Position numbers and translations under genes: made by a program | Notes under the pieces: generated by a model | What the model was told of the DNA's origin: nothing | The model's input: only the letters and a program-made list of their open reading frames with translations | Database searches by the model: none | Shown: piece by piece, positions 1 through 64,000 of the stretch | How positions within the stretch are numbered: the first letter of the stretch is position 1 | Layout of the letters: every line of letters starts with the position of its first letter | NCBI GenBank assembly: GCA_041664925.1 | Contig: JBAYJV010000001.1 | Location: 56,121 to 120,120 of the forward strand | Source: Minisyncoccota bacterium | GTDB taxonomy: Bacteria; Patescibacteriota; Minisyncoccia; JBAYJV01 | DNA: 64,000 nucleotides | Reading direction: 5' to 3'

Positions 1-2936
1 GCTCTTTCATGAGGAGAGCGCAATTCAAGAATTTCTTCTACGCGAGGAAGGCCCTGAGTAATATCTCCTTCACCGGCAACGCCACCAGCATGAAAAGTTC
101 TCATTGTTAACTGAGTTCCCGGTTCTCCAATTGATTGGGCGGTAATAATACCGACAGCTGTTCCCATGCTCACAAGTTTATTCTTTCCTAAATCATAACC
201 AAAGCATTGCTGACATAATCCTTCATGTGCTTTGCAGGTAAGTGGAGAACGAATTTTTATTTTTTCAATGCCTGTTGCAGCAATTTTTTTGGCCGTACTT
301 TTATTAATAAGTTCACCGGCTTTTGCAATCACTTCTTTCCCATTTTTGATATCTTCTAGAATCACGCGACCAACTAGGCGTTCATCAAAACCAAGTCCAA
401 TGTCTTCAGTATCTTTAGCTCGAAGCTCAAATCCTTCAGTATCACCACAGTCTTCCTCCCGAATAATAATATCCTGACAGACATCAACTAAACGGCGCGT
501 TAAGTAACCAGCTACCGCTGTTTTAAGAGCAGTGTCGGTTGTTCCTTTTCTAGCACCGTGGGTCGAAATGAAGTATTCAAGAACATTGAAGCCTTCTTTG
601 AAGTTTGATAAAACTGGCAGTTCAATAATTTCTGAGGCTGGATTAATAACAAGACCCTTGATACCCGACATTTGGTTGGTTTGTCCCCACGATCCACGAG
701 ACCCAGAATCAAATATTTGGAAAATTGGACCATTTTTTGGTAAAACTTGCGGTACCAATTCAGAAATCTTATCAATCGCAGCAAACCAAACATCAATAAC
801 CTTAATCTTTCTTTCTTCGTCAGTGAGAAGACCTCTCTGATAATGACTATTCAATTCTTCAACTTGTTTTCCAGCGTCACCAAGAATTTTTCCTTTTTCA
901 GGAGGAGTAATCAAGTCATCAAACCCCCAGCTAATACCAGACTTAGTTGCATAATGAAAGCCTGTTTCCTTAATAGTATCCAATAATGGCGCTAGGATTT
1001 CGTGGTCATAGTTATCTATAATGTCAGCGACAATCTTTTGAAGAGCTTTTTTACCTAAGTTCTGATTTACGAATTGATATTCTTTCGGCAATTTCTCATT
1101 GAAAATAATTCTTCCCAAACTTGTTTCTATCATTTCTTGCGTCTTTGGATTAGGTACCTTAATCTTTGCTCTAAGATTTATGTGTCCAAAATTATGAGCA
1201 ATATAAGCTTCCTCTACTGAACTAAAAACAGATCCTTCTCCCTTAAGTCCCTCTTCTATTCTTGTCATCCAATAAACGCCCAAAACAATATCCTGAGTTG
1301 GATTAGCAATTGGATGGCCAGTTGCTGGTTTCAAGAGATTATTAGAGGACTTCATTATAGTTGATGCTTCTTCCTGGGCCTGTTTTGATAATGGCAAATG
1401 AAGCGCCATCTGATCACCGTCAAAGTCAGCATTAAACGCCTGACAAACCAACGGATGAAGTTTAATGGCATTGCCTTCAATAAGAATCGGTTTAAAGGCT
1501 TGAATACTGAGACGATGAAGAGTAGGGGCACGATTCAAAAGAATGTACTTATCTTTAATAACTTCTTCCAGCGAATCCCAAACCTCGCTCGATCCTTCTT
1601 CAATATAATGAGTTGCTGCCTTAATGTTTGGCGCTAACTCTTTCTCATAGATAAGTTTATGAATAACAAATGGTTTAAAAATTTCAAGAGCCATTCTCTT
1701 AGGAACACCGCATTCATCGAATTTAAGTTCTGGTCCAACGACGATAACGGACCTACCCGAATAATCAACGCGTTTTCCCAAAAGATTTTGACGGAATCGC
1801 CCTTGCTTCCCCTTAAGCATGTCAGCTAAAGATTTTAGGGCACGGCTTTGAGCGCTGACAGTTCTAACTTCTTTTCCTTTTCTAGCAGAATTATCAATGA
1901 GTGCGTCCACGGCTTCCTGAAGCATGCGTTTTTCATTGCGCAAAATAACCTCAGGGGCTTTAAGCTCTTGAAGCCTTTTTAATCGATTATTGCGATTAAT
2001 AACGCGGCGATATAAATCATTAACATCTGAAGTAGCAAAACGACCACCATCAAGTTGAACCATTGGTCTTAGATCTGGTGGCATAACCGGCAAGGCTGTG
2101 ATAAACATCCATTCCGGCCTCATGTTGTTAGTAATAAAATTTTTGATTAACCCTAATTGCCTGAGAAGCTTTTTTCTTTGAAGACCAGCCGCTTTTTCTA
2201 AGTGAGCATTAACGTCGGCAATCTTTTGTTCGAGATCAATTTCATCCATCATCTTTCGAAGCGCTTCAGCACCCATGCCAGCTTCAAACACTTCAGCATA
2301 TTTGCGACTGAGACTAAAATATTCTATTTCAGAAATCACTTGTCCTTTTCTTAATCGCCTCAACTCTTCGGCTGCCTTATTTCTTTTAAGTTCTAGCTTT
2401 TTCAATTCTTTTGTTTTCTCTTTTGCAGAAAATTTTTCTTTCTCCAATTCTTTCTTTTTGTTTTTATATTCAGAGTCAATATCTTTTAAGGCTTCTTTGC
2501 GGGCTTCACTATCAACGCTCATGACAACATAGCTTGTAAAATAAATAACTTTTTCAAGATCTTTAAGAGCAATATCCAAAAAGAGGCTGATTTTTGATGG
2601 AACACCGCGCAAAAACCAAATATGTGAAACAGGAACAGCGAGTTTAATATAGCCCATCCTCTCTCGCCTTACCGATGCGGTTGTTACTTCAACCCCGCAT
2701 TTGTCACAGACAATACCTTTATAGCGAATTTTCTTATACTTTCCACAATAACATTCATAATCCTTTTCTGGACCAAAAATGCGCTCGCAAAAAAGACCAT
2801 CCCTCTCTGGTCTATGAGTTCGATAATTAATAGTCTCCGGTTTGGTAATTTCGCCATAACCCCAATCTAAAATCTCATCCGGAGAGGCAATTTTTAACTT
2901 TAGAGCGTCGAAGTCTTGAATTGTTTCTTCTATCAT
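1..2936 (-). CDS. rpoC: DNA-directed RNA polymerase subunit beta' (partial; C-terminus lies beyond the window start)
   Basis: The minus-strand translation from the ATG at 2936 reads [56 protein letters not shown]. The far end contains [20 protein letters not shown]. It sits immediately downstream of rpoB. No long six-frame ORF is listed because the frame runs off the window. Confidence 0.9.
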
Positions 2937-2944
2937 GGAAGTTT

Positions 2945-5900
2945 TTATTGATTATTTTCTTTTTTTACTTGATCCTTTTTCGCGACCTTTTTGCCAACAA
3001 GCTCAACGGAAAAACCAAGACTTCTGAGCTCATTGAGTAAGACATTGAAGGATGCTGGAATGTTTGGGCTTTTAATTTCTTGTCCCCCGATAATAGACTC
3101 GTAAGCTGCTGCTCTGCCCAAAACATCATCTGATTTAATAGTAAGCATTTCTTGAAGAGTATATGCTGTCCCATAGCCTTCTAACGCCCATACTTCCATT
3201 TCACCAAATCTTTGGCCACCAAACTGAGATTTGCCTCCGAGAGGTTGTTGGGTAATCAAAGAATAAGGACCAATTGAACGCATATGAATCTTGTCGCTTA
3301 CAAGATGATTAAGTTTCATCATGTAAATTTGACCAACTGTACTTGGCTGACCAAATTCTTTACCTGTCCTTCCGTCGCGAAGTTGGAATTTACCGCTTGG
3401 TGAAAAACCTTGATCTGTTAAAGATTTTCTAATTTCTTCTTCAGTGATACCGGACAATGACGGAGTTAAAATTCTGCAATTCAAAGATTTTGCTACCATA
3501 CCCATATGGGTCTCAAGAATTTGTCCGATATTCATACGAGATGCAACTCCAAGTGGATTTAAAACTATATCAACTGGCGTACCGTCTTCTAAATACGGCA
3601 TATCCTCAACTGGCAAGATTTTGGAAATAACACCCTTGTTTCCATGACGTCCAGCTAATTTATCTCCAGCTTCAATCTTTTTAAATTGAGCGACTTCAAC
3701 TTGAATGCTTTTAATAACACCCGATGATAATTTATCTCCCTTATCCTGAGAGAAAACACGAACACCAATGACTCTTCCTTTTTTACCATGCGGAAGGGTT
3801 AGCGAACTATCTTTAACATCTCGGGCTTTATCGCCAAAGATTGATCTCAATAATCTTTCTTCGGCCGTTAAATCAGTTTCTCCTTTTGGAGAAATTTTAC
3901 CAACTAAGATATCTCCTTGTTTAACTTCAGCGCCAATTCGCACAATACCTTCCTCGTCAAGATCTTTAAGTCTTTCTTCTCCAACATTTGGAATGTCAGG
4001 CGTAGTAATTTCAGGACCAAGTCTTGTGTCACGGACATCTACCGTAAAATCTTCGATATGAATTGAACTGAAACGATCATCGCGAACAACCTTTTCTGAA
4101 ATAATTACCGCGTCTTCAAAATTGAATCCTTCCCATGACACAAAAGCAACCAAAAGATTTTGACCAAGCGCCAAAGTGTCTTTATCAATAGCTGGGCCTT
4201 CAGCGATCACTTGCCCTTTAGTAATTTTATCGCCTTTTCTTACAAGAGTTCTTTGATGAATGCAAGTATATTGGTTTGATCTTCTAAAGTTGGCGAGATG
4301 ATATTCTTTATTCTTTTTTGTTTTATCGCTTAAAATTACAACCTTGCTAGCATCAGCCTCAATTACCTTTCCCGATTCATCAGCTACCAAAATCATACCT
4401 GAATCAAGAGCAGTTCTTTTCTCCATCCCCGTTCCTACTAAAGGCGCCTGAGGATTAATACACGAAACAGCTTGGCGTTGCATATTTGAACCCATCAAAG
4501 CACGGTTTGCATCATCATGCTCCAAAAAAGGAATTAATGATGTCGCAACTGAAATTGATTGATTGGGAGCGACATCCACAAGATCAACTTTACCAACTTC
4601 AATTATTCCTGGTTCTGATTTTATGCGCGCCTCAATTTTTTTGTTTTTAAATTTACCTTCGACATCACGAGGTTCGCCCGCATGAGCAATAACATATTTT
4701 TCCTCCTCGTCCGCAGTCAGATAAACTACTTCGTCTATAACGCGTCCATTTTTAACACGATAATAAGGAGTGATTAAAAATCCATACTGGTTTAGCGAAG
4801 CATAAGTTGAAATATGATTGACTAGTCCGATATTGGGACCTTCTGGAGTTTGAATCGGACAAAGGCGTCCATAATGACTTGGATGAACATCACGAACTTC
4901 AAAACCAGCCCTTTCTTTCGTAAGACCACCTGGACCCATAGATGAAACACGACGCTTATGTTCAAGTTCCGCCAAGGGATTGACTTGATCCATAAACTGC
5001 GATAATCGAGACGAAATGAAAAATTCCCGCACAACGGTGGCCAATGGTCTAATATTGATAAGTTGGGCGGGTGTAAGTGTATATAAATCAAGGGTGCTCA
5101 TTCTATCTTTAATGATTCTAATCATACGAGCCAATCCAACCTGAACTCGGTTTTGCAAAAGTTCGCCAACGCATTTAACGCGGCGATTGCTCAAATGATC
5201 AATATCGTCAGGGCGCGCCTGAGGATTTTGATTGAGTTTAATAATTTCCTTAACAATCAAAACAATATCGTTGATTGAGAGAATTCTGTCGTCAAAAGTA
5301 ACTTTCTTTGTTTTGTCGGTCTTACTGCTTCCCGGCTTGTGCAATCCAAGTCTTTGATCAAGTTTCCAGCGACCAACTTCAGAAATATCATATCTTTCAA
5401 AACTGAACATCGCCTTCAAAAGACTTTTAGCATTATCAACTGTTGCCAATTCACCTGGACGAATTCTGCGATAAACTTCGATCAATCCATCGCCCTGATT
5501 ATTAGTAATATCTTTTTCTAAAGTCTGGCCAATATAATCAACTTCTCCGCCGAGTAAAACATCTCTAAAAACTTCTTTAACATTTGCCATTGAATCAATG
5601 AAGGGTTTTTCCCCTTCTCTAATACCAGAAAATGCTTTCAAAAAGGCAGTCACAGCAATCTTTCTTTTTCTGTCAACTTTAATGTAGAGAACGCCGTGGT
5701 TATCTGTTTCAATTTCAAGCCAAGCGCCGCGATTCGGAATGATCTTGGCTCCGAAATAATGACGGCCATTTTCATATCTTGAATTAAAAAACACGCCAGG
5801 TGATCTAGCGAGTTGAGAAACAATAACACGTTCAACGCCATTTAAAACAAAAGTTCCGCGATCGGTCATCAGCGGAAAATCTCCCATAAAAACATCTTGC

Positions 5901-6235
5901 TCTTTAATTTCGCCTGTTTTTTTGTTTTTTAAACTCAGTCTTACTCTAAGAGAAGCCTCGTGAGAAGCATTGTGCTCTTTGGCCTCAACTTCATCGTGTT
6001 TCGCTTTATCCAAATGATAATCTAGGAAAGAGAGTTCTAACTCCTTTCCTGAATAATCAGTAATTGGCGAAATTTCATCGAAAAGATCTCGAAGTCCCTT
6101 TTCAAAAAACCATTTATATGAATCTAACTGAATTTCAATCAGATTAGGAAGAGGGAGACTTTTTTTGGGAAAGTTTGAGAATTTTTTCTCTTCCATTGTT
6201 TGGGTGATTAACAAACAAAAGACCCTCGCCTTCAA
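2945..6235 (-). CDS. rpoB: DNA-directed RNA polymerase subunit beta
   Basis: 1096 aa ORF containing the conserved rpoB blocks [38 protein letters not shown] and NMQRQAV. Confidence 0.95.
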
Positions 6236-6423
6236 AGGCTAGAAAGGGTTGGTATTTTAAAGCTCGAAAAAATAATGAGTATCCACCATTTTTTGTAGAG
6301 GGTGGTGATTGGCTTCAGCAAAGCCAATCTGCTAGTATTTAAACTTGACGCTCGTCTAGGGTAAACGCAAAAAACTGGAGGTAGGCAAAACTTCCCCTCA
6401 ACGAGGTTTTATTATGTTATCTC

Positions 6424-6451
6424 ATTGTAGCGCGGATTTTTTGTTTGTCAA
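6424..6451 (-). promoter_or_regulatory. Candidate promoter for rpoB-rpoC, minus strand: TTGACA-N16-TACAAT, followed by an ~190 nt leader with hairpins
   Basis: Minus strand reads ttgacaaacaaaaaatccgcgctacaatga upstream of rpoB. The leader contains gattggcttcagcaaagccaatc and ccaccctctacaaaaaatggtgg hairpins. Confidence 0.45.
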
Positions 6452-6543
6452 TAGATATCTGTGGATAGTAAAATTATATTTATTCCTCAACGCTTCAAAT
6501 GGTGGAAATGAGGCGTTCAAGCAATCCTTCTTGAGCCGTTCAG

Positions 6544-7068
6544 TTATCCGGCCAACTCATAATAAACCGCATGCCCTGTCTTTCCTATTTGGCGAATTCT
6601 CCCTTGTTTTTCTAAAATATTCAAATAGCGAACAACTGTCGCATCCGACTTTCTTACAATCTTTCTAATTTCCTGATTAGTCAATCTTCTTTTTTCGGCC
6701 AATGCCGCCACAATTTTCTCAAGTTGTTTTTCTTTCCTCATGGCAATTTTTTGCTTGGCCTTTTCTAAAAGTTGGGCAATTATATTTTGTCCTGAATTAT
6801 TTTCTATCGGAGCAGGCGCATCAGTTGGCAAAATTGAATTCTCATTAATCACAGGTACTTCATTTATCTCCGGACTTTTTTCTTGGATATTTTCAGCTGA
6901 TGTTATTTCTGATTTCGGCTCAATCGCTACTTCCTGTGAATTTTCGGGTGAAGTCGGCATTGATTCTTGTTGAATTTCTGGCAAAATCTCCGAACTATTA
7001 TCTTTTATTGGCGCTTGATCTTGTATCTGGTTTTGCGCTTGATCTTGTCCTAAATTTTCTTCACTCAT
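6544..7068 (-). CDS. Winged-helix DNA-binding protein with an acidic, Q-rich N-terminal region. Candidate regulator.
   Basis: C-terminal ~70 aa KQLEKIVAALAEKRRLTNQEIRKIVRKSDATVVRYLNILEKQGRIRQIGKTGHAVYYELAG has a wHTH-like pattern. Its leader contains one copy of the GGAGGCTGAGCCTCC palindrome. Confidence 0.5.
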   Translation of the reverse strand: MSEENLGQDQAQNQIQDQAPIKDNSSEILPEIQQESMPTSPENSQEVAIEPKSEITSAENIQEKSPEINEVPVINENSILPTDAPAPIENNSGQNIIAQLLEKAKQKIAMRKEKQLEKIVAALAEKRRLTNQEIRKIVRKSDATVVRYLNILEKQGRIRQIGKTGHAVYYELAG

Positions 7069-7174
7069 AATAATAGATTTAATGGATTTAATGAATTAAT
7101 TAGTGGATAATGAATAATATAATGAACAATAATAATGATAAATGATAATCATTAATAATCAATAATCAATAGAA

Positions 7175-7203
7175 ATATGTGGGAGGCTGAGCCTCCCACA
7201 TAT
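7175..7203. promoter_or_regulatory. Solitary 29-bp perfect palindrome atatgtgggaggctgagcctcccacatat in the leader of the wHTH gene. Candidate operator.
   Basis: Perfect 14-bp arms. The same palindrome heads three larger modules elsewhere. It lies between a TTGAAA-N17-TATAAT promoter (about 7262-7290, minus) and the wHTH start. Confidence 0.5.
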
Positions 7204-7322
7204 TTCTGATGAAACAAAAAAACCGCTTTTTAGCGGTTTTCCCTTTTCAAGGGAACTCTCCATAATTATACCACACCTTACTTAATTTTTCAAGCTTTTT
7301 GAAAAAAATCCACAATTTTATT

Positions 7323-7353
7323 AATAAAAAGCAGAGAGTCCGTAGACTCTCTG
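7323..7353 (-). terminator. Intrinsic terminator for 7368..7754
   Basis: Hairpin cagagagtc-cgta-gactctctg followed by a T-run on the minus strand. Confidence 0.6.
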
Positions 7354-7367
7354 CAGATCTTGAATCC

Positions 7368-7754
7368 CTACTCGACAGGAATGAGACAAACGCCAAGACG
7401 ATATTTCTTCTTATCGTCTTCGCAAGACAGATCGACCGGAGCTAATCCACTAGTACTGTGCCAACCAAGTCTTCCGTCTCCACTCGAATCTCTGGCCGCA
7501 ACCAACGATTCGATGGTAACGATAGTTGCTTCAATCTTACACTCTGCGGTGTTTCTCTTGCGAGCCTTCATGAAACTGGGCTCCGCCTTTACGATTGCTT
7601 CTTCGCGTCCTTTCGCAAGAACATACGCCCTGACATCAATGGGAACTGTCCCGGGCGCTCTCTCGTCGCTGTCATAGTAAGAACCCATGAAATGAACGCA
7701 CCAGAACATCTCACCTTCGTCAGTTGGACGAGTTGTTGAGATAATCCCTGCCAT
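7368..7754 (-). CDS. Hypothetical small protein (128 aa), GC-rich island gene
   Basis: AGGAGG sits 10 nt before the ATG. It has a dedicated TTGATT-N17-TATAAT promoter and its own terminator. GC content is clearly above its surroundings. No recognisable family. Confidence 0.5.
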   Translation of the reverse strand: MAGIISTTRPTDEGEMFWCVHFMGSYYDSDERAPGTVPIDVRAYVLAKGREEAIVKAEPSFMKARKRNTAECKIEATIVTIESLVAARDSSGDGRLGWHSTSGLAPVDLSCEDDKKKYRLGVCLIPVE

Positions 7755-7804
7755 AGACTCTCATCCTCCTTTTAGTCAAGAACCGAAGATTCTCCAACAT
7801 TCTC

Positions 7805-7832
7805 ATTATACCACATATTAATAAAAAATCAA
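7805..7832 (-). promoter_or_regulatory. Near-consensus sigma70 promoter (TTGATT-N17-TATAAT) driving 7368..7754
   Basis: Minus strand reads ttgattttttattaatatgtggtataat, then a ~45 nt leader, then AAAAGGAGG. Confidence 0.6.
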
Positions 7833-7927
7833 GCTTTTTGGGTTTGAACATCAAAAAATCACGGTTAATGTGACTTCTTAAATGAAACTTGTTTAATAAA
7901 ACAAGATTTTGCAACGCTATCAAAGAC

Positions 7928-8095
7928 ATATGTGGGAGGCTCAGCCTCCCACATATTTCAAAATCCCAGCGCCAGATATGGAAAATCGGAGGCTAAGCCT
8001 CCGATTTGAGTCTCCGATTTGGTTAAAATATTCAACGCAAATGTTCAACACTCGGTGTCTAATATCTAGTCGTTATCAGGCATTTGTTGATAACA
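7928..8095. repeat. Double-palindrome module, copy 1: pal1 at 7928-7956, pal2 at 7983-8007, plus a conserved AT-rich tail
   Basis: atatgtgggaggctcagcctcccacatat and aaatcggaggctaagcctccgattt are both perfect. The module is almost identical to the copy at 10476-10620 and continues into the shared spacer and promoter at 7805-7925. Confidence 0.7.
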
Positions 8096-8118
8096 AGATT
8101 TTTCAATGCCATTAAGGT

Positions 8119-8430
8119 TTAGAAATAACCGCAAACAACTTTACCGTCAATTAATGACCAACAGTCTGATTCATTTTCATAATTAGCACAGTGTCCGACT
8201 ACGTTTTCCTTGCCCTCATTTTCCCACCCAAAATCACATCTTCCTTGGCATTGGTTTGAGTCCGTGCATTCTTTGCCGCCGTCATTCATTTTGTGATTAC
8301 AGGTCTGCCAAAGGGATGCCCATTTTCCACCCTCAAGTAAACAGAAAGCGTGTGGTATTTTCGGTATTAGTATTGCTCCAATAGTAATTAAAATTAATAA
8401 AGTTATAAAAAGAGTAATTTTCTTTTTCAT
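8119..8430 (-). CDS. Small secreted cysteine-rich protein (signal peptide plus 12 Cys)
   Basis: Hydrophobic N-terminus MKKKITLFITLLILITIGAILIP followed by Cys-rich CTDSNQCQGRCDFGWENEGKENVVGHCANYENESDC. Confidence 0.45.
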   Translation of the reverse strand: MKKKITLFITLLILITIGAILIPKIPHAFCLLEGGKWASLWQTCNHKMNDGGKECTDSNQCQGRCDFGWENEGKENVVGHCANYENESDCWSLIDGKVVCGYF

Positions 8431-8468
8431 ATTTTTTTATTATATATTAATTAAAAAATGTTATTAAA

Positions 8469-8996
8469 TTATTTGGATAATGACGGATAATTCCAATCCT
8501 CAATGAATTTAACTGGATAGGGAGGTAATAATTCAATCAAGGCCGTGCCGAATGTCGCCGAAATAATATTCGCAATCAAAATAGCAAGTATAAGTTTTTT
8601 GAAGCTAACTTTCTTTAATGCTATTTTTAAGAATATACTTTCGAAACAAACAATGATTAGTTCGGGGAAAAATAACATCCTCCAAATATAGCTTGCTGAT
8701 TTCGCAGATGCCTCATGATAACCCATGTTTGCAAGGAAAACATACAGAAGCGCTACCGATATTGCATTAGCTATGATAATAAAAAGAATTTCTTTCTTTT
8801 TTCTAAAACCAAATAACCAAAGAATTGACAACTCCAATAAAAGAGCAACTAATAAAGTTACTCCAAATTTTTCTATGTGAAATAAAGATGTTTGGGGTCC
8901 AATATATGAATTATCAAGAACGATGGGATTAGCTAAAACACAACTACATGACAATAAGCCAATAAATGAAAATAGCAAAACAAATACCTTTTTCAT
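8469..8996 (-). CDS. Multi-pass membrane protein, hypothetical
   Basis: Several hydrophobic segments and AT-rich host-like composition. Confidence 0.4.
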   Translation of the reverse strand: MKKVFVLLFSFIGLLSCSCVLANPIVLDNSYIGPQTSLFHIEKFGVTLLVALLLELSILWLFGFRKKKEILFIIIANAISVALLYVFLANMGYHEASAKSASYIWRMLFFPELIIVCFESIFLKIALKKVSFKKLILAILIANIISATFGTALIELLPPYPVKFIEDWNYPSLSK

Positions 8997-9259
8997 ATTT
9001 TTTTATTAGTTAGTCTTTTTGAGTTAATTCTATAGATTATCTGACTAGATAAGAAAAATAAAATAATACCAATAATTATAAGGTAAGATTTATCTAGTTT
9101 TGGAAAGATAATATAGATAATAAATGTAAGCAGGACCGAAGAAATAACTCCCGGCACCACTGGCGCGTACAATACGTCTGAAAAACTCGCTCCCCTATAT
9201 ATGTCCCAAGGATTAGTCTTAGTCCATGTTCGAAAAAATATATTCTTTTTTATTTTCAT
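8993..9259 (-). CDS. Small membrane protein, hypothetical
   Basis: Two hydrophobic helices. Overlaps the upstream gene by 4 nt. Confidence 0.3.
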   Translation of the reverse strand: MKIKKNIFFRTWTKTNPWDIYRGASFSDVLYAPVVPGVISSVLLTFIIYIIFPKLDKSYLIIIGIILFFLSSQIIYRINSKRLTNKKI

Positions 9260-9366
9260 ATTTTTTTATTTACTTTTGCCTTCATATTTTATCACAAAGT
9301 TTAAGTTTACGGATGTGCATAAATCCCTCCTTCGTCCCAGTAAACCGGGACTACGGACGGGCAAAG

Positions 9367-9401
9367 CAAAAAAAAGGGGTGCCACGCACCTGCGCGACAC
9401 C
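9367..9401 (-). terminator. Intrinsic terminator for 9423..9785
   Basis: 10-bp stem ggtgtcgcgc-aggt-gcgtggcacc followed by T8 on the minus strand. Confidence 0.65.
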
Positions 9402-9422
9402 CAGCTATTTACCTCTTTTCTC

Positions 9423-9785
9423 CTAGCAACTTCTGGTTCCAAATGCTCCCAGAGGAACCCGAGAAACATCGAACACTGGAACCCGTACTCTCTGACGGAC
9501 TCCCGACAACCTCGATCCTTCCTTGTCGTAGGCTTCTACCGGTTTCCACTTTCTCTCGAAAGCAACCGGCTCATGCGGAACTGGGATGATGGTGTCGGAC
9601 TGACCATGAAATGTAACGGTCAGCGGACATCCACATTCCAGACACTTGTCCGGAGGGAAATCAAAGCCCATGTGGGTCGGTACTTCGTGTCCGTTTTTGC
9701 AGAAGCGAACACTGTTTGTATCCCACGAGCCGAACCAATCGCCGATACGACTCGTTGTGACCATAGCTGTGGTAGCCATGACCAA
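9423..9785 (-). CDS. Hypothetical small protein (120 aa) with CxxxH...CxxC(x)C motifs, GC-rich island gene
   Basis: GGAGG sits 6 nt before the ATG. It has its own TTGATT-N17-TATAAT promoter and terminator. CKNGH...CLECGC suggests a zinc ribbon. Confidence 0.5.
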   Translation of the reverse strand: MVMATTAMVTTSRIGDWFGSWDTNSVRFCKNGHEVPTHMGFDFPPDKCLECGCPLTVTFHGQSDTIIPVPHEPVAFERKWKPVEAYDKEGSRLSGVRQRVRVPVFDVSRVPLGAFGTRSC

Positions 9786-9827
9786 CCTCCTTTTACTGCT
9801 TTTTGAGTCTCTGACGGTACTACTTCT

Positions 9828-9856
9828 ATTATACCATATTCAAATACAAAAATCAA
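9828..9856 (-). promoter_or_regulatory. Near-consensus sigma70 promoter driving 9423..9785
   Basis: Minus strand reads ttgatttttgtatttgaatatggtataat. Confidence 0.6.
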
Positions 9857-9941
9857 GCTTTTTGGGGGTAAAATACACAAAAAAAGGCCGTCTTCGCACA
9901 CTTGTACGAGTACGGCCTCTACGCTACGCTTCAAGACACGG

Positions 9942-10279
9942 TTACGAAATCTTGCGCAGAACCTCTTCGCTTGCAGAATGAGTAGCTTCGATGAACCAAC
10001 TAGACACGACTCCCAAATTAGACATTTCTGTTTCGAGAAGGCCTTCAAATACCACTAGATACGGAGTGAACGCTGGGCCAAGATTATAAGTCGTCACGGC
10101 AATTCTCAAGATATCGGCCTTTGAATCTCCACCCGTCTTCACGAGAATATACTCTTCAACGAAACCCCTGTAAAACAGGGCTAAAATTAGCTCGTTAAGA
10201 GCAATGTGAGGCAAAAGTTCGCGAACTTGTACAGGCCCACCCTCTTTCGTCCTATCTCTGTAGAAACTCACTTTTACCA
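9942..10279 (-). CDS. Hypothetical small protein (~112 aa from MVKVSFYRDR), GC-rich island gene
   Basis: AAGGAGG sits 7 nt before the ATG at 10279. The longer ORF start at 10343 has no SD. A terminator hairpin ggccgtcttcgcacacttgtacgagtacggcc plus T7 lies at ~9886-9925. A TTGATT-N17-TATAAT promoter lies at 10351-10379. Confidence 0.5.
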
Positions 10280-10350
10280 TTGCGCAACCTCCTTGGTTTT
10301 GAGATTGAATACTTCTATAATCAAAAAACCGCTTTTTGATCATCTACGTG

Positions 10351-10379
10351 GATTATATCATATTAAGATACAAAAATCA
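10351..10379 (-). promoter_or_regulatory. Near-consensus sigma70 promoter driving 9942..10279
   Basis: Minus strand reads ttgatttttgtatcttaatatgatataat. Confidence 0.6.
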
Positions 10380-10620
10380 AGCTTTTTGGGTTTGAACATC
10401 AAAAAATCACGATTAATGTGACTTCTTAAATGAAACTTGTTTAATAAAACAAGATTTTGCAACGCTATCAAAGACATATGTGGGAGGCTCAGCCTCCCAC
10501 ATATTTCAAAATCTCATCGCCAGATATGGAAAATCAGAGGTTTAGCCTCCGATTTGATGAAAATATTTAACGCAAATATTCAACACTCGGTGTCTAACGT
10601 CTAGGCATTATCAAGGATTA
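10380..10620. repeat. Double-palindrome module, copy 2: pal1 at 10476-10504, pal2 at 10532-10555 (2 mismatches)
   Basis: About 95% identical to 7836-8095 over ~250 bp, including the spacer hairpin cttgttttattaaacaag. Confidence 0.7.
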
Positions 10621-11117
10621 GGTACAAAAAATCCCACTTTTGTTTTTAATTCTTCTGCCAAATTTTCAGCGATCAAGTCTTTGCTCTTTAAATAATTTAC
10701 TTTATTAATGAAATTATTAATCCACACATTCTTTTCTTGATCGCTTTGCGCATCGCGAATTTTGTAAAGATAATAAAGCAGGTTTCTTTCAATAAAAATC
10801 TTTGATTGCAAAATTTCCGATACATTCCCTTCGCCTATTCCTTCTTCTTCATTAGTTTTATTAAAACTAGCAGTCCAATTAAATGGTAGTGTGCCAACAT
10901 TTCTTACTTTCAAATATTGGGATTTTACTTCATATGGTTGCATATTGGAAAATCCTAAAGAAGCGCTGGTTGTTGAATCTTCGGTGCTTAAATCCAAAGT
11001 TCCTGCCTCAAGATTACTTTCCGCTGAAATCTCGGCATCTGAATAATATGAAACCGTATAGCCAGCACATCCCAAAGAAGCAATTAGTAAAATTATAATG
11101 ATTAAATCTCTTTTCAT
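10611..11117 (-). CDS. Secreted hypothetical protein (signal peptide)
   Basis: N-terminal MKRDLIIIILLIASLGCAGYT. No confident family, though it loosely resembles TasA/camelysin-like secreted proteins. Confidence 0.45.
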   Translation of the reverse strand: MKRDLIIIILLIASLGCAGYTVSYYSDAEISAESNLEAGTLDLSTEDSTTSASLGFSNMQPYEVKSQYLKVRNVGTLPFNWTASFNKTNEEEGIGEGNVSEILQSKIFIERNLLYYLYKIRDAQSDQEKNVWINNFINKVNYLKSKDLIAENLAEELKTKVGFFVPNP

Positions 11118-11129
11118 AATTATTGTGAT

Positions 11130-12944
11130 TTATTGGCTCGCTTCAAAAACAATATCATACCAACTTTTTGCTCCTTGATATTTATTGTCATTCGTTTCAA
11201 GCCATGTTTCAATTTTCACACACGCGCCAACACTACTATCCAACCTCCCCATATTTACCATTCCCAAATCTTTGATGAATCCCGTCTTTACCATTTCAAA
11301 AGATAAATTCTGGTCCTCGCAATTCTCCGTTTGCTCTATTGTTCCGTCGAGATAATGCCCTTTAACATCTTCTATCAATTCATCAATCGTCACTTCGCCC
11401 TCTCTTTTAATTTTATTGTCCGAATCGTCGTCAAATTCAATTTCATAAGTATGCTCTTCTCCTTCAGAAATTCCGTCAGAAAAATCTTCAAGCTCCGATG
11501 TCGAATCCGATGCGTAATAGGTTGCAAAATCAAAACTATCATCATTGTTTAGTCCTGTGATTTTTATTTGGTATTGGCCATCTTGAGGATCAGGAATATG
11601 GACAATTTTTGGTCCGCTTGGATCGGAAGGCTCTTCAAATTCGGCAAAGGGAATTTCCGATGTTTCACTGGAAATAATTTTTCCATCAGGAGCAATAATC
11701 TCAACTTTCGCATTTTCTGTGAAAAGAAAATCAAGACTATCTTCAAATTCCCTAGGCGCTGGCGCGATATCAACATCGGACAATTCAATCGGCGGACCAG
11801 AGATCGGAGTAGGAAATAGTTCAGAAATTGGCGGAGTCGGGTGTCTTAACCAATAGATGACTTCTTCAATCGCTCGATGAGGTAGAGCAGTGTGTTTGGT
11901 TGTTTCAAAAAAACCCATTCTTTGATTACCAACCTCAGAAAATGCCTCTGGTCCCGGATTAGGATCAAAGTCAGGATCTGTTTCTGGCGCTGGCATTCCT
12001 ATAATATCTGAAAGTAAAACCGATTTTTTCAAAACCCGATTATCTCCTTCCAAATCATTTTTTGCCGGCGGAAAAGGGCAAGGATAGCCATCCTGCCAAG
12101 TTGTCGCTCCAGGCATTATTGGTTCAACTAAAATATTGCCAACTGTTGACTCGCCATCGCCTCCTAAATTACTAAAATAAACTCTCGATTGAAGATTCAT
12201 GGTTCCCATCCAATTATTCAAATCTTCCAAAAAAAGGTTTTGGCCATCTGGATTATCTGGCATAAATGGCGTTGAACCCCCTTGTAAATCCACCTCTCTT
12301 AAATATTCGTAGGTCGGCATTAATTCCCCCAGCGAAGGCACATATTCGTGAATCAATTCATAATTTGATTCGGTCTGTGGATAAACCATTTGGCGCAAAT
12401 ACCAGAGATAGGAATCTAAGACATATTTATAAGATTTTCCCCAATTTTTTGGAATTACTCCACCCTCCCAAGGACTATAAGCGTCAGAAGAGCCATTGTT
12501 GGGAACACCTAGCATGACCAATCGCTCAACATCATTTTCAAATTGATCTGATTGAATATAATAACGCGACACCAATCCGCCCATTGAATGCGCCACAATA
12601 TCCACTTTTTCTGCCCCTGTGAGCATTTTCACTTCATCGATTTTTGCCTTTAAAAATTGAAAGGCGGAATCTCTGTTTGATTTCCGCCAATCATAAAAAG
12701 CGACATATACATCAAACCCTTCATTTTCCAGAGTTTGGATTAAGGAATCATAAACATGAACTCCCGGGAAAAATCCCCATGAATCGCTAAAAATATTATT
12801 AACCATCACATGCCAGTTCCACGAAGCGTTAATTCCCGGCACCAAAATAACCGGATTATGATTTTGGCTGCCGGCAAATGATCCAAAACCAAAATTTCCC
12901 AGAATTAAAAAAATAACTATAAGTATAGTTTTTATTCTTTTCAT
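11130..12944 (-). CDS. Secreted alpha/beta-hydrolase (lipase/esterase-like) with an acidic C-terminal extension
   Basis: Signal peptide, a GxSxG nucleophile elbow DIVAHSMGGLVSRYY, and a D/E-rich C-terminal region. Confidence 0.65.
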   Translation of the reverse strand: MKRIKTILIVIFLILGNFGFGSFAGSQNHNPVILVPGINASWNWHVMVNNIFSDSWGFFPGVHVYDSLIQTLENEGFDVYVAFYDWRKSNRDSAFQFLKAKIDEVKMLTGAEKVDIVAHSMGGLVSRYYIQSDQFENDVERLVMLGVPNNGSSDAYSPWEGGVIPKNWGKSYKYVLDSYLWYLRQMVYPQTESNYELIHEYVPSLGELMPTYEYLREVDLQGGSTPFMPDNPDGQNLFLEDLNNWMGTMNLQSRVYFSNLGGDGESTVGNILVEPIMPGATTWQDGYPCPFPPAKNDLEGDNRVLKKSVLLSDIIGMPAPETDPDFDPNPGPEAFSEVGNQRMGFFETTKHTALPHRAIEEVIYWLRHPTPPISELFPTPISGPPIELSDVDIAPAPREFEDSLDFLFTENAKVEIIAPDGKIISSETSEIPFAEFEEPSDPSGPKIVHIPDPQDGQYQIKITGLNNDDSFDFATYYASDSTSELEDFSDGISEGEEHTYEIEFDDDSDNKIKREGEVTIDELIEDVKGHYLDGTIEQTENCEDQNLSFEMVKTGFIKDLGMVNMGRLDSSVGACVKIETWLETNDNKYQGAKSWYDIVFEASQ

Positions 12945-12951
12945 TAAGTAC

Positions 12952-13401
12952 TTAAAAATATAACACTCCTATTTGCCCTAATCCCCATGCAACAAAATAC
13001 GCCCAAATTGCAAGTAAAATAACTCCTGTAATTATTGTAAGTAAAAGACTAATAAGAAATCTTTTTAAATTAAATTTTTTATATTTAATCCACGCAATTA
13101 TAAGCGGAGAAATGGTGAATATTAAATATAACCACAAAGTTTGATATAGCGTACCTTTTTCTAGCGATTCCATTAACCATCCTGAATTTCGGACATTATT
13201 GTATAAATGTCTATCATACCAATTACCCAATATCCAAATTCCCACAAATATTCCGATACTTAAAAGATAACTCAAAAAAATCCAGCGCCATTTTAAAAGT
13301 TTCGCTTTCCAGATAATAAAAAAAGGGCTTAAAATCAGCCCGATGGTTATAATCACATAGCCCCAAGTAATTAATTTTTCCGAAGCACTTCCTGTTGGCA
13401 T
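12952..13401 (-). CDS. Integral membrane protein (4 TM), hypothetical
   Basis: Four hydrophobic helices. Copy 3 of the double-palindrome module sits directly upstream. Confidence 0.45.
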   Translation of the reverse strand: MPTGSASEKLITWGYVIITIGLILSPFFIIWKAKLLKWRWIFLSYLLSIGIFVGIWILGNWYDRHLYNNVRNSGWLMESLEKGTLYQTLWLYLIFTISPLIIAWIKYKKFNLKRFLISLLLTIITGVILLAIWAYFVAWGLGQIGVLYF

Positions 13402-13486
13402 AATTTCACTAGTCTTTATTAATGCTATATTTTAATACAACATTATACCCAATTTTCCTCATCTTCTCCATTCCCCTTATCCACAG

Positions 13487-13625
13487 ACATATGTGGGAGG
13501 CTGAGCCTCCCACATATTTCAAAATCTCAGCGCCAGTTATAGTAAATCTGAGGCTAAGCCTCCGATTTAGTTCGATTTGATAGAAAATGTTAAACACTCG
13601 GTGTTGAACATTTTGTCTTGAAACA
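13487..13625. repeat. Double-palindrome module, copy 3: pal1 at 13489-13517, pal2 at 13545-13568
   Basis: atatgtgggaggctgagcctcccacatat is perfect. aaatctgaggctaagcctccgattt has 1 mismatch. The module is adjacent to a TGGGTATAAT -10-like element upstream of 12952..13401. Confidence 0.65.
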
Positions 13626-13639
13626 TTGTTAAACAAAAA

Positions 13640-14486
13640 AAAGACGGCCCCAGAGATTCTTTTCCCTGGGACCGCAACTCTCTCATTTTAGCTCCGTAGT
13701 AAGACCGACATTTCGCCGTCGGTCGCGCCCCGTCTAGACATTCGTCTAGGTGACGAGGTACCGACCCTGTAACTTCCGGGGTAACTGTTTGATCGTCAGC
13801 ATACCCGACTCCATCCCCCCAATCGCTTCGCGTCCATGACGCGACGCCTTCCTTCGCAATAGTTAGCGAACCTGTAGACCGCAGACCTCGGTAGAGCGAA
13901 AGCCCTATTGCCAAACTTCGCGTCTCCGTCCCGAGTTCACCGGCGAAATTCTCTAGTGTGAACGCGGAATATGATCTTCTAGTCTCTTCCTGGCTTTTTT
14001 TGCCATTGCCAGTTCCTGGTAACCGTTTTCTATGTACCTACGTGAATCCGCTCATGCCTCCCCTTCCATTATAGTAGGGATTTATCAGGCGATAGGGTTA
14101 CCTATTAAGGTAACGCTTCGCCCTCGCACCATTCTCTGTCCGACTTGTCGCTAATTTCTATGGATGGTAAGGTTCTATGAGCCCGGTGGACTCTCCTCCT
14201 TTCAAGTTTAGGGTTCCGATTTGCTGCTCTCCCGAGCTAGCGCCATTTAGACTGTACACGCATACCGAGATGTTGGTCGCATATCGCGTACCAAGCGTTG
14301 GTTATGCAGTGGGTTGTTAAGTACAACCAGACTCGGAAACCCCAACTCACTTTGTTGCACACTCTCTACGTCAACTGAAGAACAAGACTCGTGATGCTAC
14401 AGATGATCGCAAGGCACGACATGATGAAAGCTTCGCGTGGCCACTTAACCATAACGCTCAACCTCCTCTTTCATTCTCTATTATCC
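13640..14486 (-). ncRNA. Candidate large structured ncRNA of ~850 nt. It begins with a 28-codon hydrophobic micro-ORF and ends at an intrinsic terminator.
   Basis: A perfect TTGACA-N17-TATAAT promoter lies at 14487-14515 (minus). About 52% GC against an AT-rich background. No ORF of 60 aa or more in any frame across ~800 nt. Many local hairpins, for example ctagacgaatgtctag, gaccgacggcgaaatgtcggtc and cgcgtcatggacgcg. A terminator hairpin plus T8 lies at ~13633-13672. Near the 5' end, an SD precedes the ORF MVKWPREAFIMSCLAIICSITSLVLQLT. Confidence 0.35.
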
Positions 14487-14515
14487 ATTATAGCATACCC
14501 CATTCCAAATGTCAA
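14487..14515 (-). promoter_or_regulatory. Consensus sigma70 promoter TTGACA-N17-TATAAT for the 13.6-14.5 kb unit
   Basis: Minus strand reads ttgacatttggaatggggtatgctataatgg. Confidence 0.6.
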
Positions 14516-14631
14516 TAGTTTTTACCTATTTTTACGGAAATTCGCCATTTTTTAAAATATCACGCCAGTTAATTGCGACTAAAAAAAATGAGCGGGTTTG
14601 CTGTTTTGCAAATCCGCTCTTCACTATTTCT

Positions 14632-15267
14632 TCAGTTATTAACTAAGTCCTTCATTCTTCGAATAAGATCTTCCTTGAAATCAAAAGCAGCAAACTTACA
14701 GGTTTCCAGTAATTGCTTAAGGGTTTTGGCCTTTTCGCCCATCTTTACAATAGCTAATCCGGCAAGACTTCCGCGGGGATTATTCTCACGAATCTTGGCC
14801 CATTTTTCAAAGGACAAATCGAGTCCGCGAATTTTGGCAAGAATTGTTTCTCTTCTTTGAAGATTACTGTCATCTTCACGATAAACTTCAAGATATTCGT
14901 CAATCCTATTTGCCAATTTTACCATTTCTTCATCAGCAATAAGTCCTATGTGTCCAAGACCAGGATCAGCTTCTTTGGCTCTTCTCCAGTCACTAAAGGT
15001 TCCTAACCTTTTCATCTCTACAAGAACCACTTCTGCTTTACTAAGCGGTCCGCGAAGATAAGTCTGTAACCAATTATCAAAAGTTCCTAGGCGCCGCATT
15101 CTTGAGACAATTTTAATACGAATTTCTCCGGAAGCATGTCCATACGCTTCCAATAAATCTTGGAAATTCAACGCATCAAACTCTTCTGGGGTTAAGTTGT
15201 CCCATTTAAGAACAACTGCCAAACCAATTCCCGCTGTCTTGACTAACTCGTCAAACTCTATTGCCAT
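14632..15267 (-). CDS. Hypothetical protein (211 aa) with an internal RLGTF(D/S)(N/D)W repeat
   Basis: Long ORF. Terminator hairpin gagcgg...ccgctc plus T-run downstream. No family recognised. Confidence 0.45.
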   Translation of the reverse strand: MAIEFDELVKTAGIGLAVVLKWDNLTPEEFDALNFQDLLEAYGHASGEIRIKIVSRMRRLGTFDNWLQTYLRGPLSKAEVVLVEMKRLGTFSDWRRAKEADPGLGHIGLIADEEMVKLANRIDEYLEVYREDDSNLQRRETILAKIRGLDLSFEKWAKIRENNPRGSLAGLAIVKMGEKAKTLKQLLETCKFAAFDFKEDLIRRMKDLVNN

Positions 15268-15284
15268 GTTTCCTCCTTGTCTTT

Positions 15285-15698
15285 TTACTTTTTCGGACTG
15301 ACAAAGATATAAAGTTCTGCTGTTCCAGAACCATAGCCAATATGATATTCAATTGGCTCAATGGATTCTATGATATAATTCTTGCTAATCTCTTTTAGTC
15401 CTTCTCTTAGAGCATCCCCAAGACCTATTCCCTCTGAGCTGCCGCTATTACCTATGATACGATTTAATTCTAGAGCAACAATTCTTGCTAGATTTGGCTG
15501 AATCCATTCAATTGAGTAGCTTGGTTTTTCTACTTCAATAACGGGCGTGGAAGAATTCTTGCTCCTACCACATCCTGATAGAATCACACATACCGCCAAA
15601 ACTAAACAAATAACTCCAACGACTGGCCAACCAAATGCTTTTTTCTTTGTCATATTTCCTCCCTCTATGTTTTTTGAGAACTGCCCACATCCTATCAC
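15285..15698 (-). CDS. Putative lipoprotein
   Basis: Signal peptide ending ILSGC (lipobox-like). Confidence 0.45.
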   Translation of the reverse strand: MIGCGQFSKNIEGGNMTKKKAFGWPVVGVICLVLAVCVILSGCGRSKNSSTPVIEVEKPSYSIEWIQPNLARIVALELNRIIGNSGSSEGIGLGDALREGLKEISKNYIIESIEPIEYHIGYGSGTAELYIFVSPKK

Positions 15699-15735
15699 GA
15701 TGAAAATAAAATGTCAATACTTAGTTGTAAAGTCA

Positions 15736-15981
15736 TTAAGCATTGAGTCCTTCGGCTGTTGCTTTGGCAATATTACAGGAAATCACGCTGGCATCCGGAT
15801 CGCATTCCACAAGAAATTCTGGCATATCTTTGACTTTCGCTTGCTTTAAAATTCCATCTATTGCTGGCAAAAGATTTTCTAAAAGGGTTTTATCTGACGC
15901 AATTTCTTTTTTTATGGTTTCATTTCCCGTACCTAAAACAAGTTCTGCTTTCTCTTTTTTTATTTTTATTAAAAATTTCAT
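15736..15981 (-). CDS. Small protein with weak resemblance to the TsaB/YeaZ N-terminal region. Low confidence.
   Basis: The strings LVLGTGNE and SVISCNIAKATAEGL are reminiscent of TsaB motifs. The start was taken at MKFLIKI. Confidence 0.25.
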   Translation of the reverse strand: MKFLIKIKKEKAELVLGTGNETIKKEIASDKTLLENLLPAIDGILKQAKVKDMPEFLVECDPDASVISCNIAKATAEGLNA

Positions 15982-16106
15982 AGTAAGATGATCACACATT
16001 GTCCCCAGTTAATCCATCTATTTTAGGTTGGTTTTGTCAAAAATTCAATACTGCCAAGCTTATTTCGTTTTGGGAAAAATAGATGATAGACTGAAAGAAA
16101 ACAAAT

Positions 16107-17612
16107 ATGCCCGACAAAAAGAAACCCATCAAAAAAATAGAGGAAAAAGAATCAGTCTCCAAGGAAGAAGTCGAACCAAAGACAGAAAAGCCAGAGAGAT
16201 TTAATTTTGATAGACTGGCTGTTAAGATTCCCGAGGATAGAATACCGCCTCAATCTATCGAAGCTGAGCAATCAGTTTTGGGATCGGTGATGATTGATAA
16301 AAATGCGATTTTCAGAGTCGTTGATACTTTGCGCCCTGAATCTTTTTATCGTCGCAGTCATCAGCTTATTTATATAACTATCCTTGAACTTTTTTCAAGA
16401 CAGGAATCGATTGATCTTTTGAGCGTCTCTGCAAAGCTTGAAGAAAAAAAACAGCTTGAAGAAGTCGGTGGCAGAACTTATCTGGCAAATCTGGTAAACG
16501 CCGTGCCGACATCAAGCCATATCGCCAGCTACGCTAAGATTGTTTCCAAAAAGAAAATCTTGCGCGATTTAATCGACGCTTCCTATTATCTATCCCAGCT
16601 CGGCTACAACGAAGATGCAGACATTGATCAGGTTTTGGATGCTGCCGAGAAAAAAGTTTTTTCCATTGCTCAAAAATCATTCACCCACGAATTTCTATCT
16701 TTGAAAGATCCGCTCGCTGAAGCCTTCAATCGTTTTGATCAGCTCCATCAAAGAGCCGGCACAAAGCTTCGCGGCATCGCTACCGGCTATCCCGATTTGG
16801 ATAATAAATATCTTTCCGGTTTTCAAAAAACCGATTTGATAATTTTAGCGTCTCGTCCCCGTATCGGAAAAACTTCTCTTGCTCTAGATATTGCCCGCCA
16901 TGTCGCTCTCAGGGAAAAAAAAGCCGTCGGTATTTTCAGCCTTGAAATGTCAACTGATCAATTGGTCGATCGCCTTGTCGCGCAGGAAGGAAAACTTGAT
17001 TTATGGAAATTGAGAAGCGGCAATTTGGCTGATCATGATTTTGATGTTATTCAGCAAGTTTTGGATGACTTGTCGCGAGCGCCGATTTACATTGATGACG
17101 GCATGTCGAGTAATGTTTTACAAATGAGAGCAATGTCGCGACGATTGCAAGCGCAGACCGATTTGGGTTTGATTATTATAGATTACTTACAATTGATGGA
17201 ACCATCAGCTAAAACGGAAAGTCGTGTTCAAGAAATTTCTCAGATTTCTCGTGCCCTCAAGGGTTTGGCGCGTGAACTCAATGTCCCAGTCCTAGCGCTT
17301 TCCCAGCTTTCCCGCGCTGTTGAGCACAGATCTTACGCCATTCCCAAACTCTCTGATCTTCGCGAATCCGGATCAATTGAACAAGATGCGGATGTTGTCA
17401 TGTTTATTTATAGGGAAGAAAAAGCGCCGCCCGAAATTGGCATTAAATTGGAAGGCCAGGTTATTGTCGCCAAGAACAGAAATGGTCCGACCGGTCATGC
17501 CGATGTTTATTTCAGAGAAAAATCAGCAACTTACGAATCGGTTTCAAAACGCTTTGACGGCGCAGAAGAAATAGCATTCCCCGACGACCAAGACATCATG
17601 CCACCGATGTAA
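16107..17612 (+). CDS. dnaB: Replicative DNA helicase DnaB
   Basis: N-terminal IPPQSIEAEQSVLGSVMID, a Walker A SRPRIGKTSLALDIARHVA, and the RecA-like C-terminal domain. Confidence 0.9.
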   Translation: MPDKKKPIKKIEEKESVSKEEVEPKTEKPERFNFDRLAVKIPEDRIPPQSIEAEQSVLGSVMIDKNAIFRVVDTLRPESFYRRSHQLIYITILELFSRQESIDLLSVSAKLEEKKQLEEVGGRTYLANLVNAVPTSSHIASYAKIVSKKKILRDLIDASYYLSQLGYNEDADIDQVLDAAEKKVFSIAQKSFTHEFLSLKDPLAEAFNRFDQLHQRAGTKLRGIATGYPDLDNKYLSGFQKTDLIILASRPRIGKTSLALDIARHVALREKKAVGIFSLEMSTDQLVDRLVAQEGKLDLWKLRSGNLADHDFDVIQQVLDDLSRAPIYIDDGMSSNVLQMRAMSRRLQAQTDLGLIIIDYLQLMEPSAKTESRVQEISQISRALKGLARELNVPVLALSQLSRAVEHRSYAIPKLSDLRESGSIEQDADVVMFIYREEKAPPEIGIKLEGQVIVAKNRNGPTGHADVYFREKSATYESVSKRFDGAEEIAFPDDQDIMPPM

Positions 17613-17674
17613 AAAATATAATATATTATTGTATAAAAAAAGAGTCCCGGTTTCTGCCGGGGCTCGTTTTGTTT

Positions 17675-17938
17675 CTACTCGGCGCAATATGAAACAAGCG
17701 GAATGACTCTGACATAAAGCATGAACATCTTAGGGCAAGGTATCACGCGCCTCCCAAAACGAACAAACCAAGAAGGGTTTTTACTATACGAATCGCTAAT
17801 GTAAATTATTCTCTTGGTAACCTTCACAACAAAACCAATGCGCCTCTCCCCAATAAAACCAGCCTCAACAAAAGATATCGCATCTCCTACTTTTAGGCTC
17901 CTGATGACATTGTCATCTTTTTCCCTCTGCATGTTCAT
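17675..17938 (-). CDS. Hypothetical small protein (87 aa), moderately GC-rich
   Basis: ORF in a GC-enriched block. A bidirectional terminator hairpin lies at ~17640-17670. Confidence 0.35.
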   Translation of the reverse strand: MNMQREKDDNVIRSLKVGDAISFVEAGFIGERRIGFVVKVTKRIIYISDSYSKNPSWFVRFGRRVIPCPKMFMLYVRVIPLVSYCAE

Positions 17939-17971
17939 TTTCCCTCCTCAGCACACTCTTTCTCTCTTTTT

Positions 17972-18349
17972 TCAGTTTCTCTGTGTCTCTTGAGGCGCCA
18001 CTTCCGCACCCCGCGTTTCGCGGAACTTCCGAACCTTGTCAAGGATTTCGACATAGACCGGCAGGTATAGTCGAGCAGCTTCAGTAAATTGATCATGTAT
18101 TTCTTGAGCCTTCTCTATGGATTGCGCTTTGTCCCTAAGAAGAATCTGTCCACTATCTCTCAAGGATAGAACATAACCCTTGGTTTCTCCACCGATCAGC
18201 TTATTGACCCAATTACAGGCTTCGACGACCAACCCTGATCTTTCATTTGTTGGGTCCTTCTTAAACTCCTCGTTTCTTTGAACAAGTTGTTTATAAGCCC
18301 AACCTTTTGCCAAACTGCGTACTCGTTCTTCAATCGTCTTTATCTGCAT
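17972..18349 (-). CDS. Hypothetical small protein (125 aa), GC-rich island gene
   Basis: A TTGACT...TGATAGAAT promoter lies at ~18463-18495 (minus). The leader has a cccggcatgccggg hairpin, and an SD precedes the ATG. Confidence 0.45.
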   Translation of the reverse strand: MQIKTIEERVRSLAKGWAYKQLVQRNEEFKKDPTNERSGLVVEACNWVNKLIGGETKGYVLSLRDSGQILLRDKAQSIEKAQEIHDQFTEAARLYLPVYVEILDKVRKFRETRGAEVAPQETQRN

Positions 18350-18622
18350 TTTCTCCCTCCATTAGAGATTCTCGGTGAGTCTACGAACTTAGAAGCTCTT
18401 ATGTCTCGCCGAACCCCGGCATGCCGGGGGAAGGCGGACAAAAAACCTATCTTTTATTCCTACTACGTATTCTATCACACTCTTCAAAAAAGTCAATAGT
18501 GCCGTTGCAATCGCTCTTTTTTAAGGTAAGATTAAGTTAGAGAACTTTTAATTATCAATTTTCGATTTTTTTATTCGAAATCTTTACTTTTCACTTTACA
18601 CTTTAAATTTTAAACTTGAAAC

Positions 18623-19246
18623 GTGTATCCTGAAATTATAAAAAATTTAATTAGAATTTTCGCTGATTTACCCGGAGTTGGGGAAAGAGCAGCGACAAGA
18701 TATGTTTTTTATTTCCTCAAAAAACCAAAAAAAGACATTGATGAATTTATAGAAAATCTTGATCGTCTTAAAAAAGAAATTGCCCTCTGTTCTAAATGTT
18801 ATAACATCGCCCAAATATCATCAAAAAATTCTTCTAATCTATGTGTTATTTGCCAAGACAAAGAAAGACGGAAAGAACAAATTTGTCTTGTTGAAAAAAT
18901 TTCCGATATTGACCGCATTGAAAGCATGCATTTTTATAATGGCGTTTATCATGTCTTAACTGGCTTAATAAATCCTGTCAAAGGCATCACGCCTCAAAAA
19001 TTAACTTTCAATCGCCTTGTTTCTCGCCTCAAAGAATTCAAGCGCCAAGAGAAAACACCGGAACTAATCATGGCCCTAAATCCAACTCGCGAAGGCGATT
19101 TGACGGTCAATTATACAAAAGAGATTTTGGCGCCTTTAAAAATAAAAATTACTCGCTTAGCGCGAGGCATTCCCACTGGCGGCGAACTTCAATATGCCGA
19201 CGAAGACACGCTCAAAGAATCCTTTACGCAGAGAAAAGAATTATAA
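18623..19246 (+). CDS. recR: Recombination protein RecR
   Basis: HhH motif LPGVGERAATRYVFYF, a C4 zinc finger CSKCYNIAQ...CVICQD, and a Toprim C-terminal domain. Confidence 0.9.
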   Translation: MYPEIIKNLIRIFADLPGVGERAATRYVFYFLKKPKKDIDEFIENLDRLKKEIALCSKCYNIAQISSKNSSNLCVICQDKERRKEQICLVEKISDIDRIESMHFYNGVYHVLTGLINPVKGITPQKLTFNRLVSRLKEFKRQEKTPELIMALNPTREGDLTVNYTKEILAPLKIKITRLARGIPTGGELQYADEDTLKESFTQRKEL

Positions 19247-19302
19247 ATTAAAAAGAAAAGGGCTTGCAACTTCGCAAGCCCCTTGTTTGTTTATTCTAAA
19301 TG

Positions 19303-20208
19303 TCACCGCAGAACATTGAGAACTGCCAATGCCTGTGCTGCAGCTTTTAAGGATTCGTGGTACGGAAAATCATGCAGTGTAAGTATCCGGGGAATATAAG
19401 AATACGGATTACTCGAATCATATTCCTCCGTTGACCAGCTATGCTCTCTGAGATAAGGATGATTTTGCCAATAAGCCAAAATTCTTTCCTTTAGAATGTC
19501 AGTACTTAGATATGCCCTATAGTGCAATCTTGTAAATGTAAGAGAAACTTGAAGTAAAACATCAGTCAGTCCAGCATTAATCATTGCATCAATGAGAAGA
19601 TTTGGCTTATGTTTCAAAACTGCGATAAATGGCCACCTGCAAACACAATGATCGTAATTACCTTCGTTTTTCATGAAAGCTTCTTGGGCTTCCCAAAGTT
19701 CAAGTAAAAATTCTTTAGTTTTTCTCAAATACGGTTCGCTAAAAACAACATGATGAGGATTACAAAGAAAAAGAAGAATTTCTTCTAAGTTATTACTTGT
19801 TATTGCCCAACTTGCATTGCACCACTCGATCGTTCCGGTAAGTTTTGGTAAAAACTTGTCCAGAACAAGCTTACAAACTCTATTTGCTATGATTACAGAA
19901 CTTGGCAAAGAACTTTCTTTTCCAGATGCTCTCTTGTCTTTGTCTGCCCAGTCATCTACGACTTGTCCAGGCTCAGCCAAATTAAGATAGAACCTTAATC
20001 CTCTCCGAGTAACTTCTGCTGGATCTAAATTTTCAGAATTAAATCCTCGGTAAAGAATCCTACTCGCTCCATTATGCAATATCCCAATAGCAATTTCCAA
20101 GCTTTCTGCTTTATGAAGCGCCTCGAGGAATTGTTCCCATGTTTCGATCCTGCCCACTTGAGCCAGATGGCTCACCACTTCTTCTTGCGTGACGACTCTC
20201 TCTGTCAT
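19303..20208 (-). CDS. Hypothetical protein (301 aa)
   Basis: Strong SD AAAGGAGGTGCGCG before the ATG. A TTGACA-containing promoter is upstream. The bidirectional terminator gggcttgcaacttcgcaagccc lies at 19258-19281. Confidence 0.45.
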   Translation of the reverse strand: MTERVVTQEEVVSHLAQVGRIETWEQFLEALHKAESLEIAIGILHNGASRILYRGFNSENLDPAEVTRRGLRFYLNLAEPGQVVDDWADKDKRASGKESSLPSSVIIANRVCKLVLDKFLPKLTGTIEWCNASWAITSNNLEEILLFLCNPHHVVFSEPYLRKTKEFLLELWEAQEAFMKNEGNYDHCVCRWPFIAVLKHKPNLLIDAMINAGLTDVLLQVSLTFTRLHYRAYLSTDILKERILAYWQNHPYLREHSWSTEEYDSSNPYSYIPRILTLHDFPYHESLKAAAQALAVLNVLR

Positions 20209-20510
20209 CGCGCACCTCCTTTAATTTCGCCAACCTAGTCCGGTCGGCTATATACTCGTATCGTATTATAAATATTAAAGTTTGTCAATGTTTTGATTTG
20301 AAATCTTGACTTTATTAAATTTGAATCGTACGATTGGAGTATAGTTCTTAGTTACATATATGTAGTCCGTCTTTATTTCGATAAATCGAAATTTCGACGA
20401 GATAAATTCTTCTTCGCCAACAGGTTTTATCCGCCTTCACAGGTGCTTCGGCAGAACATAAGAATTTCTATAATTCTTAAACTCATCAAGAAACTCTAAT
20501 GGAGGTGAGT

Positions 20511-20936
20511 ATGCCTATACAAAGAAATCTCACTATCACCTCAAAAGAAGGTCTCAGTATTTCTCTGACTTATGATGAGTCAGATAACACCGTTTCTCGG
20601 CGTAAAAAAGATATGTCGATTTCGGTGACCGTTCCTGTATCAATCGCCATACTTAAGCTTAATTGGAATCTAGTTGGAGAGGAAAGAAAGAAACTTTTAG
20701 CCGATGAACAGTTCATTAGACAATTATTTTCCGTACAAAATGTTGGAAAAATAGGCTTTACTAGTGATAACGAAGTCTTGGTAATACGCAACGATGAGAC
20801 CATCGACTGGTCACCAACTATTCGAGAAATCACCCAAGCTCTTTTCCAATACGAAGAACGAAAAAGAGCCAGAATCAGCCGCGCAACAAATCTTATCAAT
20901 CAGTGCTTACCAGAAGAAAGTTCAAATCCGGGCTAA
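20511..20936 (+). CDS. Hypothetical protein (~141 aa)
   Basis: GGAGGTGA sits 5 nt before the ATG at 20511. Divergent from 19303..20208. Confidence 0.45.
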   Translation: MPIQRNLTITSKEGLSISLTYDESDNTVSRRKKDMSISVTVPVSIAILKLNWNLVGEERKKLLADEQFIRQLFSVQNVGKIGFTSDNEVLVIRNDETIDWSPTIREITQALFQYEERKRARISRATNLINQCLPEESSNPG

Positions 20937-20998
20937 GTAGTCCGGATTTTTTAATGAAAAAACGCGGCGTGATGCCGCGCTTTCTGTTGTCTGTTTAT

Positions 20999-21466
20999 TT
21001 ATTCAAAGAATGTTTCTTGTTTCTCCTTTTTAGTTTCTTTTTCAATTTTCTTGGTAGTCTTTTTCTTGGTTACTGGTTTTTCCAGCTTCGATTCAGTCTT
21101 TTTTTCCTCTTTCTTTTCTGTTTTTCTTTCTACTTTCTTTGGCGCCTCAAATTCCTTATTCCCAATCTTGGTAATTTCAACCAATGAGAAAAGTTGGCGA
21201 TGACCTTTTTTAACTTTATAGCGCTTCTTTGCTTTATATTTAAAAACAATGATTTTTTTATCTTTGGCTTGATCAATGACCTTTCCTTCAACTTTTTCTT
21301 TGAGAAAAGGAGTACCGATTTCAACTTCGTCATTATCGTTGGCAAACATTAGTACTTCTTCAAAAATCAAAGTATCGCCGATATTTTTATCAACTTTTTC
21401 AATTTTTATTCTTTGGCCTAATTTGACCAAGTATTGTTTTCCGCCTGTTTTAATAACTGCTTTCAT
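20999..21466 (-). CDS. rplU: 50S ribosomal protein L21 with a lysine/glutamate-rich C-terminal extension
   Basis: MKAVIKTGGKQYLVKLGQRIKIEKVD...FKYKAKKRYKVKKGHRQ matches the L21 core. A ~50 aa K/E-rich tail follows. Confidence 0.8.
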   Translation of the reverse strand: MKAVIKTGGKQYLVKLGQRIKIEKVDKNIGDTLIFEEVLMFANDNDEVEIGTPFLKEKVEGKVIDQAKDKKIIVFKYKAKKRYKVKKGHRQLFSLVEITKIGNKEFEAPKKVERKTEKKEEKKTESKLEKPVTKKKTTKKIEKETKKEKQETFFE

Positions 21467-21545
21467 ATAATTAGAACATGGAATTTAGAATTTAGAAGTT
21501 AGATTTAAGGATAAAAACCCATTTTATATTAAGTATTGGAAAATG

Positions 21546-23255
21546 TCAATTCTCTTCCCGTTTTTTCATCGCTGCTTGAAGTGCTTCTTTTAAGGCACTC
21601 TTGTCAGGCTCAGATTTTTCCAACCTGGAATTAGTCATTCTTGGGCCGGTTTTCTTTATGTCTTCTAGTTTATCTTTTTTTGCTGAATCAATTTCTTTTG
21701 TTTTTGCTTCTGGCGCTTTAACTTCCTCGGTAATCTTTTTCTCTAGTTCAGGCCTAGTCGAACTTGGACCGACCTCGTTTTTACGATCGCCTTTTGGAAT
21801 TGGAGGAAGTTCGCCGCTTCTGATTTTTTCAAGGCAACTATCGCAATAAACTGGTCGGCGATTGTCAGGCTTAAAAGGAAGTAAGGCTTTGCCACCACAA
21901 TGAGCACAGATTGCTTCGTGAAGTTCTTTACCTTTCTGAATTGCCTCAGATTCTAGGGTTTGACTGCCATAACCTGCCCATGAAGCGATTTTCATTTCAA
22001 CTTCATCTCTTTGAGTAGCATAACGTTCACGGCTCAATTTTATAACTGTTTCGCGACAAGATTTTTCTTCTTTGGGATATGGCGGAAGGGTCGTCGCCGA
22101 GAATGGGCGAGACGCCATGCCGTCAATCATTAATTTCAAATAAATATCGTATTTTGCCAAACCAACCAAATCAGTCGCGGTAAATTCTGGCATAAGCTCT
22201 CTTTCGAGAAATTCGGCATCTTCGGCACCCACTCTAAAAGTAATTAGTGTGCCGACATTGCCAAAAACTGCGTCTCTGACTTCTTCTTCCAGTTGCGCAA
22301 TGTATTGGTGAGCCAAAATAAGATCTAGGCGATATTTTCTTGCCTCAGACAAAATATTTGCAAATGATTCTGTGGCAAAGTTTTGAAATTCATCGACATA
22401 TAAATAAAAATCTTGTCTTTCTGATTCTGGAACATCAACCCGACTCATTGCTGCCAATTGAAGTCTCGTAATCATCATTGCGCCCAATAAAGCAGAATTA
22501 TCTTCACCAATAAGACCTTTAGATAAATTCATAATCAAAATCTTTCCCTCATCCATGACTTGGCGCAGATTTAGTTTTGATTTGGTTTGACCGACAATAT
22601 TACGCACCAATGGACTTGTGAGAAATTGTCCGACCTTGTTTTGAATTGGCGCTACCGCTTCAGCTAAAAATCTGTCAGGATATTTTTGGAACTCATCTAT
22701 CCAAAAACTTCTTACAACCGGATCCTGAATTTTTTCAATAACTTTGCCTCGGTATGTTTTATCAACAAGCATTCTCATAATGCCAAGCAAGGTGCTATTG
22801 GGATATTCAAGAAGCGCCAAAATCGCATTTCTTAAAAGATATTCCAATCTGGGACCCCATGAATCGGCCCATATCTTCTTAAAAACGCCCACAAGACCAG
22901 AAGCAACTAAGTGCCTTTGTTCTGGAGATACTTTTTCAATAACATTAAGCGCGATCGGAAAATCTAGATCGCTGGGATTAAAATAGATGACATCGTTAAC
23001 TCTGGATTTGGGAATAAAATCAAGCATTTTGTCAGCAAATTCGCCGTGAGGATCAACAATTGCCATGCCATGTCCCGCCCTAATATCAGCAATTGCCATA
23101 TTTTCTAAAACAGTGGTTTTTCCAACACCGGTTTTTCCAATAACATAAACATGACGGCGGCGGTCGTCAATTTTTATACCGAATTTACGGCGTTCATTCC
23201 TAAAATTTGTTTCTGCAAAGAGGGCAATTTTATCAATCATTGTTTTTTTATACAA
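21546..23255 (-). CDS. P-loop ATPase of the HerA/FtsK/VirD4-TraG (DUF87-like) superfamily with a C-terminal zinc ribbon and K/E-rich tail
   Basis: Walker A YVIGKTGVGKTT, DPHGEF and a Walker B-like LYVDEFQNF. A CxxC...CxxC pair CAHCGGK...CDSCLEK near the C-terminus. Confidence 0.5.
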   Translation of the reverse strand: MYKKTMIDKIALFAETNFRNERRKFGIKIDDRRRHVYVIGKTGVGKTTVLENMAIADIRAGHGMAIVDPHGEFADKMLDFIPKSRVNDVIYFNPSDLDFPIALNVIEKVSPEQRHLVASGLVGVFKKIWADSWGPRLEYLLRNAILALLEYPNSTLLGIMRMLVDKTYRGKVIEKIQDPVVRSFWIDEFQKYPDRFLAEAVAPIQNKVGQFLTSPLVRNIVGQTKSKLNLRQVMDEGKILIMNLSKGLIGEDNSALLGAMMITRLQLAAMSRVDVPESERQDFYLYVDEFQNFATESFANILSEARKYRLDLILAHQYIAQLEEEVRDAVFGNVGTLITFRVGAEDAEFLERELMPEFTATDLVGLAKYDIYLKLMIDGMASRPFSATTLPPYPKEEKSCRETVIKLSRERYATQRDEVEMKIASWAGYGSQTLESEAIQKGKELHEAICAHCGGKALLPFKPDNRRPVYCDSCLEKIRSGELPPIPKGDRKNEVGPSSTRPELEKKITEEVKAPEAKTKEIDSAKKDKLEDIKKTGPRMTNSRLEKSEPDKSALKEALQAAMKKREEN

Positions 23256-23257
23256 AA

Positions 23258-23289
23258 TTACTCCACCGGCAAACGAGTAGGCGGACCGC
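23258..23289. repeat. 32-bp perfect direct repeat, copy 1 (ttactccaccggcaaacgagtaggcggaccgc)
   Basis: Identical to 23897-23928. The two copies exactly bracket gene 23292..23885. Confidence 0.8.
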
Positions 23290-23291
23290 TA

Positions 23292-23885
23292 TCAGTCATT
23301 AATTTGAGATAGTGCTTGAGCATATAAAACAGGCGAAATCTCTTTTACTTTAGCTGCTAAATTTCTTACTATTCCCATTTCCGATTCCCATCCTTCTATA
23401 GAAGGCATAAAGAACACAAAAGCTCTCTCTTCTCGAGTAAGTTTATCTCTTATTTCATCTTGTGAAAGTTTTTTTCCACTAACAAAACCATCTACGGCAG
23501 AATCTGGAATTCCTAATGCTTTTCCAAAAGCATTGTGATATTTACTCATTTCACCTTGATGATCTTGTGCATCCTGTACTTTTTCTAAAAATTCTTGTGT
23601 TCTTGCTACAATATATCCTAACGACACAAATGGCTCATTTTGGTAATCAACACTATTCTCTTTATGAGCAAGACCACATCGACTAAATAATTCTTCTATG
23701 TGTTTCTTTGCTAATAAAACTTCTTCTGGATGAATTAAGTCGGTTTCAATAAAAGAAGCTGGTTTAATGTCCAGAATAACGGCCAAAAGAGCAATTTTCG
23801 ATTGAACCATCAATTCTGTTGCGCCCTCTAATTCTCTCAGTGTTTCCGGTTGAATAAATATTTCCCGTGAATTAATTGTTTCCAT
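23292..23885 (-). CDS. Hypothetical protein (197 aa) bounded by 32-bp direct repeats
   Basis: ORF METINSREIF... No family recognised. Confidence 0.45.
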   Translation of the reverse strand: METINSREIFIQPETLRELEGATELMVQSKIALLAVILDIKPASFIETDLIHPEEVLLAKKHIEELFSRCGLAHKENSVDYQNEPFVSLGYIVARTQEFLEKVQDAQDHQGEMSKYHNAFGKALGIPDSAVDGFVSGKKLSQDEIRDKLTREERAFVFFMPSIEGWESEMGIVRNLAAKVKEISPVLYAQALSQIND

Positions 23886-23896
23886 GGAATATAAGC

Positions 23897-23928
23897 TTAC
23901 TCCACCGGCAAACGAGTAGGCGGACCGC
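23897..23928. repeat. 32-bp perfect direct repeat, copy 2. It encodes the C-terminal residues PPTRLPVE* of 23897..25324.
   Basis: Identical to copy 1. Confidence 0.8.
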
Positions 23929-25324
23929 CTCTCTTAGCCTCAACTTTTGGCAATTCAGGCGTAAGAACAGATTTCATCGGGAAGTGAAAGATTGTTGCCA
24001 ATTCTTCGGTATTCAAGAGCATTCCTTTGTGACCTCTGTCTGGTTTACCAAAAGCGCGAGTTTTGAAATAATTATAAATCTCGCGCATTCTCACAATTCT
24101 TAATCTCTTGAGAGTCAACGGTAGTATTTTATGCTTCCAGGCAAGATAATAATTATATTTTCTATACCTCCAAATATAAGGACGTTTGACGGTATATTTA
24201 ATCGGTTGACTGATTCCAAAACTATTTAAAACGCTATCATTGAATTGCATAAATGCTCCAACTAAAGTCTCGGCCTTCACTGAACTAAAGATTTCATTAG
24301 GAGCAAAGTAGGCAAAACGAAGCATCGTGTAAAAACCAAGCTTTGAAATATTTCTATCAATTGCTAAACAAACTTCTCTTTCTCCGGGGGAAAGTTTAAA
24401 ATATCCGCTATCAGCAAGAGATTTTTCTTTTTCATCTGTTTCGTAAACTTTTTCTTCGGGAAGGATCAATTCTCCGCCTGTGATCAAGTTTTCTACACGA
24501 GTAGTAACGTGAGGATGAAAGCCAAGAAGTTCGCGAATAAGACGGCGTAAAACACCAACTTCCTGAATCTCAGCAACATCACGACCCATAATCTTGTCAA
24601 TCAACGCCCTGCCATCTTCTTGCCATTTTGAAAACATGGGAATGCCAATAACATAGTGAAGCCACATTTGTTCACCCTCGCCGATAGCATTCATCGCTTC
24701 AAGAACTGCCGCAAATGGATCAACGACAAATTCTGATTCTTTACCAGCTTTAATTTCAAATTGTTGATAAGTTCTAATTGGATAAGCGTCTTTTTTTTCT
24801 AAAACAAATTCTCCGGCTGCTAATTTATATTCATTGTTGGGCAAAACTTTAGGCGCATTTTTAACATAATCTTCAACTTCTTGGATCTCAACTTCGGGAA
24901 ATTGAGCATAAATCAAAGATTCTACCGTAGTCCTGTATTTTCTTTCTCCTCTAATATAGAAGTGGATGCTTCCTTCAATGCTTGCAAGTTCTAAGCTATA
25001 GGATGTTTCCAGGTAGCCCTTTAATTCAACCTCAAGCTTGGTAACTCCCTTTGATGTTCCGTGAAGTCCGGCAAAAATTTGTTCCATGCCAAGCGGGGTT
25101 TTCTCAAGAGCCTGAGGAATTCTAATTTCTAGGAGACAATAATCTTGTCTAGCTAAAAACATATCTTCCCAATAATCATGAAAGCGTTTGCGCAATTTTT
25201 TTTGAATTTTAAAAACTTTGAAAAACAAAAACAGCCCAATTATAAGCCAAAAGACCCACAAATAAGGCTGTGTAGCAATCCATATTTTTCCTGCTATCAA
25301 TGGTACATTTTCAAGAAATTTCAT
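23897..25324 (-). CDS. Membrane-anchored hypothetical protein (475 aa)
   Basis: N-terminal TM segment LWVFWLIIGLFLFF. No family recognised. Adjacent to the HerA/VirD4-like ATPase. Confidence 0.45.
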   Translation of the reverse strand: MKFLENVPLIAGKIWIATQPYLWVFWLIIGLFLFFKVFKIQKKLRKRFHDYWEDMFLARQDYCLLEIRIPQALEKTPLGMEQIFAGLHGTSKGVTKLEVELKGYLETSYSLELASIEGSIHFYIRGERKYRTTVESLIYAQFPEVEIQEVEDYVKNAPKVLPNNEYKLAAGEFVLEKKDAYPIRTYQQFEIKAGKESEFVVDPFAAVLEAMNAIGEGEQMWLHYVIGIPMFSKWQEDGRALIDKIMGRDVAEIQEVGVLRRLIRELLGFHPHVTTRVENLITGGELILPEEKVYETDEKEKSLADSGYFKLSPGEREVCLAIDRNISKLGFYTMLRFAYFAPNEIFSSVKAETLVGAFMQFNDSVLNSFGISQPIKYTVKRPYIWRYRKYNYYLAWKHKILPLTLKRLRIVRMREIYNYFKTRAFGKPDRGHKGMLLNTEELATIFHFPMKSVLTPELPKVEAKRGGPPTRLPVE

Positions 25325-25424
25325 AAAACTCCTCTGCGAGAGTGACTTAACAAAGCCACTCTCATATGCCCTCCCAAAAAGGGAAAGCCTTAATTAAATA
25401 TTAAAAGGCCTTTCCTTCGTAACT

Positions 25425-26474
25425 TTATTTTTTCAAAATGTATTTGCCAGGCGTCTTTTCAATAAACTCTGGATTGCTCTTGAGATTAAAGCGAATTGTA
25501 GATTCTTTAACAAAGCGTTCTTTCAAAACGAGTTCAACGAGTTTCTTGTCTGTCAAGATTTTATCTTTGTTTTGCTTGAAAACTTTGATCAAGATATCTT
25601 TAACTGTTCCACGGCTATAGCCCCATTCAGTTAAAGCATAGAGTCCTCGTCCCACAAGAACGAATCGGCTGTCCTTAATCAGTTCGTTGTGAACAGTTTG
25701 AGATTTAGCAATGTGTCGTGAAAACTTGGCTTTGTTAATTTCATCGGCTATAGCCCTGAAATGAAGAGGTTTTTCTAATTTCTTAACCACTAAATAAGCT
25801 TTGTCTTTAACACCTCTTGGGTTAATCTCAGGCCATTCACTTAAGCCCAAATCATCATAAATATTTCTGTCAACTTGTTTAGAAGCATCAATATATGATC
25901 CAATCGCTTGTCTTGAGAAGAAAGGAAAATTCTTCTTAAGCTTGGCAATAACTGCTTTTTCTTGAAGAGGAGATTTAGACTTTTTGAATATAGCCACTAA
26001 TTCGTTAATCAAAGAACGTGCCTGGTCTAAGGCCTTACTTTGAGTATACCATATATCATAAAATTTTGCATTCTCTTTCGCAAGTTTAAAATTGGTGCCT
26101 AAATTCAAAAGCAAAAGGGTGAAACCTCTGTATTTTGTTTTATCTAAATCAGGAGCAATATATTCAACAAATTCCTCAAGAAGTTTATCCTCGCGCATTA
26201 ATCCGCCTCTTTCAGAAATAAAAAGCTCCAAATCTTCTAAAATTTGCTTAACGCTGGCCAAATTTTCTTTCGATCTTAATCTTCGAAGTCCCTCTTCTTC
26301 AATCTGCCTAACTCTTTCTCGGGTAATACCATAAGTATGACCGATTGATTCAAGAGTTTCTTTTCTTTTTTTATTAATACCAAAACGTCGGACAATTACG
26401 TCCTGAGTTCTTTTAGGAAGATTTTTTATCACCTTCCTCAATGCCTCCTTGAAGTCGATGTGAGTGTTTGACAT
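25425..26474 (-). CDS. Protein with an N-terminal sigma-70 region-4-like HTH followed by a domain of unknown function
   Basis: ETLESIGHTYGITRERVRQIEEEGLRRLR resembles sigma70 region 4. Confidence 0.45.
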   Translation of the reverse strand: MSNTHIDFKEALRKVIKNLPKRTQDVIVRRFGINKKRKETLESIGHTYGITRERVRQIEEEGLRRLRSKENLASVKQILEDLELFISERGGLMREDKLLEEFVEYIAPDLDKTKYRGFTLLLLNLGTNFKLAKENAKFYDIWYTQSKALDQARSLINELVAIFKKSKSPLQEKAVIAKLKKNFPFFSRQAIGSYIDASKQVDRNIYDDLGLSEWPEINPRGVKDKAYLVVKKLEKPLHFRAIADEINKAKFSRHIAKSQTVHNELIKDSRFVLVGRGLYALTEWGYSRGTVKDILIKVFKQNKDKILTDKKLVELVLKERFVKESTIRFNLKSNPEFIEKTPGKYILKK

Positions 26475-26749
26475 ATTAGTGTGAAAAAATTAAAACATAT
26501 TTATTGCAAAAAGTTTACCCTTAAAGGCATCGTATCACAAGGCAAATGACTTGTCAATACCTATCTCTAGAATACTATGGATATTTATTTTGTCAAGTGC
26601 TTTATTCGTTTTTATGAAAATTACTCATAAGGTCAATAGATAGATCAGTAATTCTAACGCCTATGTTGGTTTGGTGATTCATAAAATTATACATAAAAAA
26701 ACAAAATATCCGGCATTTTGCCAGATATTTTTAATTTTATTATATTAAT

Positions 26750-28555
26750 TCACCAACTTCCGCCGCCACCGCCGCCACCGCCGCCACCAGAAAATCCACC
26801 GCCACCGAAACCGCTTGCTCCACCGGCAGCACCTTGGCCAGGTGAGATAATCGAATTGTTTGCGTTTGAAGTAAAACTATTAAGACTAGAAACAAAAAGC
26901 ATTGAATTGAATGATGATCCCGTTGAGCCCTGATACCAATCAGGCGGATTGATATAAATATCTTTGAATTGTTTCGCCCATTCTTTTTCTAATCCAAAAA
27001 CCATGGCATAGGGTAAAAGTTTTTCAAAGAGTTGGGGATTTTTTTCCGGCGCATTGTGAAACTTAATTCGATCCGTTTCCGCAATCCTAATATATTCTCT
27101 AAGCCCCAAAACTTCTTCTCTGGTAATCACTCCTTTTTGCGTCCGTTTATGCATTAAAGCTGTAAAAATAATAAGAATAATAATGGTTGCGACGACACTA
27201 AAAATAGTCATCGCCCCGCCAGTTCCGTGAATAATGCTAACATAAAAAATTATAAATACAATAAATATAATTCTTAATGAAAACACGAAGGAAAATAATT
27301 TCTTCCCTGAGAAATCATTTGGTTTAGTCGCCACATATCCCTTGTCAAAAAGCAATTTATTGACCTTCTTTTTAATACTTGCCAGGCTTGCCTGAAATGT
27401 CGTTTTATCAATATCTGAAAGCTTAATGGTTTTGACTTTCTTGCCATCTTTTTCTACAGTATCTGCATCTTCAAATAACGCTTCCATCAATTTTTGGTCA
27501 AAATCATTTTCTAAATCATCTTCATCTTTTAATGCTTCTAAAAGATAGTCTTTGCTTTTGAAAATAAGTGTTTTCTTTTCAATCTGGGTAATCTTTAAAT
27601 ATCCTTGAATAGCCAAGTTGATGATTTCAGCGGATAAATCCCGATTATCAACCCGGTAATCTAGAAACGTACCGACTTCAATCGGCGTTAGATTGTCCGG
27701 CGCTTCATATTGGGGAATAATTGTTCCTCGTCCTTTGGGATCGCGACCTTTTTTCCACCAAAAACAAAATTCAATTAAGAAAACTATAATCGGTAAAAAA
27801 ATGATTTTATTATCCCATAAAACATTGGATGATTTTTGCAAAGCGCTCGGCTCAATCACAATGCCTTTGGGAAATCCGACAACAATCGTCAAGCCTTCTT
27901 TGGCGCCTAAGTTATTCTGGAGAAAACTGATTTCTCGAATAGAGGCAACTTCCAAAGCGCTTTCTGGTTTTGAGATTAAAGAGCACTTTTCTTTACTTCC
28001 TAGAATTCCAAAAAAACAATCTGTTTGCAGTTCTGGATCAGCTATGCTTTCAGGTAATATTATTTTTGCCGATGCTTGATTGATGGAAATTCCCCATTCG
28101 TTACCCGTTGCATTCCAATAAAGCTCATCCGAATCTTTGAAATAATTAATCGCGCGATCGATCTTATATTTAATAATGTAGGTCTTAATGCCAGAGATTA
28201 GCTTATTCGGATCGCCAATTTTTATGCTTTTATCATTACCTTGATCGGATAAGGTAAATTGATAAGGATTGTTATTTTCGTCAATTACATTAATATCCGA
28301 AATCCCTAAGTTAAAATTCCCGCCACGCGCCTGATAATGAATGTGAATATTGCGATAAATGCCATGGCGTTGTAAATCATCAAAATTATAAAGAATCCTT
28401 TCTTCAACACTGATCCTGCTATCCCGATTAATCTTAATCACAACGTCAAAATTATCAATTTTTTCTTCTGCAAAAACTCCCAAAGAAAAACACAATCCAA
28501 AAAATATAAATAATGAAATAATAATCTTTTTCATATCCTTTATTTTAGCAGACAA
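26750..28555 (-). CDS. Membrane protein with an N-terminal extracellular domain, TM helices and a glycine-rich C-terminal tail. DUF2207-like by architecture.
   Basis: Signal/TM region, two internal TM helices, and a C-terminal GQGAAGGASGFGGGGFSGGGGGGGGGGSW. A terminator hairpin atatctggcaaaatgccggatat plus T-run follows downstream. Confidence 0.4.
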   Translation of the reverse strand: MSAKIKDMKKIIISLFIFFGLCFSLGVFAEEKIDNFDVVIKINRDSRISVEERILYNFDDLQRHGIYRNIHIHYQARGGNFNLGISDINVIDENNNPYQFTLSDQGNDKSIKIGDPNKLISGIKTYIIKYKIDRAINYFKDSDELYWNATGNEWGISINQASAKIILPESIADPELQTDCFFGILGSKEKCSLISKPESALEVASIREISFLQNNLGAKEGLTIVVGFPKGIVIEPSALQKSSNVLWDNKIIFLPIIVFLIEFCFWWKKGRDPKGRGTIIPQYEAPDNLTPIEVGTFLDYRVDNRDLSAEIINLAIQGYLKITQIEKKTLIFKSKDYLLEALKDEDDLENDFDQKLMEALFEDADTVEKDGKKVKTIKLSDIDKTTFQASLASIKKKVNKLLFDKGYVATKPNDFSGKKLFSFVFSLRIIFIVFIIFYVSIIHGTGGAMTIFSVVATIIILIIFTALMHKRTQKGVITREEVLGLREYIRIAETDRIKFHNAPEKNPQLFEKLLPYAMVFGLEKEWAKQFKDIYINPPDWYQGSTGSSFNSMLFVSSLNSFTSNANNSIISPGQGAAGGASGFGGGGFSGGGGGGGGGGSW

Positions 28556-28566
28556 TTTCTATTACA

Positions 28567-28600
28567 TCAAAAAAGGAGATTAGCGCGCTAACTAATCTCC
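28567..28600 (-). terminator. Strong intrinsic terminator ending micro-ORF module 1
   Basis: Minus strand reads ggagattagttagcgcgctaatctcc followed by TTTTTT. Confidence 0.7.
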
Positions 28601-28627
28601 CGTACTTTGCTTAAAAGAACTGCAAAC

Positions 28628-28660
28628 TTACATGTCGTCTTCTTCGGCCATTCTTTTCAT
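28628..28660 (-). CDS. Micro-ORF MKRMAEEDDM (10 aa)
   Basis: AAGGAGGcaaag ATG. Its paralogue at ~29533-29590 encodes MKRMAEEDNMRSRETDII. Confidence 0.35.
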   Translation of the reverse strand: MKRMAEEDDM

Positions 28661-28840
28661 CTTTGCCTCCTTAGAGACCAATAATCGTTGCTTTCCTCAT
28701 GCGCTCCTCCTTGATGCTTTTGATTACACTTTTAGAGAGATACTTTTCTCATTCTCATTTTTTTCCTCCTTGATACTAGAGTCCCGCCGGAAGTATTTTC
28801 ATTTCTCTTTTCTTAGGTTAAAACACCGATTTTTTTCATT

Positions 28841-28990
28841 TTATCCAATCCCTCCCGTTGACGAACATCCATCATCACTGTCATGTGGACCAGAACCATA
28901 TAGATGATTAACAAGACTCACTAATACTTCAGCAGCATCAGAGCTAACATATACTGGTTCCCCGCTGGAATCGTAGGGCCCGTTTGTCAT
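28841..28990 (-). CDS. Micro-ORF, 49 aa: MTNGPYDSSGEPVYVSSDAAEVLVSLVNHLYGSGPHDSDDGCSSTGGIG
   Basis: GAGGATGA lies upstream. It is the longest member and shares the GPxD/SG-rich character of its neighbours. Confidence 0.35.
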   Translation of the reverse strand: MTNGPYDSSGEPVYVSSDAAEVLVSLVNHLYGSGPHDSDDGCSSTGGIG

Positions 28991-29143
28991 AGCTAATCAT
29001 CCTCACCCGTCATTCCCTCGAGAGTGTTCTGTCCACCCTCGCCATCTCTCGGTCCGTTCACCATAGAACACCCCTACTCGCTGTCATCCGGACCACTGGT
29101 CCGATCGTCAGGTCCTCTGTTTTGCATTTTCTCTCCTTGTCGC

Positions 29144-29260
29144 CTATCCGCCGAAAGGAAAATCGTTCTTCATCCAAGAACTTTTGTTGCCACGCACGCC
29201 CCCATCCCTGGGTCCGCGCATCATCCCGTCATCGCCAAAACTCTTGCCGCCTCTTTTCAT
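29144..29260 (-). CDS. Micro-ORF, 38 aa: MKRGGKSFGDDGMMRGPRDGGVRGNKSSWMKNDFPFGG
   Basis: AAGGAGGaagaa ATG. Confidence 0.35.
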   Translation of the reverse strand: MKRGGKSFGDDGMMRGPRDGGVRGNKSSWMKNDFPFGG

Positions 29261-29270
29261 TTCTTCCTCC

Positions 29271-29372
29271 TTAATGCTTTTCGACTTCGTTGTATGCCTG
29301 ACTTATCGCAGTAAGTTGCGCTTTGGCAAAAGCCAAACCCTTCCGATTGTTTCTCTTGGTGCACCGACACAT
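29271..29372 (-). CDS. Micro-ORF, 33 aa: MCRCTKRNNRKGLAFAKAQLTAISQAYNEVEKH
   Basis: AAGGAGGtttct ATG. Basic peptide. Confidence 0.35.
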   Translation of the reverse strand: MCRCTKRNNRKGLAFAKAQLTAISQAYNEVEKH

Positions 29373-29495
29373 AGAAACCTCCTTAGTCCCGACTTTGTCT
29401 GCTTTTTTACTAAGCCATCTTCGCTATCATTTTTCCTCCTTGGACCCATACTCACTCTGTATAATTATATTACCACTATATTTAAAAAAGGCAAT

Positions 29496-29529
29496 ACAAA
29501 AAAGGAGATTAGCGCGCTGACTAATCTCC
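29496..29529 (-). terminator. Strong intrinsic terminator ending micro-ORF module 2. Same hairpin family as 28567-28600.
   Basis: Minus strand reads ggagattagtcagcgcgctaatctcc followed by TTTTTT. Confidence 0.7.
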
Positions 29530-29783
29530 TATGCTTTACTTAAAAGAACTGCAAACTATATGATATCCGTTTCGCGACTCCTCATATTGTCTTCTTCGGC
29601 CATTCTTTTCATCTTCGCCTCCCTAGAGAACCATTGCTCTTTTCATTTGCTCCTCCTTAAAGAGCAGTCTCGTACTAGCCAATTAATCGCCCGCTTTGAC
29701 GCTTCTTTGCGTTTTCACGGGGATCACCTCGCTCCTTTTGAAGTTTGGTTTACTTGACTCTACGAGCCTCTCCTTTCACCTCC

Positions 29784-29876
29784 TTAGAGGCAAAACGGAT
29801 CGTCGTCACCATCGTCCGAACCGTCTTCGTCGTCCCCTGAACCGCTAGTATCTCTGTTTACTAAACAACTCTTCAT
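29784..29876 (-). CDS. Micro-ORF, 30 aa: MKSCLVNRDTSGSGDDEDGSDDGDDDPFCL
   Basis: ATG in the module 2 transcript. Acidic, with a Cys near each end. The SD is weak. Confidence 0.25.
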   Translation of the reverse strand: MKSCLVNRDTSGSGDDEDGSDDGDDDPFCL

Positions 29877-29948
29877 TATGACACTTAGAAGAACTAAAAC
29901 TATAACAAGCCGTCTTTTTTGTGATGTGTTTTTCGTGTTTATCCCTCC

Positions 29949-30002
29949 TTACGCCTCTGCTTTAATGCGATAAAGCCCTGTTTCTTTTCCTACCCTTTCC
30001 AT
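29949..30002 (-). CDS. Micro-ORF, 17 aa: MERVGKETGLYRIKAEA
   Basis: GAGGTGAtttcc ATG. Confidence 0.3.
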   Translation of the reverse strand: MERVGKETGLYRIKAEA

Positions 30003-30180
30003 GGAAATCACCTCGTATTAATTTTAACGCGTTTTTAAAAAAAGAAAAGAGCAAAAAACAAATTAAAAATTTAAAGTGCAAATTGTAAAATCAAAGTTTA
30101 AAATTTAAAGTTAGTCTTGAAGTCAAAATTCTTAACTTATAATTTTAATTTTGAACTTTTAACTTACTACTTTTAACTAA

Positions 30181-30204
30181 AAAACGGGGGTATGTCCCCG
30201 TTTT
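30181..30204. terminator. Bidirectional intrinsic terminator downstream of secF
   Basis: Perfect 10-bp stem aaaacggggg-tatg-tccccgtttt. Confidence 0.65.
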
Positions 30205-30243
30205 AGTAGTATAAATGTTCTGAATTATTAAACCGAAATAATT

Positions 30244-31152
30244 TTACGCCTTATGAGTTCTGTGTTTCCAATTTTCCCAGGTCACCAACAGGGCGCTTGC
30301 GATAAAGATTGAAGAATAAGTACCGAAGAAAATTCCAAAAATTAGCGCCAGAACAAAATCTTTTATTGTTTCACCGCCAAAAAACATAATCGCAACCAAA
30401 GCAAGTTCTGTTAGCAGTGAAGTATTGATTGACCTAATTAATGTCTGAGAAATGCTTCTATTAACAATCTCTTCAAATGTTTCTTTGGCGCTATGACCCA
30501 AGTTTTCTCTGATTCTATCAAAAACAACAATCGTGTCATGAACCGAATAACCAAAAATCGTCATCAAGGCAGCTACGAAAGGCAAGCCAACTTCAATATT
30601 TGAAAATCTACCCAAAATTGAAAAAATACCAGTAACAATCAGAAGATCATGAATCAAAGCAATAACTGCTGTCGTGCCGTATTTCCAAGATGCCACCGGC
30701 CAAGAAACTCTGCGAAAAGCCCAGGCAATATAACTAATGATACCGACAGCGCTCAGAAAAACTGCCCATAGAGTTTTACTCTTTAGTTCTCTTCCAACAA
30801 CCGGCCCAATCGAATCATATCTTTTTTCTTCAAGAGTTTGTTTTTTTGAGGTTGCTAGCGTTCTTAAATCTGTCAAAACTTTTTGATGAGTTGCTTCGTC
30901 AGATTGCTGGAAGCGTAACATAAAACTGTCATCTCCAACTGGCTGAATAATGAGACTTAATAATTTCTGACCTTCTAGTGCGTCTTTAATTTCTTGAACT
31001 GAAACTTCAGTCGTATTTGAAAATTTTACTTCAAGAAGACTACCACCAGTAAAATCAATACCGAACTTGAGCCCCCACATTGAAAGACTAACAATACTAA
31101 TGATTGAAAGAATTCCAGAAAAGATAAAGAATATTTTTCTATATTTAATCAT
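30244..31152 (-). CDS. secF: Protein translocase subunit SecF
   Basis: LKFGIDFTGGSLLEV and a SecF-type multi-TM C-terminal region. It overlaps secD by 8 nt. Confidence 0.9.
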   Translation of the reverse strand: MIKYRKIFFIFSGILSIISIVSLSMWGLKFGIDFTGGSLLEVKFSNTTEVSVQEIKDALEGQKLLSLIIQPVGDDSFMLRFQQSDEATHQKVLTDLRTLATSKKQTLEEKRYDSIGPVVGRELKSKTLWAVFLSAVGIISYIAWAFRRVSWPVASWKYGTTAVIALIHDLLIVTGIFSILGRFSNIEVGLPFVAALMTIFGYSVHDTIVVFDRIRENLGHSAKETFEEIVNRSISQTLIRSINTSLLTELALVAIMFFGGETIKDFVLALIFGIFFGTYSSIFIASALLVTWENWKHRTHKA

Positions 31153-32542
31153 GTTTTTTCACTGACCATAACCAATGAATATTTTTAAGACGCGTCTCTG
31201 CGACCAAGATTAAAAGTTGACGCGTAAAGGTAATCGCCGTAAACATTGAAGCAAGCACGCCAATACTGAAAGTCAGCGCAAATCCTCTAACAAAACTCAC
31301 TCCCACCCAATAGAGAATCGCTGCTGTAATCAAGCTTGAAATGTTGCTATCGCGAATCGAATTCCATGCTCTGTGAAAACCTTCGGTGATTGATCGGTCC
31401 AAGTCTTTGCCCAACTCTCGCTCCTCTTTCATTCTCGCAAAAATCAAAACATTTGCATCCACTGCCATGCCTAAGGTTAGAATAAATCCAGCAATACCAG
31501 GAAGAGTCAATGTGACCGGCACTAATTTAAACACTGCCAAAAGCAATGCCGCATAGACTGCCAGAGCGATAGTTGCCAGAACTCCGGGCAATCGATAGTA
31601 AAGAATCATGAATAATGCTATCAAAATGAATCCCAAAATTCCTGCTCTTAAACTTTTATCAAGAGAAATTTTTCCAAGACTTGCTCCAACTGTTTGTTGG
31701 CTAATGATTTTTATAGGAACAGGCAGGGCACCGGCATTCAGACTTCTTACCAATTCTTGCGCTTCGGCAACAGTAAATTTTCCGGTAATTCTGGCTTCTC
31801 CTGAAGGAATTTCTTCATTAACTGTCGGCACACTAATTGGGACGCCATCGAGATAAATCGCTACCCTCTTGCCAACATTTCTCTTTGTAATTTGGGCAAA
31901 CAATTTTGCGCCTTCGTCGTTGAGTTGGAATAAAATTTCTGGTTGTCCGGTTGTTTGATCGAATCTAACCTCAGAGTTTTTTAACATTCTTCCATCAAGA
32001 CCAGTTTGTATAAAATAAGGATCTTCGGTCAATCTTTGTCCTTCTTTCTGCGCCTCTAAAATCTTATCTCGTTCTGCTACCGGCCTTTCTTCTTTAAATT
32101 CCAAATATGGCGTTTGACCAATCATCTGGATTGCCTGAGAGATATCATTAACACCAGCCAATTCAACAATCAAACGATGATTGCCTCCCGACATATCAAC
32201 TTGCACCAAGGGCTCAGCGACACCGAAAAGGTTAACGCGGCGTTCAATAACATCACGAACACCAACCAAAGCCTGATCTTGATCGGCAGCCGCAATATTT
32301 TTCATGTCGGCTTCATAAACTAAGTGAGCTCCACCCTGCAGATCTAGTCCTAATTTAAATGGTTTATTATAAAAATGGCGAAATTCACGACCAAAAACTC
32401 CATTGGGCAATGCCTTATTTAGATCGTCGGCTGTTTTATCCCAAGCATTGGGAAAATCGAAATTAGCTGCTAAAAAAGTGATAATAAAAATTGCAATAAC
32501 GGCCAGACGAACCTTTGTCCTTGTAGATAACGACTTAAACAT
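31145..32542 (-). CDS. secD: Protein translocase subunit SecD
   Basis: LGLDLQGGAHLVYEAD periplasmic domain and SecD TM bundle motifs. Confidence 0.9.
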   Translation of the reverse strand: MFKSLSTRTKVRLAVIAIFIITFLAANFDFPNAWDKTADDLNKALPNGVFGREFRHFYNKPFKLGLDLQGGAHLVYEADMKNIAAADQDQALVGVRDVIERRVNLFGVAEPLVQVDMSGGNHRLIVELAGVNDISQAIQMIGQTPYLEFKEERPVAERDKILEAQKEGQRLTEDPYFIQTGLDGRMLKNSEVRFDQTTGQPEILFQLNDEGAKLFAQITKRNVGKRVAIYLDGVPISVPTVNEEIPSGEARITGKFTVAEAQELVRSLNAGALPVPIKIISQQTVGASLGKISLDKSLRAGILGFILIALFMILYYRLPGVLATIALAVYAALLLAVFKLVPVTLTLPGIAGFILTLGMAVDANVLIFARMKEERELGKDLDRSITEGFHRAWNSIRDSNISSLITAAILYWVGVSFVRGFALTFSIGVLASMFTAITFTRQLLILVAETRLKNIHWLWSVKKHD

Positions 32543-32694
32543 GTTAATTTAATGAAATTATGAAAATTAATACTTCAAAAATTGGTGACTAAAAATCATT
32601 TATCCATATTACCACTAATTTTTCTTTTTTCAAATATCTTATAGTTCTTAACAAAAAAAGAGGGAGATGAACGGGGCATCTCCCTTTTAACTGC

Positions 32695-33858
32695 TTACAG
32701 AATCTCTAGAATAGACAACTGAAGCGATGCTATTCTAGTTTCATCAAGAGAATCATGAACGGGCATTTCCTCAATAGCTTCCAGAGCTCGATTGATATCT
32801 TGTCGATTCCCAGTAAGTTCTGCTATATCGACAAGAGCGTTTGCTCGCTCATTTTGAGACACGAAATGATCGTGGAAGCGTTCTTTGAAAATGCCTTTCA
32901 CTTTAGTAATATCTCTCTTGTCCTTGCTTATTCTAGCAATTGCAACCCATGCTGCAAAGTAAGGATACAAACCAGTATATACTTTGCAGATTCGATCAGT
33001 TAACTCTCTCGCTCTTTCAATGTCGCCAAATTCTGATAAAACCGTAATGACTTCCACATATAATCGTTCACGTTCGTCTCCACTTTCGACCGTAATAAGA
33101 TCTAAAGCGCAATCAATATCATCCTTGTTCTTGCTTACTTGTGCAATTCCTAACATTTTTCTGACTTCATCCTCTATAGAAAACCCGAAAATACTTATTC
33201 CGGTTTTAGACATAACAACTTTTCTTGCCTTATCAATATCTTTCTCTGTTTTAGTTATTGATGCGACCGCGCAATCAAGGCCGAATTGACTGCCAATTTT
33301 GCGCACTTCTTCAACCATGCCCAGCTCAAATAAACTTTCCATAAGCGCAATGAGGGCAATGCGACCATCGCGATCTTTTAAGGTATCTTTGTCTGACTCT
33401 TTGATTATTGAAAGCGCCTTATCTAAATATGCCCTATCTTTGGTCAATTTTGCCATTTTAGCAAACAGCTCTATTCTTGCACTTACTACTAATTCTGAGA
33501 TTCTATCATTTACTGTAATGTCAGCAAAATTCTTTCGAGCCGCTTCAATATCTTTCTTGTTTTGAGTTGCTTCGGCCAATTCTATTAAGACCAAACTTTT
33601 AGAGAACAAATCTTCATCATCAGAAATAAACTCGCGAGCTTTGTCGAATTGATTGGTTTTAATCAAATACCTGAAAATCCTTAACTGGCCCAATGATGCG
33701 CTACGCTTAACGACTCTGTCGAAAAGTTTCTGTTTCAGAATTACCAAAGACCTTTCTTTGGCATTACCAATGACCTCTGTTATGTAATCCGCGGTAACAT
33801 GACCAAGCCCCACTTGTCTAAAGAACTCCCTGTACTGCCCGCTTGTCGGTTCGGACAT
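32695..33858 (-). CDS. Alpha-helical repeat protein (TPR/HEAT-like), hypothetical
   Basis: Recurrent ~35-aa helical repeats of the form KDIxxAxxxxxxI. No catalytic motif. Confidence 0.45.
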   Translation of the reverse strand: MSEPTSGQYREFFRQVGLGHVTADYITEVIGNAKERSLVILKQKLFDRVVKRSASLGQLRIFRYLIKTNQFDKAREFISDDEDLFSKSLVLIELAEATQNKKDIEAARKNFADITVNDRISELVVSARIELFAKMAKLTKDRAYLDKALSIIKESDKDTLKDRDGRIALIALMESLFELGMVEEVRKIGSQFGLDCAVASITKTEKDIDKARKVVMSKTGISIFGFSIEDEVRKMLGIAQVSKNKDDIDCALDLITVESGDERERLYVEVITVLSEFGDIERARELTDRICKVYTGLYPYFAAWVAIARISKDKRDITKVKGIFKERFHDHFVSQNERANALVDIAELTGNRQDINRALEAIEEMPVHDSLDETRIASLQLSILEIL

Positions 33859-34043
33859 TTCTGTCTCCTGTTTTTCTGCGCCTTGGTATTAAGATGCCTC
33901 ATCTGTGACGCGTCCCGTTAACACGCCAAAGCATGACATCTTGACTATAGCGACGCAGCTATTTGAAACCTATCACTTTTTATATTGATTGTCAATACAA
34001 AAGAAGAACATCGCTGTTCTTCTTCTTTTGTTTTTCTAATTTA

Positions 34044-35336
34044 TTAAATTCCTTTTCTCGCTTTTTTTAAATTCATTTCTCTCGCCAAGCGTTCAATCGC
34101 TTTTACATAAGCGGCATGCCTGAAACTGATTCTTCTGTCTTCAGCGATTTTTTTCATATCTTGATATGCATCAATCAGCATTTTTTCTGCGCGGGTCAAA
34201 ACTTCGGTCTCTGACCAATATGAGCCCTCAAGATTTTGAAACCACTCCAAATAACTCACCATCACTCCGCCAGCATTTGCTAAAATATCAGGAATTACCA
34301 AAATTCCCTTTTCTTCTAAAATTTTATCCGCTTCAGCCGTTACCGGACCGTTTGCCATTTCAAGGACAATTTTTGCTTTTATTCTATCGGCATTATGTTC
34401 GTTGATTTGTCCTTCAATCGCTGCGGGAATCAAAATATCAACTTCTTTTTCTAAAAGCTCGTTATTAGAAATAAGCTGAGCGCCGCTCGCAACCGAACAA
34501 GATGATTCGGTGCAGTAACATTTAGTTACCGTGCCACTTTTTTTAACGCATTTTTGAATCATATCAGGATCAAATTTTTTGTCTTTATAGCTTGCCTCAA
34601 TTCCACCCTTAGCATCAGAGATTGCGACAATGCGGAAGCCAGCTTTTTTCAAAATTTGCGCAATATTTCCGCCAACATTGCCAAAACCTTGGATCGCCAC
34701 TGTCGGTGAAGTTTTTAAAAGTTTTGGATAATAATCTTTAATAACTTCTCTTAAAATGACCGCTCCGCCATAAGCTGTCGAAATATCACGCCCCTTAGAT
34801 CCGCCAATTTTTACCGGCTTTCCTGTGAATGATGCTGGCACAAATTCCCCTTTTAATTTTGAATATTCATCAACCATCCACGCCATAATTTGAGGATTAG
34901 TATTAACATCAGGGGCAGGAACATCGACATGCGGTCCAATAAAATTAAACATCGCTTTAATGTATCCTCTTGACAATTCTTCAAGTTCATGTTTTGAAAG
35001 TTTCGCTGGATCAACCTGAATTCCACCCTTGGCTCCACCGAAAGGAAGTCCGGCAAGCGATGTTTTCCATGTCATAATCGAGGCCAATGCCTTTACTTCT
35101 TCTAAATTAACTTGCGGTGAAAATCTGATGCCTCCTTTATATGGTCCTAAAACATTCGAATGCTGAACTCTGAAAGAAGGAAACATTTTTACTTCTCCAT
35201 TGTCCATCTCAACAGGAATTGAAAAATGCAAAATGCGATTCGGCGATTGGAGCTGTTCTAAAACCCTTGTTTCGAGTCTTAAAATTGTCGCTGCCTCATT
35301 AATAAATTTCTGAGTATTGTCTAAAAATCCATTCAT
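34044..35336 (-). CDS. gdhA: Glutamate dehydrogenase (Glu/Leu/Phe/Val dehydrogenase family)
   Basis: KGGIRFSPQVNLEEVKALASIMTWKTSLAGLPFGGAKGGI and a GFGNVG dinucleotide-binding motif. Confidence 0.9.
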   Translation of the reverse strand: MNGFLDNTQKFINEAATILRLETRVLEQLQSPNRILHFSIPVEMDNGEVKMFPSFRVQHSNVLGPYKGGIRFSPQVNLEEVKALASIMTWKTSLAGLPFGGAKGGIQVDPAKLSKHELEELSRGYIKAMFNFIGPHVDVPAPDVNTNPQIMAWMVDEYSKLKGEFVPASFTGKPVKIGGSKGRDISTAYGGAVILREVIKDYYPKLLKTSPTVAIQGFGNVGGNIAQILKKAGFRIVAISDAKGGIEASYKDKKFDPDMIQKCVKKSGTVTKCYCTESSCSVASGAQLISNNELLEKEVDILIPAAIEGQINEHNADRIKAKIVLEMANGPVTAEADKILEEKGILVIPDILANAGGVMVSYLEWFQNLEGSYWSETEVLTRAEKMLIDAYQDMKKIAEDRRISFRHAAYVKAIERLAREMNLKKARKGI

Positions 35337-35337
35337 A

Positions 35338-36294
35338 TTATTTTTGAGTTAAATAATCAAGAGCGCTTAAAAGAGCAATTGTTCCTGCGCCAGAAGCAAT
35401 TGAAATTTGTCGATAGGGTAGATCAGTTACATCACCAGCTGCAAAAAGTCCCGGAAATTGGGTCTTTCCAAATTTATCAGTCACAACTTCTCCTCTTTCA
35501 TCCAACACCCCCAGGTCTTTATTTATAAAATCAGTATTTGCCGTAAGCCCAACATAGACAAAAGCTCCTTCCACTTCAATTTCTTTCTTTTCACCGGATA
35601 CGAGATTTTCATATCGAATACCCTTTAATAAACTTTCGCCAAAAAATTCTGTTGTTTTAACTTGGTGGATAATTTCAATATTTCCTAAACTTTTAACTTT
35701 ATCAATATGAGTCTTTTCTCCTTTCATCGCCTCTCCAATTGTCAAAATATAAACTTTACTAGCGATTAAAGAAAGAGAGAGGGCCGCTTTTAAAGCAGAA
35801 TTTCCTCCACCGATAACAGCGACATTTTTTCTTTTAAAAATTGGCCCATCGCAAGTTTCGCAATAACTCACGCCTTTATTAGAAAATTCTTTTTCTCCGG
35901 GAATTTCTAATTTCTTATGCCTTGCCCCGGAAGCCACAATAACTGTTTTTGTTTCGTATTCTTTATCGTTGATTTTGACTAAAAATCCTTCACCCTTTTT
36001 TGTTAATTCAGAAACTTTCCCTAAAACAACTTCGGGGCTATTGCTCCTGAAATGTTCCTCAAACTTTTTTGCAAGTTCCAGTCCCGAAATCGAACTAAAT
36101 CCCATATAATTTTCCATCAGACCAACCCGAGCAGCATTTCCTCCAATATTTTCTGAAACAACCAAAAATTTCAGCCCCGATCTTGAAGCATAAATCGCAG
36201 CTGACATTCCTGCTGCCGAAGCGCCGATTATAATTAAATCAAACATAGATATTAGCTTAAAGCTTAAAGCGCAAAGCTCAAAACAACAACTCAA
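35338..36294 (-). CDS. trxB: Thioredoxin-disulfide reductase
   Basis: FAD motif IIIGASAAGMSAA, a redox CETC pair, and an NAD(P) motif VIGGGNSA. Confidence 0.85.
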   Translation of the reverse strand: MSCCFELCALSFKLISMFDLIIIGASAAGMSAAIYASRSGLKFLVVSENIGGNAARVGLMENYMGFSSISGLELAKKFEEHFRSNSPEVVLGKVSELTKKGEGFLVKINDKEYETKTVIVASGARHKKLEIPGEKEFSNKGVSYCETCDGPIFKRKNVAVIGGGNSALKAALSLSLIASKVYILTIGEAMKGEKTHIDKVKSLGNIEIIHQVKTTEFFGESLLKGIRYENLVSGEKKEIEVEGAFVYVGLTANTDFINKDLGVLDERGEVVTDKFGKTQFPGLFAAGDVTDLPYRQISIASGAGTIALLSALDYLTQK

Positions 36295-36341
36295 AAATCA
36301 AAACTAAAAAACTTTGAGTTTTAGGCTTTAGTTTTAAGTTT

Positions 36342-36361
36342 TAACATTTGCCTGCCTGCCG
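36342..36361. repeat. 20-nt hairpin repeat cctgcctgccggtaggcagg (family member)
   Basis: Near-perfect palindrome. Other members lie at 36816-36835, 36880-36899, 39775-39793, 41410-41429, 57368-57387 and 61034-61054. Confidence 0.6.
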
Positions 36362-36470
36362 GTAGGCAGGAATTTAAATATTTAAATCCGAATGACCGAA
36401 ACTGTTTTAGATTTAGAATTTTTAGAATTAGATATTGTTTCGTATTTCGTACTTCGAATTTCGTGCTTAA

Positions 36471-36707
36471 TTAGTCTATCCCCAACAACTCCTTAATTCT
36501 TTCCTCATTAAAGCCAATTACAATTTCCCCTTCAATATCAATCACCGGCACTCCTAGTTGACCAGTCTTTTTTATCATTTCTTCTCTAGCCGCATCGTCT
36601 GAAGAAACATCTTTGGCTTCAAATTCAACATGACTGCTCTTTAAAAACTCCTTTACAATAACACAATACGGACAAGTCGGCGTCGAATAAACAATAACTT
36701 TTTTCAT
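36471..36707 (-). CDS. Glutaredoxin-like protein (CPYC)
   Basis: VIVYSTPTCPYCVIVKEFL. 78 aa. Confidence 0.7.
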   Translation of the reverse strand: MKKVIVYSTPTCPYCVIVKEFLKSSHVEFEAKDVSSDDAAREEMIKKTGQLGVPVIDIEGEIVIGFNEERIKELLGID

Positions 36708-36857
36708 TATAGTAAAATCTACAAATATATTCTATTCTAATCTTTTTTTATCCTTAAATCAAACCCCGTGATTTTACAATATTTATTTGCTTGCCCGTCC
36801 GTAGTCCCGGCATGCCCTGCCTACCGGCAGGCAGGATTGACCCGTTAAAACGAAATA

Positions 36858-36995
36858 AATATCCTCCTTCGTCCCTTGGCCTGCCTATCGGTAGACAGGG
36901 CTACGGAAGGATTATTGATTGCATATTTCTTCACTTCGTTCAGAAACGCAATCAATAAAAAAGAAGGGGGGTACCGCTCTGGTACCCCCTCTCGT
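36858..36995 (-). other. Composite 3' module of gene 37003..37653: terminator, then the 11-bp inverted repeat ttattgattgc...gcaatcaataa, then a structured motif AUCCUUCCGUAG-hairpin-CGAAGGAGGAU
   Basis: The same three-part arrangement occurs at 55811-55918 downstream of 55924..56232. Confidence 0.5.
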
Positions 36996-37002
36996 AAAAG
37001 CT

Positions 37003-37653
37003 CTACGCCTTTACGAGACGAACCTCGCCATCCTGCACTCGCAGGTGGCACTTTGCTTTCACGGCCACCGGCCCATCGCCGATTTTCTGGCCGTTCTCAT
37101 CCTTCAGCCATTCCATCGCTGGTCGAGGAGGCCGATTTTGCTCAATCACGCGAAGCGGCTTGCGCGCTTCACAGTTGATACTTAGTGAAGCGGCACCAGC
37201 AACCTCCTCTTCGTCTTTGAAGAACGGGTTTCGGAAAGCCCTGACGCGCCAGAGCGCTTCCCTGAAGATATTCCGCAGCTCTGCGTAGATCAGGTGCTTA
37301 ACCCGATCAAATCCCTCGTTCGCCTGAAGATCTTCTTGGCGAACGAAGACGAATCGCGCCATCCAGTAGAACTGACCTTTTTGCTTTCCATGCGGTCTCT
37401 TCTGACAGATCGCGCTTACAAGAGCGAACCCCGCTTCTTCCAGATCGCTGACGAATTGATCTAGAGAGCAATTCATGTCTTCGACCGGCTCGATGATCAT
37501 CGTGCCGTTCGCCCGAACCTTCCTTTCTACTCTCTCTTCGGGTTGCTCTTTCTCGTCAACGTCAATCCACTTTGGAAGGACATTGGGATTTGAGAAGCTA
37601 ACCTGAACCATGACCAACTTCACTGACCCATCAAGCAACGTTCCTGAAGACAC
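37003..37653 (-). CDS. Hypothetical protein (~216 aa from the GTG start), GC-rich island gene
   Basis: Perfect TTGACT-N17-TATAAT promoter at 37714-37741. AAGGAGG sits 5 nt before the GTG at 37653. Terminator gggggtaccagagcggtacccccc plus T-run. Confidence 0.45.
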   Translation of the reverse strand: MSSGTLLDGSVKLVMVQVSFSNPNVLPKWIDVDEKEQPEERVERKVRANGTMIIEPVEDMNCSLDQFVSDLEEAGFALVSAICQKRPHGKQKGQFYWMARFVFVRQEDLQANEGFDRVKHLIYAELRNIFREALWRVRAFRNPFFKDEEEVAGAASLSINCEARKPLRVIEQNRPPRPAMEWLKDENGQKIGDGPVAVKAKCHLRVQDGEVRLVKA

Positions 37654-37713
37654 TTGCGCCTCCTTGTGATGGCTTGTATGAAGAGAACTAGCTAACCTTC
37701 TTTTCACTATCCA

Positions 37714-37741
37714 TTATAGCATATTTGACATTGAAAGTCAA
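37714..37741 (-). promoter_or_regulatory. Consensus sigma70 promoter for 37003..37653
   Basis: Minus strand reads ttgactttcaatgtcaaatatgctataatgg. Confidence 0.6.
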
Positions 37742-37869
37742 TATTTCATGCCTCAGCGCAAGCTTTTTATGCCTTTTTTTGTGTAATTTTAAGAAAACAA
37801 AAAAATACAGAGATAATTCCCTGTTTTTTTAACACCAATAGTTGATAGTCGAAAATTGAAAATTGAAAA

Positions 37870-38436
37870 TTAAAATCTTAGCTTGTCTAAGATTTTATTC
37901 ATGTCTTCGTCTTTTTTTGGATCAATTCTGACATAATCATCATTGTCGTGGGGCAAATTGGTGATTGCTAAAACTTCGGCTTTTTTGTCAGTCAAAGGAT
38001 AGAAAACATGATAAACGCCTTGGGGCACTAAAATTTGTGCCATTGATTCTGGAAGAAAATAACCATCGACATCTTGAATATTAATATTTTCGTCTTTTTC
38101 TCCAGCTAAAACAGTAAAGGTTTTTCCTTTTGTTTTTGAATCATCCCTAAAATCCTTAAATATCCAAAGACAAGTCCCGGACAGAGTATAAAAATGTTCT
38201 ATAAGTTTATGATGATAGTGACCGCCACGAGCGACACCTTTTTGGGTAGCGGTAGAGCTATAAACATTCCCAATTTTTCCGTTTATTAACTCATTATCGT
38301 TTCCACCCGGCGCAATTTCATACAAATAACCGCGCTCATCCCCAACAACTTTGTTGAGCTTTATCACTAGACCATCAATATTAGTATAAATAATATTCAT
38401 TAAAATCCGAAGCACGAAATCAGAAATCCGAAACAA
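37870..38436 (-). CDS. Cupin-fold sugar nucleotide epimerase/isomerase (RmlC/FdtA-like)
   Basis: ARGGHYHH motif and cupin length. Adjacent to rmlB. Confidence 0.5.
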   Translation of the reverse strand: MFRISDFVLRILMNIIYTNIDGLVIKLNKVVGDERGYLYEIAPGGNDNELINGKIGNVYSSTATQKGVARGGHYHHKLIEHFYTLSGTCLWIFKDFRDDSKTKGKTFTVLAGEKDENINIQDVDGYFLPESMAQILVPQGVYHVFYPLTDKKAEVLAITNLPHDNDDYVRIDPKKDEDMNKILDKLRF

Positions 38437-38535
38437 TATTTAATTTTCAAAATCATAAATTCAAAACTGTTTCGATCATTTGGATTTAAATATTTGAATT
38501 TGTTTCGAATTTCGAAATTCGAATTTCGAGTTTAA
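38401..38535. repeat. ~130-bp AT-rich element with inverted ends (cgaaatcagaaatccgaaacaa ... ttgtttcgaatttcg)
   Basis: Related copies at 47521-47650 and 60915-61085. Half copies at 36395-36470 and 46325-46400. Confidence 0.55.
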
Positions 38536-38539
38536 AAAT

Positions 38540-39733
38540 CTATGATTTTTTAATGTGTACATTAAATCCTTCTCCTCTCTTTTTTATCCCTTCTACCCAC
38601 CATTGATTATTCAAATACCAATCAACGACATCAGGAAGAGTTGATTCAAAAATTTTAGTCGGCGTCCATTTGAGATGCTGATTAATTTTTGTTGTATCGA
38701 TAGAATAACGGCGATCATGACCCGGCCGTTCATCGACAAAAATAATGAGATTATCTTTTCTGCCCAAGATTTTTAGGATTGCTCTTGCCACATCAATATT
38801 GTGCCTTTCTTGGTTGGCGCCAATATTATAGACTTCTCCCGGAACGCCATTCTGTAAAATATTATCAATCGCTACGCAATGATCTTCTACAAAAATCCAA
38901 TCTCGCATATGCATCCCATCGCCATACAGAGGAACTTTTTCATTCGCCATTGCTCGATAAAGAAAGAAAGGAATCATTTTTTCGGGAAATTGGTACGGAC
39001 CATAATTGTTTGAGCAATGAGTGACAATCACGGGAACTTTATGAGTTTTAAAATACGCTCGACACATTAAATCTCCGCCCGCCTTGGCAGCTGCATAAGG
39101 AACATTGGGCGCAAACGGACTGTCTTCTTTAAAATGCCTGTCCTCATCTAAATCAACTGAACCAAAAGTTTCGTCTGTAGAGATTTGAATAAATTTTTTC
39201 GTGCCAAACTTTTTTACCGCTTCAAGAATAGTATGAACACCGATAACATTCGTCATTAGAAATTCTCTTGCTCCGCCATGAATACTTCTGTCGACATGAG
39301 TCTCTGCGGCAAAGTTAATGACAAAATCTGGCTTTTCTTTTAAAAATACTTCATCTATTTTTTTGTCGTCAGCAATATCCCCTTGAATAAATTTATAATG
39401 CGGATTGTTTTCAAGACCTTTTAAATTATCAAGATTTCCCGCATAAGTTAATTTGTCATAATTTATAACATTATAATTAGGATATTTTCTGAGAATATAG
39501 TGAACAAAATTACTGCCAATAAAACCAGCGCCGCCGCAAACAAGAAGCTTGGTTTTTGTTCCGCCTGTCTTATGAAAATATTCAAAAATCTGATCTTTTG
39601 TTAATTCAGTAACAACCGCCAATTCATCCAGGCTCATTTTCCCTTCCTGATATAAATCAAAAAACTTTTTAAGTTTTTTTAGATAAATTTCAGAATGTTT
39701 TTTTGTTTTTGACTGTTTTTTCTTCTCTTTCAT
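38540..39733 (-). CDS. rfbB: dTDP-glucose 4,6-dehydratase with a ~60 aa N-terminal extension
   Basis: LLVCGGAGFIGSNFVHYIL Rossmann motif and an SDR-extended catalytic region. Confidence 0.8.
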   Translation of the reverse strand: MKEKKKQSKTKKHSEIYLKKLKKFFDLYQEGKMSLDELAVVTELTKDQIFEYFHKTGGTKTKLLVCGGAGFIGSNFVHYILRKYPNYNVINYDKLTYAGNLDNLKGLENNPHYKFIQGDIADDKKIDEVFLKEKPDFVINFAAETHVDRSIHGGAREFLMTNVIGVHTILEAVKKFGTKKFIQISTDETFGSVDLDEDRHFKEDSPFAPNVPYAAAKAGGDLMCRAYFKTHKVPVIVTHCSNNYGPYQFPEKMIPFFLYRAMANEKVPLYGDGMHMRDWIFVEDHCVAIDNILQNGVPGEVYNIGANQERHNIDVARAILKILGRKDNLIIFVDERPGHDRRYSIDTTKINQHLKWTPTKIFESTLPDVVDWYLNNQWWVEGIKKRGEGFNVHIKKS

Positions 39734-39812
39734 TTATTGAAAATTTTAAATTATGAATTCTTCCAAAATTTTGCCCGCCTACCGGCAGGCAGGCATTTTG
39801 CACTTTTAATTT

Positions 39813-40628
39813 TTAACTTTTCTTGCCTCTCCATTTCCAAAGATATTTTAGATAGCTCTTTATATGAGTTCGCGTTAATTTATTAGTAAAAATATCAAGA
39901 ACGCCTCTTTTTGAGTCAGACGCTTTTAAGTGAAAATGGCGGATTGTCGCTTTCGGCAAATAATAAACCTTGAAACCTTCGTTCCTGAATCGATGGCACC
40001 AATCAACGTCTTCAAAATACATAAAATATCTTTCATCCATCAATCCGACCTTGTCGACATATTCTTTCTTAGTCATCATTGCTGATCCCATGATCCAATC
40101 AATTTCAAAGGGCTCATTTTTTCCTGTTTTTTGAAATTCAAATTTTTCAAGCGCGCTTTTTCCCCAATGGGTTTTTCTCCAAAAAGTCCTTCGCGCTAAA
40201 ACCGTGCCCAGAGTATATTCTCTAAAATAAGATTTCTGAATTGAATCATCAATATTAATAAGTTTTGGACCGACGATGCCAGCTTTTTTATTCTCGTTTA
40301 AAAACTTCATCATTTCCAAAAGAGATTTTTCGTTATCAATTACCGTATCGGCATTTAAGATTAAAATAAATTCACCTTCAGCATTTTTTAATCCCTTGTT
40401 GACTAATTTTGCATAACCGACATTTTTTCGAAACGCCAGATGCTTAATTTCAGGATGATGATATTTTATTAAAAAAGCCATTCCAGCGTTTGCGGAAGAA
40501 TCGCAAACAAAAACTTCATACTGAATAGTTGTAAGATTTTCTTTTATAGACTTAAGGCAACTCAATAACAAATGAGGTGTCTTATAGTGAGTGATAATTA
40601 TTGAAAGTTCAGGTTTTGTCATAAACAA
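39813..40628 (-). CDS. Glycosyltransferase family 2
   Basis: LSIIITHYKTPHLLLSCLKSI followed by DSS...NADTV. Confidence 0.7.
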   Translation of the reverse strand: MFMTKPELSIIITHYKTPHLLLSCLKSIKENLTTIQYEVFVCDSSANAGMAFLIKYHHPEIKHLAFRKNVGYAKLVNKGLKNAEGEFILILNADTVIDNEKSLLEMMKFLNENKKAGIVGPKLINIDDSIQKSYFREYTLGTVLARRTFWRKTHWGKSALEKFEFQKTGKNEPFEIDWIMGSAMMTKKEYVDKVGLMDERYFMYFEDVDWCHRFRNEGFKVYYLPKATIRHFHLKASDSKRGVLDIFTNKLTRTHIKSYLKYLWKWRGKKS

Positions 40629-40693
40629 AAAAAATAAAACCGATTTGATTTCTAATTTACCATAAAAAGGATAAAAAGAAAAGCCCTGCCACG

Positions 40694-41338
40694 CTAGCAG
40701 GGCAACTTTTTCAGGTCTAAAAGATCTTTGTATCGGGCTATTATACCCCTATCATCCGCTCCAATAATCTCGCTATCCACAGAAAGCATGGGAATTTCAT
40801 CTAGGAAGAAGAAGTGCCTATCAAGAATAATTTCGTTTTTATCTTCGGGTGGATCAGACAATTTCTCTCCGACATAAATCAGTACCACCGGTTGACCATG
40901 GATCAAAAATGCTGATTTTGATAACGATCTTCCTCTCAATATTAAGACTTTTTCGATCTCGTAATCTCCGACTTCTTCTCTTAGTTCTCTTAATGCTGTA
41001 TCTCCAGGCCTTTCACCATCCCTTGAGTATCCCTGAGGAAGTTCCCAACCCTCAACCTGAGGAATTGGCCTCCATTTGCGAACTAATCCGATTCTGCCAG
41101 ATTCATCAATCGGCAGGACATATACCCCCGGTCTTTCATCTAGAGCCATTTGATCCCAGTCAATCTTTTTTGTAATTGGATCAATAACGGCTAGATGGGG
41201 CACATTTCCAAAAGGACTATGGGCATCTCTGGCAACTCTACCGCTTCCATCTCGCCAAATGCTAGAAGAATTGTGTACAAGATAAGACGGATCACGCTCG
41301 GCCGCTGTTACAAACGGAACAGCAACTTGTCTGCGCAT
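40694..41338 (-). CDS. NUDIX hydrolase
   Basis: Nudix box GWELPQGYSRDGERPGDTALRELREEVG. Confidence 0.7.
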   Translation of the reverse strand: MRRQVAVPFVTAAERDPSYLVHNSSSIWRDGSGRVARDAHSPFGNVPHLAVIDPITKKIDWDQMALDERPGVYVLPIDESGRIGLVRKWRPIPQVEGWELPQGYSRDGERPGDTALRELREEVGDYEIEKVLILRGRSLSKSAFLIHGQPVVLIYVGEKLSDPPEDKNEIILDRHFFFLDEIPMLSVDSEIIGADDRGIIARYKDLLDLKKLPC

Positions 41339-41448
41339 AAATATCGTCCTCCTTTAGATTATCTTAGCGAACAAGGTGAGCTTTAGATAATTTTAAGTCC
41401 TGCCGAAGTCCTGCCTGACGGCAGGCAGGCTTAACGAAGGCGGACAAT

Positions 41449-42117
41449 TCAGCTACCATCCACTAATTCACTTAAAGAACTAATTACGATATCTGCTCCT
41501 GCCTGTATAAGTGCATCTGCGCTGACGGTTCTGGTAATCCCAATTGCCAGCATTTTTGCTTTGCGAGCAAGTTTCATATCACCAGAACCATCGCCAACTA
41601 AACATCCTTGACTAGTAAAGTCATCAAAAGAAACATCAATTATCTCAGCAAATATGGTAATGTGCGCCCCACCTTTTGGAATATCATCAGAACCTAAAAA
41701 CATAGTAAAGTACTCCAATAAGCCCGTTTCCCTAAGCCGTCTATGAAGAATACGCCCCTTGGTCCCGCTCGTAATAAACATCTTAACGTTTTCTCTCTTT
41801 AAATCATCAAGAAGTTGCCTGACATCATTAAAAAGATCTGCTGGCAATTCTTCGCTCATTTCAAAAAATTCTTCGTACCTCTCGGCAATATCGGCTTCAG
41901 TAAAAGATTTTCCTTCTTGCCTTAACAATCCCCTGAATTGCTCTTTGAGATTCATGCCTGCGGTAGCAAAATAAAATCTTCTCGCGACATCTTTATCGAC
42001 ATCGAAATAACGATGCACTAGATCACTGAAAGTTTCTCTGTATCCAGGCATCGTATTAAAGAGCGTTCCATCAGCATCAAAAACCACAAATCTTTTACAT
42101 GCAAGTTGTTTCCCCAT
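41449..42117 (-). CDS. HAD-superfamily hydrolase (phosphatase)
   Basis: Motif I VVFDADGTLFNT. Confidence 0.7.
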   Translation of the reverse strand: MGKQLACKRFVVFDADGTLFNTMPGYRETFSDLVHRYFDVDKDVARRFYFATAGMNLKEQFRGLLRQEGKSFTEADIAERYEEFFEMSEELPADLFNDVRQLLDDLKRENVKMFITSGTKGRILHRRLRETGLLEYFTMFLGSDDIPKGGAHITIFAEIIDVSFDDFTSQGCLVGDGSGDMKLARKAKMLAIGITRTVSADALIQAGADIVISSLSELVDGS

Positions 42118-42232
42118 AATATTTCCTCCTTGAAGTTACATAAAGTCTATCACAAATTTTAAATATGTCAATACAAAACAACGCCGCCCGGAAGGACGGC
42201 ATTGTTCGTATAGTTTTGAAGTAACCTCAAAA

Positions 42233-42478
42233 TTATTCGGCTGGTGTTTCGGTTGGAACAGTTTCCGTTGTGTTTGTTGTTCCTGTTTCTGTTGGAACGG
42301 TTTCTGTTGTCTCGCCAGTTGGAGTAGTAGTTTCTTCTGGAACTACTTCCTCTGTTACCGGAGTATTGGTTTCGTCAATTGGGGTTTCTTTTTTCTGAGT
42401 AACAACCAAAACAATGAGGACCACGACAATGATGGCAATCACTATCCAGATCCAAAGATTTTTATTTTTTAAATCCAT
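42233..42478 (-). CDS. Small membrane-anchored protein with a T/E/P-rich low-complexity tail
   Basis: One TM helix, then repetitive TPVTEEVVPEETTTPTGETTETVPTETGTTNTTETVPTE. Confidence 0.35.
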   Translation of the reverse strand: MDLKNKNLWIWIVIAIIVVVLIVLVVTQKKETPIDETNTPVTEEVVPEETTTPTGETTETVPTETGTTNTTETVPTETPAE

Positions 42479-42709
42479 TTTTGTGTTCTTTCATGGGTAA
42501 TACAAAATATGATTATGTCGACCATATAAACTTCTATATCCTATTCTAAGGCCTTATAAAAAAAAGTAAAGTCTTTTTTTGTGGATAAACAAAAAAGTTA
42601 AAAATTTAAAGTTTAAAATGAAAAGTTCAAAATTTAAAATGAAAAATTATTGTATTTATTCTTAATAAAATCTATCTCAATTTTGCACTTTTAACTTTTA
42701 ATTTTAAAT

Positions 42710-43858
42710 TTAGCTTGTGATCCATCGCTCCATCTCTTTTGCTCCTACTTTTTTACTTTTCATAATTATCTTCCTCTGTCTAAAGGCCTTTGGTATTTGC
42801 TTTAATAAATCGGGAATGATTTTAAAAATTTTTCTTTCAAATAAAACAACATATCCCCAAGAACGAATTTCTTTCCAAAAAATTAATGGAAAATCTTTTA
42901 TATAAGAACTTAAAATTTCATTTTTAATTTGCATTAATCTCTGGTTTTTGAAAGAGATTTTTTTGGCAAATAAAGAAATGCCTTTTCGCTCTTTAAGAAT
43001 TTCCAAACTTTTTTTTGAAGCGCTTTCTCCCGCTCCTCTCTCGTGATAAGCCAAAACGCTGGGAGCATAAATCGCTTTCCATCCGTATAATCTCAGACGC
43101 CATGCTAAATCAACATCTTCTTTATAGGCAAAAAACGATTCATCGAAGAATTCGCATAGTTCTTCTTTTTGATCTGCCATGGGCAGAGAAAAATTAGAAG
43201 AACTTGCGCCCTCCGTAGCCTTGCGCGAAGGAGGGCTTATTCTTTTATTATTGAAAATTAGAAGCCTCGTGTCTTCCAGCGCACTCCTTCGATAAACTGG
43301 AACGGCGCCATCTGCTCCAAAAATTTCTTCCTGCTTATCAAATTGACCATCGTCTCTCTGTCCCTGGCCGCGATTTAAAATTCGCCTATTTTTAAGCATT
43401 AAAAGTCCGGTCGTATCAAAAATATTTTTGGGCTGATTGGCTTTAAAATCATATTTTAAAACTTTGGGTTGGAGCGCCGCAATCTTTTTATCTTTTTCTA
43501 AAATCTTAATCGCTTCGCTTAAAAAACTAGGAGACAAAATCGCATCTTGATTTAAAAGCATCACATATTCGCCATCGGTTAATTTTATGCCTTGATTATG
43601 TCCGGCCGCAAAACCAACATTTTCTTTATTTTGAATAAAACTGATTTTCTTATGTTTTTCTCTTTTCGCTTTTCGCTTTTCGCTGTCAAAATAATTCTCG
43701 ATTATTTTGACTGTCTTATCGCTTGAATTATTATCAATAATCAAAACTTCGTAATTCGAATAGTCCTGAGCCAAAGCCGAATCTAGACATGGCTTTAAGT
43801 ACTTTTCGCCATTCCAAGTCAATATATTGACATTAATTTTTGGATACATATAGCACAA
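42710..43858 (-). CDS. Glycosyltransferase family 2
   Basis: EVLIIDNNSSDKTV and an ED-containing catalytic region. Confidence 0.7.
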   Translation of the reverse strand: MCYMYPKINVNILTWNGEKYLKPCLDSALAQDYSNYEVLIIDNNSSDKTVKIIENYFDSEKRKAKREKHKKISFIQNKENVGFAAGHNQGIKLTDGEYVMLLNQDAILSPSFLSEAIKILEKDKKIAALQPKVLKYDFKANQPKNIFDTTGLLMLKNRRILNRGQGQRDDGQFDKQEEIFGADGAVPVYRRSALEDTRLLIFNNKRISPPSRKATEGASSSNFSLPMADQKEELCEFFDESFFAYKEDVDLAWRLRLYGWKAIYAPSVLAYHERGAGESASKKSLEILKERKGISLFAKKISFKNQRLMQIKNEILSSYIKDFPLIFWKEIRSWGYVVLFERKIFKIIPDLLKQIPKAFRQRKIIMKSKKVGAKEMERWITS

Positions 43859-44194
43859 ATTATTCTCTGTAAAATTCTTGGCAAAGAAATCATTAGAAGT
43901 TAAAAGTGTAAAGTGAAAAATGAAAAATCACAATGTAAAATTGAAAATTTTAAATTTTAGATTGTTGTTTTTATCTTTTCGTTTTTAGTTTTTCGCTATT
44001 AATGATCGCAACTTCACAATTAAAATCCAACTGTCATCCTGACCCTGTACCGTACGGTGCAGGGGAAGGATCTCGAGAACTTGTCCTGAGCTTGTCGAAG
44101 GATTCTTCACTCCGTTCAGAATGACAGATATTCTAACTATTTGTAACTATTTACGTCTTTATACGCATAAATTCGTATTTTGACACCAAAACTA

Positions 44195-44223
44195 TTGCTT
44201 TTTTATATTAAATATGGTATAAT
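44195..44223 (+). promoter_or_regulatory. Sigma70 promoter TTGCTT-N17-TATAAT for 44256..44684
   Basis: ttgcttttttatattaaatatggtataat. Confidence 0.55.
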
Positions 44224-44255
44224 GATAATAGGCAAAAAATCGTAAGGAGGTTTTT

Positions 44256-44684
44256 GTGACAGACAGCGACGAGAAGATTCCAGTAGAGGCAACTCTGGTT
44301 GTCAAAAGGGGTGGCGAGACTCACACCATCGGCATCACCGACGAGTTGTACATGTGCGAGATCCTTGAGGACCTCAGAACGGCTAAGGATCCCGCTGCGC
44401 ATCTCGCGAACTTCATCGAAGAGGAGATGGGCAAGCGTCCACGGCGACAGTCTGCTTCAGAAGAAGACTGTCGCGAATGGCCAGATGGATTCATGTCTGG
44501 AGATAGAGTAACATGGTGTCGGCCAGAAAATCATCGAACAAAAGCTCTTGTGGTGTCTTGGCCCAGAAAAGAGGTCCCTGATGGGAAAGTGCCCGTCAGA
44601 ATCAATCTGGGAAAGCCGGATGAAGATTCATTGGAGTTCGCCGATCCGAAAGACCTAACCCAAGGCGGACCAGCCTGGCCCTAG
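44256..44684 (+). CDS. Hypothetical protein (142 aa; GTG start), GC-rich island gene
   Basis: AAGGAGG sits 5 nt before the GTG. Terminator gaccgcccag...ttgggtggtc plus T-run at ~44719-44760. Confidence 0.45.
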   Translation: MTDSDEKIPVEATLVVKRGGETHTIGITDELYMCEILEDLRTAKDPAAHLANFIEEEMGKRPRRQSASEEDCREWPDGFMSGDRVTWCRPENHRTKALVVSWPRKEVPDGKVPVRINLGKPDEDSLEFADPKDLTQGGPAWP

Positions 44685-44721
44685 GAGACAACTAAGCAAT
44701 CAGTATCAAGCGACCGCCCAG

Positions 44722-46317
44722 CTAGGAGAGTTGGGTGGTCGTTTTCTTTTTCTCCAATAATGGTAAAGAAGAAACGATTGCTATTTCAGCCGCAAAAAAC
44801 ATCATTACCCTAGCATCAAAAATTGCAATATCAAAGAAAGAGTAAACAAAAACCCACAAGAAATAAAATCCTAAAAATGCCACCAAAAGACTATGTGAGT
44901 CTTTAATCTTTTCTTTAAAGAAAAGATAACATCTTTTAAGAATTTCATAGAAAATCAAAACATTCAACATTAATCCCAAAATTCCCATTTCTGCGCCAGA
45001 ATTTAAATAAACATTATGAGCAGTTGAGCCGGCTTTTTGAAGCAAGACATCTTGTTCAAGCACGACCGGAAAATTACCGATCCCTACGCCCAAGAAAGGT
45101 CTTTTTATAATTGACTCAACGCTTTTTTTCCAGATAAAAAGTCTTCCTTGATTTGAGGTTTCTTCGATATCAAAAATACTTTTAAGTCTTTTTAGGGTTA
45201 AGGTATTGTCTATTTTATCTTTAGCATTGAATTGAGAAATTGAAAGAAAAAGAGAAGACACTAATAACATTATTATAAAAGAAGAAAGGGTGATGAGGAT
45301 AATTTTCGTAGTATTCCCTCCTTTTTTCTTTATAAGAAAGTAAAGCGCCATTACAATCGGAGCTCCAACGCTTAGCCAAACTCCCCTCGTTCCAGAAAGA
45401 GCAATAAAAAATTGCATCAGACACAAAACGATGGCTTGTAGAATTAAAATCGCATCTATTTTTTTATTCTTTAAATAACGACTCACCATAAACCAGAGTA
45501 AAATCGGTGTTGCCAAAACAAGATAAAGAGCAAAAGAATGCGAATCGGTCATTGTTGAAAAAAGCCTTAGACGAGGTGAGCGACCAGGAGAATAAGAAAA
45601 CCAAGTATTTGCTCCAGAAACAATATTAGCCAGATCCGTTCCATAAAAAGTTTGAGCTACCTTCCATGTCCACCATTCCCAAAAATGACCTAGGCTTGTG
45701 AAATAACTGAAGATAAGCTGGAAAACACCGGCAATAAAAATAAATAAGGAAGATACAAATAAATACTTAATTGTTTTTTTGAGAAGATTTTTCTTTTTAA
45801 TAATATACAACGCTAGTGGATATATTAGAATCATTTGTCCTACATAAAATAATCTTTTTATGGCTGTTCCTTTGTCAAAAGCGACAAGAACTGATATGAG
45901 CGCTAAAGAAAAATAAAGAACTGTCCAAAGTTCTAGTTTATTATTATTTAAATGAAGCCAAATCTTTTTTGGTAATTTTTTCCAAAAATCAATTTTAAGT
46001 AAAATTCGAAGTGGAAATTGCTGAGCTAAATATCTTGTAAAAAGAATCAATATTGCAATTCGCCAGATATTTAGAGAATCAAATCCGCGAGAAACTGGAA
46101 GCGCGACGAATAATGGAATTGTTAGTAGGTAAAAAAGAATACCATCTTCAATCTTCATTAAGAAAAGATAAAAAAAGATCAGAAAAGCTGATCCAGCGAT
46201 TGTTTCTCTCGGCAAAAATCCAAAAACAATACCTAAAATAATAATTAAATTAAAAACATAAAGAAGGTAAATCGGGTTTATGTAAATGTTCTTTTTAAAA
46301 AAATTTATTAATTTCAT
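44722..46317 (-). CDS. Polytopic membrane protein, O-antigen ligase/polymerase-like
   Basis: At least 10 predicted TM helices with a large loop. Located in the glycosyltransferase cluster. Confidence 0.45.
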   Translation of the reverse strand: MKLINFFKKNIYINPIYLLYVFNLIIILGIVFGFLPRETIAGSAFLIFFYLFLMKIEDGILFYLLTIPLFVALPVSRGFDSLNIWRIAILILFTRYLAQQFPLRILLKIDFWKKLPKKIWLHLNNNKLELWTVLYFSLALISVLVAFDKGTAIKRLFYVGQMILIYPLALYIIKKKNLLKKTIKYLFVSSLFIFIAGVFQLIFSYFTSLGHFWEWWTWKVAQTFYGTDLANIVSGANTWFSYSPGRSPRLRLFSTMTDSHSFALYLVLATPILLWFMVSRYLKNKKIDAILILQAIVLCLMQFFIALSGTRGVWLSVGAPIVMALYFLIKKKGGNTTKIILITLSSFIIMLLVSSLFLSISQFNAKDKIDNTLTLKRLKSIFDIEETSNQGRLFIWKKSVESIIKRPFLGVGIGNFPVVLEQDVLLQKAGSTAHNVYLNSGAEMGILGLMLNVLIFYEILKRCYLFFKEKIKDSHSLLVAFLGFYFLWVFVYSFFDIAIFDARVMMFFAAEIAIVSSLPLLEKKKTTTQLS

Positions 46318-46352
46318 CTTATTTTAGAAATGCTAATTTTTGATATTTGAAT

Positions 46353-47519
46353 TTAAATATTTTGATTTGTTTCGCATTTCGATATTCGAATTTCTGATTT
46401 TAAAAAACCTATGGTTTTTTCGGCGCATTCTTTCCATGAAAATTCTTGCGCTTTTTTTAAACCTTGTTCTTTTGTCTGATTATAGGTTTTTTTGTTTTCA
46501 ATTGCTATTTTCATTGCTCCTTCAATTTGTTTTGAATCTTGCGGATCGTCAACCCAAAAACAGCCATCACCCAAAACCTCTTTAAAAACTTGGGCATTGC
46601 CGCAAATAACTGGCGTGTCACAACTTGCTGATTCTAAAAGTGGCAAGCCAAAACCCTCATATAAGGAAAGGTAAATTGTTGCATTTGCTCCTCCGTAAAG
46701 AATTAGCATTTCTTCGCTTGAAACAAAATTTGGAAAATAAATAATCGCTTGTCTTTCTAATTTCTGATTTGTTTTCTTTGCCAACATTTCAATATCTTGT
46801 TTTGATGTTAAGTCTTTGCCAATAATCAAATATTGAAAATCATAATGTTGTTTTGCGATTTTCTCAAAAGCCAAAATTGACTCTCGAACATATCGCCTAT
46901 CAAAAATTGCTGCCACAAAAAGAAAGTAATTTTTCTTTATGCCATATTTTTCTTTGGTAAATTTTAGCGCTTTATCATTAATGACTGGTTTAAAAATTTC
47001 ATCAGATGCCAAAGGTGTAACATTAATTTTTTTTGAATCAATTTTATAAAATTTAATTATTTCGCGCTTGGTAAATTCTGATGGCGCAAAAATTAAATTT
47101 GCTTTTTTTGCTGATTTTTTTCCAATCCACTTAACGAGAATTTTATCTAAAATACGAAAGTTAAACAATTCTGGATGTGCTTCATAAATTATATCATGAA
47201 TTGTCAGCGCTGTTTTTCCTTTATAAAAAAGCGGGAGAAAATATGACGGCGAGAACAATAAATCAACTTGATCTATTTTCGCCTGAAACGGCAAAAGAAT
47301 GTGCTGAAAAAGAGCAGTGCTTGAGCCCAAAAACGACTTTAAGATTTTAATCTTGAAATTATCAGACTTTGGTAATTTTCCAGCCGTTTCTTTATCTCTA
47401 ATATATAGTATAAAATCAATTTCTTTTTCGTTTTTAAAAAAACTCAAAAGATTGAGCACATAACGCTCAATTCCTTTTTGATCTCTAATATGATGACAAT
47501 CAAGACCGATAGTTATCAT
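46353..47519 (-). CDS. Glycosyltransferase family 4 (GT-B)
   Basis: C-terminal EGFGLPLLESASCDTPVICGN. Confidence 0.7.
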   Translation of the reverse strand: MITIGLDCHHIRDQKGIERYVLNLLSFFKNEKEIDFILYIRDKETAGKLPKSDNFKIKILKSFLGSSTALFQHILLPFQAKIDQVDLLFSPSYFLPLFYKGKTALTIHDIIYEAHPELFNFRILDKILVKWIGKKSAKKANLIFAPSEFTKREIIKFYKIDSKKINVTPLASDEIFKPVINDKALKFTKEKYGIKKNYFLFVAAIFDRRYVRESILAFEKIAKQHYDFQYLIIGKDLTSKQDIEMLAKKTNQKLERQAIIYFPNFVSSEEMLILYGGANATIYLSLYEGFGLPLLESASCDTPVICGNAQVFKEVLGDGCFWVDDPQDSKQIEGAMKIAIENKKTYNQTKEQGLKKAQEFSWKECAEKTIGFLKSEIRISKCETNQNI

Positions 47520-47603
47520 AAAGTTCGAAATTCGAATATCGAAACTCGAAACAATATTTAATTTTCAAAATTCTAAATTCAAAACAGTTTTAGTTATTTG
47601 GAT

Positions 47604-48599
47604 TTAGATATTTGAATTTGTTTCGAATTTCGGATTTCGTGCTTCTGATTTAAAATTTATTTTTCCAGTTTTTTTTCTCCAAAAATCCCACGTAGCTTTA
47701 AAAATAGGGTTTATCCATTTTCTTTTTTCAGGAATAAATATCTTGGGAAATTGCTTAAATAATTTATAAATTGAATAAAAAACGGCAAAAGTTTTTTGAA
47801 AAAAATTCCCATTCCACCACGCCAAATAATATCCATTTCTTACTAAATAATAAATATAATTAAATGAAAGATATTCAGTTGAATGGTAGCCTTTATGATA
47901 AATCACGGAGTCAGGCACGATGACATGGACGAATCCTTTCTTGAATGCCCTTACCGCCCAATCAGAATCTTCATAATATAAAAAGTAATCTTCGCGCATC
48001 AATCCAATTTCATTTAGAACACTTTTGCTTACTAATAAAGCAGTACCAGTAATATAATCTGTTAAAAATGGTTTCGTTTTACCAAGATTTTCTTTTAACT
48101 TTCCATGATCTCTCAGCTCTGCTTGAAGCAGATTGCACTTAATGTAGCCGCCATTTGAATAAATCGTTTTTTTGTCTTCGTAAAAAATTCTTGATCCCAA
48201 AAAGCCAATTTTTTTAGCCTTTAATTCTGAATAATTTTGACTATTTTCTGAAACCTCAATTAATTTTGAAAGAAAATCTTTTTCAACTTTTGTGTCCGGG
48301 TTTAAAAGCAAAAAATAATCAGCGCCCATTTTTTGTGCTTCACGAATTCCCAAGTTGCACCCGCCAGCAAAACCTAAATTTTTAGTAGATTTTATGATCT
48401 GCGTTACGGGTCTCGAGTCTTGGGTTTCGAGTTTTTCCAAAAAATCCGAGATTCTTTGGAGCGAATCATTGGATGATCCATTTTCAACAACAAAAACATT
48501 GAAATTAGAATAATCTAACTTCAAAAGGCTTTTGAGGCAACCTATTGTCTCTTCAAAGCCGTTGTAGTTAACTATAATGATAGAAACTTTGGGAAGCAT
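47604..48599 (-). CDS. Glycosyltransferase family 2
   Basis: VSIIIVNYNGFEETIGCLKSL and DxD-type motifs. Confidence 0.7.
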   Translation of the reverse strand: MLPKVSIIIVNYNGFEETIGCLKSLLKLDYSNFNVFVVENGSSNDSLQRISDFLEKLETQDSRPVTQIIKSTKNLGFAGGCNLGIREAQKMGADYFLLLNPDTKVEKDFLSKLIEVSENSQNYSELKAKKIGFLGSRIFYEDKKTIYSNGGYIKCNLLQAELRDHGKLKENLGKTKPFLTDYITGTALLVSKSVLNEIGLMREDYFLYYEDSDWAVRAFKKGFVHVIVPDSVIYHKGYHSTEYLSFNYIYYLVRNGYYLAWWNGNFFQKTFAVFYSIYKLFKQFPKIFIPEKRKWINPIFKATWDFWRKKTGKINFKSEARNPKFETNSNI

Positions 48600-48794
48600 A
48601 ATTAGAATATAGAAGTTGGAAGTTGGAAGTTAGAAGTTAGAAGCTAAATAATTCCGAATGTATTCTCTAAATTCCATATTCAAGATTCTAAATTCTATCC
48701 TATTAATGATACAAAACCTACGCGCCAAAAACAAGAAAAACAAATGTACGAGGTCGAACCTCGTACATTTTCTTTTTATTTCAATAAGGTGTAC

Positions 48795-49913
48795 TTACTT
48801 TTCTTCTCTTTTCTTGAATTTTCCGTCAATTCTTTCCATGACTTCTTTTATGCCACCATACTCAAGTTCGTCATAAGACAGCATTGCTGCTCCAGAAAAT
48901 CCTTGACGGCGAATCTCAACCGCTTTTCTCGCTACTTGCGATCTAATTTCATCCCAAAACGGCTGATCAAATGCATCCGCAACTTCGGTTAATTTTCCTA
49001 AATGAACACAATAAGTAGCGCAACTGACGATTGGCGGACCATCGAAATAAGAAACAGATGTATTTTGTTTGACCGGCATTAAAGGACAAGTGTGCGATCC
49101 TCGCATTCCTCCCGGCACATAGTGACCGATTGCATAAGGCGCCAAAACTTCTCCAGTAGCCGGAAAATCTTTTTGAACTCGGCAGATGGCAACCGGATCA
49201 TCTTTTCCCACATATTTACCGGCAATATTGCGAAGTCTTGTTGTGCTTTGAATCATTGCCATTTCTCCCGAAGCCTTCGAGTAAACCGCTTCAATACAGA
49301 ATCTATCGTTATCTCTCAAAAGCGCTGCAATCTCATAAATATTTTCAGGACTATTTAATTCTATCACCCTATCGTGACTTGCTTCTGAAACATCTAAAAT
49401 AACAAATTTATAACCCTGTCCCATTCTAGTAGACAATAGCAATCCCGGAGTATTCATGGGATCGCAAAAGGTTAAATAAAAAGGAAGATTATAAGCGCCC
49501 GGACTAGTTTTATCGGCAGCAAAAATCATAAAAGGCTCATTTTCTCTTTCTTCAAATTCCATTTCCGCAATCGCTGGTCCAGCGCCTTTGATGTTTCCCG
49601 AAAAAGAATTCTTTAAAATATCTTGCCCGGCGCCATAAAGACCCTGTTTCTTAGCAACTTTCGTTCCTCGAATAAACGCATTCCATGCAAGATGATGAAT
49701 TGTAGAATTATTCGTGCCATAAGTATGAACCATTAAAATCGCGATGTCGTCACCCGTAAAAGTAATGCGATAGTCAGTAATTTTACCATTTCTTAGAGCA
49801 GTTTTAATTGGTTTTTCAACTTCTGCCAAGATATCAGCAGAAGGTTTAATATGACCACCGATTGAGCCGATATCTGCTTTTATTACGCTTAATGTTATTT
49901 TCATAAATGTCAA
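48795..49913 (-). CDS. Fructose-1,6-bisphosphate aldolase/phosphatase (archaeal-type class V FBPase)
   Basis: N-terminal ITLSVIKADIGSIGGH and GDDIAILMVHTYG...HHLAWNAF match the bifunctional FBP aldolase/phosphatase family. Confidence 0.8.
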   Translation of the reverse strand: MTFMKITLSVIKADIGSIGGHIKPSADILAEVEKPIKTALRNGKITDYRITFTGDDIAILMVHTYGTNNSTIHHLAWNAFIRGTKVAKKQGLYGAGQDILKNSFSGNIKGAGPAIAEMEFEERENEPFMIFAADKTSPGAYNLPFYLTFCDPMNTPGLLLSTRMGQGYKFVILDVSEASHDRVIELNSPENIYEIAALLRDNDRFCIEAVYSKASGEMAMIQSTTRLRNIAGKYVGKDDPVAICRVQKDFPATGEVLAPYAIGHYVPGGMRGSHTCPLMPVKQNTSVSYFDGPPIVSCATYCVHLGKLTEVADAFDQPFWDEIRSQVARKAVEIRRQGFSGAAMLSYDELEYGGIKEVMERIDGKFKKREEK

Positions 49914-50079
49914 ACTTTTTAAAATTTAAAATATTTCATACTTTCTCATACTCTATCAGATTAATTAATTTTCTCAATACCTCCAAGCTGTGGATAATTG
50001 ATAAATACAATAAAAAAAGGGCTCTTGCAACCGCAAGAGCCCAAAGAAACTAAGAACTCAAAGAACAAATTAAGGAACT

Positions 50080-50095
50080 AAGTGCCTAAGCACTT
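50080..50095 (-). promoter_or_regulatory. DGR-associated hairpin directly after VR-A: 6-bp stem aagtgc/gcactt with loop ctaa
   Basis: Same hairpin at 52852-52868 after VR-B. Absent after the TR. Confidence 0.5.
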
Positions 50096-50760
50096 TAGTC
50101 GCAGAGGCACAACAGGCAACAATCGTAACCCCAGCCGCGAACGAAACAATCGAGGTTGAAGACCCAACCGCCATCCAGGCGCTGATTCACGCGCGGCACA
50201 CGGTGAGCGCCAGTTTCGTCTTTCCAGCAAGCTTCTTTCTCGTCAAGAGAAATAACCCACTTGCCTTTAGGGAATTTCTCTTTCGCCTGTTCATAGACAA
50301 CAGACAGCCCCTGAGCTCCAACAAGATATGCTCCCTGCGATTTCATGAAAGCCAATCCATCAGGAGAAGAAATCGGCGGTTTCCTGATCAAGAAGATCTT
50401 GGCTACATAGGTTTTGCCAGGAATGAGTCGATGAGTTGGATTCGCGAAGTTATCATTAGTGATTTTCTCGTTGAAATAGTTAAATTCACCGCGATGATTA
50501 TTCGCAAACAAGGCAAGCTGTGTGCTATGACTGTAGTCCAGAGGCACCTTCACCAAGAAAGTGCTCCATAGGGCAAAGCGATCATCTGGAACAGCGCCTT
50601 GGAGCAAAGCTCTCTTCAGGACCTCGTTAAGATCACCTTGACTTTTGCTCCATGCTTCTGCTGTTGCTTGCTCGATCTCGCCAGGTCGCGGCAATTGCCG
50701 AATGACACTGGCCAGAAACTCCACCCACCATCCTGAAACCTCTGGGGCTGTTCTGCTCAT
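50095..50760 (-). CDS. DGR target protein A. The C-terminal ~40 codons form variable region VR-A at ~50098-50213.
   Basis: The C-terminal 75 aa are nearly identical to target B. VR-A differs from the TR almost only at TR adenine positions. SD AAAGGAGGG before the ATG at 50760. Confidence 0.7.
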   Translation of the reverse strand: MSRTAPEVSGWWVEFLASVIRQLPRPGEIEQATAEAWSKSQGDLNEVLKRALLQGAVPDDRFALWSTFLVKVPLDYSHSTQLALFANNHRGEFNYFNEKITNDNFANPTHRLIPGKTYVAKIFLIRKPPISSPDGLAFMKSQGAYLVGAQGLSVVYEQAKEKFPKGKWVISLDEKEACWKDETGAHRVPRVNQRLDGGWVFNLDCFVRGWGYDCCLLCLCD

Positions 50761-51023
50761 AGCAGTTGTTCCCTCCTTTTCCAACTCTCTTGGCAAGCAT
50801 TGCGAGCCCTAGAGAGTTGTGATCCCGGATTGCCGGGACTTCTTTTGGCTATTAGATAGGCCGCCAAATGCCTTGCTCCCCACAACGAGAAGCGCAAAAG
50901 GCATTAAAATTAACGCTCTTTGCGCTTATTACTGTATTCATCTTTATCACGAAGAAACTACTTTCTTTCATTCTATCACACTTCAATAAAAAAATCAAGC
51001 GATTAACTTATTTTTAGAAATTA

Positions 51024-52004
51024 TTAATCAAAAATAAGCCCAATGCGTTTCCTCAATTTATAAGTATTCCCATGACTCAATAATCCTCGATAAGAAATAA
51101 TTGTTTGCGGTTCAGGGTAATTCTTTAACTTTCTAATAATTTTTCTTTTGGTTTTTGTTCTAATTTGCCGATGATATGGAAAGTGTATCCATCCTAAAAA
51201 ATCTATACCAGAAGCATGTGTTTTGATAAACATTTTTTCTTCGCGCAAATTTAATCCAAGTTTATCGTGTAAAAATTCACGGATACTTAATAGCAAAATA
51301 TCAAGATACTCTTTGTCGTCGGATAAAATTACAAAATCATCGGTATAGCGAATATAATATTTTACGCGAAGCTCTTGTTTTAAATACATATCAAAATCAT
51401 GCATATAAATATTGGCAAAAAGTTGTGAGATAATATTTCCTAAAGGCAAACCGATATTTGGACGAGTAACATAAAAACTTGCCAAAACTTTCTTTATCAG
51501 CCACATAACATTAGAATCTTCAATGTGTCTTTCTAGTATTTCAATCAATATTTTGTGATCAATGCTGGCAAAAAACTTCTTAATATCACATTTAAGCACA
51601 TAACAATTTCGCGAATTATTTTTTGATACTTTTCTCGCAAAATACCTAATCCTATTGAGCGCTTTATGGGTTCCTTTTTTCTTACGGCACGAATAAGAAT
51701 CATATATAAATTGCTTATCAAAGTACTCATATAATTCTTGGTACATCAAATGATGCAATAAACGATCGCGCACGGTTGCTTTATGAATAATGCGCGGTTT
51801 TGGATCGGAAATGCTAAACTTAAAATAAGGGCCATGCTCGTATGTTTGAAAAGCAAGAGAGCGATAAAGATCAACTATATTATCGGCAAGATTAACTTGA
51901 AAAATCATTACATCTTTTCTGTGTTTTTTGCCTCGTAAAAAACATTCCCAAGCTACAAGCAAATTTTCAATCTTTATGATATTCTTGTATTTATGGTTAA
52001 ACAT
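51024..52004 (-). CDS. Diversity-generating retroelement reverse transcriptase
   Basis: RT motifs: YVLKCDIKKFFASIDH; LPLGNIISQLFANIYM, which carries the DGR-hallmark LGxxxSQ; and YIRYTDDFVIL (YxDD). Start taken at MFNHKY. Confidence 0.8.
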   Translation of the reverse strand: MFNHKYKNIIKIENLLVAWECFLRGKKHRKDVMIFQVNLADNIVDLYRSLAFQTYEHGPYFKFSISDPKPRIIHKATVRDRLLHHLMYQELYEYFDKQFIYDSYSCRKKKGTHKALNRIRYFARKVSKNNSRNCYVLKCDIKKFFASIDHKILIEILERHIEDSNVMWLIKKVLASFYVTRPNIGLPLGNIISQLFANIYMHDFDMYLKQELRVKYYIRYTDDFVILSDDKEYLDILLLSIREFLHDKLGLNLREEKMFIKTHASGIDFLGWIHFPYHRQIRTKTKRKIIRKLKNYPEPQTIISYRGLLSHGNTYKLRKRIGLIFD

Positions 52005-52020
52005 AAATTCGCCTATATTT

Positions 52021-52407
52021 ATGATGAAACATACATTTGTTTGCGATAAATCTCCTCTTGTGCTTGCAAAAACTAAAGAAGCATACTGGATGTGGCACAA
52101 AAACTTAGTCAATATTAACCGCCTTGATCGATACACAATTGGTTCAAAAATTGATGGTATTTTTTTATCATTATTAGAATTAATTTTTAGAGCCAGTTTT
52201 GCGTATGATAAATTTGAAAAACTTTCTTTAGTTTCGCAAGCCATAGTAAAAAACGATCTCTTAAAATTCTTTTTACAAATTGGCTGGGAACAAAAAATAA
52301 TTGATCATACAAATTATGGTTTACTAATATTGTTTTTAGACGAAATCGGCAGAATGCTTGGGGGCTGGAAAAAGAATCTACGCGAAAAAACTCCTGCCAA
52401 TAAATAG
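52021..52407 (+). CDS. Accessory variability determinant (Avd)-like four-helix-bundle protein (128 aa), inverted relative to the RT and TR
   Basis: The C-terminal DEIGRMLGGWKKNLREK parallels Bordetella bAvd EVGRILGSWIARVNRK. Size and helical pattern fit. It lies between the TR and the RT. Confidence 0.6.
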   Translation: MMKHTFVCDKSPLVLAKTKEAYWMWHKNLVNINRLDRYTIGSKIDGIFLSLLELIFRASFAYDKFEKLSLVSQAIVKNDLLKFFLQIGWEQKIIDHTNYGLLILFLDEIGRMLGGWKKNLREKTPANK

Positions 52408-52424
52408 CAGGAGAAATCAAATTA

Positions 52425-52547
52425 GTGGCAGAGGCACAACAGGCAATAATTGTAATTCCAGTCGTTCTCGAAATAATTGAGGTTGAAGTTCCAATCGCCA
52501 TTCAGGTTCTGATTCATGTTCGGCACACGGTGATTGCCAGTGGCACG
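52425..52547 (-). repeat. DGR template repeat (TR)
   Basis: A non-coding third copy of the ~120-bp VR sequence. All ~27 differences to VR-B are at TR coding-strand adenines, except one next to the IMH-like end (gccac against gcgac). Confidence 0.8.
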
Positions 52548-52868
52548 TAAATTATAACATACCATCTATTCCACCAAAAGCGACGCCTGTCGCTTTTTGT
52601 ATTTTATATTGAGTCTTAATACTCACTAGTATGCTATATCGACTTGTTTGATTTTTTCATAAAAGGATGCGCTCATTCACAAGAACGTATCCGGTGAATA
52701 CCTCGCAAACTCCCTTTATGAGAACTCGATGATATGAAGCCATGACCGCATATCAAATCTAATTTCTAGATTAATTATAATATGAAAAAGGACCCTTGCA
52801 ACTGCAAGGGTCCCCAAAGAAACTAAGAACTCAAAGAACAAATTAAGGAACTAAGTGCCTAAGCACTT

Positions 52869-53516
52869 TTAGTCGCAGAGGCACAACAGGCAATAACTGC
52901 AATTCCAGCCGCCCCCGAAATAATCGAGGTTGAAGCGCCAACCGCCAACCAGGCACTGAACCATGAACGGCACACGGGGAAAGCCAGAGGCGTCTTTCCA
53001 GCAAGCGTCTTTCTCGTCAAGAGAAATAACCCACTTGCCTTTAGGGAATTTCTCTTTCGCCTGTTTATAGACAACAGACAGTCCTTGAGCTCCAACAAGA
53101 ATTGCCCTATGTTGTCTCAGAACTGCCAAATTATCTTCCGAAGAAACAACTGATCCGGAAGTAATTCCAATCAGTTTTACAGTGTAAACCTTTCCCGGAA
53201 TCAGCTTTGTAGTAACGCCAGCAAAATGTTCGTCTGTAATATCATTGTTATAGAAGACAAAATCGCTACCATGCATGCGCTTGAATTTGGCAAGCTGAGT
53301 GGCATGGCCATAGTCATCAGGCACCTTAAATGTAAAAGTGCTCATGACAAAATATCGAGGATCTATGGTTCTTAAAAACCTTTCTCTTCCTTCTTTTGTC
53401 AAACCATTAAACCACTCCCATTGTTCAAGAGTGATTTGTCCTTGCCGCGCTTTCTGTAGCGTGTCAACTAGCAGACCAGCCATTTTGGCCGCTTCTGCGC
53501 CGATGACGATTGTCAT
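52869..53516 (-). CDS. DGR target protein B. VR-B at ~52873-52994.
   Basis: C-terminus GAQGLSVVYKQAKEKFPKGKWVISLDEKDACWKD...CLLCLCD. An adenine-specific TR/VR mismatch pattern. SD AAAAAAGGAG before the ATG. The 5' flank is shared with target A. Confidence 0.7.
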   Translation of the reverse strand: MTIVIGAEAAKMAGLLVDTLQKARQGQITLEQWEWFNGLTKEGRERFLRTIDPRYFVMSTFTFKVPDDYGHATQLAKFKRMHGSDFVFYNNDITDEHFAGVTTKLIPGKVYTVKLIGITSGSVVSSEDNLAVLRQHRAILVGAQGLSVVYKQAKEKFPKGKWVISLDEKDACWKDASGFPRVPFMVQCLVGGWRFNLDYFGGGWNCSYCLLCLCD

Positions 53517-53915
53517 CGTTTTCTCCTTTTTTGGCTGTTAAAGGCCGCCAGAACCTTGCTTCTCACAACGAGAAGCGCAAAAGGCATTAAAATTAACGCT
53601 CTTTGCGCTTATCGCTATAATTGCAAAATTAAAGATAACGCTCTTTGCGCTTATCGCTATAATTGTGCAAAATCCTATTTATTTCGCATCATATTTATAC
53701 ATACCACATTATTGGTAATAAATCAAGGGTTTAAGGGTGATATGTGTATATGTGTTGATTTTTTTAATTTTATAGTTACAATTGTCAATGCGTGTTAAAA
53801 AGACACATGTTCCTAAAAAGGAGGTTTATGACTTTTCCGTCAGCGCTTTCTCCTCCAAGACTCTTTTGACGAATTGGTGTGGTGACCAACAAACAAAAGT
53901 CAAAGGAGAGATACA

Positions 53916-54332
53916 GTGGATGTGACGGAACTTCGAACCCCAGTCTTGTTCCAAGACCCTGAAGTTGAAGGAGTATCCTTTCATATTGGGTGCAATCATG
54001 GTTCTCAGGAAATAATGCTCTGTGAAAGCAGTCAACAAGCATTAATGATGAGACAAGCTCTCGAATTAGTCGGTCTCAATGTCATTCCTGGAAAAGAGAG
54101 ACTTGAAACTAATGGTGATGGAAAAAGACAATTTAAGGCCTTCCCTATTAATGTAACGCCGGGTTGCCACAGAAATGGAACAGTTGTCGTAAACTGTCAT
54201 GATCAAACTGCGGCAATAGCGCTTGAAGTTCTTGTTCGTCAACCGAAAGTTCACTTTGCGTCATTTGATGTTCTCCCTATTAAAGATAGCAGAAGAAGTA
54301 CTGGAGGAAAAAGAGTTAGTAGTCGTAGATAA
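53916..54332 (+). CDS. Hypothetical protein (138 aa; GTG start), GC-rich island gene
   Basis: AAGGAGAG sits 6 nt before the GTG. It is preceded by a 13-codon micro-ORF MTFPSALSPPRLF that has a perfect SD. Confidence 0.4.
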   Translation: MDVTELRTPVLFQDPEVEGVSFHIGCNHGSQEIMLCESSQQALMMRQALELVGLNVIPGKERLETNGDGKRQFKAFPINVTPGCHRNGTVVVNCHDQTAAIALEVLVRQPKVHFASFDVLPIKDSRRSTGGKRVSSRR

Positions 54333-54387
54333 AACAATAAAGAACCTCGCTAGAAGTTAGCGGGGTTCATTTTTTTGTATTAATTTA

Positions 54388-55206
54388 TTATTTCATTATT
54401 TCTGAAACTTCCCTAAAACGATTAGGAAGAGTTTCTTTAAAGTATATTTCCCTTTCCAATTCGTTAATATTTTCGATATCCTGCCAAAGAGCTCTTCCTG
54501 CCAAAAATCCAACCGCGCCATTTTTTGATGCTACTTCAAGTTCCGATTCAAAAACTTCAAAACTCACTCCTTTAGTTAATAAAATCCAAGGAATACCTTC
54601 AAGAATTTTTGTTATATCCTTGCACAACAAATCATTTCCCGGAAAATCAAGTTTGAAAACATCGGGACGGATGTCATTTTTAAGTAATAATTTTAAAGAT
54701 TCTATAACTAGACCTACATCATTGCCTTCGTTCGGATCAATGATTACTTCTAGAAATAATGGTAACTCATTTTTCCTTGAATCCTCAAGGATTCTTTTTG
54801 CAATTTCGATTTGATGAATTGCGGTTTTTTTGTGAGGATGAAAAGGCAAGAGAAGTTTTACACCGGAAGCTCCTAGAATTTTAAGTTGCTCTACTTTATA
54901 TTGGATTTCTGTTTTTGGACCATCTTCGCTTTTTTCATATCCGGATCTTTCCGCACACAAAAGATAAGGAACTCCTTTGTCTTTTTTTATTTGATTATAT
55001 GCTTCATAGCCATAAAAAGGATCAATCAAAAGACCGCTCATTTGATCCAAGGTTGATTCAATGATTTTCTTTTTAAGTTCGACTATCTCTTCTTTTTTAA
55101 CGCTATCAGGATTACTGGGATTAATAATCTTTTTGAAGGTCGTTCTGTGATCAAGCGCCAGCATCAGAAACTTCCCGTCTTTCTTAAATATGTTTAAATT
55201 TGTCAT
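54388..55206 (-). CDS. Class I aldolase (DhnA/LacD-like fructose- or tagatose-bisphosphate aldolase family)
   Basis: FLMLALDHRTTF and TIM-barrel aldolase length. Start taken at MTNLNIFKK because the longer frame runs through a terminator-like hairpin. Confidence 0.5.
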   Translation of the reverse strand: MTNLNIFKKDGKFLMLALDHRTTFKKIINPSNPDSVKKEEIVELKKKIIESTLDQMSGLLIDPFYGYEAYNQIKKDKGVPYLLCAERSGYEKSEDGPKTEIQYKVEQLKILGASGVKLLLPFHPHKKTAIHQIEIAKRILEDSRKNELPLFLEVIIDPNEGNDVGLVIESLKLLLKNDIRPDVFKLDFPGNDLLCKDITKILEGIPWILLTKGVSFEVFESELEVASKNGAVGFLAGRALWQDIENINELEREIYFKETLPNRFREVSEIMK

Positions 55207-55433
55207 ATAGACTAATTCTATCAAAAAAAACCTCCCCTTGAAAGAGGGGGGAGATAGAAGATAGCCCCGCACAATTCTTGCTAAGCTTAAGTGAAGCTAG
55301 AATTTAGGGAGTCCCGTGAACCTTCGTGTATTTCAAGATAAACAAAGTAAAATATGCGGGGTCCTCGTAAAACCAATGATTCGCTAAGAGCTCATCAGGT
55401 TTTACGGGAAAGTTAGAATGCTGAATACAAAAT

Positions 55434-55751
55434 CTAATCACCAAGTTTTAATTTATAATCCTGACCGTTGTTTAATGAATGGTAGCTGAAAATTGAATTA
55501 TTGTATGGATCTCCTGAAATATATTCCTCGGTTTTTAATAGATTAATTAGCGATTCTCCATTATTGGCTTCGGGGTAAAACCCGTTGTTAGAATAATAAA
55601 GCTCAAGAGCAGTTGAAATTTGATGAATATTGGCTTGATTTGCCATAGATTTCGTTTCTTTTAAAATATCTTCTATATGCAAAGTTGCGCCATTAACGAC
55701 AATAGTGGTGCCGATGAGCGATGCGATTAGAAAATGTAGAAGTGATTTCAT
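55434..55751 (-). CDS. Secreted protein with a pseudopilin (GspG-like) C-terminal domain signature
   Basis: Signal peptide, then ISTALELYYSNNGFYPE...YISGDPYNN. It lacks a classical prepilin leader. Confidence 0.35.
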   Translation of the reverse strand: MKSLLHFLIASLIGTTIVVNGATLHIEDILKETKSMANQANIHQISTALELYYSNNGFYPEANNGESLINLLKTEEYISGDPYNNSIFSYHSLNNGQDYKLKLGD

Positions 55752-55810
55752 AATTTAGTTTTAGATAATATTCATATTCTATACAAATAATATCTTTTGT
55801 CAAGAAAAAA

Positions 55811-55918
55811 AGTCCTCCTTCGCCCTAACAGGCTACGGCGGGATTATTGATTGCATAATCTTCATTTTGTTCAGAAATGCAATCAATAAAAAAACCCGCC
55901 TTTTTCTTTTGGCGGGCA
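55811..55918 (-). other. Second copy of the composite 3' module: terminator, then the inverted repeat ttattgattgca...tgcaatcaataa, then a structured motif
   Basis: Downstream of 55924..56232. Collinear with 36858-36995. Confidence 0.5.
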
Positions 55919-55923
55919 ACACT

Positions 55924-56232
55924 CTAACTTCTTTTGCGATGAAAGAACTGCGACAAAGCAAAACGATGATGTTTTTCAGGCAATCTTGGTAATTCAGAAA
56001 CTTGACCAGTGGCAAAAGCGATCGCCTGACGCTTTATTTCTTCACATTTTTCATGCGACATACCCAATTCCTCGAACATATAACTTAAGGAATCTGTAAC
56101 TAATTCAGGCAAAGGTCGCCCTACTCTTTTTGCAAACATACTATCTAAAGCCATTTGGTCCCCAGCCATGCCGTCATACCACACATACTTTCTTTTTCCT
56201 CCAATTCTTTTGAGCCACCTGAATAACCTCAT
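55924..56232 (-). CDS. Hypothetical small protein (102 aa), GC-rich island gene
   Basis: AAAGGAGG before the ATG. The structured motif atcctcccgtagttctggcgagccagaacgaaggaggat lies in its leader. Confidence 0.4.
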   Translation of the reverse strand: MRLFRWLKRIGGKRKYVWYDGMAGDQMALDSMFAKRVGRPLPELVTDSLSYMFEELGMSHEKCEEIKRQAIAFATGQVSELPRLPEKHHRFALSQFFHRKRS

Positions 56233-56371
56233 ACTCTGCCTCCTTTGATCGCTTTGATGTACTAATTATAAGTTACTATTTGAAACATGCATCCTCCTTC
56301 GTTCTGGCTCGCCAGAACTACGGGAGGATACAAGAAAGCGTAAATTCTTTTATCATTAACGCTTTCTAGTA

Positions 56372-56444
56372 CAGGGGCGGCAGGACTTGAACCTGCAACC
56401 ACTGGTTTTGGAGACCAGTACTCTGCCAATTGAGCTACGCCCCT
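56372..56444 (-). tRNA. tRNA-Trp (CCA)
   Basis: Cloverleaf aggggcg/cgcccct acceptor, anticodon loop cuCCAaa, T-loop ttcaagt. No encoded CCA. Confidence 0.85.
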
Positions 56445-56479
56445 TCAAAGTAATGAGTCTTGCTCATTACTATGGTTTG

Positions 56480-56638
56480 CTATTTTTTTGTTTCTTTGTG
56501 CAAAGTGTGTTTTCTATCCCAAGGACAATGTTTCTTTAATGATAATTTTTCTTGGATAGTTTTTTTGTTTTTTCGAGTATTATAATTTACTCTTCCGCAC
56601 TCCGTACATTTCATTTTAACAATACTTTTTTGTGGCAT
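56480..56638 (-). CDS. rpmG: 50S ribosomal protein L33 (52 aa)
   Basis: [52 protein letters not shown] carries the L33 signature. It is below the six-frame ORF length cutoff. Confidence 0.8.
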
Positions 56639-56642
56639 GTTT

Positions 56643-57095
56643 TTAATTAATTAATTTCCATTCTCCAGTTTTTAAATCTACTTCATAAATCGACACATTG
56701 GCTCCCATGTATGGATCGCTACCGGAAACTAATTTCCACATATCCTTTCCCGAGTGGAAGAAACCGATAACTTGCCATAGATCATCTTTTTTTTGAAGTA
56801 ATAATTGTCTAGTATTTTGATTATCTCCATACTCAACATACAAACGAGATTTATCTATAAGACTAAAACGGATCAGATGCCAACTTCCACCAAGTACCGG
56901 CTTTTCTGGAGAGAGTTGATTGATATTCTTTGAGATGGAATCTATCGTTTCTTTTGTTAGAGGAACACTCACTGAATTGTCTTCGCGAAATAGCGTTGAC
57001 TCTGGAGTTTCTTTTTTTATCCTACTTAAACAATAGATTGTCCCGCCAATAACCAAAATAATAATAATCAAGATAACAATATTTCTTTTTCCCAT
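56643..57095 (-). CDS. Membrane-anchored hypothetical protein
   Basis: N-terminal TM segment [14 protein letters not shown]. Confidence 0.4.
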
Positions 57096-57150
57096 TCTTT
57101 TTTTACTACAAGTATGAGCCTACTGAGGATTGTTTTTTCTTATTTGGAAC

Positions 57151-57223
57151 AAGCCCACGATCGGGATTGGACCGATGACCTCCCCCTTACCAAGGGGGTG
57201 CTCTACCAACTGAGCTACATGGG
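57151..57223 (-). tRNA. tRNA-Thr (GGU)
   Basis: Acceptor gcccatg/cgtgggc (one G-U pair), D-arm gctcagttggtagagc, anticodon stem ccccc/ggggg with loop uuGGUaa. Confidence 0.75.
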
Positions 57224-57230
57224 CCCTTGT

Positions 57231-57313
57231 ATGGGTAGGGAGGGATTTGAACCCCCGAAGCCATAAGGCGCGAGATTTACAGTCTCGTCCGATTGACCAC
57301 TCCGGCACCTACC
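57231..57313 (-). tRNA. tRNA-Tyr (GUA), long variable arm
   Basis: Acceptor gggtagg/cctaccc, anticodon loop cuGUAaa, type II variable arm, T-loop ttcaaat. Confidence 0.85.
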
Positions 57314-57350
57314 CGTTTAAGTAGCTAAGACTTTATCTAATATATAAATA

Positions 57351-57403
57351 TGCCTCGTCCGATTGACCCCTGCCTGTCGGCAAACAGGACTCCGGCACCT
57401 ACC
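57351..57403 (-). pseudogene. tRNA-Tyr 5' fragment (acceptor and D-arm) interrupted by a 20-nt CCTGCC..GGCAGG-family hairpin
   Basis: gggtaggtgccggagt[cctgtttgccgacaggcagg]ggtcaatcggacgag is otherwise identical to the 5' 35 nt of tRNA-Tyr. Confidence 0.5.
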
Positions 57404-57406
57404 CAG

Positions 57407-57447
57407 TTGGAGCCGTCCCTGAGACTCGAACTCAGAACCTACTGTTT
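57407..57447 (-). other. 3' half of a second tRNA-Thr(UGU)-like gene (anticodon-stem 3' strand, T-arm, acceptor ggacggc, encoded CCA)
   Basis: aaacagtaggttctgagttcgagtctcagggacggctcca. Its acceptor is complementary to the 5' half at 57607-57640. Confidence 0.5.
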
Positions 57448-57473
57448 ATCCCGCACCACGCTTAGTAAGTCCA

Positions 57474-57545
57474 AGCCGAGAGTGAGAATCGAACTCACAA
57501 CCTACTGTTTACAAAACAGTTGCTCTACCGTTGAGCTATCTCGGC
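57474..57545 (-). tRNA. tRNA-Thr (UGU), intact copy
   Basis: gccgaga/tctcggc acceptor, D-arm gctcaacggtagagc, anticodon loop uuUGUaa, T-loop ttcgatt. Confidence 0.8.
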
Positions 57546-57606
57546 GAACTTAGCGAGTGCGGGATCCCGCACTGCTAATCCGCAGAGCGGAAAGCCAGCG
57601 CTGGGA

Positions 57607-57640
57607 CAAAACAGTTGCTCTACCTTTGAGCTAGGACGGC
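57607..57640 (-). other. 5' half of the second tRNA-Thr(UGU)-like gene (acceptor gccgtcc, D-arm, anticodon-stem 5' strand)
   Basis: gccgtcctagctcaaaggtagagcaactgttttg. It is separated from its 3' half by ~160 nt that contain the intact tRNA-Thr. Confidence 0.5.
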
Positions 57641-57645
57641 CCATT

Positions 57646-58896
57646 CTATTTGCCTATTTTATCTTCACAATCCTTGAGTAAATCTTTTATTTTTTGATCT
57701 CCAGACCCAAGTTTAATCGCCATCTCAAAAGATTCCTTGGCATATTCAAACTTATCTTGATTGTAATAAATTTTCCCTAATCTCTTATACGCTTCAATGT
57801 TTTTAGGATCTTCAACAATCTGAGCTATAAGCTCATCTTCAATTTTTTGAATAGTTTCTTGAGATACCTGATCGCTTGGAGGATTAATATTTTTAACTTC
57901 TGGTTTGGCAATTTCGACAATTTCCTTTTCTATCTCCTCTTCCACTTCTCTCTCAATTTTATCGACTATATTCTCTTCCTCTGGTTTTATTGCTTCTACA
58001 GGAATTTTCTGCTCAACTTCCTTCTTTTCTCCACTTACAATTTCTGACTCAGCCTCAATTACATGTTTCTTTTCTTCCGCTTTTCCTGTCTTTCTTAAAA
58101 GTTCTCCTAAAAATATTTCAGGCTTAAAAGTAATGTTTCTTTTCTGGCTTAATTGTTTTTTAAGCTTTTTGTCTTCTTCTGACAACACAACGCGAACTTT
58201 AATTTTCTTTACTAACTCTCGAAAAAGAATTAATGCTTTTTTTATTTCTATTTTTTTAGCAATTTTTTTTACCCCACCAGCAGATCCTTTTGCGGCAAAT
58301 TCGATTCCTTTTCTGGTACGACTAAGCAGGTTGAGGCCCTTTTTAGAAAATGCCACTAAAATTTCTTTCGATTTGTCGTCTATTTTTCCGTTATTCTTAC
58401 CAAACTTTTTAAATAAACTTTTTTTAGCTTCTTCTATTGGAACAACTTCTTTTTCAATTTTCTCTTCCATTAGTTCATTTTCTTTTTTCTCTTGATCATT
58501 TTCTATTCTGGTTGTTATAAAATCTATGTTTTGCTTTTTTGAAAATTTCTTTTTTAAACTTCTAAAAACTTTTTTTAAAGATCTTCCGACAAAGACAACT
58601 ATTTTCTTTACCCTTTCCCTTAAAAACATAAAGACTTTCCTAGTTATTTCGCCAATTTTTTTAATTTTTATTTTTGCAAAAAAACTTAAGATTTTGTTTT
58701 TATCTACCGATTTAATCTTGCCAAAAACTTTCTTTGTGACTACTTTTGTGCTTTCAAACATCTTCTCAACTGGCTTCATTGAAATCTCAGCAGCATTTAA
58801 ATCTTCTTCTTTGACCTTATTCCATTTCTGTCGATAAAGGTAAACAAAATAGACCACTCCTATTACCAGGACGATATAGAGAATAATTTCTAGCAT
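57646..58896 (-). CDS. K/E-rich membrane-anchored protein with a C-terminal TPR-like repeat
   Basis: N-terminal TM, a long charged low-complexity region, and a C-terminal AYKRLGKIYYNQDKFEYAKESFEMAIKLG. Confidence 0.4.
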   Translation of the reverse strand: MLEIILYIVLVIGVVYFVYLYRQKWNKVKEEDLNAAEISMKPVEKMFESTKVVTKKVFGKIKSVDKNKILSFFAKIKIKKIGEITRKVFMFLRERVKKIVVFVGRSLKKVFRSLKKKFSKKQNIDFITTRIENDQEKKENELMEEKIEKEVVPIEEAKKSLFKKFGKNNGKIDDKSKEILVAFSKKGLNLLSRTRKGIEFAAKGSAGGVKKIAKKIEIKKALILFRELVKKIKVRVVLSEEDKKLKKQLSQKRNITFKPEIFLGELLRKTGKAEEKKHVIEAESEIVSGEKKEVEQKIPVEAIKPEEENIVDKIEREVEEEIEKEIVEIAKPEVKNINPPSDQVSQETIQKIEDELIAQIVEDPKNIEAYKRLGKIYYNQDKFEYAKESFEMAIKLGSGDQKIKDLLKDCEDKIGK

Positions 58897-58906
58897 AAGA
58901 AAATGC

Positions 58907-59494
58907 TTAGATTTGATAGCGAGTGAATCTCGTAATTTGAATGTTTTCTCCTAATCGAGCAATAATCTCCTTGAGCAACTGATCAATGGTTTTTGATTCA
59001 TCTCTAAAATAAGACTGAGATAGAAGAGAGTTTTCTTTTTTAAATTTATCGATTTTTGAAGTAATTGCCTTTTCTAACCGTTCTCCTTGAAGTTTTTGTC
59101 CGATAAATTCTTCTCTAAATAATTTTTCTTGTTTTTTAAGATCTTCCTCGGGAATATAATCAGGCGACAAATAAATTGGATTATAACCAGTTATCTGAAG
59201 AGTTAATTCCTTACAAAATTCTTTAAATTCTGTGTTTTTTGCAACAAAATCAGTCTCGCAATGAACTTCGACTATAGCTCCAATTTTTTGATTGCCATGG
59301 ATATAGGCATGAATTATTCCTTGATTTGTTTCCCTGGTTAATTTTTTTTCTGCAACTTTTTCTCCTTGACCCCTTAAAATTTCTTTTGCTTTCTTAAAAT
59401 CACCTTTTGCGTCAGTCAGGGCTTTTTTGCAGGCCATCATTGATACTCCAGTTTCTTCGCGAAGTTTTTTAACATCTTGGGCTGAAATGTTCAT
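58907..59494 (-). CDS. tsf: Elongation factor Ts
   Basis: N-terminal VKKLREETGVSMMACKKALTDAKGDFKKAKEILR (UBA-like), then the EF-Ts core. Confidence 0.85.
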   Translation of the reverse strand: MNISAQDVKKLREETGVSMMACKKALTDAKGDFKKAKEILRGQGEKVAEKKLTRETNQGIIHAYIHGNQKIGAIVEVHCETDFVAKNTEFKEFCKELTLQITGYNPIYLSPDYIPEEDLKKQEKLFREEFIGQKLQGERLEKAITSKIDKFKKENSLLSQSYFRDESKTIDQLLKEIIARLGENIQITRFTRYQI

Positions 59495-59532
59495 AGTATC
59501 TTTAAATTACAATTATATCCTTATTAATGTGA

Positions 59533-60291
59533 CTATTCAGATTTCTCAACAGGTGATGCTGTTCTTCCTCGACCGCTTTTAATCGCTTCACCTACTTTTC
59601 CTAAAATATATTCTATTGCCATCAAGGAGTCATCATTAGCGGGAATAGGATAATCAATGTCTCGAATGTCAGCATCCGTATCGCATATAGCAACAACCTT
59701 AATGCCTTGTTTTTTTGCTTCACCAATAGCTAAATAACTATTTGGGACATCTAATAAGAAGAGGGCTTTTGGCATTTTTTCAAGGATCCCAAGTCCGCCC
59801 CAAACTCTATGAAGACGCTCTGCTTCTTTAACAATAACGCGCTTATCTTTCTTGGATATGGCCTCAAATTCTTGGCTTTTCTGTTTGGCTTCTAATTCTT
59901 GAAGACGAGCAATGCGTTTTTTAATAGTGGTAAAGTTTGTTAAAATACCGCCAATCCACCTTTCTGTAATGTGGAGTAGTTTATTTTCTGTGGCAAATTT
60001 ATGTAAGAAGGCGCGAACATTTGGTTTTGTGCCAATAAAAACCATCTCATCCTTATTTGCATAAAGATCTCTGATAAACTCTACTGCCTCGGCTAGCTTC
60101 TCTTGAGTCTTTTCAATATCCATAAGATAGATATTGTTGCGCTTCTCAAATACGAAAGGCAACATGCTGGGATGCCAGCGGGATTTCTTGTGACCAAGAT
60201 GAATACCGAGCTTTAAAAGACTATTATTGTCGGTTTGAACAACTTTCTTTGTGCTGATAGTAGACATTTTTTCTTTAAAATTTTTTAGCAA
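59533..60291 (-). CDS. rpsB: 30S ribosomal protein S2
   Basis: LLKLGIHLGHKKSRWHPSMLPFVF plus the conserved central and C-terminal S2 blocks. Confidence 0.9.
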   Translation of the reverse strand: MLKNFKEKMSTISTKKVVQTDNNSLLKLGIHLGHKKSRWHPSMLPFVFEKRNNIYLMDIEKTQEKLAEAVEFIRDLYANKDEMVFIGTKPNVRAFLHKFATENKLLHITERWIGGILTNFTTIKKRIARLQELEAKQKSQEFEAISKKDKRVIVKEAERLHRVWGGLGILEKMPKALFLLDVPNSYLAIGEAKKQGIKVVAICDTDADIRDIDYPIPANDDSLMAIEYILGKVGEAIKSGRGRTASPVEKSE

Positions 60292-60490
60292 TAAAACTTA
60301 AACAAGGTTAAATCTAAAGACTAACCCAAGTAAGTAAAAGTATATCAAAGTCTTGAAAAAATGCAAGAACCTTAATGAAAAATCCAAATTTCAAAGCCTA
60401 AATATCAAATCAATGCCAAATGATTTAATTTTTAAATTTAACTAACAAAAAGGGAGCGGGTTTTCTTTCCCGCTCCTCAGGCTAACTGGC

Positions 60491-60841
60491 TTATTCCTCC
60501 AAAAGTGTGGCATATCCAAGCTTTTCAAGCAAGCGCTCAAGCTTGGCTCGAGGCCCAGAGAAGACAATCTGTGATTTACATACAAGGAACTTATCTTTAC
60601 ACCTCTGGTCCCTTTCTTCAACGACAGTAGCATCGATCACTGATTTACTTTCATCAATTTGCCATACAGATTCTTCGATTACGCAATAACAGCACGGATA
60701 CCTGAAGTGACCGACTCTCTTGTGTCTGCTAATAACATAAACTACGGGTATTAAGCCAAAACCCATAGAACCAGACTTAACTGCCAAAACATCTTTTAAT
60801 GCTACTTCCCTGGTCTTTTTCTTTTCAGTCTTTTTAGTCAT
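60491..60841 (-). CDS. Hypothetical protein (116 aa)
   Basis: ORF with a basic N-terminus. No family recognised. Confidence 0.35.
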   Translation of the reverse strand: MTKKTEKKKTREVALKDVLAVKSGSMGFGLIPVVYVISRHKRVGHFRYPCCYCVIEESVWQIDESKSVIDATVVEERDQRCKDKFLVCKSQIVFSGPRAKLERLLEKLGYATLLEE

Positions 60842-60914
60842 TTTTCCTCCTTAATGCCCCAGTGATTTCTCCAATGCCGTTAGCGTATCATGCTTAGTTT
60901 AAAAAAGCAAGTGT

Positions 60915-61085
60915 TTTGACTAAAATTCGAAGCACGAAATCAGAAATACGAAACAAATTCAAAATTCTAATAATTAATTTTAAAAACTGTTTAGAATTTA
61001 ATATTTTTGAATTTAAATATTGTTTCGAATTTCCCTGCCTGACGGCAGTCAGGGATATTCGAATTTCGAATTTGATTGCGTACTT
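60915..61085. repeat. ~130-bp inverted-end element, copy 3, carrying an embedded CCTGCC..GGCAGG-family hairpin at 61034-61054
   Basis: aaaattcgaagcacgaaatcagaaatacgaaacaa ... ttgtttcgaatttccctgcctgacggcagtcagggatattcgaatttcg. Confidence 0.55.
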
Positions 61086-61138
61086 GCAAACCCTTTTAAA
61101 GTATGCTATTTTAAGATATTAAATTTGTATCAAAACTT

Positions 61139-61393
61139 ATGAAAGATAAAATTCATCCAAAATACAATTCTGAAGCAGAAGTCAGTTGCGATTGTGGCGC
61201 AAAATTCAACGTTGGATCAACCCTTGAAAAGATTCATACCGAAATCTGCTACAAATGTAATCCTCTCTACACCGGAGAAAAGAGAATTGTCGATACTGCT
61301 GGACGAGTTGAAAAGTTTAAAGCAAGAAGTCAAAAAACGAAGACAATCAAAGAAGATAAAAAAACTAAAACTACCAAAAAATCTAAGAAATAA
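61139..61393 (+). CDS. rpmE: 50S ribosomal protein L31
   Basis: MKDKIHPKYNSEAEVSCDCGAKFNVGST...CYKCNPLYTGE with the C4 zinc motif. Confidence 0.85.
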   Translation: MKDKIHPKYNSEAEVSCDCGAKFNVGSTLEKIHTEICYKCNPLYTGEKRIVDTAGRVEKFKARSQKTKTIKEDKKTKTTKKSKK

Positions 61394-61400
61394 TTAGATT

Positions 61401-62135
61401 ATGGACAAAAACGCTTTAGTTATGGAAATCAGACCAGGGGCTGGAGGAGACGAGGCCGCTCTTTTTGCCGCTGATCTTTTGCGCATGTATCAAAAATTTA
61501 TTGAAAAAAAAGGCTGGCGCATGACTTTTGAAGAAATTGAAAGAACCAGTTTGGGTGGCATTAAATATGCCGTTTTAAGTATTAAAGGAGAAGGCGTGGC
61601 CGATATTTTAGCTCATGAAGGAGGCGTTCATCGCGTTCAGAGAATTCCCAAAACAGAAAAAAGCGGACGCGTTCATACTTCTGCCGCTTCAGTGGCAATC
61701 CTGCCTCAAATGGAAGAACTTTCAGGACTCGAAATTAATCCTCAGGATTTAAAAATAGACACTTACCGATCTTCCGGCGCTGGCGGACAACATGTTAATG
61801 TGACAGAATCCGCTATAAGAATTACTCACATTCCTACTGGACTGGTGATCACTTGTCAAGACGAAAGATCTCAGCATAAAAATCGAGAAAAGGCGATGAA
61901 GAAAATAAAAACAGAATTGTTCTACATGAAAAAACGCCAAGGCGTTGAAAAAGTTGATCAAATCCGCCGAGAGCAAGTTATGGAATCAGACAGGTCCGAC
62001 AAAATCCGCACCTATAATTTCCCGCAAAATCGGCTTACTGATCATCGCATTAATAAATCGTGGCAGAATCTTGATAGCATTATCGAAGGAGACTTGGATA
62101 AGGTTACTAAGACTTTGTCACAAACATTAAAATAA
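61401..62135 (+). CDS. prfA: Peptide chain release factor 1-like (GGQ, PxT-type) lacking the N-terminal domain 1. 244 aa.
   Basis: It starts at the domain-2 motif [22 protein letters not shown]. It has [18 protein letters not shown] (the PxT loop) and SGAGGQHVN, and ends with the RF1-type [14 protein letters not shown]. Confidence 0.75.
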
Positions 62136-62175
62136 ATAAAAAAAGGAGGGCCTTTACTGAAAGGGGGTGAAATAA

Positions 62176-62901
62176 ATGGCTAAAAAAATTAAAAAAGGCT
62201 CAGAAAAATTTGAGGAAGAAAAAGAATTTGATCTGCCTGAGGGTTTGGAATTATTAGAAACAAATGGTTGGGGTAATAAGGTTTTTAAGTGGATAAAAGA
62301 TAACTTCTCAGCGATCATTCTTCCAATTATCGCTCTTGTTATTCTAGGCGGAGGTATTTACCTCTATTCGCAACAGAAAAGCAATGATCTCAATGTAGAT
62401 CAATCAGATCTCCAAAGTGGTATTACTATCGATCTAGAGAAGAACGAAGGCGAAGAGGCAACACCAGTTGAAGAAGTAACAGAGACAAAAGAAGAGGTTG
62501 CTGTCGCCCCAATAACTGAAACAAAAACAGACGAGACCGTGGTTAAAAACGAAGAAGTTAAGACTGATACAGAAGAAACTGTTATCACTCCTGCTCCAGT
62601 AACAGGGTCAACTTCCTACAGTGAAGTAGCTCTGAAAGGAGATGGCGTGACCAATTTGGCTCGTCGCGCATTGAAGACTTATATTACTTCAAGCAATGTA
62701 AAACTTTCTGCTGAACAGAAGGTTTATGCTGAAGATTATATTCAAAACAACACAGGCACAAGAATGTTAAGTTCTGGAGAAAAAATTGAATTCTCCAATA
62801 ACCTGATTAAGGATGCTATCAGCCAGGCTCAGAAATTGACAGTTAATCAGCTCCATAACCTGGAACAATATTCTCGCTTAGTTCCTTCTCTTAACTATTA
62901 A
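62176..62901 (+). CDS. Membrane-anchored hypothetical protein with a T/E-rich linker
   Basis: One TM helix IILPIIALVILGGGIYLY, then a T/E/V-rich low-complexity region, then a C-terminal domain. Confidence 0.4.
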   Translation: MAKKIKKGSEKFEEEKEFDLPEGLELLETNGWGNKVFKWIKDNFSAIILPIIALVILGGGIYLYSQQKSNDLNVDQSDLQSGITIDLEKNEGEEATPVEEVTETKEEVAVAPITETKTDETVVKNEEVKTDTEETVITPAPVTGSTSYSEVALKGDGVTNLARRALKTYITSSNVKLSAEQKVYAEDYIQNNTGTRMLSSGEKIEFSNNLIKDAISQAQKLTVNQLHNLEQYSRLVPSLNY

Positions 62902-63099
62902 CCTATCATCTTTCGGTGATAGTTCTGAACTCAAGTTCTTTTGAATAAAATAACTGAACGCGTTCTTTAAATAAAACTTGTCAGGCGGAAGCGATAATTC
63001 GCATCTTGGCTTGGCCCAAAAGACTCTCCACAGGGAGAGTTTTTTGGTTAAAAAAAAGGCTCTTACGCAACTTGCGTAAGAGCTTCTATGTTGACTAGA

Positions 63100-63495
63100 C
63101 TAAATATCTAACTCTTTGACATGTGGCGTCAAGTCTCCTTCAATCAATATTCCTTCTTCTCTAATCTTACCAAGTAAACCTTCAATTCCCGGCATATTTC
63201 CAGAAAAAAATTGATGACTTGCTACTCGCATATGACTCAATTCCGGACAAACTTCACAATGATAAGAACTTCCACGGAACAGATTGCTTAATTTCTGAGC
63301 AAGCGCCGCTTTCTTTTCGTCCAAATTCCTGCAGGGGGTTCTTATCTTGACATCTCCTACGGTATATGTCGACTCTCCCGTTGGTTCACCAGTTACACTA
63401 CAATCTATTTCCAAATAATCATCAGCGATAATCGCCCCTGTTTTCGTATCGCCAGAAATCAAAGTTACCTCAACGCACCGTTTTTCTACTTTCAT
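63100..63495 (-). CDS. Hypothetical protein (131 aa) with a CxxC...H/C metal-binding pattern
   Basis: AAGGAGG sits 8 nt before the ATG at 63495. The longer frame from 63546 has no SD. Contains HCEVCPELSH. Confidence 0.4.
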   Translation of the reverse strand: MKVEKRCVEVTLISGDTKTGAIIADDYLEIDCSVTGEPTGESTYTVGDVKIRTPCRNLDEKKAALAQKLSNLFRGSSYHCEVCPELSHMRVASHQFFSGNMPGIEGLLGKIREEGILIEGDLTPHVKELDI

Positions 63496-63620
63496 ATTAT
63501 TCCTCCTTACCTGCTTGAAGCAGATCTCTTCTATGGCATACTTCATTATAGTACAAAAAAATAATTTGTCAAGTCAAAAAGAAAAGAGCCCCGGCTTACC
63601 GGGGCTCAAGGATTCAAAGA

Positions 63621-63926
63621 TCAAGATAACTTCCGAGCAGATGCAATACCTAAGCGAAGGCCAAGGGTATTATTACTCCTTGGACTAGCAATAAGGATAG
63701 TACTGCTATCATGTACGCCAATTTCAACATGTTGACCATTTAAGGTTATAGAACTAGTTCTCACATAAATTTCATTAAATAAGAAAACTTTTCTGACTCG
63801 ATAGAAAGCAATAATAAACCAAACTAGCTCAGCGACATTCGGAACCCTTTCTTCGCTAGATAAAAACTGAATTTGATTATCCCACTCTAGCATGAAACAA
63901 CGCGGAACTGTTCCTTTTCGAATCAT
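63621..63926 (-). CDS. Hypothetical protein (101 aa)
   Basis: ORF only. Low confidence. Confidence 0.25.
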   Translation of the reverse strand: MIRKGTVPRCFMLEWDNQIQFLSSEERVPNVAELVWFIIAFYRVRKVFLFNEIYVRTSSITLNGQHVEIGVHDSSTILIASPRSNNTLGLRLGIASARKLS

Positions 63927-64000
63927 TAACCATTCATGATTCGCTTTGTCTTCTTTGCCAAATAGTTGATTTTCATCTTCAATCCATCCACCTGACTTAA

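Follow-up and report, generated by a model that had tools for sequence, protein, structure and literature searches.

In the genome of a tiny uncultivated bacterium (Paceibacteria/CPR), the secF gene is separated from a gene for a DUF2207 protein by 1.5 kb, whose minus strand contains about 16 micro-ORFs of 6-54 codons (positions 28560-30060 of the window, i.e. of the whole 64-kb stretch of DNA that was analyzed; all features described below are on its minus strand unless stated otherwise). Pfam annotation of ~10 kb on either side reveals SecD/SecF, DUF2207, a Sigma70_r4/HARE-HTH protein, DUF8128 and a VirD4-like ATPase. The existing annotation calls only two of the ~16 array ORFs as genes. The original prediction, made from the nucleotide sequence, listed about 16 micro-ORFs on the minus strand, and all 16 frames were found in their places. 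It also held that the region has no ORF of 60 aa or more, which is wrong, as five plus-strand ORFs of 65-119 aa overlap it. These were considered as genes and rejected as composition artefacts: shuffled sequences give a mean of 108 aa and a maximum of 228 aa, the plus strand carries no Shine-Dalgarno (SD) sequences, and long stop-free frames are expected there because the strand antisense to the array is pyrimidine-rich.

A homologous array occupies the same place in six related metagenomic lineages, whose SecF proteins are 84-94% identical. It lies immediately downstream of secF in L016 (SecF 94% identical), L038 (~93%), L020 (89%), L037 (88%) and L028 (84%), and only a remnant of it is present in a seventh lineage, L024 (88%).

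The micro-ORFs are arranged in two predicted transcription units, module 1 (about 30020 to 29497) and module 2 (about 29465 to 28567), split by two near-identical intrinsic terminators; the two-module organization with a common terminator, as originally proposed, is supported and both terminators are confirmed. Terminator 1 lies together with a conserved 3' UTR (TTTGCAGTTCTTTTAAG...) at 29497..29555 (hairpin 29503-29530 followed by T6), while the conserved 3' UTR and terminator 2 are found at 28567..28627 (hairpin 28574-28601 followed by T6), with the DUF2207 gene coming directly after the latter. Each terminator belongs to a 3' unit that is present in duplicate, with 92% identity over 61 nt and 88% over 52 nt. 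Module 1 is preceded by a putative promoter region at 30021..30051 (CTCTTTTCTTTTTTTAAAAACGCGTTAAAAT, with a TAAAAT -10 box), which is invariant in the window, L016 and L038, and is also kept in L020 and L037, where the locus comprises a single module. Module 2 is preceded by a promoter-like region at 29464..29483 (AAATATAGTGGTAATATAAT, with a TATAAT box), identical between the window and L016 and near-identical in L038; it is absent from the list produced by a consensus scan because it has no -35 match. On the plus strand, the same scan picks up weak promoter-like sites (9/12) within the array, all of them away from ORF C itself.

The minus strand of the window contains 29 copies of AAGGAGG, of which 9 are located inside this 1.5 kb, and the plus strand of the region contains no GGAGG at all. 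GGAGG followed after 4-9 nt by ATG was observed 8 times, compared to 0.35 +/- 0.60 expected (maximum 3) from 1000 dinucleotide shuffles, and elsewhere in the window such pairs number at most three per 1.5 kb; the SD-ATG pairs, for which a comparison with a composition-matched null had been suggested, are therefore far above chance. Stop codons that overlap an SD, T(AA/AG/GA)GGAGG, occur 10 times in the window, and 7 of these copies sit in the array. Four ORFs (P2, B, I and I2) have weak or distant SDs, and their starts are located 1-10 nt past the preceding stop.

Module 1 begins with ORF E (29949..30002; 17 aa, MERVGKETGLYRIKAEA), which has the SD GAGGTGA and ends in a stop codon that contributes to the next SD (TAAGGAGG). 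Its orthologues in L016 and L038 exhibit pN of 0.10-0.18 vs pS of 0.36-0.55. It is followed by ORF C (29784..29936; 50 codons), in which a basic N-terminus precedes one hydrophobic segment and a D/G-rich acidic tail, and whose product is predicted to be a membrane-anchored, single-pass, acidic-tailed protein of 50-54 aa. AAGGAGG (29950) is found here 7 nt upstream of ACG at 29936, where the orthologue in the closest relative, L016 (54 aa), has ATG. The sequence of ORF C is identical across three independent assemblies, and its comparison with L016 gives pN of 0.09 and pS of 0.55, with 7/3/18 differences at the three codon positions. A peptide starting with MKSCLVN, previously listed as a separate ORF, turned out to be the last 30 codons of ORF C, beginning at an internal ATG without an SD. 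The ACG of C is one of three near-cognate codons at conserved starts, next to ATA (E of L038) and ACA (L028), which could reflect decay of some cistrons. ORF F (29623..29646; 7 aa, MKRAMVL) has the SD AAGGAGG and a stop inside the next SD (TAGGGAGG); its orthologues in L016 and L038 both read MKRAMIVSF and are separated by 4 synonymous changes and no non-synonymous one, and the window copy carries an in-frame 6-nt deletion with respect to them. The last member of the module, ORF G (29556..29612; 18 aa, MKRMAEEDNMRSRETDII), corresponds to the terminal decapeptide ORF, of which it is a copy extended at the 3' end. It belongs to a family characterized by the pattern MKR-x-x-EED-[DN]-[MV], which is present in the window (two copies), L016, L028 and L038, and the L024 remnant still contains its tail (RSRETDII), in the form MKSRETDII. 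The GAAGAAGA codons of G are predicted to form a weak hairpin with the 3' UTR, for which covariation is not convincing; because they can pair in this way, part of the conservation of G may be at the RNA level.

Between ORFs C and F, module 1 contains element X (29659..29776), a structured RNA of ~117 nt, in which a 20-bp interrupted outer helix surrounds two hairpins. Its minimum free energy is -42.3 kcal/mol (z = -4.44), and none of 200 shuffled sequences was as stable. Element X is confined to the three loci with module 1, where its divergence is ~3% vs 16-19% in the flanking ORFs. All 120 pair cells remain paired across the lineages: among the seven substitutions five are unpaired (P = 0.036) and two change A-U to G-U, with no double changes in this comparison of 3 sequences only. 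A search with 4227 Rfam models returned no match to element X, as the four hits obtained at E <= 10 for positions 28300-30400 are at chance level and none is located at X. One of the predicted micro-ORFs, VKTQRSVKAGD (29683-29718), does exist as a frame, but it is embedded in this conserved structured RNA, which had been missed earlier. We regard X as a candidate new structured RNA motif, which probably influences, in cis, either the stability of the mRNA or how the cistrons downstream of it are translated. REP-type and puf/malEFG-type stem-loops are known to stabilize mRNA between cistrons, and X shares with them, and with cis-regulatory RNAs, a stable structure in such a position. Unlike these stem-loops, however, it is a 117-nt multi-helix element, with loops as conserved as stems, present once per array and with no Rfam family.

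Module 2 starts with ORF J (29410..29430; 6 aa, MIAKMA; SD AAGGAGG) and ORF K (29271..29372; 33 aa, MCRCTKRNNRKGLAFAKAQLTAISQAYNEVEKH; SD TAAGGAGG, stop inside the next SD), two putative ORFs for which no orthologues were found among the related loci. ORF J lies within a 170-nt window-specific insertion flanked by AAGGAGG repeats. ORF A (29144..29260; 38 aa) encodes a basic Gly-rich protein with a conserved C-terminal core, GG-x-RGNKSSW...DFP-x-GG. It has orthologues in L016, L020, L037 and L038, with pN of 0.05-0.08 vs pS of 0.23-0.54, and ungapped comparisons give 2/0/7, 5/0/13 and 3/0/8 differences by codon position. ORFs P1 (29074..29127; 17 aa, MQNRGPDDRTSGPDDSE) and P2 (28993..29064; 23 aa, MVNGPRDGEGGQNTLEGMTGEDD; weak SD) are GP-x-D paralogues; a relative of P1, MKDSGPDDSE, is found in module 1 of L016, and the positional counterpart of P2 in L016 is MTYGPEDGEGGGFDHDFECSPRDGG. 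ORF B (28841..28990; 49 aa), which begins 2 nt past the P2 stop and already has a gene call in both JGI and NCBI records, encodes an acidic G/P/D/S-rich peptide (MTNGPYDSSG...GPHDSDDGCSSTGGIG). Its orthologues are present in L016, L020, L037 and L038 (in the latter split into B1 and B2), with conservation at both termini and, between L016 and L038, pN of 0.16 and pS of 0.58; no homologue outside the clade was found in 5.8 billion clusters or 1.84 billion representatives. The assumption that the G/P/D-rich peptides are paralogues is borne out by the N-terminal motif M-x-N-G-P-x-D that they have in common.

The remaining ORFs of module 2 are all tiny. ORF I (28813..28839; 8 aa, MKKIGVLT) starts 1 nt past the stop of B (TAAAATG), and its positional counterparts in four relatives (MRRIVLI, MMKRSLI, MKRRVL) end with TAA, TGA or TAG, a stop being always present. 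ORF I2 (28776..28802; 8 aa, MKILPAGL) is a putative ORF with a weak SD and without a clear orthologue among the related loci. ORF H (28732..28758; 8 aa, MRMRKVSL; SD AAGGAGG) has orthologues in L016 (MRVRKVFL) and L038 (MRVRKVLL), with the final Leu encoded by CTC, TTG or CTT and the stop by TAA or TAG. ORF F' (28671..28700; 9 aa, MRKATIIGL) is a paralogue of F, with its stop inside the next SD, and ORF G' (28628..28660; MKRMAEEDDM) is the terminal decapeptide, in which the window and L016 differ by 2 synonymous changes, 1 non-synonymous change and replacement of TAA by TAG.

The array is lineage-specific, and its cassettes have been gained, lost and fused, probably by recombination at repeated TAAGGAGG-N5-ATGAAAAGA junctions. 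L038 lacks C, with the gap falling exactly between two TAAGGAGG motifs; in L020 and L037 the SD-ATG of E is fused to A; and the window-specific insert with J and K is placed between AAGGAGG repeats.

The related loci keep the ORFs themselves and not the motifs alone. Start, frame and stop of E, C, F, G, A, B, H and I are conserved in 2-5 lineages (with the near-cognate exceptions mentioned above), TAA, TAG and TGA interchange, and the majority of indels preserve the frame. Read in frame, the alignments give a pN/pS of 0.30 (tiny ORFs) and 0.43 (small ORFs); in shifted frames they give 0.59-1.38. In independent pairs, third positions account for 17 of the 26 differences in the tiny ORFs (P = 8e-4) and for 49 of the 82 differences in the ORFs of 33-54 aa (P = 9e-7); the other pairwise comparisons are not fully independent of each other, aligning by protein creates a bias towards the annotated frame, and tests on single tiny ORFs rest on few substitutions, as there are only about 6 closely related lineages. 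Taken together, the kept starts, stops, frames and amino acids, the excess of third-position changes and the pN/pS values argue for translated, selected small-protein genes. The earlier suggestion that selection acts mainly on translation initiation, and with it the options of decoy uORFs or a ribosome-loading RNA, is not supported, since the amino acids are under purifying selection even in ORFs of 7-10 aa. The transcript strand is purine-rich and the folds of whole modules barely exceed those of shuffled sequences (z = -1.3 and -2.0), which fits an mRNA and not a globally structured RNA. On the other hand, GC3 of the array (0.45) is higher than that of the genome (0.31), which counts against the coding reading.

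We therefore consider it likely, judging from sequence comparison, that the region contains two neighbouring polycistronic operons on the minus strand, made up of genuine genes for small proteins. Each module would be transcribed from its own conserved promoter-like region to its copy of the same intrinsic terminator, and ribosomes would initiate at the very strong SDs (AAGGAGG) and translate 6-54 codons. Since the stop often overlaps the following SD (T-AA/AG-GGAGG) or precedes the next start by 1-17 nt, we infer that translation is relayed from cistron to cistron by termination-reinitiation coupling. The products would comprise a membrane protein (C), a basic Gly-rich protein (A), acidic G/P/D-rich peptides (B, P1 and P2) and the short peptides E, F, G, H and I, several of them of 7-10 aa; our guess is that they function as envelope-associated or cation-binding acidic peptides. 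A bolder version, which we propose only tentatively and with considerable doubt, envisages a "micro-peptide battery", in which one mRNA relays ribosomes via SD-embedded stops, its repertoire is reshuffled at TAAGGAGG...ATGAAAAGA junctions between close lineages and its expression is controlled by the undescribed RNA X; it could also serve as a sensor or sink of translation capacity in an ultra-small, ribosome-poor cell. If so, the peptides of 7-10 residues would count among the shortest gene products of bacteria that are selected at the amino-acid level.

The extraordinary density and strength of the SDs (9 AAGGAGG in 1.5 kb, some with up to 10 nt of complementarity to the 16S tail) could also suggest a ribosome or anti-SD sponge, or a ribosome-loading RNA, in which the SDs bind 30S subunits or an SD-binding protein (CsrA) and the short ORFs only release ribosomes. 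AAGGAGGTGA at 29785 is not followed by a usable start codon, all mini-ORFs open with A-rich codons that favour initiation, and such an RNA could matter in CPR cells, which have very few ribosomes. CsrB/RsmZ-type sponge RNAs also resemble the array in being terminator-ended transcripts with many GGA-containing SD-like repeats. A sponge is nevertheless improbable, given the purifying selection on the peptides, the synonymous-only divergence of a 9-aa ORF, the Leu kept via CTC, TTG and CTT, and the maintained stops and frames. In addition, there is no CsrB/RsmZ-type or other Rfam match, folding did not reveal SDs presented in hairpin loops, and each motif is followed by a start codon and a coding-like ORF. 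Extremely improbable, in our opinion, is a cis-regulatory leader (an attenuator or ribosome-stalling sensor) for DUF2207, with the tiny MKR/MRxR ORFs as stalling peptides. The tiny ORFs indeed contain R/K-x-R/K motifs (MRVRKV...), known from erm-type leaders to mediate drug-dependent stalling, and in the window, L016 and L037 the next gene after the array is DUF2207. However, each module ends with a strong terminator (11-bp stem, T6) that starts ~27 nt past the last stop codon, no antiterminator pairing is supported by covariation, and the array persists in front of a sigma-like gene in L020 and of a gene for an unrelated 477-aa protein in L028, whereas L024 retains DUF2207 without the array.

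A special case of the coding explanation, an array of RiPP-, bacteriocin- or signal-like precursor peptides, would account for tandem paralogous short peptides with a common N-terminal M-x-N-G-P-x-D and variable remainders, for several Gly-Gly ends (DFPFGG, STGGIG) and for the fast lineage-specific turnover. We find it unlikely, because the peptides, rather than being amphipathic or cationic, are acidic and look disordered, and lack a leader-core architecture (B is conserved at both termini and not in a leader), no maturation enzyme, peptidase-ABC exporter or immunity gene is present within ~10 kb on either side, and no precursor family of Pfam or NCBIfam matches (the best NCBIfam hit, to a FxLD lanthipeptide model, has E = 0.37, far below the cutoff; no array peptide has a Pfam match). 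Secretion or modification of the peptides, as suggested before, is likewise not supported: only ORF C has a hydrophobic N-terminal segment, and modification and export genes are missing within ~10 kb. It is very unlikely that the ORFs are decaying remnants of a pseudogenised longer gene or young functionless ORFs, with SD-ATG units spread by duplication and not yet purged. The distribution of the array in a narrow clade (none was found in relatives with SecF 65-69% identical), the frequent gain and loss down to the L024 remnant, the near-cognate codons at three conserved starts and the uniqueness of J, K and I2 to the window would all agree with decay. However, pN/pS is well below 1, starts and stops are kept while ~50% of synonymous sites have changed, the SDs are still perfect, and 5.8 billion clusters and 1.84 billion representatives contain no longer homologue of any of the peptides, the extra matches being spurious repeats.

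Returning to the two operons of small-protein genes, the view that they correspond to no described system agrees with the lack of matches to protein and RNA families in Rfam, Pfam, NCBIfam and large cluster searches; among the 4227 Rfam models, including CsrB/RsmY/RsmZ, riboswitches and leaders, only tRNAs reached the gathering threshold over the window (four, all outside the array). Standard annotation leaves these 1.5 kb nearly empty, while comparison points to dense selected coding sequence, down to 7-10 codons. In a genome-reduced CPR bacterium, where each kilobase is costly, reshuffled lineage-specific micro-proteins suggest an actively selected function, possibly in the cell envelope or in host interaction. 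The locus may also offer a natural case for studying birth, duplication and loss of very short ORFs, termination-reinitiation via SD-embedded stops, and near-cognate starts behind very strong SDs.

Tandem paralogous very short ORFs on one transcript, with their own ribosome-binding sites and missed by gene callers, are also characteristic of the staphylococcal psm-alpha operon (which encodes four peptides of ~21 aa, all with individual SDs) and of the aureocin A70 operon (four peptides). Those operons, however, encode membrane-active toxins, amphipathic or cationic, for which dedicated ABC exporters exist, whereas the array comprises ~16 cistrons with stops fused to the next SD, encodes peptides that are acidic and G/P/D-rich or only 6-10 aa long, and has no exporter nearby. 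The insect gene tarsal-less / polished rice / mille-pattes, one mRNA with repeated paralogous ORFs of 11-32 aa that share a short motif, likewise seems non-coding by ORF length and is conserved at the peptide level; as it is eukaryotic, uses another initiation mechanism and shows no homology, this is an analogy only. Finally, SD-led ORFs of 2-20 codons whose translation has consequences are known from the lambda bar minigenes, the 23S rRNA-encoded E-peptide MRMLT and the erm/cat leaders, all of them single ORFs tied to a regulated gene or to tRNA drop-off. The array differs from them in its length, its strong terminators, the variable downstream gene and the amino-acid-level conservation, and the H peptide (MRMRKVSL) bears a superficial resemblance to them.

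The array of about 16 micro-ORFs occupies 28560-30060 of the window (minus strand), downstream of secD and secF (30244-31152, minus strand) and followed by a gene for a DUF2207 membrane protein (26750-28555, minus strand), in a part of the window in which this strand bears 35 of the 39 long ORFs. The source contig belongs to a Paceibacterota (CPR) metagenome-assembled genome, and the region is identical in three independent assemblies. All frames listed in the original prediction are present and, as it proposed, they form two modules, each closed by an intrinsic terminator (hairpins 29503-29530 and 28574-28601). Module 1 (~30020-29497) comprises ORFs E, C, F and G together with element X, and module 2 (~29465-28567) runs from ORFs J and K through A, P1, P2, B, I, I2 and H to F' and G'. 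The paralogy suggested for the module ends was borne out, the final ~130 nt of each being a duplicated unit made of ORF F, ORF G, the 3' UTR and the terminator. The interval at 30055-30175, which separates the secF terminator (30179-30204) from the module 1 promoter, has an extremely high A+T content with recurring TTTAAA/TTTTAAACTTTGATTTT-type motifs; the relatives have other, equally repetitive A/T tracts at this place, e.g. TTTTCAA repeats in the divergent locus L028.

The density of Shine-Dalgarno (SD) sites sets the region apart: it contains 9 of the 29 minus-strand AAGGAGG motifs of the window, and no GGAGG at all on its plus strand. The postulated excess of SD-ATG pairs over chance was found for GGAGG-N4-9-ATG, with 8 cases against 0.35 +/- 0.6 (maximum 3) in 1000 dinucleotide shuffles, and at most 3 in every other 1.5-kb stretch of the window. 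Seven times the stop codon is located inside the next SD (T-AA/AG-GGAGG), and other cistrons start 1-17 nt past the preceding stop codon. The transcript strand is purine-rich, and the G+C content reaches 0.55, as compared with ~0.35 in the surroundings. Codon usage reveals a moderately raised GC3 in the array ORFs, which is not diagnostic of foreign origin. The statement that the region contains no ORF of 60 aa is mechanically wrong, as ORFs of 65-119 aa exist on the plus strand; however, these were rejected as genes and regarded as composition artefacts, because shuffled sequences give similar lengths, no SD precedes them and their breakpoints differ in the relatives. The shuffle comparison indicates that long stop-free runs are to be expected opposite a purine-rich strand. 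A globally structured RNA was also rejected, since folding of the whole modules (z = -1.3 and -2.0) is little better than that of shuffles.

Judging from the comparison of orthologous sequences, we conclude that the ORFs of the array appear to be translated genes under selection. In the orthologous ORFs the start, frame and stop are all kept, most indels are multiples of three, and stop codons persist despite interchanges between TAA, TAG and TGA. In ORF C, comparison of the window with the related locus L016 yields pN of 0.09 and pS of 0.55, with 7, 3 and 18 differences at the three codon positions; the corresponding counts in ungapped comparisons of ORF A are 2/0/7, 5/0/13 and 3/0/8. Even in ORF F, with its 9 aa, all four differences between L016 and L038 are synonymous, and the final Leu of ORF H is encoded by CTC, TTG or CTT. 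The pooled pN/pS, calculated from few lineages and protein-guided alignments, is 0.30 for ORFs of up to 17 aa and 0.43 for those of at least 33 aa, against 0.59-1.38 for shifted frames in the same alignments. With one independent pair taken per family, third positions account for 17 of 26 (P = 8e-4) and 49 of 82 (P = 9e-7) differences. No orthologues of J, K and I2 were found among the related loci.

The comparison also led to revision of single ORFs. The frame beginning with 'MKSCLVN', initially listed as an ORF of its own, corresponds to the last 30 residues of ORF C, a protein of 50-54 aa with a basic N-terminus, a single hydrophobic segment and an acidic, D/G-rich tail. In the window, ORF C has its AAGGAGG at 29950 and, 7 nt further on, an ACG (29936) that aligns with the ATG of L016. 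Similar near-cognate codons occupy other conserved starts, namely ATA of ORF E in L038 (position 731) and ACA in L028 (~2384); all three are found 7-8 nt behind strong SDs, with intact downstream frames and stops, and may reflect inefficient non-AUG initiation or, alternatively, a loss of the genes that is very recent. ORF B of the window is a fusion of B1 and B2, which are separate ORFs in L038. The 95-aa product publicly called there (protein P0125, 1252-1539) reads through an in-frame TAG, joining the two, and is a gene-caller artefact, given that the locus does not translate to P0125 under genetic code 11.

Relatives were gathered by a SecF search followed by contig look-ups. Downstream of secF, two modules are present in L016 (SecF 94% identical) and L038 (~93%, partial SecF), one in L020 (89%) and L037 (88%), and one divergent module in L028 and L034 (84%); L024 (88%) retains only a remnant, 'MKSRETDII' and the terminator, and the array is absent from L032, L039 and L041 (65-69%). 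A SecF scan of GTDB species representatives retrieved only relatives with ~50% identity, none of them with the array. The conserved 3' unit, searched as a DNA pattern, yielded no metagenomic contigs beyond those already collected and no match in viral contigs. The survey of loci thus indicates that the array occupies a fixed position in one narrow, uncultivated clade, and that its content is highly variable. A cluster of AGGAGG motifs in L007, a contig of an unrelated Patescibacteria MAG (870-3550, minus strand), was rejected as a further array: it consists of ordinary tandem small genes with an AGGAGG SD before each, encoding membrane proteins of 65-156 aa in alternation with ~65-75-aa proteins that start with 'MKVEIFS...', and represents a different kind of small-gene array.

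Cassettes are gained and lost whole at a repeated junction, TAAGGAGG-N5-ATGAAAAGA, which is spanned by a 29-nt repeat present in four copies. L038 is devoid of ORF C, the gap running exactly from TAAGGAGG to TAAGGAGG; in L020 and L037 the SD-ATG of E is joined straight to A, with loss of the remainder of module 1 and of the module 2 promoter; J and K form a 170-nt insert private to the window, between AAGGAGG repeats; and module 1 of L016 contains additional GP-x-D mini-ORFs.

Element X (29659-29776, minus strand), identified by conservation and predicted fold, contains the frame 'VKTQRSVKAGD', which was correctly noticed but sits within this candidate structured RNA. It exhibits only 7 substitutions among three lineages (~3% pairwise), compared with 16-19% in the flanking ORFs and ~50% at synonymous sites. 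The predicted fold, in which the MFE structure equals the centroid (-42.3 kcal/mol, z = -4.44), comprises a 20-bp interrupted helix around two hairpins; all 120 of 120 pair cells remain paired in the three lineages, five substitutions being unpaired and two converting A-U to G-U, with no double compensatory changes. Flanking X are the SD of F and the stop codon of the upstream ORF, the latter containing an SD. It did not match Rfam at gathering or permissive thresholds, and its covariance model detected no further copies in 246 kb (the window and the loci). We regard X as a candidate new RNA motif, probably a cis-acting structured RNA that would serve as a stabiliser or a translational operator.

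Acidic segments rich in G, P and D (GP-x-D, D-x-DDG) are common to B, P1, P2 and the tail of C. ORF A encodes a basic peptide, rich in Gly, with invariant RGNKSSW...DFP-x-GG; F, H and I conform to M-(K/R)-(K/R)-hydrophobic, and G is acidic (MKR-x-x-EED-D/N-M). Nine peptides had no match in Pfam and NCBIfam; among 5.8 billion clusters, B was found only in the clade itself and C matched solely its L016 orthologue. Two long repeat proteins retrieved with B in an exhaustive profile search of 1.84 billion representatives share short repeated GGP[FY]-type motifs and were judged spurious, and the weak match of A to the Gly-rich tail of DUF2207 is compositional. When every peptide was compared by tblastn with the window and each of the loci, no paralogues appeared outside the arrays. 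From the composition and the membrane anchor of C, one could guess at cation binding or envelope association.

A precursor array for RiPPs is disfavoured, as no modification or export genes are located within about 10 kb of the array. We likewise disfavour the interpretations of the region as a sponge RNA, as decaying debris or as an attenuator for DUF2207. We consider the array a small-protein operon, a known kind of system, within no described family. It resembles the psm-alpha operon in being polycistronic and encoding small peptides, and tal/pri genes by analogy; its translational coupling would be unusually tight. A literature search found no description of such arrays for CPR. The array is real and unannotated, and it is odd in its density and in the selection acting on ORFs of 7-10 aa.

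Several other features were observed around these loci. Five relatives share a conserved stretch, absent from the window, that follows the array terminator and precedes the next gene (L016 8270-8449; L024 5330-5512; L037 1545-1700; L038 1750-1958; L020 2960-3060). It combines direct repeats (GGGGA/TAAA/GGGA) with long hairpins, e.g. TGTCATTCTGA...TCAGGATGACG, and includes the motif 'AAAAGGGACATAGAATATT...TTTTGYTAAAAT'. Four tRNA genes clustered at 56372-57545 (minus strand) are the sole Rfam matches in the window at the gathering threshold. Of DUF2207, short ORFs in L020 (3092-3388) and L039 (5030-5119) encode only the C-terminal tail, rich in Gly (...GGGGFSGGGGGGGGSW), which persists there with the remainder of the gene deleted. 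Just downstream of DUF2207/DUF5701, L016 carries an RVT_1 reverse-transcriptase gene (minus strand) adjoining a bAvd-type accessory gene; the pair (11269-12681), missing from the corresponding position in the window, looks like a diversity-generating retroelement.

Follow-up and report, generated by a model that had tools for sequence, protein, structure and literature searches.

The 64,000-nt stretch of DNA analysed here (the window) belongs to a Candidatus Paceibacterota (CPR) MAG and carries a genuine and complete diversity-generating retroelement (DGR), with an RT, an Avd, a TR, two VR-bearing target genes and adenine-specific mutagenesis. Its genes and repeats are the following.

50095..50760, minus strand: target gene A (WC242_01160), 221 aa from the ATG at 50760 or 233 aa from a TTG at 50796
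50099..50214, minus strand: VR-A, the 3′ end of target A
51024..52004, minus strand: DGR RT, NCBI 'reverse transcriptase/maturase family protein', 326 aa, RVT_1 3e-26
52021..52407, plus strand (opposite to TR, RT and targets): avd, NCBI 'four helix bundle protein', 128 aa
52426..52541, minus strand: TR, in frame with both VRs, with an IMH*-like end, CTGCCAC
52869..53516, minus strand: target gene B (WC242_01180), NCBI 'hypothetical protein', 215 aa
52873..52988, minus strand: VR-B, the 3′ end of target B

The gene coordinates, the RT motifs LGNIISQ and YTDD, and the 128-aa ORF with its C-terminal sequence (...DEIGRMLGGWKKNLREKTPANK) are all present as the initial annotation described them. The three repeat copies that it recognised, two of them target-borne and one non-coding, align without gaps over ~116 nt, VR-A lying at TR minus 2327 and VR-B at TR plus 447, and no additional VR copy was found within the window. 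Mismatches were counted on the coding (minus) strand with the TR, which has 33 A in 116 nt, as reference. As had been claimed, the differences fall at TR adenines: 21 of 23 in VR-A (15 A>G, 4 A>C and 2 A>T; hypergeometric P 1e-12) and 22 of 23 in VR-B (12 A>G, 8 A>T and 2 A>C; P 1.4e-14), the latter count replacing an earlier estimate of ~27 that was too high. A comparison of the two VRs gives 23 differences, 22 of them at TR-A sites, and only 5 of the 33 TR adenines are unaltered in both. Twelve AAY codons (7 AAT and 5 AAC) are present in the TR, and none of the 32 adenines in its diversified part occupies codon position 3. The exceptions are those already named from inspection by eye, namely a C>G at TR 52427, which is common to both VRs and distinguishes IMH* from IMH, and a G>T at TR 52467 in VR-A only (plus strand C>A), for which A-mutagenesis gives no explanation and which counts against the DGR reading. 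The IMH-like end of VR-B is free of A (TGCCTGTTGTGCCTCTGCGAC) and is followed by the stop codon TAA. When related cassettes were compared, N of the CTGC-N-AC motif was found to differ among TRs, yet it is always G in VRs and is therefore never transferred, marking the 3′ boundary.

These repeats might instead be ordinary paralogous repeats or gene-conversion tracts that happen to lie beside an RT of the group II intron or retron type with no relation to them. In the NCBI and JGI annotations the RT is called 'reverse transcriptase/maturase family' or 'retron-type', its best NCBIfam match is a group II RT model, far under cut-off, and targets A and B show gene-conversion-like identity outside the VR. 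However, the best PDB relative of the RT is the Bordetella phage bRT (8ub7_A; E 2.5e-42, 148 bits), leading every group II and retron RT by ~70 bits, with 78 bits for the best of the group II RTs; LGNIISQ aligns with bRT IGSLTSQ and YTDD with YMDD, in agreement with the DGR motif [I/L]GxxxSQ and with the original assignment of this enzyme. The clade to which it belongs comprises at least 8,000 clusters. An Avd homologue adjoins the RT, as had been proposed, since the 128-aa ORF passes PF22296 (bAvd-like) with 45.2 bits against a gathering score of 40, as do 5 lineage homologues, all 6 having a hit to this family, although it falls below the cut-off of NCBIfam NF033474 DivGenRetAVD (50.2 bits, cut-off 80) and PDB sequence and profile searches found no link to bAvd. 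Domain and Rfam searches found no maturase/endonuclease domain, intron RNA or retron msr/msd, and the same cassette with A-specific TR/VR pairs occurs in many genomes. Nearly all substitutions start from TR adenines (P at most 1e-12) and codon position 3 is spared, a tabulated spectrum that refutes such a reading, to which we assign next to no credence.

The inverted avd and the two targets had been singled out as unusual, which they are not, because the TR-(avd)-RT order with inverted avd is Architecture B3, to which 90% of CPR DGRs belong (Wu et al. 2018, NAR 46:11, PMC5758913), and ~13% of DGRs have two targets. This layout is the norm for CPR bacteria, which have a clade of their own among cellular DGRs, with VRs of the C-Lec type (clade 2; Roux et al. 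2021, PMC8144416), and the inversion is identical in 12 of the 12 related cassettes examined that have both avd and RT. The cassettes L005, L008, L138 and L146 share the same order, with A-specific mismatches of 19/19, 10/10, 13/15, 17/18 and 20/21. Relative to these CPR DGRs (PMC5758913, PMC8144416), the present element has the same target-TR-(inverted avd)-RT order on the chromosome of a small CPR genome, the same placement of the VR at the C-terminus of a C-Lec-type fold, likewise no recognisable Pfam domain in the targets, and a second target; it shows no essential difference, except that here the second target comes downstream of the RT, which puts the core between the two targets, while the relatives examined have one target or two in tandem upstream. 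At a probability of roughly 0.93, we consider the locus to be a chromosomal DGR of the CPR/Patescibacteria-standard type (Architecture B3; DGR clade 2), with two paralogous targets and operating through the RNA mechanism that is proposed below.

The intergenic DNA contains the following elements, among them a structured RNA between target B and the TR (52552-52754) that the initial annotation did not remark upon.

50019..50096, minus strand: 3′ flank of VR-A (57 nt, identical to the flank of VR-B) and target A terminator (50042->50019, z -9.5)
52384..52413, minus strand: post-TR hairpin CTCCTGC-tatttattg-GCAGGAG with T6, z -3.5, terminator-like on the TR strand
52412..52429, minus strand: TR 3′ end and the next ~12 nt, GCCACTAATTTGATTTCT, predicted to pair with La
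52552..52754, minus strand: structured RNA leader directly 5′ of the TR, conserved in 13 cassettes
52639-52552, minus strand: leader stem H5, enclosing H6 (52625-52610) and H7 (52601-52572)
52657-52639, minus strand: leader A-rich strand, La
52720-52658, minus strand: leader H2-H4 domain
52754-52731, minus strand: leader helix H1
52788..52815, minus strand: intrinsic terminator of target B, 12-bp stem with T-run, z -5.1
52801->52774, minus strand: promoter-like site TTGCAA-16-TATAAT, overlapping the target B terminator
52813..52869, minus strand: 3′ flank of VR-B, 57 nt, 100% identical to the VR-A flank

Conservation of the leader structure is strong. Among 13 sequences pairing reaches 95.4%, compared with 32-50% in slid controls, and 39 of 57 pairs covary, compared with 6-13 in slid controls; the shuffle test gave 0 of 500. 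RNAalifold found compensatory changes in 39 of 64 and 33 of 49 pairs. The strand of the RNA is fixed by its many G-U pairs, and loop insertions fold into stems of their own. Against Rfam 15, 52300-52900 has no match, even with the E-value limit raised to 1. The leader goes with the TR and the DGR core, being absent after target A and at orphan targets. On the other side of the TR, the hairpin, in whose loop the avd stop codon sits on the other strand, is kept in 10 other cassettes with compensatory stem changes (TG/CA, CA/TG, CG/CG, GAC/GTC and TTCC/GGAA), and its position is that of the 'Avd-binding stem-loop just downstream of TR' of Handa et al. (bioRxiv 10.1101/2023.10.23.563531). A small hairpin had been reported after each VR and none after the TR; this holds for AAGTGC-ttag-GCACTT, which lies in the flank of each VR along with 8-nt periodic CTTAG/CTTAA repeats and is energetically weak (z -1.4 to -1.7), but the TR is itself followed by the conserved, stronger hairpin and its T-run.

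A long-range helix between La and the TR 3′ end, which would close off the TR, is moderately supported. RNAalifold predicts it from 5 sequences, although it is lost when partial sequences are added; cognate duplexes have a lower energy than non-cognate ones (-7.54 vs -6.33 kcal/mol, permutation p ~0.03), and the A/U-rich pairing beats shuffles in 8 of 11 cassettes, is weak in 3 of 11 and shows modest co-variation. H5 begins right after La and would close ~10 nt upstream of the TR, so that one continuous strand would form two adjacent duplexes with the TR looped out. In the Bordetella Sp RNA, a TR:Sp primer duplex and an upstream:Sp 'cPRT Stop' duplex are formed (Handa et al., bioRxiv 10.1101/2023.10.23.563531), and this likeness suggests that the RNA at the present locus may be a circularly permuted version of the Bordetella DGR RNA, with the bridging strand 5′ rather than 3′ of the TR. 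Such a permutation would explain how a cassette can function although an inverted avd stands where Sp would be.

We propose that a stand-alone non-coding RNA of ~380 nt is transcribed from the minus strand, roughly from 52766 to 52385, beginning at the promoter that overlaps the target B terminator and ending at the hairpin and U-run directly after the TR, these ends being placed by consensus motifs only. From 5′ to 3′ it would carry a folded domain of ~200 nt, the TR of 116 nt and the hairpin. The RT and the divergently transcribed Avd would bind this RNA and, once primed, copy the TR into cDNA with misincorporation opposite adenines; the cDNA would then take the place of VR-A or VR-B in the corresponding target gene, and the IMH-like end, which reads CTGCGAC in the VRs and CTGCCAC in the TR, would mark how far transfer extends on the 3′ side. 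As many as 33 adenine-templated positions would vary in consequence, and ~20 codons for the ligand-binding face of a C-type-lectin-like domain would be recoded.

It is also conceivable, if rather unlikely, that the TR RNA does not stand alone and that one long minus-strand transcript carries TR, antisense avd and RT, like the avd-TR-brt transcript of Bordetella, with a functional Sp equivalent downstream of the TR in antisense-avd and the leader serving as a 5′ UTR/stability element or as a regulator of target B. The RT and avd start codons are divergent and 16 nt apart, so any RT promoter would fall inside avd, and if termination at the T-run were efficient, RT transcription would be left unaccounted for, which counts against the stand-alone RNA. 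Furthermore, all DGRs studied so far have their essential structured RNA on the 3′ side of the TR, two cassettes have a T-run of no more than T4, and Handa et al. saw post-TR stem-loops and bracket duplexes in CPR DGRs when they analysed the TR with just 40 nt of upstream and 100 nt of downstream sequence (bioRxiv 10.1101/2023.10.23.563531). Against a long transcript, the post-TR hairpin and T-run are conserved and covarying in all examined cassettes, and the antisense-avd sequence beyond the T-run varies freely at synonymous sites, which we read as no second RNA-level constraint being seen there. The leader, for its part, is conserved in structure far beyond a generic UTR, accompanies the TR and not the targets, and comes after a -10 box that is kept in related cassettes and placed past the target terminator.

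The proposed stand-alone RNA sets the element apart from the BPP-1 DGR of Bordetella phage (mtd-avd-TR-brt; PDB 8UB7 series), with which it otherwise shares adenine-specific TR-to-VR transfer, an AAY-rich TR, IMH/IMH*, a small inverted repeat after the VR that is missing after the TR, an RT with [I/L]GxxxSQ and YxDD, an Avd partner, a target with a C-type-lectin fold and a stem-loop that immediately follows the TR. In the present cassette the avd is inverted and occupies the place of the BPP-1 Sp, a ~200-nt structured domain 5′ of the TR is found instead of a conserved non-coding Sp 3′ of it, and the RNA appears to end at the hairpin and U-run right after the TR; the element is also cellular rather than phage-borne and has two targets. 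The leader resembles the RT-associated RNA motifs RT-1 to RT-19, of which RT-10 corresponds to the Sp region of BPP-1 (Weinberg et al. 2017, PMC5737381), in being a conserved structured RNA beside a DGR RT that presumably serves reverse transcription, but differs from them in that 52300-52900 is without any Rfam 15 match.

In a fossil DGR the parts would remain recognisable after diversification had ceased and the VR differences would be fixed relics, a situation that we judge improbable, slightly more so than the long transcript. VR-A, VR-B and TR are identical, at consensus level, in two independent assemblies of the strain from different samples, VR-A has one non-A change, and the measured activity of CPR DGRs is below average (Roux et al. 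2021, PMC8144416). Decay is also common in the lineage: the sister species L001-L004 retains one target and has lost TR, avd and RT, and its VR, identical across 4 metagenomes, shows non-A changes and an insertion, no longer has its stop codon and is followed by a disrupted hairpin; in L132 and L133 the VR is fused to the post-TR flank; and in L135 and L140-L145 all that is left is an avd fragment of 30 aa and 20-26 nt of the TR. However, at the present locus RT, avd and both target ORFs are intact with catalytic and DGR motifs present, as are IMH, hairpin, leader and post-TR hairpin, and the TR design is perfect, with its AAY codons and no third-position A. The location of 43 of 46 mismatches at A implies little ordinary drift since the last homing events. 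The two assemblies differ over 12,384 nt by 1 SNP, synonymous and in the RT, so their separation time is too short to inform on activity, and consensus assemblies hide minority variants. The DGR may still be active.

Structure prediction, which had been suggested for the target C-terminus, models both targets as C-type-lectin-like folds. Target B has a helical N-terminal region of ~50 aa followed by this domain, VR-B being its last 40 codons; target A is a paralogue whose last third is nearly identical to that of target B and whose N-terminal part differs. The target family comprises 26 clusters with the ...CLLCLCD end and without recognisable Pfam domain. Neither a signal peptide nor a lipobox is evident in the target sequence. 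Compared with Treponema denticola TvpA, the target is much smaller (215 aa), lacks an evident signal peptide/lipobox and has the cysteine-rich CLLCLCD end, and there is no detectable sequence similarity to TvpA or to other C-type-lectin/FGE-fold DGR variable proteins. The GC content of the targets, which had been noted as GC-rich, is 0.45-0.50, above the 0.31 of RT and avd and the 0.376 of the whole window. Their shared 5′ leader also proved real: that of target A (50871..50936, minus strand) contains an imperfect palindrome, AAGCGCAAAGAGCGTTAA/TTAATGCCTTTTGCGCTT, and copies lie upstream of target B at 53554-53619, 92% identical to it, and at 53628-53665. Conservation of this leader is limited to close relatives (L001).

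The locus is a genuine diversity-generating retroelement (DGR), correctly identified in the initial annotation. Its parts lie between positions 50019 and 53665 and, in the 5′ to 3′ order of the minus strand, are as follows.

Features of the DGR region
53516-52869, minus: target B, its last 40 codons being the variable repeat VR-B (52988-52873), followed by a 57-nt flank and an intrinsic terminator
52754-52552, minus: conserved non-coding region of about 200 nt, here called the leader
52541-52426, minus: template repeat (TR), followed by a hairpin and T6
52021-52407, plus: avd, on the opposite strand
52004-51024, minus: reverse transcriptase (RT)
50760-50095, minus: target A, ending in VR-A (50214-50099), followed by the identical 57-nt flank and a terminator

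The TR, VR-A (at TR minus 2327) and VR-B (at TR plus 447) form an ungapped three-way alignment, in which 33 of the 116 TR positions are adenine on the coding strand. Each VR departs from the TR at 23 positions; TR adenines account for 21 of these in VR-A (P 1e-12) and for 22 in VR-B (P 1.4e-14). The only other differences are a C versus G at TR position 52427 in both VRs, at the 3′ ends of the repeats (IMH in the VR, IMH* in the TR), and a single G>T in VR-A. The three repeat copies with adenine-specific mismatches described in the initial annotation are thus borne out, as are the two exceptions that it named, with no others; its sole numerical slip was the figure of about 27 adenine substitutions for VR-B, which is actually 22. 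In frame, the TR contains seven AAT and five AAC codons, with none of 32 diversifiable adenines at codon position 3, and both VRs form the last 40 codons of intact ORFs. The IMH reads CTGCGAC in the VRs and CTGCCAC in the TR; among 11 cassettes this variable base differs from one TR to another and is always G in the VRs. A direct comparison of VR-A with VR-B shows 23 differing sites, 22 of them at TR adenines, so the two targets have been diversified independently, and only 5 of the 33 adenines are unchanged in both. No further copy of the VR or TR, including a third, remote VR, was found in the 64-kb window.

The 326-aa RT contains an RVT_1 domain (3e-26), and its best match among PDB sequences by phmmer is 8ub7_A, the 328-aa RT of the Bordetella phage BPP-1 (bRT; E 2.5e-42, 148 bits), an entry from the bRT-Avd/RNA cryo-EM series. 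The best scores against other PDB RTs were 78 bits for a group II intron RT and 73 bits for retron-type RTs. The motifs LGNIISQ and YTDD align with IGSLTSQ and YMDD of bRT, respectively, upholding the DGR-type motifs noted initially. By sequence comparison, then, the protein would be classed as a DGR RT, being nearer to bRT than to the RTs of group II introns or retrons and carrying [I/L/V]GxxxSQ and YxDD. RVT_1 is the only domain found in the protein; NCBIfam, which holds no DGR RT model, has RT models that all score far below their cut-offs on this protein, the group II model TIGR04416 reaching 150 bits against a cut-off of 300 and the retron models far less, and no group II or retron RNA was matched by Rfam in the window. 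We rejected a group II intron or retron assignment for want of maturase or endonuclease domains, intron RNA or msr/msd. The 128-aa product of avd scores above the gathering threshold of the Pfam family PF22296, "bAvd-like" (45.2 bits against 40), in agreement with the original avd call, and the same family was matched by all of the approximately five to six Avd homologues tried from related cassettes. With the NCBIfam model NF033474, "DivGenRetAVD", it obtained 50.2 bits, under the equivalog cut-off of 80. Neither a single-sequence search nor a six-sequence profile search of the PDB returned any Avd match, and a single-sequence AF2 model is all-helical at an unreliable pLDDT of only 44.9, so that the identification as Avd is based on the Pfam profile and gene position.

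The host belongs to Candidatus Paceibacterota; a MAG of this group at NCBI encodes the two targets, the RT and the Avd in identical form (WC242_01160 to 01180). The public record, which names the targets "hypothetical protein", the RT "reverse transcriptase/maturase family protein" and the Avd "four helix bundle protein", does not annotate the locus as a DGR. Wu et al. (2018, PMC5758913) define architecture B3 as TR-(avd)-RT, where parentheses denote reverse orientation, and found GC-rich inverted repeats after the IMH in 34%. DGRs of the CPR form a dedicated cellular clade, clade 2, with measured activity below average (Roux et al. 2021, PMC8144416). The order found here, TR, then avd on the opposite strand, then RT, in a CPR host, is that of B3. 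The inverted avd and the layout had been called unusual, but B3 is the documented CPR form, and avd is inverted directly upstream of the RT in every cassette with both genes that was fetched (11-12 relatives; those examined were L005, L008, L132, L133, L138, L146, L174, L176, L177, L178 and L179, L-numbers denoting related loci from other genomes or metagenomes). In related cassettes with both repeats readable, TR/VR mismatches fell at adenines in 19 of 19, 10 of 10, 13 of 15, 17 of 18 and 20 of 21 cases. At E ≤ 1e-30 a search with the RT returns at least 7,998 relatives, the best 120 of which share 64-74% identity and come from Paceibacterota, Patescibacteria, Vogelbacteria and Nomurabacteria. 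The cassette is thus one unexceptional case within a known and very large class, a standard CPR-type DGR with nothing new in kind. It is clean and complete, with two independently diversified targets of a small unnamed family of predicted C-type-lectin fold. The added interest beyond the initial finding is a conserved RNA domain 5′ of the TR and the permuted-RNA hypothesis to which it gives rise.

About 230 nt upstream of the TR are conserved when five divergent cassettes are aligned from the target terminator to the avd stop codon, and this region opens with a TATAAT-like box just past the target terminator. An HMM of the leader matched every cassette with readable upstream sequence and also decayed loci that lack the TR and RT; copies of the leader include the following.

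Copies of the leader
Window 52552-52754, minus
L005 6776-6987
L008 5779-5989
L138 4641-4853
L146 1021-1233
L060 483-681
L174 2770-2991
L178 2752-2958
L179 361-581

The HMM found no match after target A, at orphan targets or in IMG/VR; the leader travels with the TR and the DGR core, not with the targets. RNAalifold predicted seven helices (H1-H7) in the leader, with compensatory changes in 39 of 64 pairs when nine sequences were used and in 33 of 49 with 13 sequences. Over 57 pairs, 95.4% of alignment cells form standard pairs, as against 32-50% when the 3′ partners are slid by one to three columns, and 39 of the 57 pairs have changed on both sides, as against 6-13 in the slid controls; none of 500 shuffles reached the observed values. 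Several near-invariant G-U pairs fix the orientation, so that the structured strand is that of the TR. Variation in length is confined to hairpin loops, where it builds extra stems (in H4 of L174 and in H6 of L176 and L179). The leader had no match in Rfam 15 even at E values up to 1, including the RT-associated motifs of Weinberg et al. To our knowledge this 5′ domain has so far not been described; no description was found in the DGR papers compared.

Two further elements flank or span the TR. In each of 11 cassettes compared, a hairpin of 5-7 bp and then T4-T6 directly follows the TR, with a stem that covaries (CTCCTGC/GCAGGAG, CTCCCAC/GTGGGAG, CTCCCGC/GCGGGAG, CTCCGAC/GTCGGAG, CTTCC/GGAAG and CCCGC/GCGGG) and with the avd stop codon of the other strand in or beside its loop. 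Farther upstream, an A-rich strand of the leader that ends in near-invariant AGUCGG (La, 52657-52639) is complementary to the last bases of the TR and the next ~12 nt (52429-52412). The mean energy of this duplex is -7.5 kcal/mol for cognate and -6.3 kcal/mol for non-cognate partners (permutation p ~0.03), in 8 of 11 cassettes it is more stable than in composition shuffles, and in L138 an A-U pair has clearly given way to C-G in a compensatory manner. A long-range helix closing off the TR is probable from these comparisons, with moderate support. La passes without a break into H5 by its 5′ strand, and the 3′ strand of that stem ends about 10 nt upstream of the TR/VR homology; because La adjoins H5, one continuous strand would make two adjacent duplexes and loop out the TR between them.

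This arrangement invites comparison with the BPP-1 ribonucleoprotein, in which the Sp RNA, located 3′ of the TR, likewise makes two adjacent duplexes (Handa et al., bioRxiv 10.1101/2023.10.23.563531). In the first, Sp pairs with the TR 3′ end to form a template:primer duplex from which cDNA is primed at Sp A56; in the second it pairs with a segment just upstream of the TR, the "cPRT Stop", with the TR looped out between the two, and the TR is closely followed by a stem-loop that binds Avd (10.1101/2023.10.23.563531). Putative stem-loops and bracket duplexes were reported in 207 of 278 Avd-containing DGRs, CPR members included, in a survey limited to the 40 nt before and the 100 nt after the TR (10.1101/2023.10.23.563531). 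As in Bordetella, the CPR-type cassettes have a stem-loop right after the TR, covarying in 11 cassettes and corresponding to the BPP-1 stem-loop, and a moderately supported duplex across the TR in 8 of 11; unlike in Bordetella, the conserved structured domain lies 5′ of the TR instead of 3′. A Bordetella-type organization, with Sp downstream of the TR, would place such a domain within antisense avd, beyond the T-run. The synonymous sites of avd there vary among cassettes, with no second constraint seen, the RT-10 motif, which is the Bordetella Sp (Weinberg et al. 2017, PMC5737381), has no match, and the structured domain is 5′; that organization was not seen here.

We propose instead that the RNA of B3-type (CPR) DGRs may be a circular permutation of the Bordetella RNA in which the protein-binding and priming part stands 5′ of the TR, a tentative reading by analogy to which we assign a probability of roughly 0.4. 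According to this proposal, the bridging strand would lie 5′ rather than 3′ of the TR, La and the TR 3′ end would form the template:primer duplex, and H5, closing about 10 nt upstream of the TR, would serve as the stop. A hairpin immediately after the TR, binding Avd or acting as a terminator, would form the 3′ end of the RNA, and cDNA synthesis would start from an upstream nucleotide, to which the cDNA might also be branched. We infer the ends of such a stand-alone RNA, near 52766 and 52385, from consensus motifs only. A permuted RNA would be in keeping with an inverted avd standing in the place of Sp. The divergent start codons of RT (52004) and avd (52021) are only 16 nt apart, so that the promoter of each gene would have to lie inside the other, or the RT would be expressed from the TR RNA by transcription that passes the T-run.

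CPR-type (B3) DGRs make up a very large share of all DGRs, and the covarying ~200-nt RNA that this comparison reveals upstream of the TR accompanies an RT clade of at least 8,000 clusters. If the leader is the equivalent of Sp, it would account for priming in cassettes with inverted avd, and would provide a compact, self-contained RNA of about 380 nt for the reconstitution of a CPR DGR. As a sensitive marker, the leader could also help to locate TRs in CPR genomes, whose assemblies are often broken at DGR cassettes. Of six RT relatives picked at random, four (L175, L176, L177 and L179) have a contig end on the TR/target side no more than ~1 kb away, and DGR cassettes seem to break assemblies through their repeats or VR heterogeneity.

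The element is chromosomal rather than phage-borne. Its neighbours encode an FBP aldolase/phosphatase, a DeoC-like aldolase, glycosyltransferases and tRNAs, together with L33, EF-Ts and S2 in a syntenic relative, and these housekeeping neighbours and the conserved synteny led us to reject a phage origin. The leader pattern had 13 matches in IMG/VR, not one of which was accompanied by the leader, the RT, Avd or a target, so that the lineage is not viral. The strain was also assembled from a different sample (L007), and across 12,384 nt this second sequence differs from the present one by a single synonymous SNP in the RT (Val136); VR-A, VR-B and the TR are the same in the two consensus assemblies (1 SNP in 12.4 kb), an identity that neither shows nor excludes current activity.

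Among close relatives the DGR has been lost in three ways: by recombination of one target with the other, by fusion of VR and TR, and by truncation. The sister species (L001-L004, from JGI 3300063141 and three other samples; ~85-90% nucleotide identity) is syntenic on both sides and has one target, with no TR, avd or RT. This target (L001 6001-6660) resembles B at its 5′ end and is followed by the sequence found downstream of target A, as expected if the two targets had recombined through their near-identical 3′ parts and the DGR core had been lost in the process. In four metagenomes this gene has one and the same VR, which shows decay in the form of non-A changes, a 3-nt insertion, a stop codon change (TAA>GAA) and a broken hairpin. 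In two other loci (L132 1470-1720 and L133 4507-4757) the target runs into the post-TR flank, comprising the hairpin, T-run and antisense avd, with neither a leader nor a separate TR, which looks like VR-TR recombination deleting the intervening ~450 nt. The decayed loci L135 and L140-L145 (e.g. L142 4616-4930) have kept the leader, a TR remnant of 20-26 nt and a 30-aa avd fragment, with no RT, and the leader of L135, L140 and L142-L145 retains compensatory changes. Many members of the target family are orphans.

The VR residues are predicted, on modelling, to sit on a C-type-lectin-like (CLec/FGE) fold; Foldseek comparison of the target structure with the PDB and BFVD gave nothing significant. 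Identity between targets A and B is ~55% in the first ~150 codons, rises to 96% in the ~110 nt that precede the VR (50215-50325 versus 52989-53100) and reaches 100% in the 57-nt 3′ flank, and ~60 nt of their 5′ leaders (50871-50936 and 53554-53619) are 95-100% identical. This mosaic pattern suggests gene conversion or a recent partial duplication, and retrohoming would not explain it. We considered the shared target 5′ leader as a widely conserved regulatory RNA and rejected the idea, since the closest relative alone shares it. Both targets are preceded by an imperfect palindrome, AAGCGCAAAGAGCGTTAA/TTAATGCCTTTTGCGCTT (50886-50927, 53569-53614 and 53628-53665), with a tandem duplicate before target B; L001, the closest relative, is the only one to have kept the palindrome, which may act as an operator or as a 5′-UTR hairpin. 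More distant members of the target family have instead a short hairpin, YYGGCAGAWYCYRG, ~40 nt ahead of the start codon. The GC content of the target genes is 0.45-0.50 (0.43-0.48 outside the VRs), compared with 0.31 for RT and avd and a window average of 0.376.

The 3′ flanks of the VRs (50040-50096 and 52813-52869, minus strand) contain CTTAG/CTTAA motifs spaced by 8 nt or multiples thereof, a period that puts successive TAGs in all three frames. The hairpin after each VR in the initial annotation consists of the first two of these repeats paired with each other. The motifs occur as well in the target 3′ flanks of L001, L005, L008, L009, L131, L146, L147 and L149, at a density of 1.69 per 75-nt flank against 0.2 in shuffles, and many target homologues end in CD(L/E)SA, their stop codon being the first TAG of the flank repeats.

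A scan of genome contigs with a degenerate IMH pattern returned 120 loci, nearly all by chance, the only real relatives being L060, L084 and L118. Contigs of MAGs labelled "uncultured Gammaproteobacteria bacterium" carry a CPR-type cassette at L008/L084 (CAZRQU010000019.1, L084 being the L008 contig) and L118 (CAZZBC010000004.1), a label that probably reflects mis-binning or mislabelling. Beside the element, a 138-aa ORF without Pfam or NCBIfam match (53916-54332, plus strand) separates target B from the DeoC-like gene, and the sister species has a 150-aa ORF in the equivalent position (L001 5232-5684). A cluster of four tRNAs, Trp-CCA, Thr-GGT, Tyr-GTA and Thr-TGT, lies at 56372-57545 on the minus strand.

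Follow-up and report, generated by a model that had tools for sequence, protein, structure and literature searches.

The window analysed here, a 64-kb stretch of DNA from an uncultivated ultra-small bacterium, carries on its minus strand two tRNA-Thr(UGU) genes, one nested in the anticodon loop of the other. The outer gene, B, opens with a 5' half of 35 nt (57640-57606; positions 1-36, gccgtcc...actgttttgt), whose last base in the sequence is U36 of the anticodon UGU. There follow a 60-nt left flank, I1 (57605-57546), which contains ccagcgctgg and gtgcgggatcccgcac; the intact inner gene, A (57545-57474), which has a gccgaga acceptor, is called by ARAGORN and scores 75.7 bits against the Rfam tRNA model; and a 26-nt right flank, I2 (57473-57448). 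B then resumes with a 3' half of 37 nt (57447-57411; positions 37-73) and closes with a CCA (57410-57408), which the sequence encodes on the outer gene only. Each of these elements lies within 1-3 nt of where the initial annotation had placed it on the minus strand, and the interruption, estimated there at ~165 nt, measures 158 nt. Downstream on the same strand lie an intact tRNA-Tyr(GUA) of the bacterial long-variable-arm type (57314-57232) and an intact tRNA-Thr(GGU) (57151-57225), both found by ARAGORN and Rfam. The latter is the last gene of a conserved Thr-Tyr-Thr cluster that is syntenic in all relatives.

The block formed by I1, A and I2 (57448-57605) splits B between U36 and A37, and its deletion in silico gives back the anticodon loop of B exactly, as is the case for a clean insertion with no junction duplication; the two junctions have at most 1 nt in common. 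When joined, the halves are called as tRNA-Thr(tgt) and form a perfect cloverleaf with acceptor ends of the B type; a joined RNA would read ...ACUGUUUUGU and then AAACAGU.... The halves had been described as complementary to each other in the acceptor and unlike the intact copy there. This held, and the differences between B and A are compensatory (acceptor pairs 5-7:66-68 and T-stem pair 49:65). Because the two halves are identical to the intact B gene of another species, L052/L071 (35/35 for the 5' half and 38/38 for the 3' half), the split B is not a product of chance. The inner gene, for its part, is identical at 72/72 positions to the unsplit gene of L053/L054 and is probably the working gene. 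Thus, the central reading of the initial annotation is confirmed: one tRNA-Thr(UGU) gene is broken within its anticodon loop by DNA that holds the other. The intron-aware search that had been proposed alongside it (ARAGORN in intron mode, 0-400 nt) returned the inner gene only, which argues neither for nor against that reading.

Assembly error does not account for the nest. A 350-kb MEGAHIT k141 contig carries the identical region, and an independent Logan contig (SRR6484324) spans the 5' half, I1 and the inner gene, and so reproduces the left junction; at the right-hand junction of the window's nest, support comes from the k141 contig only. That the structure is a chimera, or the collapse of two tandem Thr genes, has a next to negligible chance of being correct. 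The region does contain repeats of 19-35 nt, and short-read Logan contigs break there, but these repeats are far below the k=141 of the source assembly, and among related genomes three data sets gave the same assembly of a reciprocal form, and a further one gave a deleted form. According to the initial annotation, tandem Thr genes in related genomes together with a chimeric or collapsed window would have spoken against the nest; no relative has such a simple pair, and nothing points to a chimera.

The same locus in related genomes

A sister species, represented by three assemblies (L052=L071=L072), carries the reciprocal nest, A5'-I1-B-I2-A3'. Its junctions are identical to those in the window, A is split at the same position, and the flanks agree at 81 of 86 positions. 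An empty site is found in L053/L054, which carry an unsplit A with the same flanks as those around the outer A of L071. A second lineage with a split B, L076, has a cassette that is missing the first 41-nt unit of I1; its flank variants match those of the window, and hence the flanks track the cargo. The comparison with related genomes suggested at the outset thus yielded a reciprocal nest, an unsplit gene and a deleted version of the cassette. The reciprocal nests show that alleles A and B have each been host and cargo, and they suggest that tRNA gene bodies are exchangeable at their exact ends.

In relatives the outer copies are decayed: a 64-nt double hairpin is inserted into the T loop of the outer A in L071, and in the outer B of L076 the second G of the D-loop GG (G19 in our own numbering) is changed to A. 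More generally, relatives carry partial tRNA copies and double-hairpin inserts in T loops at this same locus. These include a fragment of B (positions 1-21) in L064 that is truncated by a MITE, and a 13-nt fragment of A (positions 1-13) followed by a 107-nt insert in both L075 and L076. In L075, a GIY-YIG ORF lies within a duplicated Tyr gene, between the intact Tyr gene and a Tyr 3' fragment, and its 89-aa product consists of the catalytic domain only. This gene is absent from the window, from all of the Thr nests and from every other locus fetched.

A survey of 104 tRNAs across the 742 kb of fetched loci showed partial tRNA copies nowhere but in the tsf-tRNA cluster. The only matches outside the clade were a similarity between Thr(UGU) and Thr(GGU) in L013 and L064 and a repeat at a scaffold gap in L012, where a duplicated tRNA 3' end was discounted since it adjoins the gap. 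The cassette was seen in three lineages and at a single locus; any mobility is therefore deduced from its two target alleles and not from copy number. The lineages were found together in the same samples.

Flanks of the cassette and searches for mobile elements

In the predicted fold, I1 consists of a hairpin unit of ~41 nt (cccagcgctgg...gcagtgcggga) followed by a left inverted-repeat arm, tcccgcactcgctaagt, which abuts the inner tRNA, and I2 serves also as the right arm. The arms that adjoin the cargo tRNA are imperfect inverted repeats (p about 0.0008 for their complementarity), and the minimal form of the cassette, a tRNA within these arms, is ~117 bp. Relative to L052, I1 is 93% identical and I2 matches at 25 of 26 positions. 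The overall identity of 94% for I1/I2, compared to 84-90% in neighbouring coding DNA, could reflect constraint rather than recent transfer. I2 aligns colinearly to the A-Tyr spacer and Tyr start of L075 (p about 0.007), and resembles a Thr-Tyr spacer that runs on into the first ~15 nt of tRNA-Tyr. From this resemblance, the cassette would have begun as a copied piece of the Thr-Tyr cluster.

In the window, the termini of the two I1 units are weakly similar (p 0.24 and 0.04), and in L071 both share CCAGCAC. We offer it as a suggestion only that I1 may be made of tandem units, of which L076 would be missing exactly unit 1. Similarity of I1 to the 3' end of the TPR gene or to the 'u' cassette was not significant, and neither was retained as a source. 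A genome-wide dispersed family of GTGCRGGA hairpins was likewise rejected, the motif not being enriched beyond the cluster. As far as could be seen, the cassette is single-copy in each genome.

Of the 54 window ORFs with 110 aa or more, 50 were searched against Pfam and yielded no integrase or transposase; the other four are a 1096-aa ORF at 2945-6235, a 150-aa protein, the TPR protein and EF-Ts. The 150-aa protein is recorded under locus tag WC242_01215 as MFA6436724.1, in a MAG assigned to Candidatus Paceibacterota, and with an unchanged sequence as MFA6895818.1. No transposase, integrase or homing endonuclease was found in the 64-kb window, and none adjoins any of the nests. The sole enzyme of a mobile type in the window is a reverse transcriptase (51024-52244), 5 kb from the nest. 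Involvement of a diversity-generating (DGR) system was considered and rejected, since the differences between A and B are not adenine-specific and a template repeat was not seen. Neither exact-pattern scans of viral contigs nor blastn against phage and plasmid collections returned a match to I1/I2 or to tRNAs of the A or B type.

Miniature elements derived from IS200/IS605 cause no target duplication and have no long terminal inverted repeats; they carry subterminal hairpins at both ends and insert 3' of a fixed target of 4-5 nt. The cassette lies after TTTGT in both target alleles, again with no duplication, and there is a hairpin at its left end. At its right end no local hairpin forms; the sequence there pairs instead with I1, on the other side of the tRNA. 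No Y1 (HUH) transposase was found among the ORFs scanned in the window.

Origin of the nest

On balance, we favour the reading that a small palindromic cassette carrying a tRNA replaces, at the DNA level, the tRNA-Thr(UGU) gene that it disrupts; the nest is probably a real gene-replacement cassette and not an intron. The 158-bp cassette, composed of I1, a complete tRNA-Thr(UGU) and I2, would enter a resident tRNA-Thr(UGU) gene between U36 and A37 and destroy it, and the cassette's own tRNA would assume the lost function. In the window, the resident allele would be B and the cargo A. The inner gene would share the transcript of the cluster, and the usual enzymes of tRNA end processing would mature it; the outer halves would be relics. 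What speaks for this is that the same cassette, with the same junctions, holds the opposite allele in a sister species, is absent from another and is partly deleted in a fourth. The relic status of the window's own outer halves is a presumption argued from the relatives; the halves themselves show no damage, end in an encoded CCA and match a working gene at every position. Two of the explanations listed in the initial annotation, a recombination scar and a small mobile hairpin element, both come close to the picture obtained from the relatives, and the cassette would belong with the CCY...RGG hairpin inserts that occupy tRNA gene loops in this clade.

Spread between related genomes would occur by recombination in the central exon segments of 28 nt and 12-20 nt that A and B have in common. 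Such recombination, for which a break may be the stimulus, would regenerate the exact junctions. Recombination between an outer and an inner gene, on the other hand, would give a tRNA with a mismatched acceptor stem, which would explain why nests of unlike alleles persist. It is tempting, though at present doubtful, to see in the cassette a minimal selfish gene-replacement element that spreads via the shared exon core and is locked in place by the incompatibility of cargo and host acceptor stems. No simple crossover chain could be found that derives the A-cargo and B-cargo cassettes from one another: unequal crossover, excision and re-integration of a circle, and passage through a tandem array were each considered and rejected, as all of these paths require chimeric tRNAs.

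The nest could instead be a one-off scar of repair. On this view, which we think unlikely, an ancestral Thr gene would have suffered a break, or a template switch during replication, in its anticodon-loop palindrome, and a piece of a Thr-Tyr cluster would have been copied in once. We give the same low odds to the second part of this view, in which sympatric relatives would later have produced today's forms through recombination and gene conversion, the cassette itself not being mobile. The resemblance of I2 to the spacer and Tyr start is as expected for a copied chromosomal segment, the junctions have 1 nt of microhomology, the cassette is single-copy and the lineages share samples. The breaks may have come from a nuclease such as the GIY-YIG protein encoded in the duplicated Tyr of L075; in T4, SegB, a GIY-YIG enzyme of a tRNA cluster, drives conversion of that region (PMC2330249). 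Against a repair scar, however, the step from B split by A to A split by B requires that both outer halves and the inner body be swapped at the exact tRNA ends, with just 4-5 nt of homology beyond the differing bases, and the GIY-YIG gene is missing from the window and from all fetched loci but that of L075.

An att-site scar, left when a phage or island that had integrated in the tRNA genes was later deleted, so that duplicated tRNA pieces remained, is improbable. The recurring arrangement of a 5' fragment, a short insert and an intact copy (Tyr 1-31 in the window, A 1-13 in L075/L076 and B 1-21 in L064) would suit it, and tRNA gene fragments commonly mark integration sites (PMC9897764). Nevertheless, the integrase att duplication proposed in the initial annotation does not fit the Thr nest: the junctions have no repeated core and no tRNA segment is duplicated, the ORFs scanned include no integrase, and the flanks and A/B match no phage, plasmid or viral contig. 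Furthermore, a crossover within the tRNA would give chimeric genes, and none were seen.

Slightly less probable still is a functional intervening sequence. In its first step, which we find very hard to credit, RNase P and a 3' endonuclease would cut out the inner tRNA. The companion step, to which we assign an equally poor chance, would have the outer halves held by the acceptor and anticodon stems together with a stalk of I1 and I2, then trimmed and ligated. One transcript would give two tRNA-Thr. In favour of splicing, the window's B halves are intact and compensatory, with CCA, and identical to a working gene; the predicted precursor fold juxtaposes the exon ends with the inner tRNA on a stalk (z = -6.7); and the flanks are more conserved than neighbouring genes. 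Group I tRNA introns, however, have a conserved P3-P9 core; a U precedes their 5' splice site, and their last base is G. A permissive Rfam scan gave no Intron_gpI match over 56000-58600 (E<=10, permissive filters), and a group I intron was rejected. The 5' exon ends in U, but the intervening block ends in ...GGGAU, or in ...GGGA if shifted by one, with no terminal G. A BHB intron has at its splice sites two 3-nt bulges separated by a 4-bp helix. Both the predicted fold and manual pairing are without such a bulge-helix-bulge: the predicted junction consists of an extended anticodon stem of 7 bp, an unpaired UGU opposite AU, and then 3 bp of CCC/GGG, which is a 3x2 internal loop. The interruption lies at position 36/37 rather than the canonical 37/38, and the sole change in a stalk pair, from C-G to A-A, is not compensatory. 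In relatives, L076 is missing 41 nt of I1 in addition to its D-loop change, and the outer gene of L071 has its T-loop insert. The window ORFs scanned encode no splicing endonuclease or tRNA ligase domain, and to our knowledge no bacterial pathway joins such halves into a tRNA. Thus the unusual intervening sequence, already ranked last in the initial annotation, is unlikely. It would be more surprising yet if both tRNAs of the nest were functional, in a two-in-one gene with no known bacterial counterpart, and the cassette a mobile, phenotypically silent 'tRNA intron'; just as far-fetched is the corollary that RNase P and the 3' processing nuclease would take the embedded tRNA as the signal for its own excision.

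Integrative elements that target tRNA genes are kilobases long and encode an integrase, and a 3' (rarely a 5') segment of the gene is duplicated at their two att junctions. The favoured cassette is like such elements and islands in that a tRNA gene is hit, its function would be resupplied and relic fragments remain (PMC9897764). It is unlike them in placing a whole 72-nt tRNA gene with 86 nt of flanks cleanly in the anticodon loop, with no repeat or recombinase. With group I tRNA introns, which are frequent in metagenomic genomes of unnamed phyla (bioRxiv 10.1101/2020.01.27.920355), it has in common the interrupted anticodon loop and a 5' exon ending in U. It differs in the absence of a catalytic core (Rfam) and of a terminal G, in having 86 nt of non-tRNA sequence, and in its content, another tRNA gene. 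The archaeal BHB introns, split tRNAs and transposing tRNA introns also offer a tRNA gene in pieces, intron-like sequence across tRNA genes, and flank complementarity that holds the halves (PMC10714607). Here, unlike in the archaeal systems, the host is a bacterium (EF-Ts, long-arm tRNA-Tyr), no BHB is seen, the position is 36/37 and outer copies in relatives are decayed. Hairpin and double-hairpin elements of organelles and REP/RPE palindromes are, like the cassette, short and GC-rich in an AT-rich genome, often in tandem pairs; they insert in intergenic DNA or in loops of RNA genes, and their removal from transcripts is not known (PMC2800124). None of them is known to hold a complete tRNA gene in its loop, and the cassette here is, as far as could be seen, not multicopy. 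The GIY-YIG ORF of L075 recalls SegB, a free-standing homing endonuclease of the T4 tRNA cluster, which gives one-way conversion of the surrounding tRNA region (PMC2330249); the ORF differs in that no such gene lies in the window or beside the Thr nests, and its product is only a putative nuclease domain of 89 aa.

Mobile DNA in tRNA genes usually repairs the damage by bringing the displaced end of the gene. In the nest, a complete isoacceptor gene would serve as the repair, sitting in the anticodon loop of the gene that is killed, in <160 bp and with no enzyme of its own. If mobile, the cassette would be the smallest known element to secure its retention by replacing an essential gene, and it would account for the movement of tRNA alleles among candidate phyla radiation (CPR) bacteria with small genomes. 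Because nests are missed by tRNA finders and break short-read assemblies, the tRNA complements of such genomes may be misjudged.

A tRNA-Tyr relic and a dispersed palindrome

Between the Thr nest and the intact tRNA-Tyr lies a 5' fragment of tRNA-Tyr on the minus strand (57404-57354; Tyr positions 1-31), interrupted in its D loop. The initial annotation had taken it for the start of the real tRNA-Tyr with a member of a hairpin family inserted in the D loop, and k-mer mapping bore this out: the real Tyr is matched exactly by positions 1-16 and by positions 17-31, with 20 nt between the two stretches. The insert, between positions 16 and 17, is a palindrome (57369-57388), CCTGCCTGTCGGCAAACAGG on the plus strand. 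Its family has seven members within 3 mismatches in the 64 kb, compared to none expected from shuffled sequence, and, judged from the ORF lists, the other six sit between listed ORFs. With many near-identical and mostly intergenic copies, the insert in the Tyr relic fits a dispersed palindromic repeat of the REP or hairpin-element type.

The relic and the intact gene form a 31-nt direct repeat with just 39 nt between the copies. This AT-rich spacer (57315-57353, minus strand) has no match elsewhere. The Tyr fragment is best read as the remnant of a duplicate Tyr gene, into which one copy of the 20-nt palindrome was inserted at a later time. L075 has an AT-rich spacer of 38 nt, with a near-complete Tyr copy on one side and the intact Tyr gene on the other.

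Structure of the nested tRNA-Thr(UGU) genes

Read on the minus strand from 57640 to 57151, the tRNA cluster of the window opens with the 5' half of one tRNA-Thr(UGU) allele, B (57640-57606; gccgtcc...actgttttgt), which terminates at U36. There follow a 60-nt segment, I1 (57605-57546), an intact gene of a second tRNA-Thr(UGU) allele, A (57545-57474; acceptor gccgaga), a 26-nt segment, I2 (57473-57448), and the B 3' half (57447-57411) with CCA next to it. I1, the cargo gene, and I2 thus form a cassette lying between U36 and A37 of the outer gene. After a 3-nt spacer come positions 1-31 of a tRNA-Tyr (57404-57354), with a 20-nt palindrome placed between positions 16 and 17, a 39-nt AT-rich spacer, an intact tRNA-Tyr (57314-57232), and a tRNA-Thr(GGU) (57225-57151). 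The three intact genes are the only ones called in this interval by ARAGORN and Rfam, with a tRNA-Trp called further on. When the B halves are joined, ARAGORN returns a perfect cloverleaf, tRNA-Thr(tgt) with CCA. The 10 differences between A and B are all consistent with tRNA function: they fall in three acceptor pairs, one T-stem pair, the D loop (one base), and the T loop (one base). The nested or split tRNA-Thr(UGU) of the initial annotation is therefore borne out, with coordinates off by only 1-3 nt; B is indeed interrupted in its anticodon loop, but by 158 nt rather than ~165 nt. The annotated tRNA-Tyr 5' fragment with a hairpin in its D-loop also holds, since its positions 1-31 match the neighboring Tyr gene and the 20-nt insert is precise, without duplication.

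A sigma-70-like match (TTGTGA-16 nt-TAGAAT) is present at 57643-57670 (minus strand), within the final codons of the TPR gene, and stops 2 nt short of the outer B 5' half. If this is a promoter, transcription in the window would begin within the B acceptor strand. An identical match is found in a relative, L071, 74 nt upstream of the tRNA.

An assembly chimera or collapse, which had been raised as a concern, is ruled out by the independent assemblies. A 350-kb MEGAHIT contig assembled at k=141 (ENA ERZ27249449) contains the 601-nt region without a difference, and the longest repeat involved is at most 35 nt, far below this value. Independently, a Logan contig from run SRR6484324 proceeds from the TPR gene through the B 5' half and I1 to the start of A, breaking off in the repeated anticodon arm. 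We conclude that the nest is a real, unusual structure. Its host carries bacterial markers (EF-Ts, S2, L31, L33, RF-1, and a tRNA-Tyr with a long variable arm), and because the relatives of its EF-Ts among species-representative genomes are mostly Gracilibacteria, Peregrinibacteria, and other Patescibacteria, it is a CPR bacterium. The flanking proteins have two NCBI accessions apiece, labeled Candidatus Paceibacterota.

The locus in related genomes

All relatives recovered share the gene order tsf, TPR protein, tRNA cluster, 150-aa protein, rpmG. The close lineages are roughly equidistant; their TPR proteins are 70-81% identical and their flanking genes 82-90% identical at the nucleotide level. 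None of the relatives compared has the simple tandem tRNA-Thr pair that the initial annotation had envisaged as a plainer arrangement. L053 and L054 carry one unsplit A, followed by Tyr and Thr(GGU), and L057, L059, and L013 each have a single ordinary Thr(UGU). The reciprocal nest is found at L052, L071, and L072, which share one arrangement across three assemblies and no fewer than two samples. Here I1, an intact B, and I2 interrupt A at precisely the window's site, and the DNA on either side of the outer A halves matches that around the unsplit A of L054. A 64-nt double-hairpin insert (L071 3530-3593) is lodged in the T loop of the outer A 3' half; the end of I2, 20 nt upstream, recurs as its first stem (TCCTGCACC/GGTGCAGGA), as though local fold-back copying had produced the insert.

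At L076, a contig that stops before the right side of the nest, B sits behind its own promoter-like upstream cassette and is split by a cassette with cargo A. The I1 of this nest lacks 41 nt, deleted between two CCAGCAC-like repeats, and in its B half the second G of the D-loop GG (G19 in our own numbering) is replaced by A. This is the sole exception to the 100% identity of A and of B at every occurrence, intact or split. I1 and I2 together are identical at 81 of 86 positions between the window and L071, and the flank variants follow the cargo, with T50 and C60 in the window and L076 and C50 and T60 in L071.

The cargo A of L076 is preceded by a 13-nt A 5' fragment (gccgagatagctc) and a 107-nt insert (1868-1982); the same elements precede the intact A of L075 (6280-6394), where B is absent, and the two inserts are 94% identical. 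This is another case of a 5' fragment, an insert, and an intact copy in succession. At L075, the spacer after A starts with tggact, like I2, and leads to a near-complete Tyr copy, a 38-nt spacer, and the intact Tyr, past which lie a stand-alone 89-aa GIY-YIG domain ORF (6724-6993) and a Tyr 3' fragment. Both disrupted Tyr copies have the same 39-40-nt double hairpin in the T loop (6549-6588 and 6988-7027).

In the more distant L064, an upstream cassette leads directly into a 21-nt B fragment, a 188-nt repeat element, and another, different Thr(UGU), which is intact; the repeat copy interrupts the B-type gene after position 21, and nothing of that gene remains beyond this point. This repeat family (~150-190 nt, rich in CCCGTAA/TTACGGG hairpins) is found at L064 3525-3672 and 526-637 and also in the window at 55258-55411. 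In L012, a distant Parcubacteria MAG (1995-2340), the 3' end of a tRNA-Thr(UGU) with 30 nt of flank is repeated 260 nt downstream; because a run of N separates the copies, this may be a scaffolding artefact.

The upstream cassette, which is 60-100 nt long and ends in aaaattttcta plus 2 nt, is swapped at exact boundaries, as the cargo tRNAs are. It abuts the first base of A, B, or Thr(GGU) in different genomes (L054 3588-3689; L071 3262-3317 and 3812-3878; L076 1747-1813; L064 about 3440-3512; 5' of Thr(GGU) in L055, L070, L073, and L074). It may be a portable promoter module; a simple promoter scan made no call.

Proposed origin and spread of the cassette

The cargo tRNA is enclosed by two arms, the final 18 nt of I1 and all of I2, which are imperfect inverted repeats of each other (p about 0.0008). 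In the predicted fold, these arms form a stalk with the tRNA at its tip, and the initial 40 nt of I1 fold into a hairpin of their own. I2 aligns over its full length with the A-Tyr spacer and the first ~15 nt of tRNA-Tyr of L075 (p about 0.007). I2 ends at the very Tyr D-loop position where the window's Tyr relic holds the 20-nt palindrome. By these features, the cassette resembles a segment copied from a Thr-Tyr cluster rather than an evolved intron. The small tRNA-loop inserts of the clade that we compared (the cassette, the T-loop inserts of L071 and L075, and the 20-nt palindrome) all begin CC(C/T) and finish (A/G)GG, often as two tandem hairpins, resembling the hairpin and double-hairpin elements of organelle genomes (PMC2800124). 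The L064 188-nt repeat begins CCC without the RGG end.

Two different alleles hold one and the same cassette at the same site, a third genome lacks it, and a fourth retains it in partly deleted form; outer copies are damaged in two lineages. For these reasons, we regard the inner gene as the functional tRNA and the outer halves as remnants of the gene that it displaced. Judged by sequence, the nest is best explained as a tRNA-carrying palindromic cassette replacing the gene it interrupts, and the surrounding tRNA cluster, in one Paceibacteria clade, as a hot spot for small hairpin elements. Insertion into tRNA genes with functional complementation is a known theme, to which the nest adds a new version.

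A group I intron is excluded: even at E<=10 the core goes unmatched, the intervening block does not end in G, and its non-tRNA content is just 86 nt. A BHB intron is excluded by the junction geometry. The integrase att-site duplication proposed in the initial annotation fits the Thr nest poorly, as nothing is duplicated at the junctions, Pfam scans covering 50 of the window's 54 ORFs of at least 110 aa revealed no integrase, and crossover within the tRNA would yield chimeras. No phage or plasmid source was found among viral contigs or in the phage and plasmid collections. The nest is not read as a new RNA-processing system, although the window's outer B gene, with its undamaged halves, could conceivably be spliced.

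Homologous recombination in the central segments common to A and B (28 nt on the 5' side and 12-20 nt on the 3' side) could carry the cassette into another Thr(UGU) gene and would reproduce the junctions without a dedicated enzyme. Donor DNA would be available because the lineages coexist in the same samples. A like-in-like nest would delete itself through 35-38-nt perfect repeats, whereas a nest of unlike alleles would be retained because recombination there yields only tRNAs whose acceptor stems are mismatched. Such retention would account for the absence of like-in-like nests among those observed, although with two or three cases this proves little. The breaks could be supplied by a nuclease, for example the L075 GIY-YIG protein, as SegB is reported to do in the T4 tRNA cluster (PMC2330249); among the loci compared, no GIY-YIG gene is linked to a nest. 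We found no series of crossovers that turns an A-carrying cassette into a B-carrying one or the reverse. The cargo boundaries are the exact tRNA ends, where A/B homology beyond the differing bases is 4-5 nt. It is conceivable, if speculative, that acceptor stems, by closing the tRNA gene bodies, let these be treated like other hairpin units and swapped within hairpin loops.

The Tyr relic, dispersed palindromes, and neighboring genes

Given the near-complete extra Tyr copy at the equivalent position in L075, 38 nt upstream of the intact gene, the window's Tyr fragment is probably the remnant of a duplicated Tyr, with spacers too short to prove homology. Its insert belongs to a family of seven near-palindromes (CCTGCCTRNCGGYAGGCAGG) in the 64-kb window, where none is expected by chance (36351-36370, 36816-36835, 36880-36899, 39774-39793, 41410-41429, 57369-57388, and 61034-61053). 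All except the copy in the Tyr relic lie between the ORFs listed, and by sequence they constitute a REP-like dispersed hairpin family.

About 5 kb from the tRNA cluster, a reverse transcriptase gene (RVT_1; 51024-52244, minus strand) adjoins a bAvd-family ORF (about 52021-52407, plus strand), a combination that marks them, by domain content, as a putative diversity-generating retroelement gene pair. An ORF at 21546-23255 (minus strand), with TrwB/TraG-type coupling-protein ATPase domains and a treble-clef zinc finger, is the one gene noted in the window that resembles conjugation or DNA-transfer functions.
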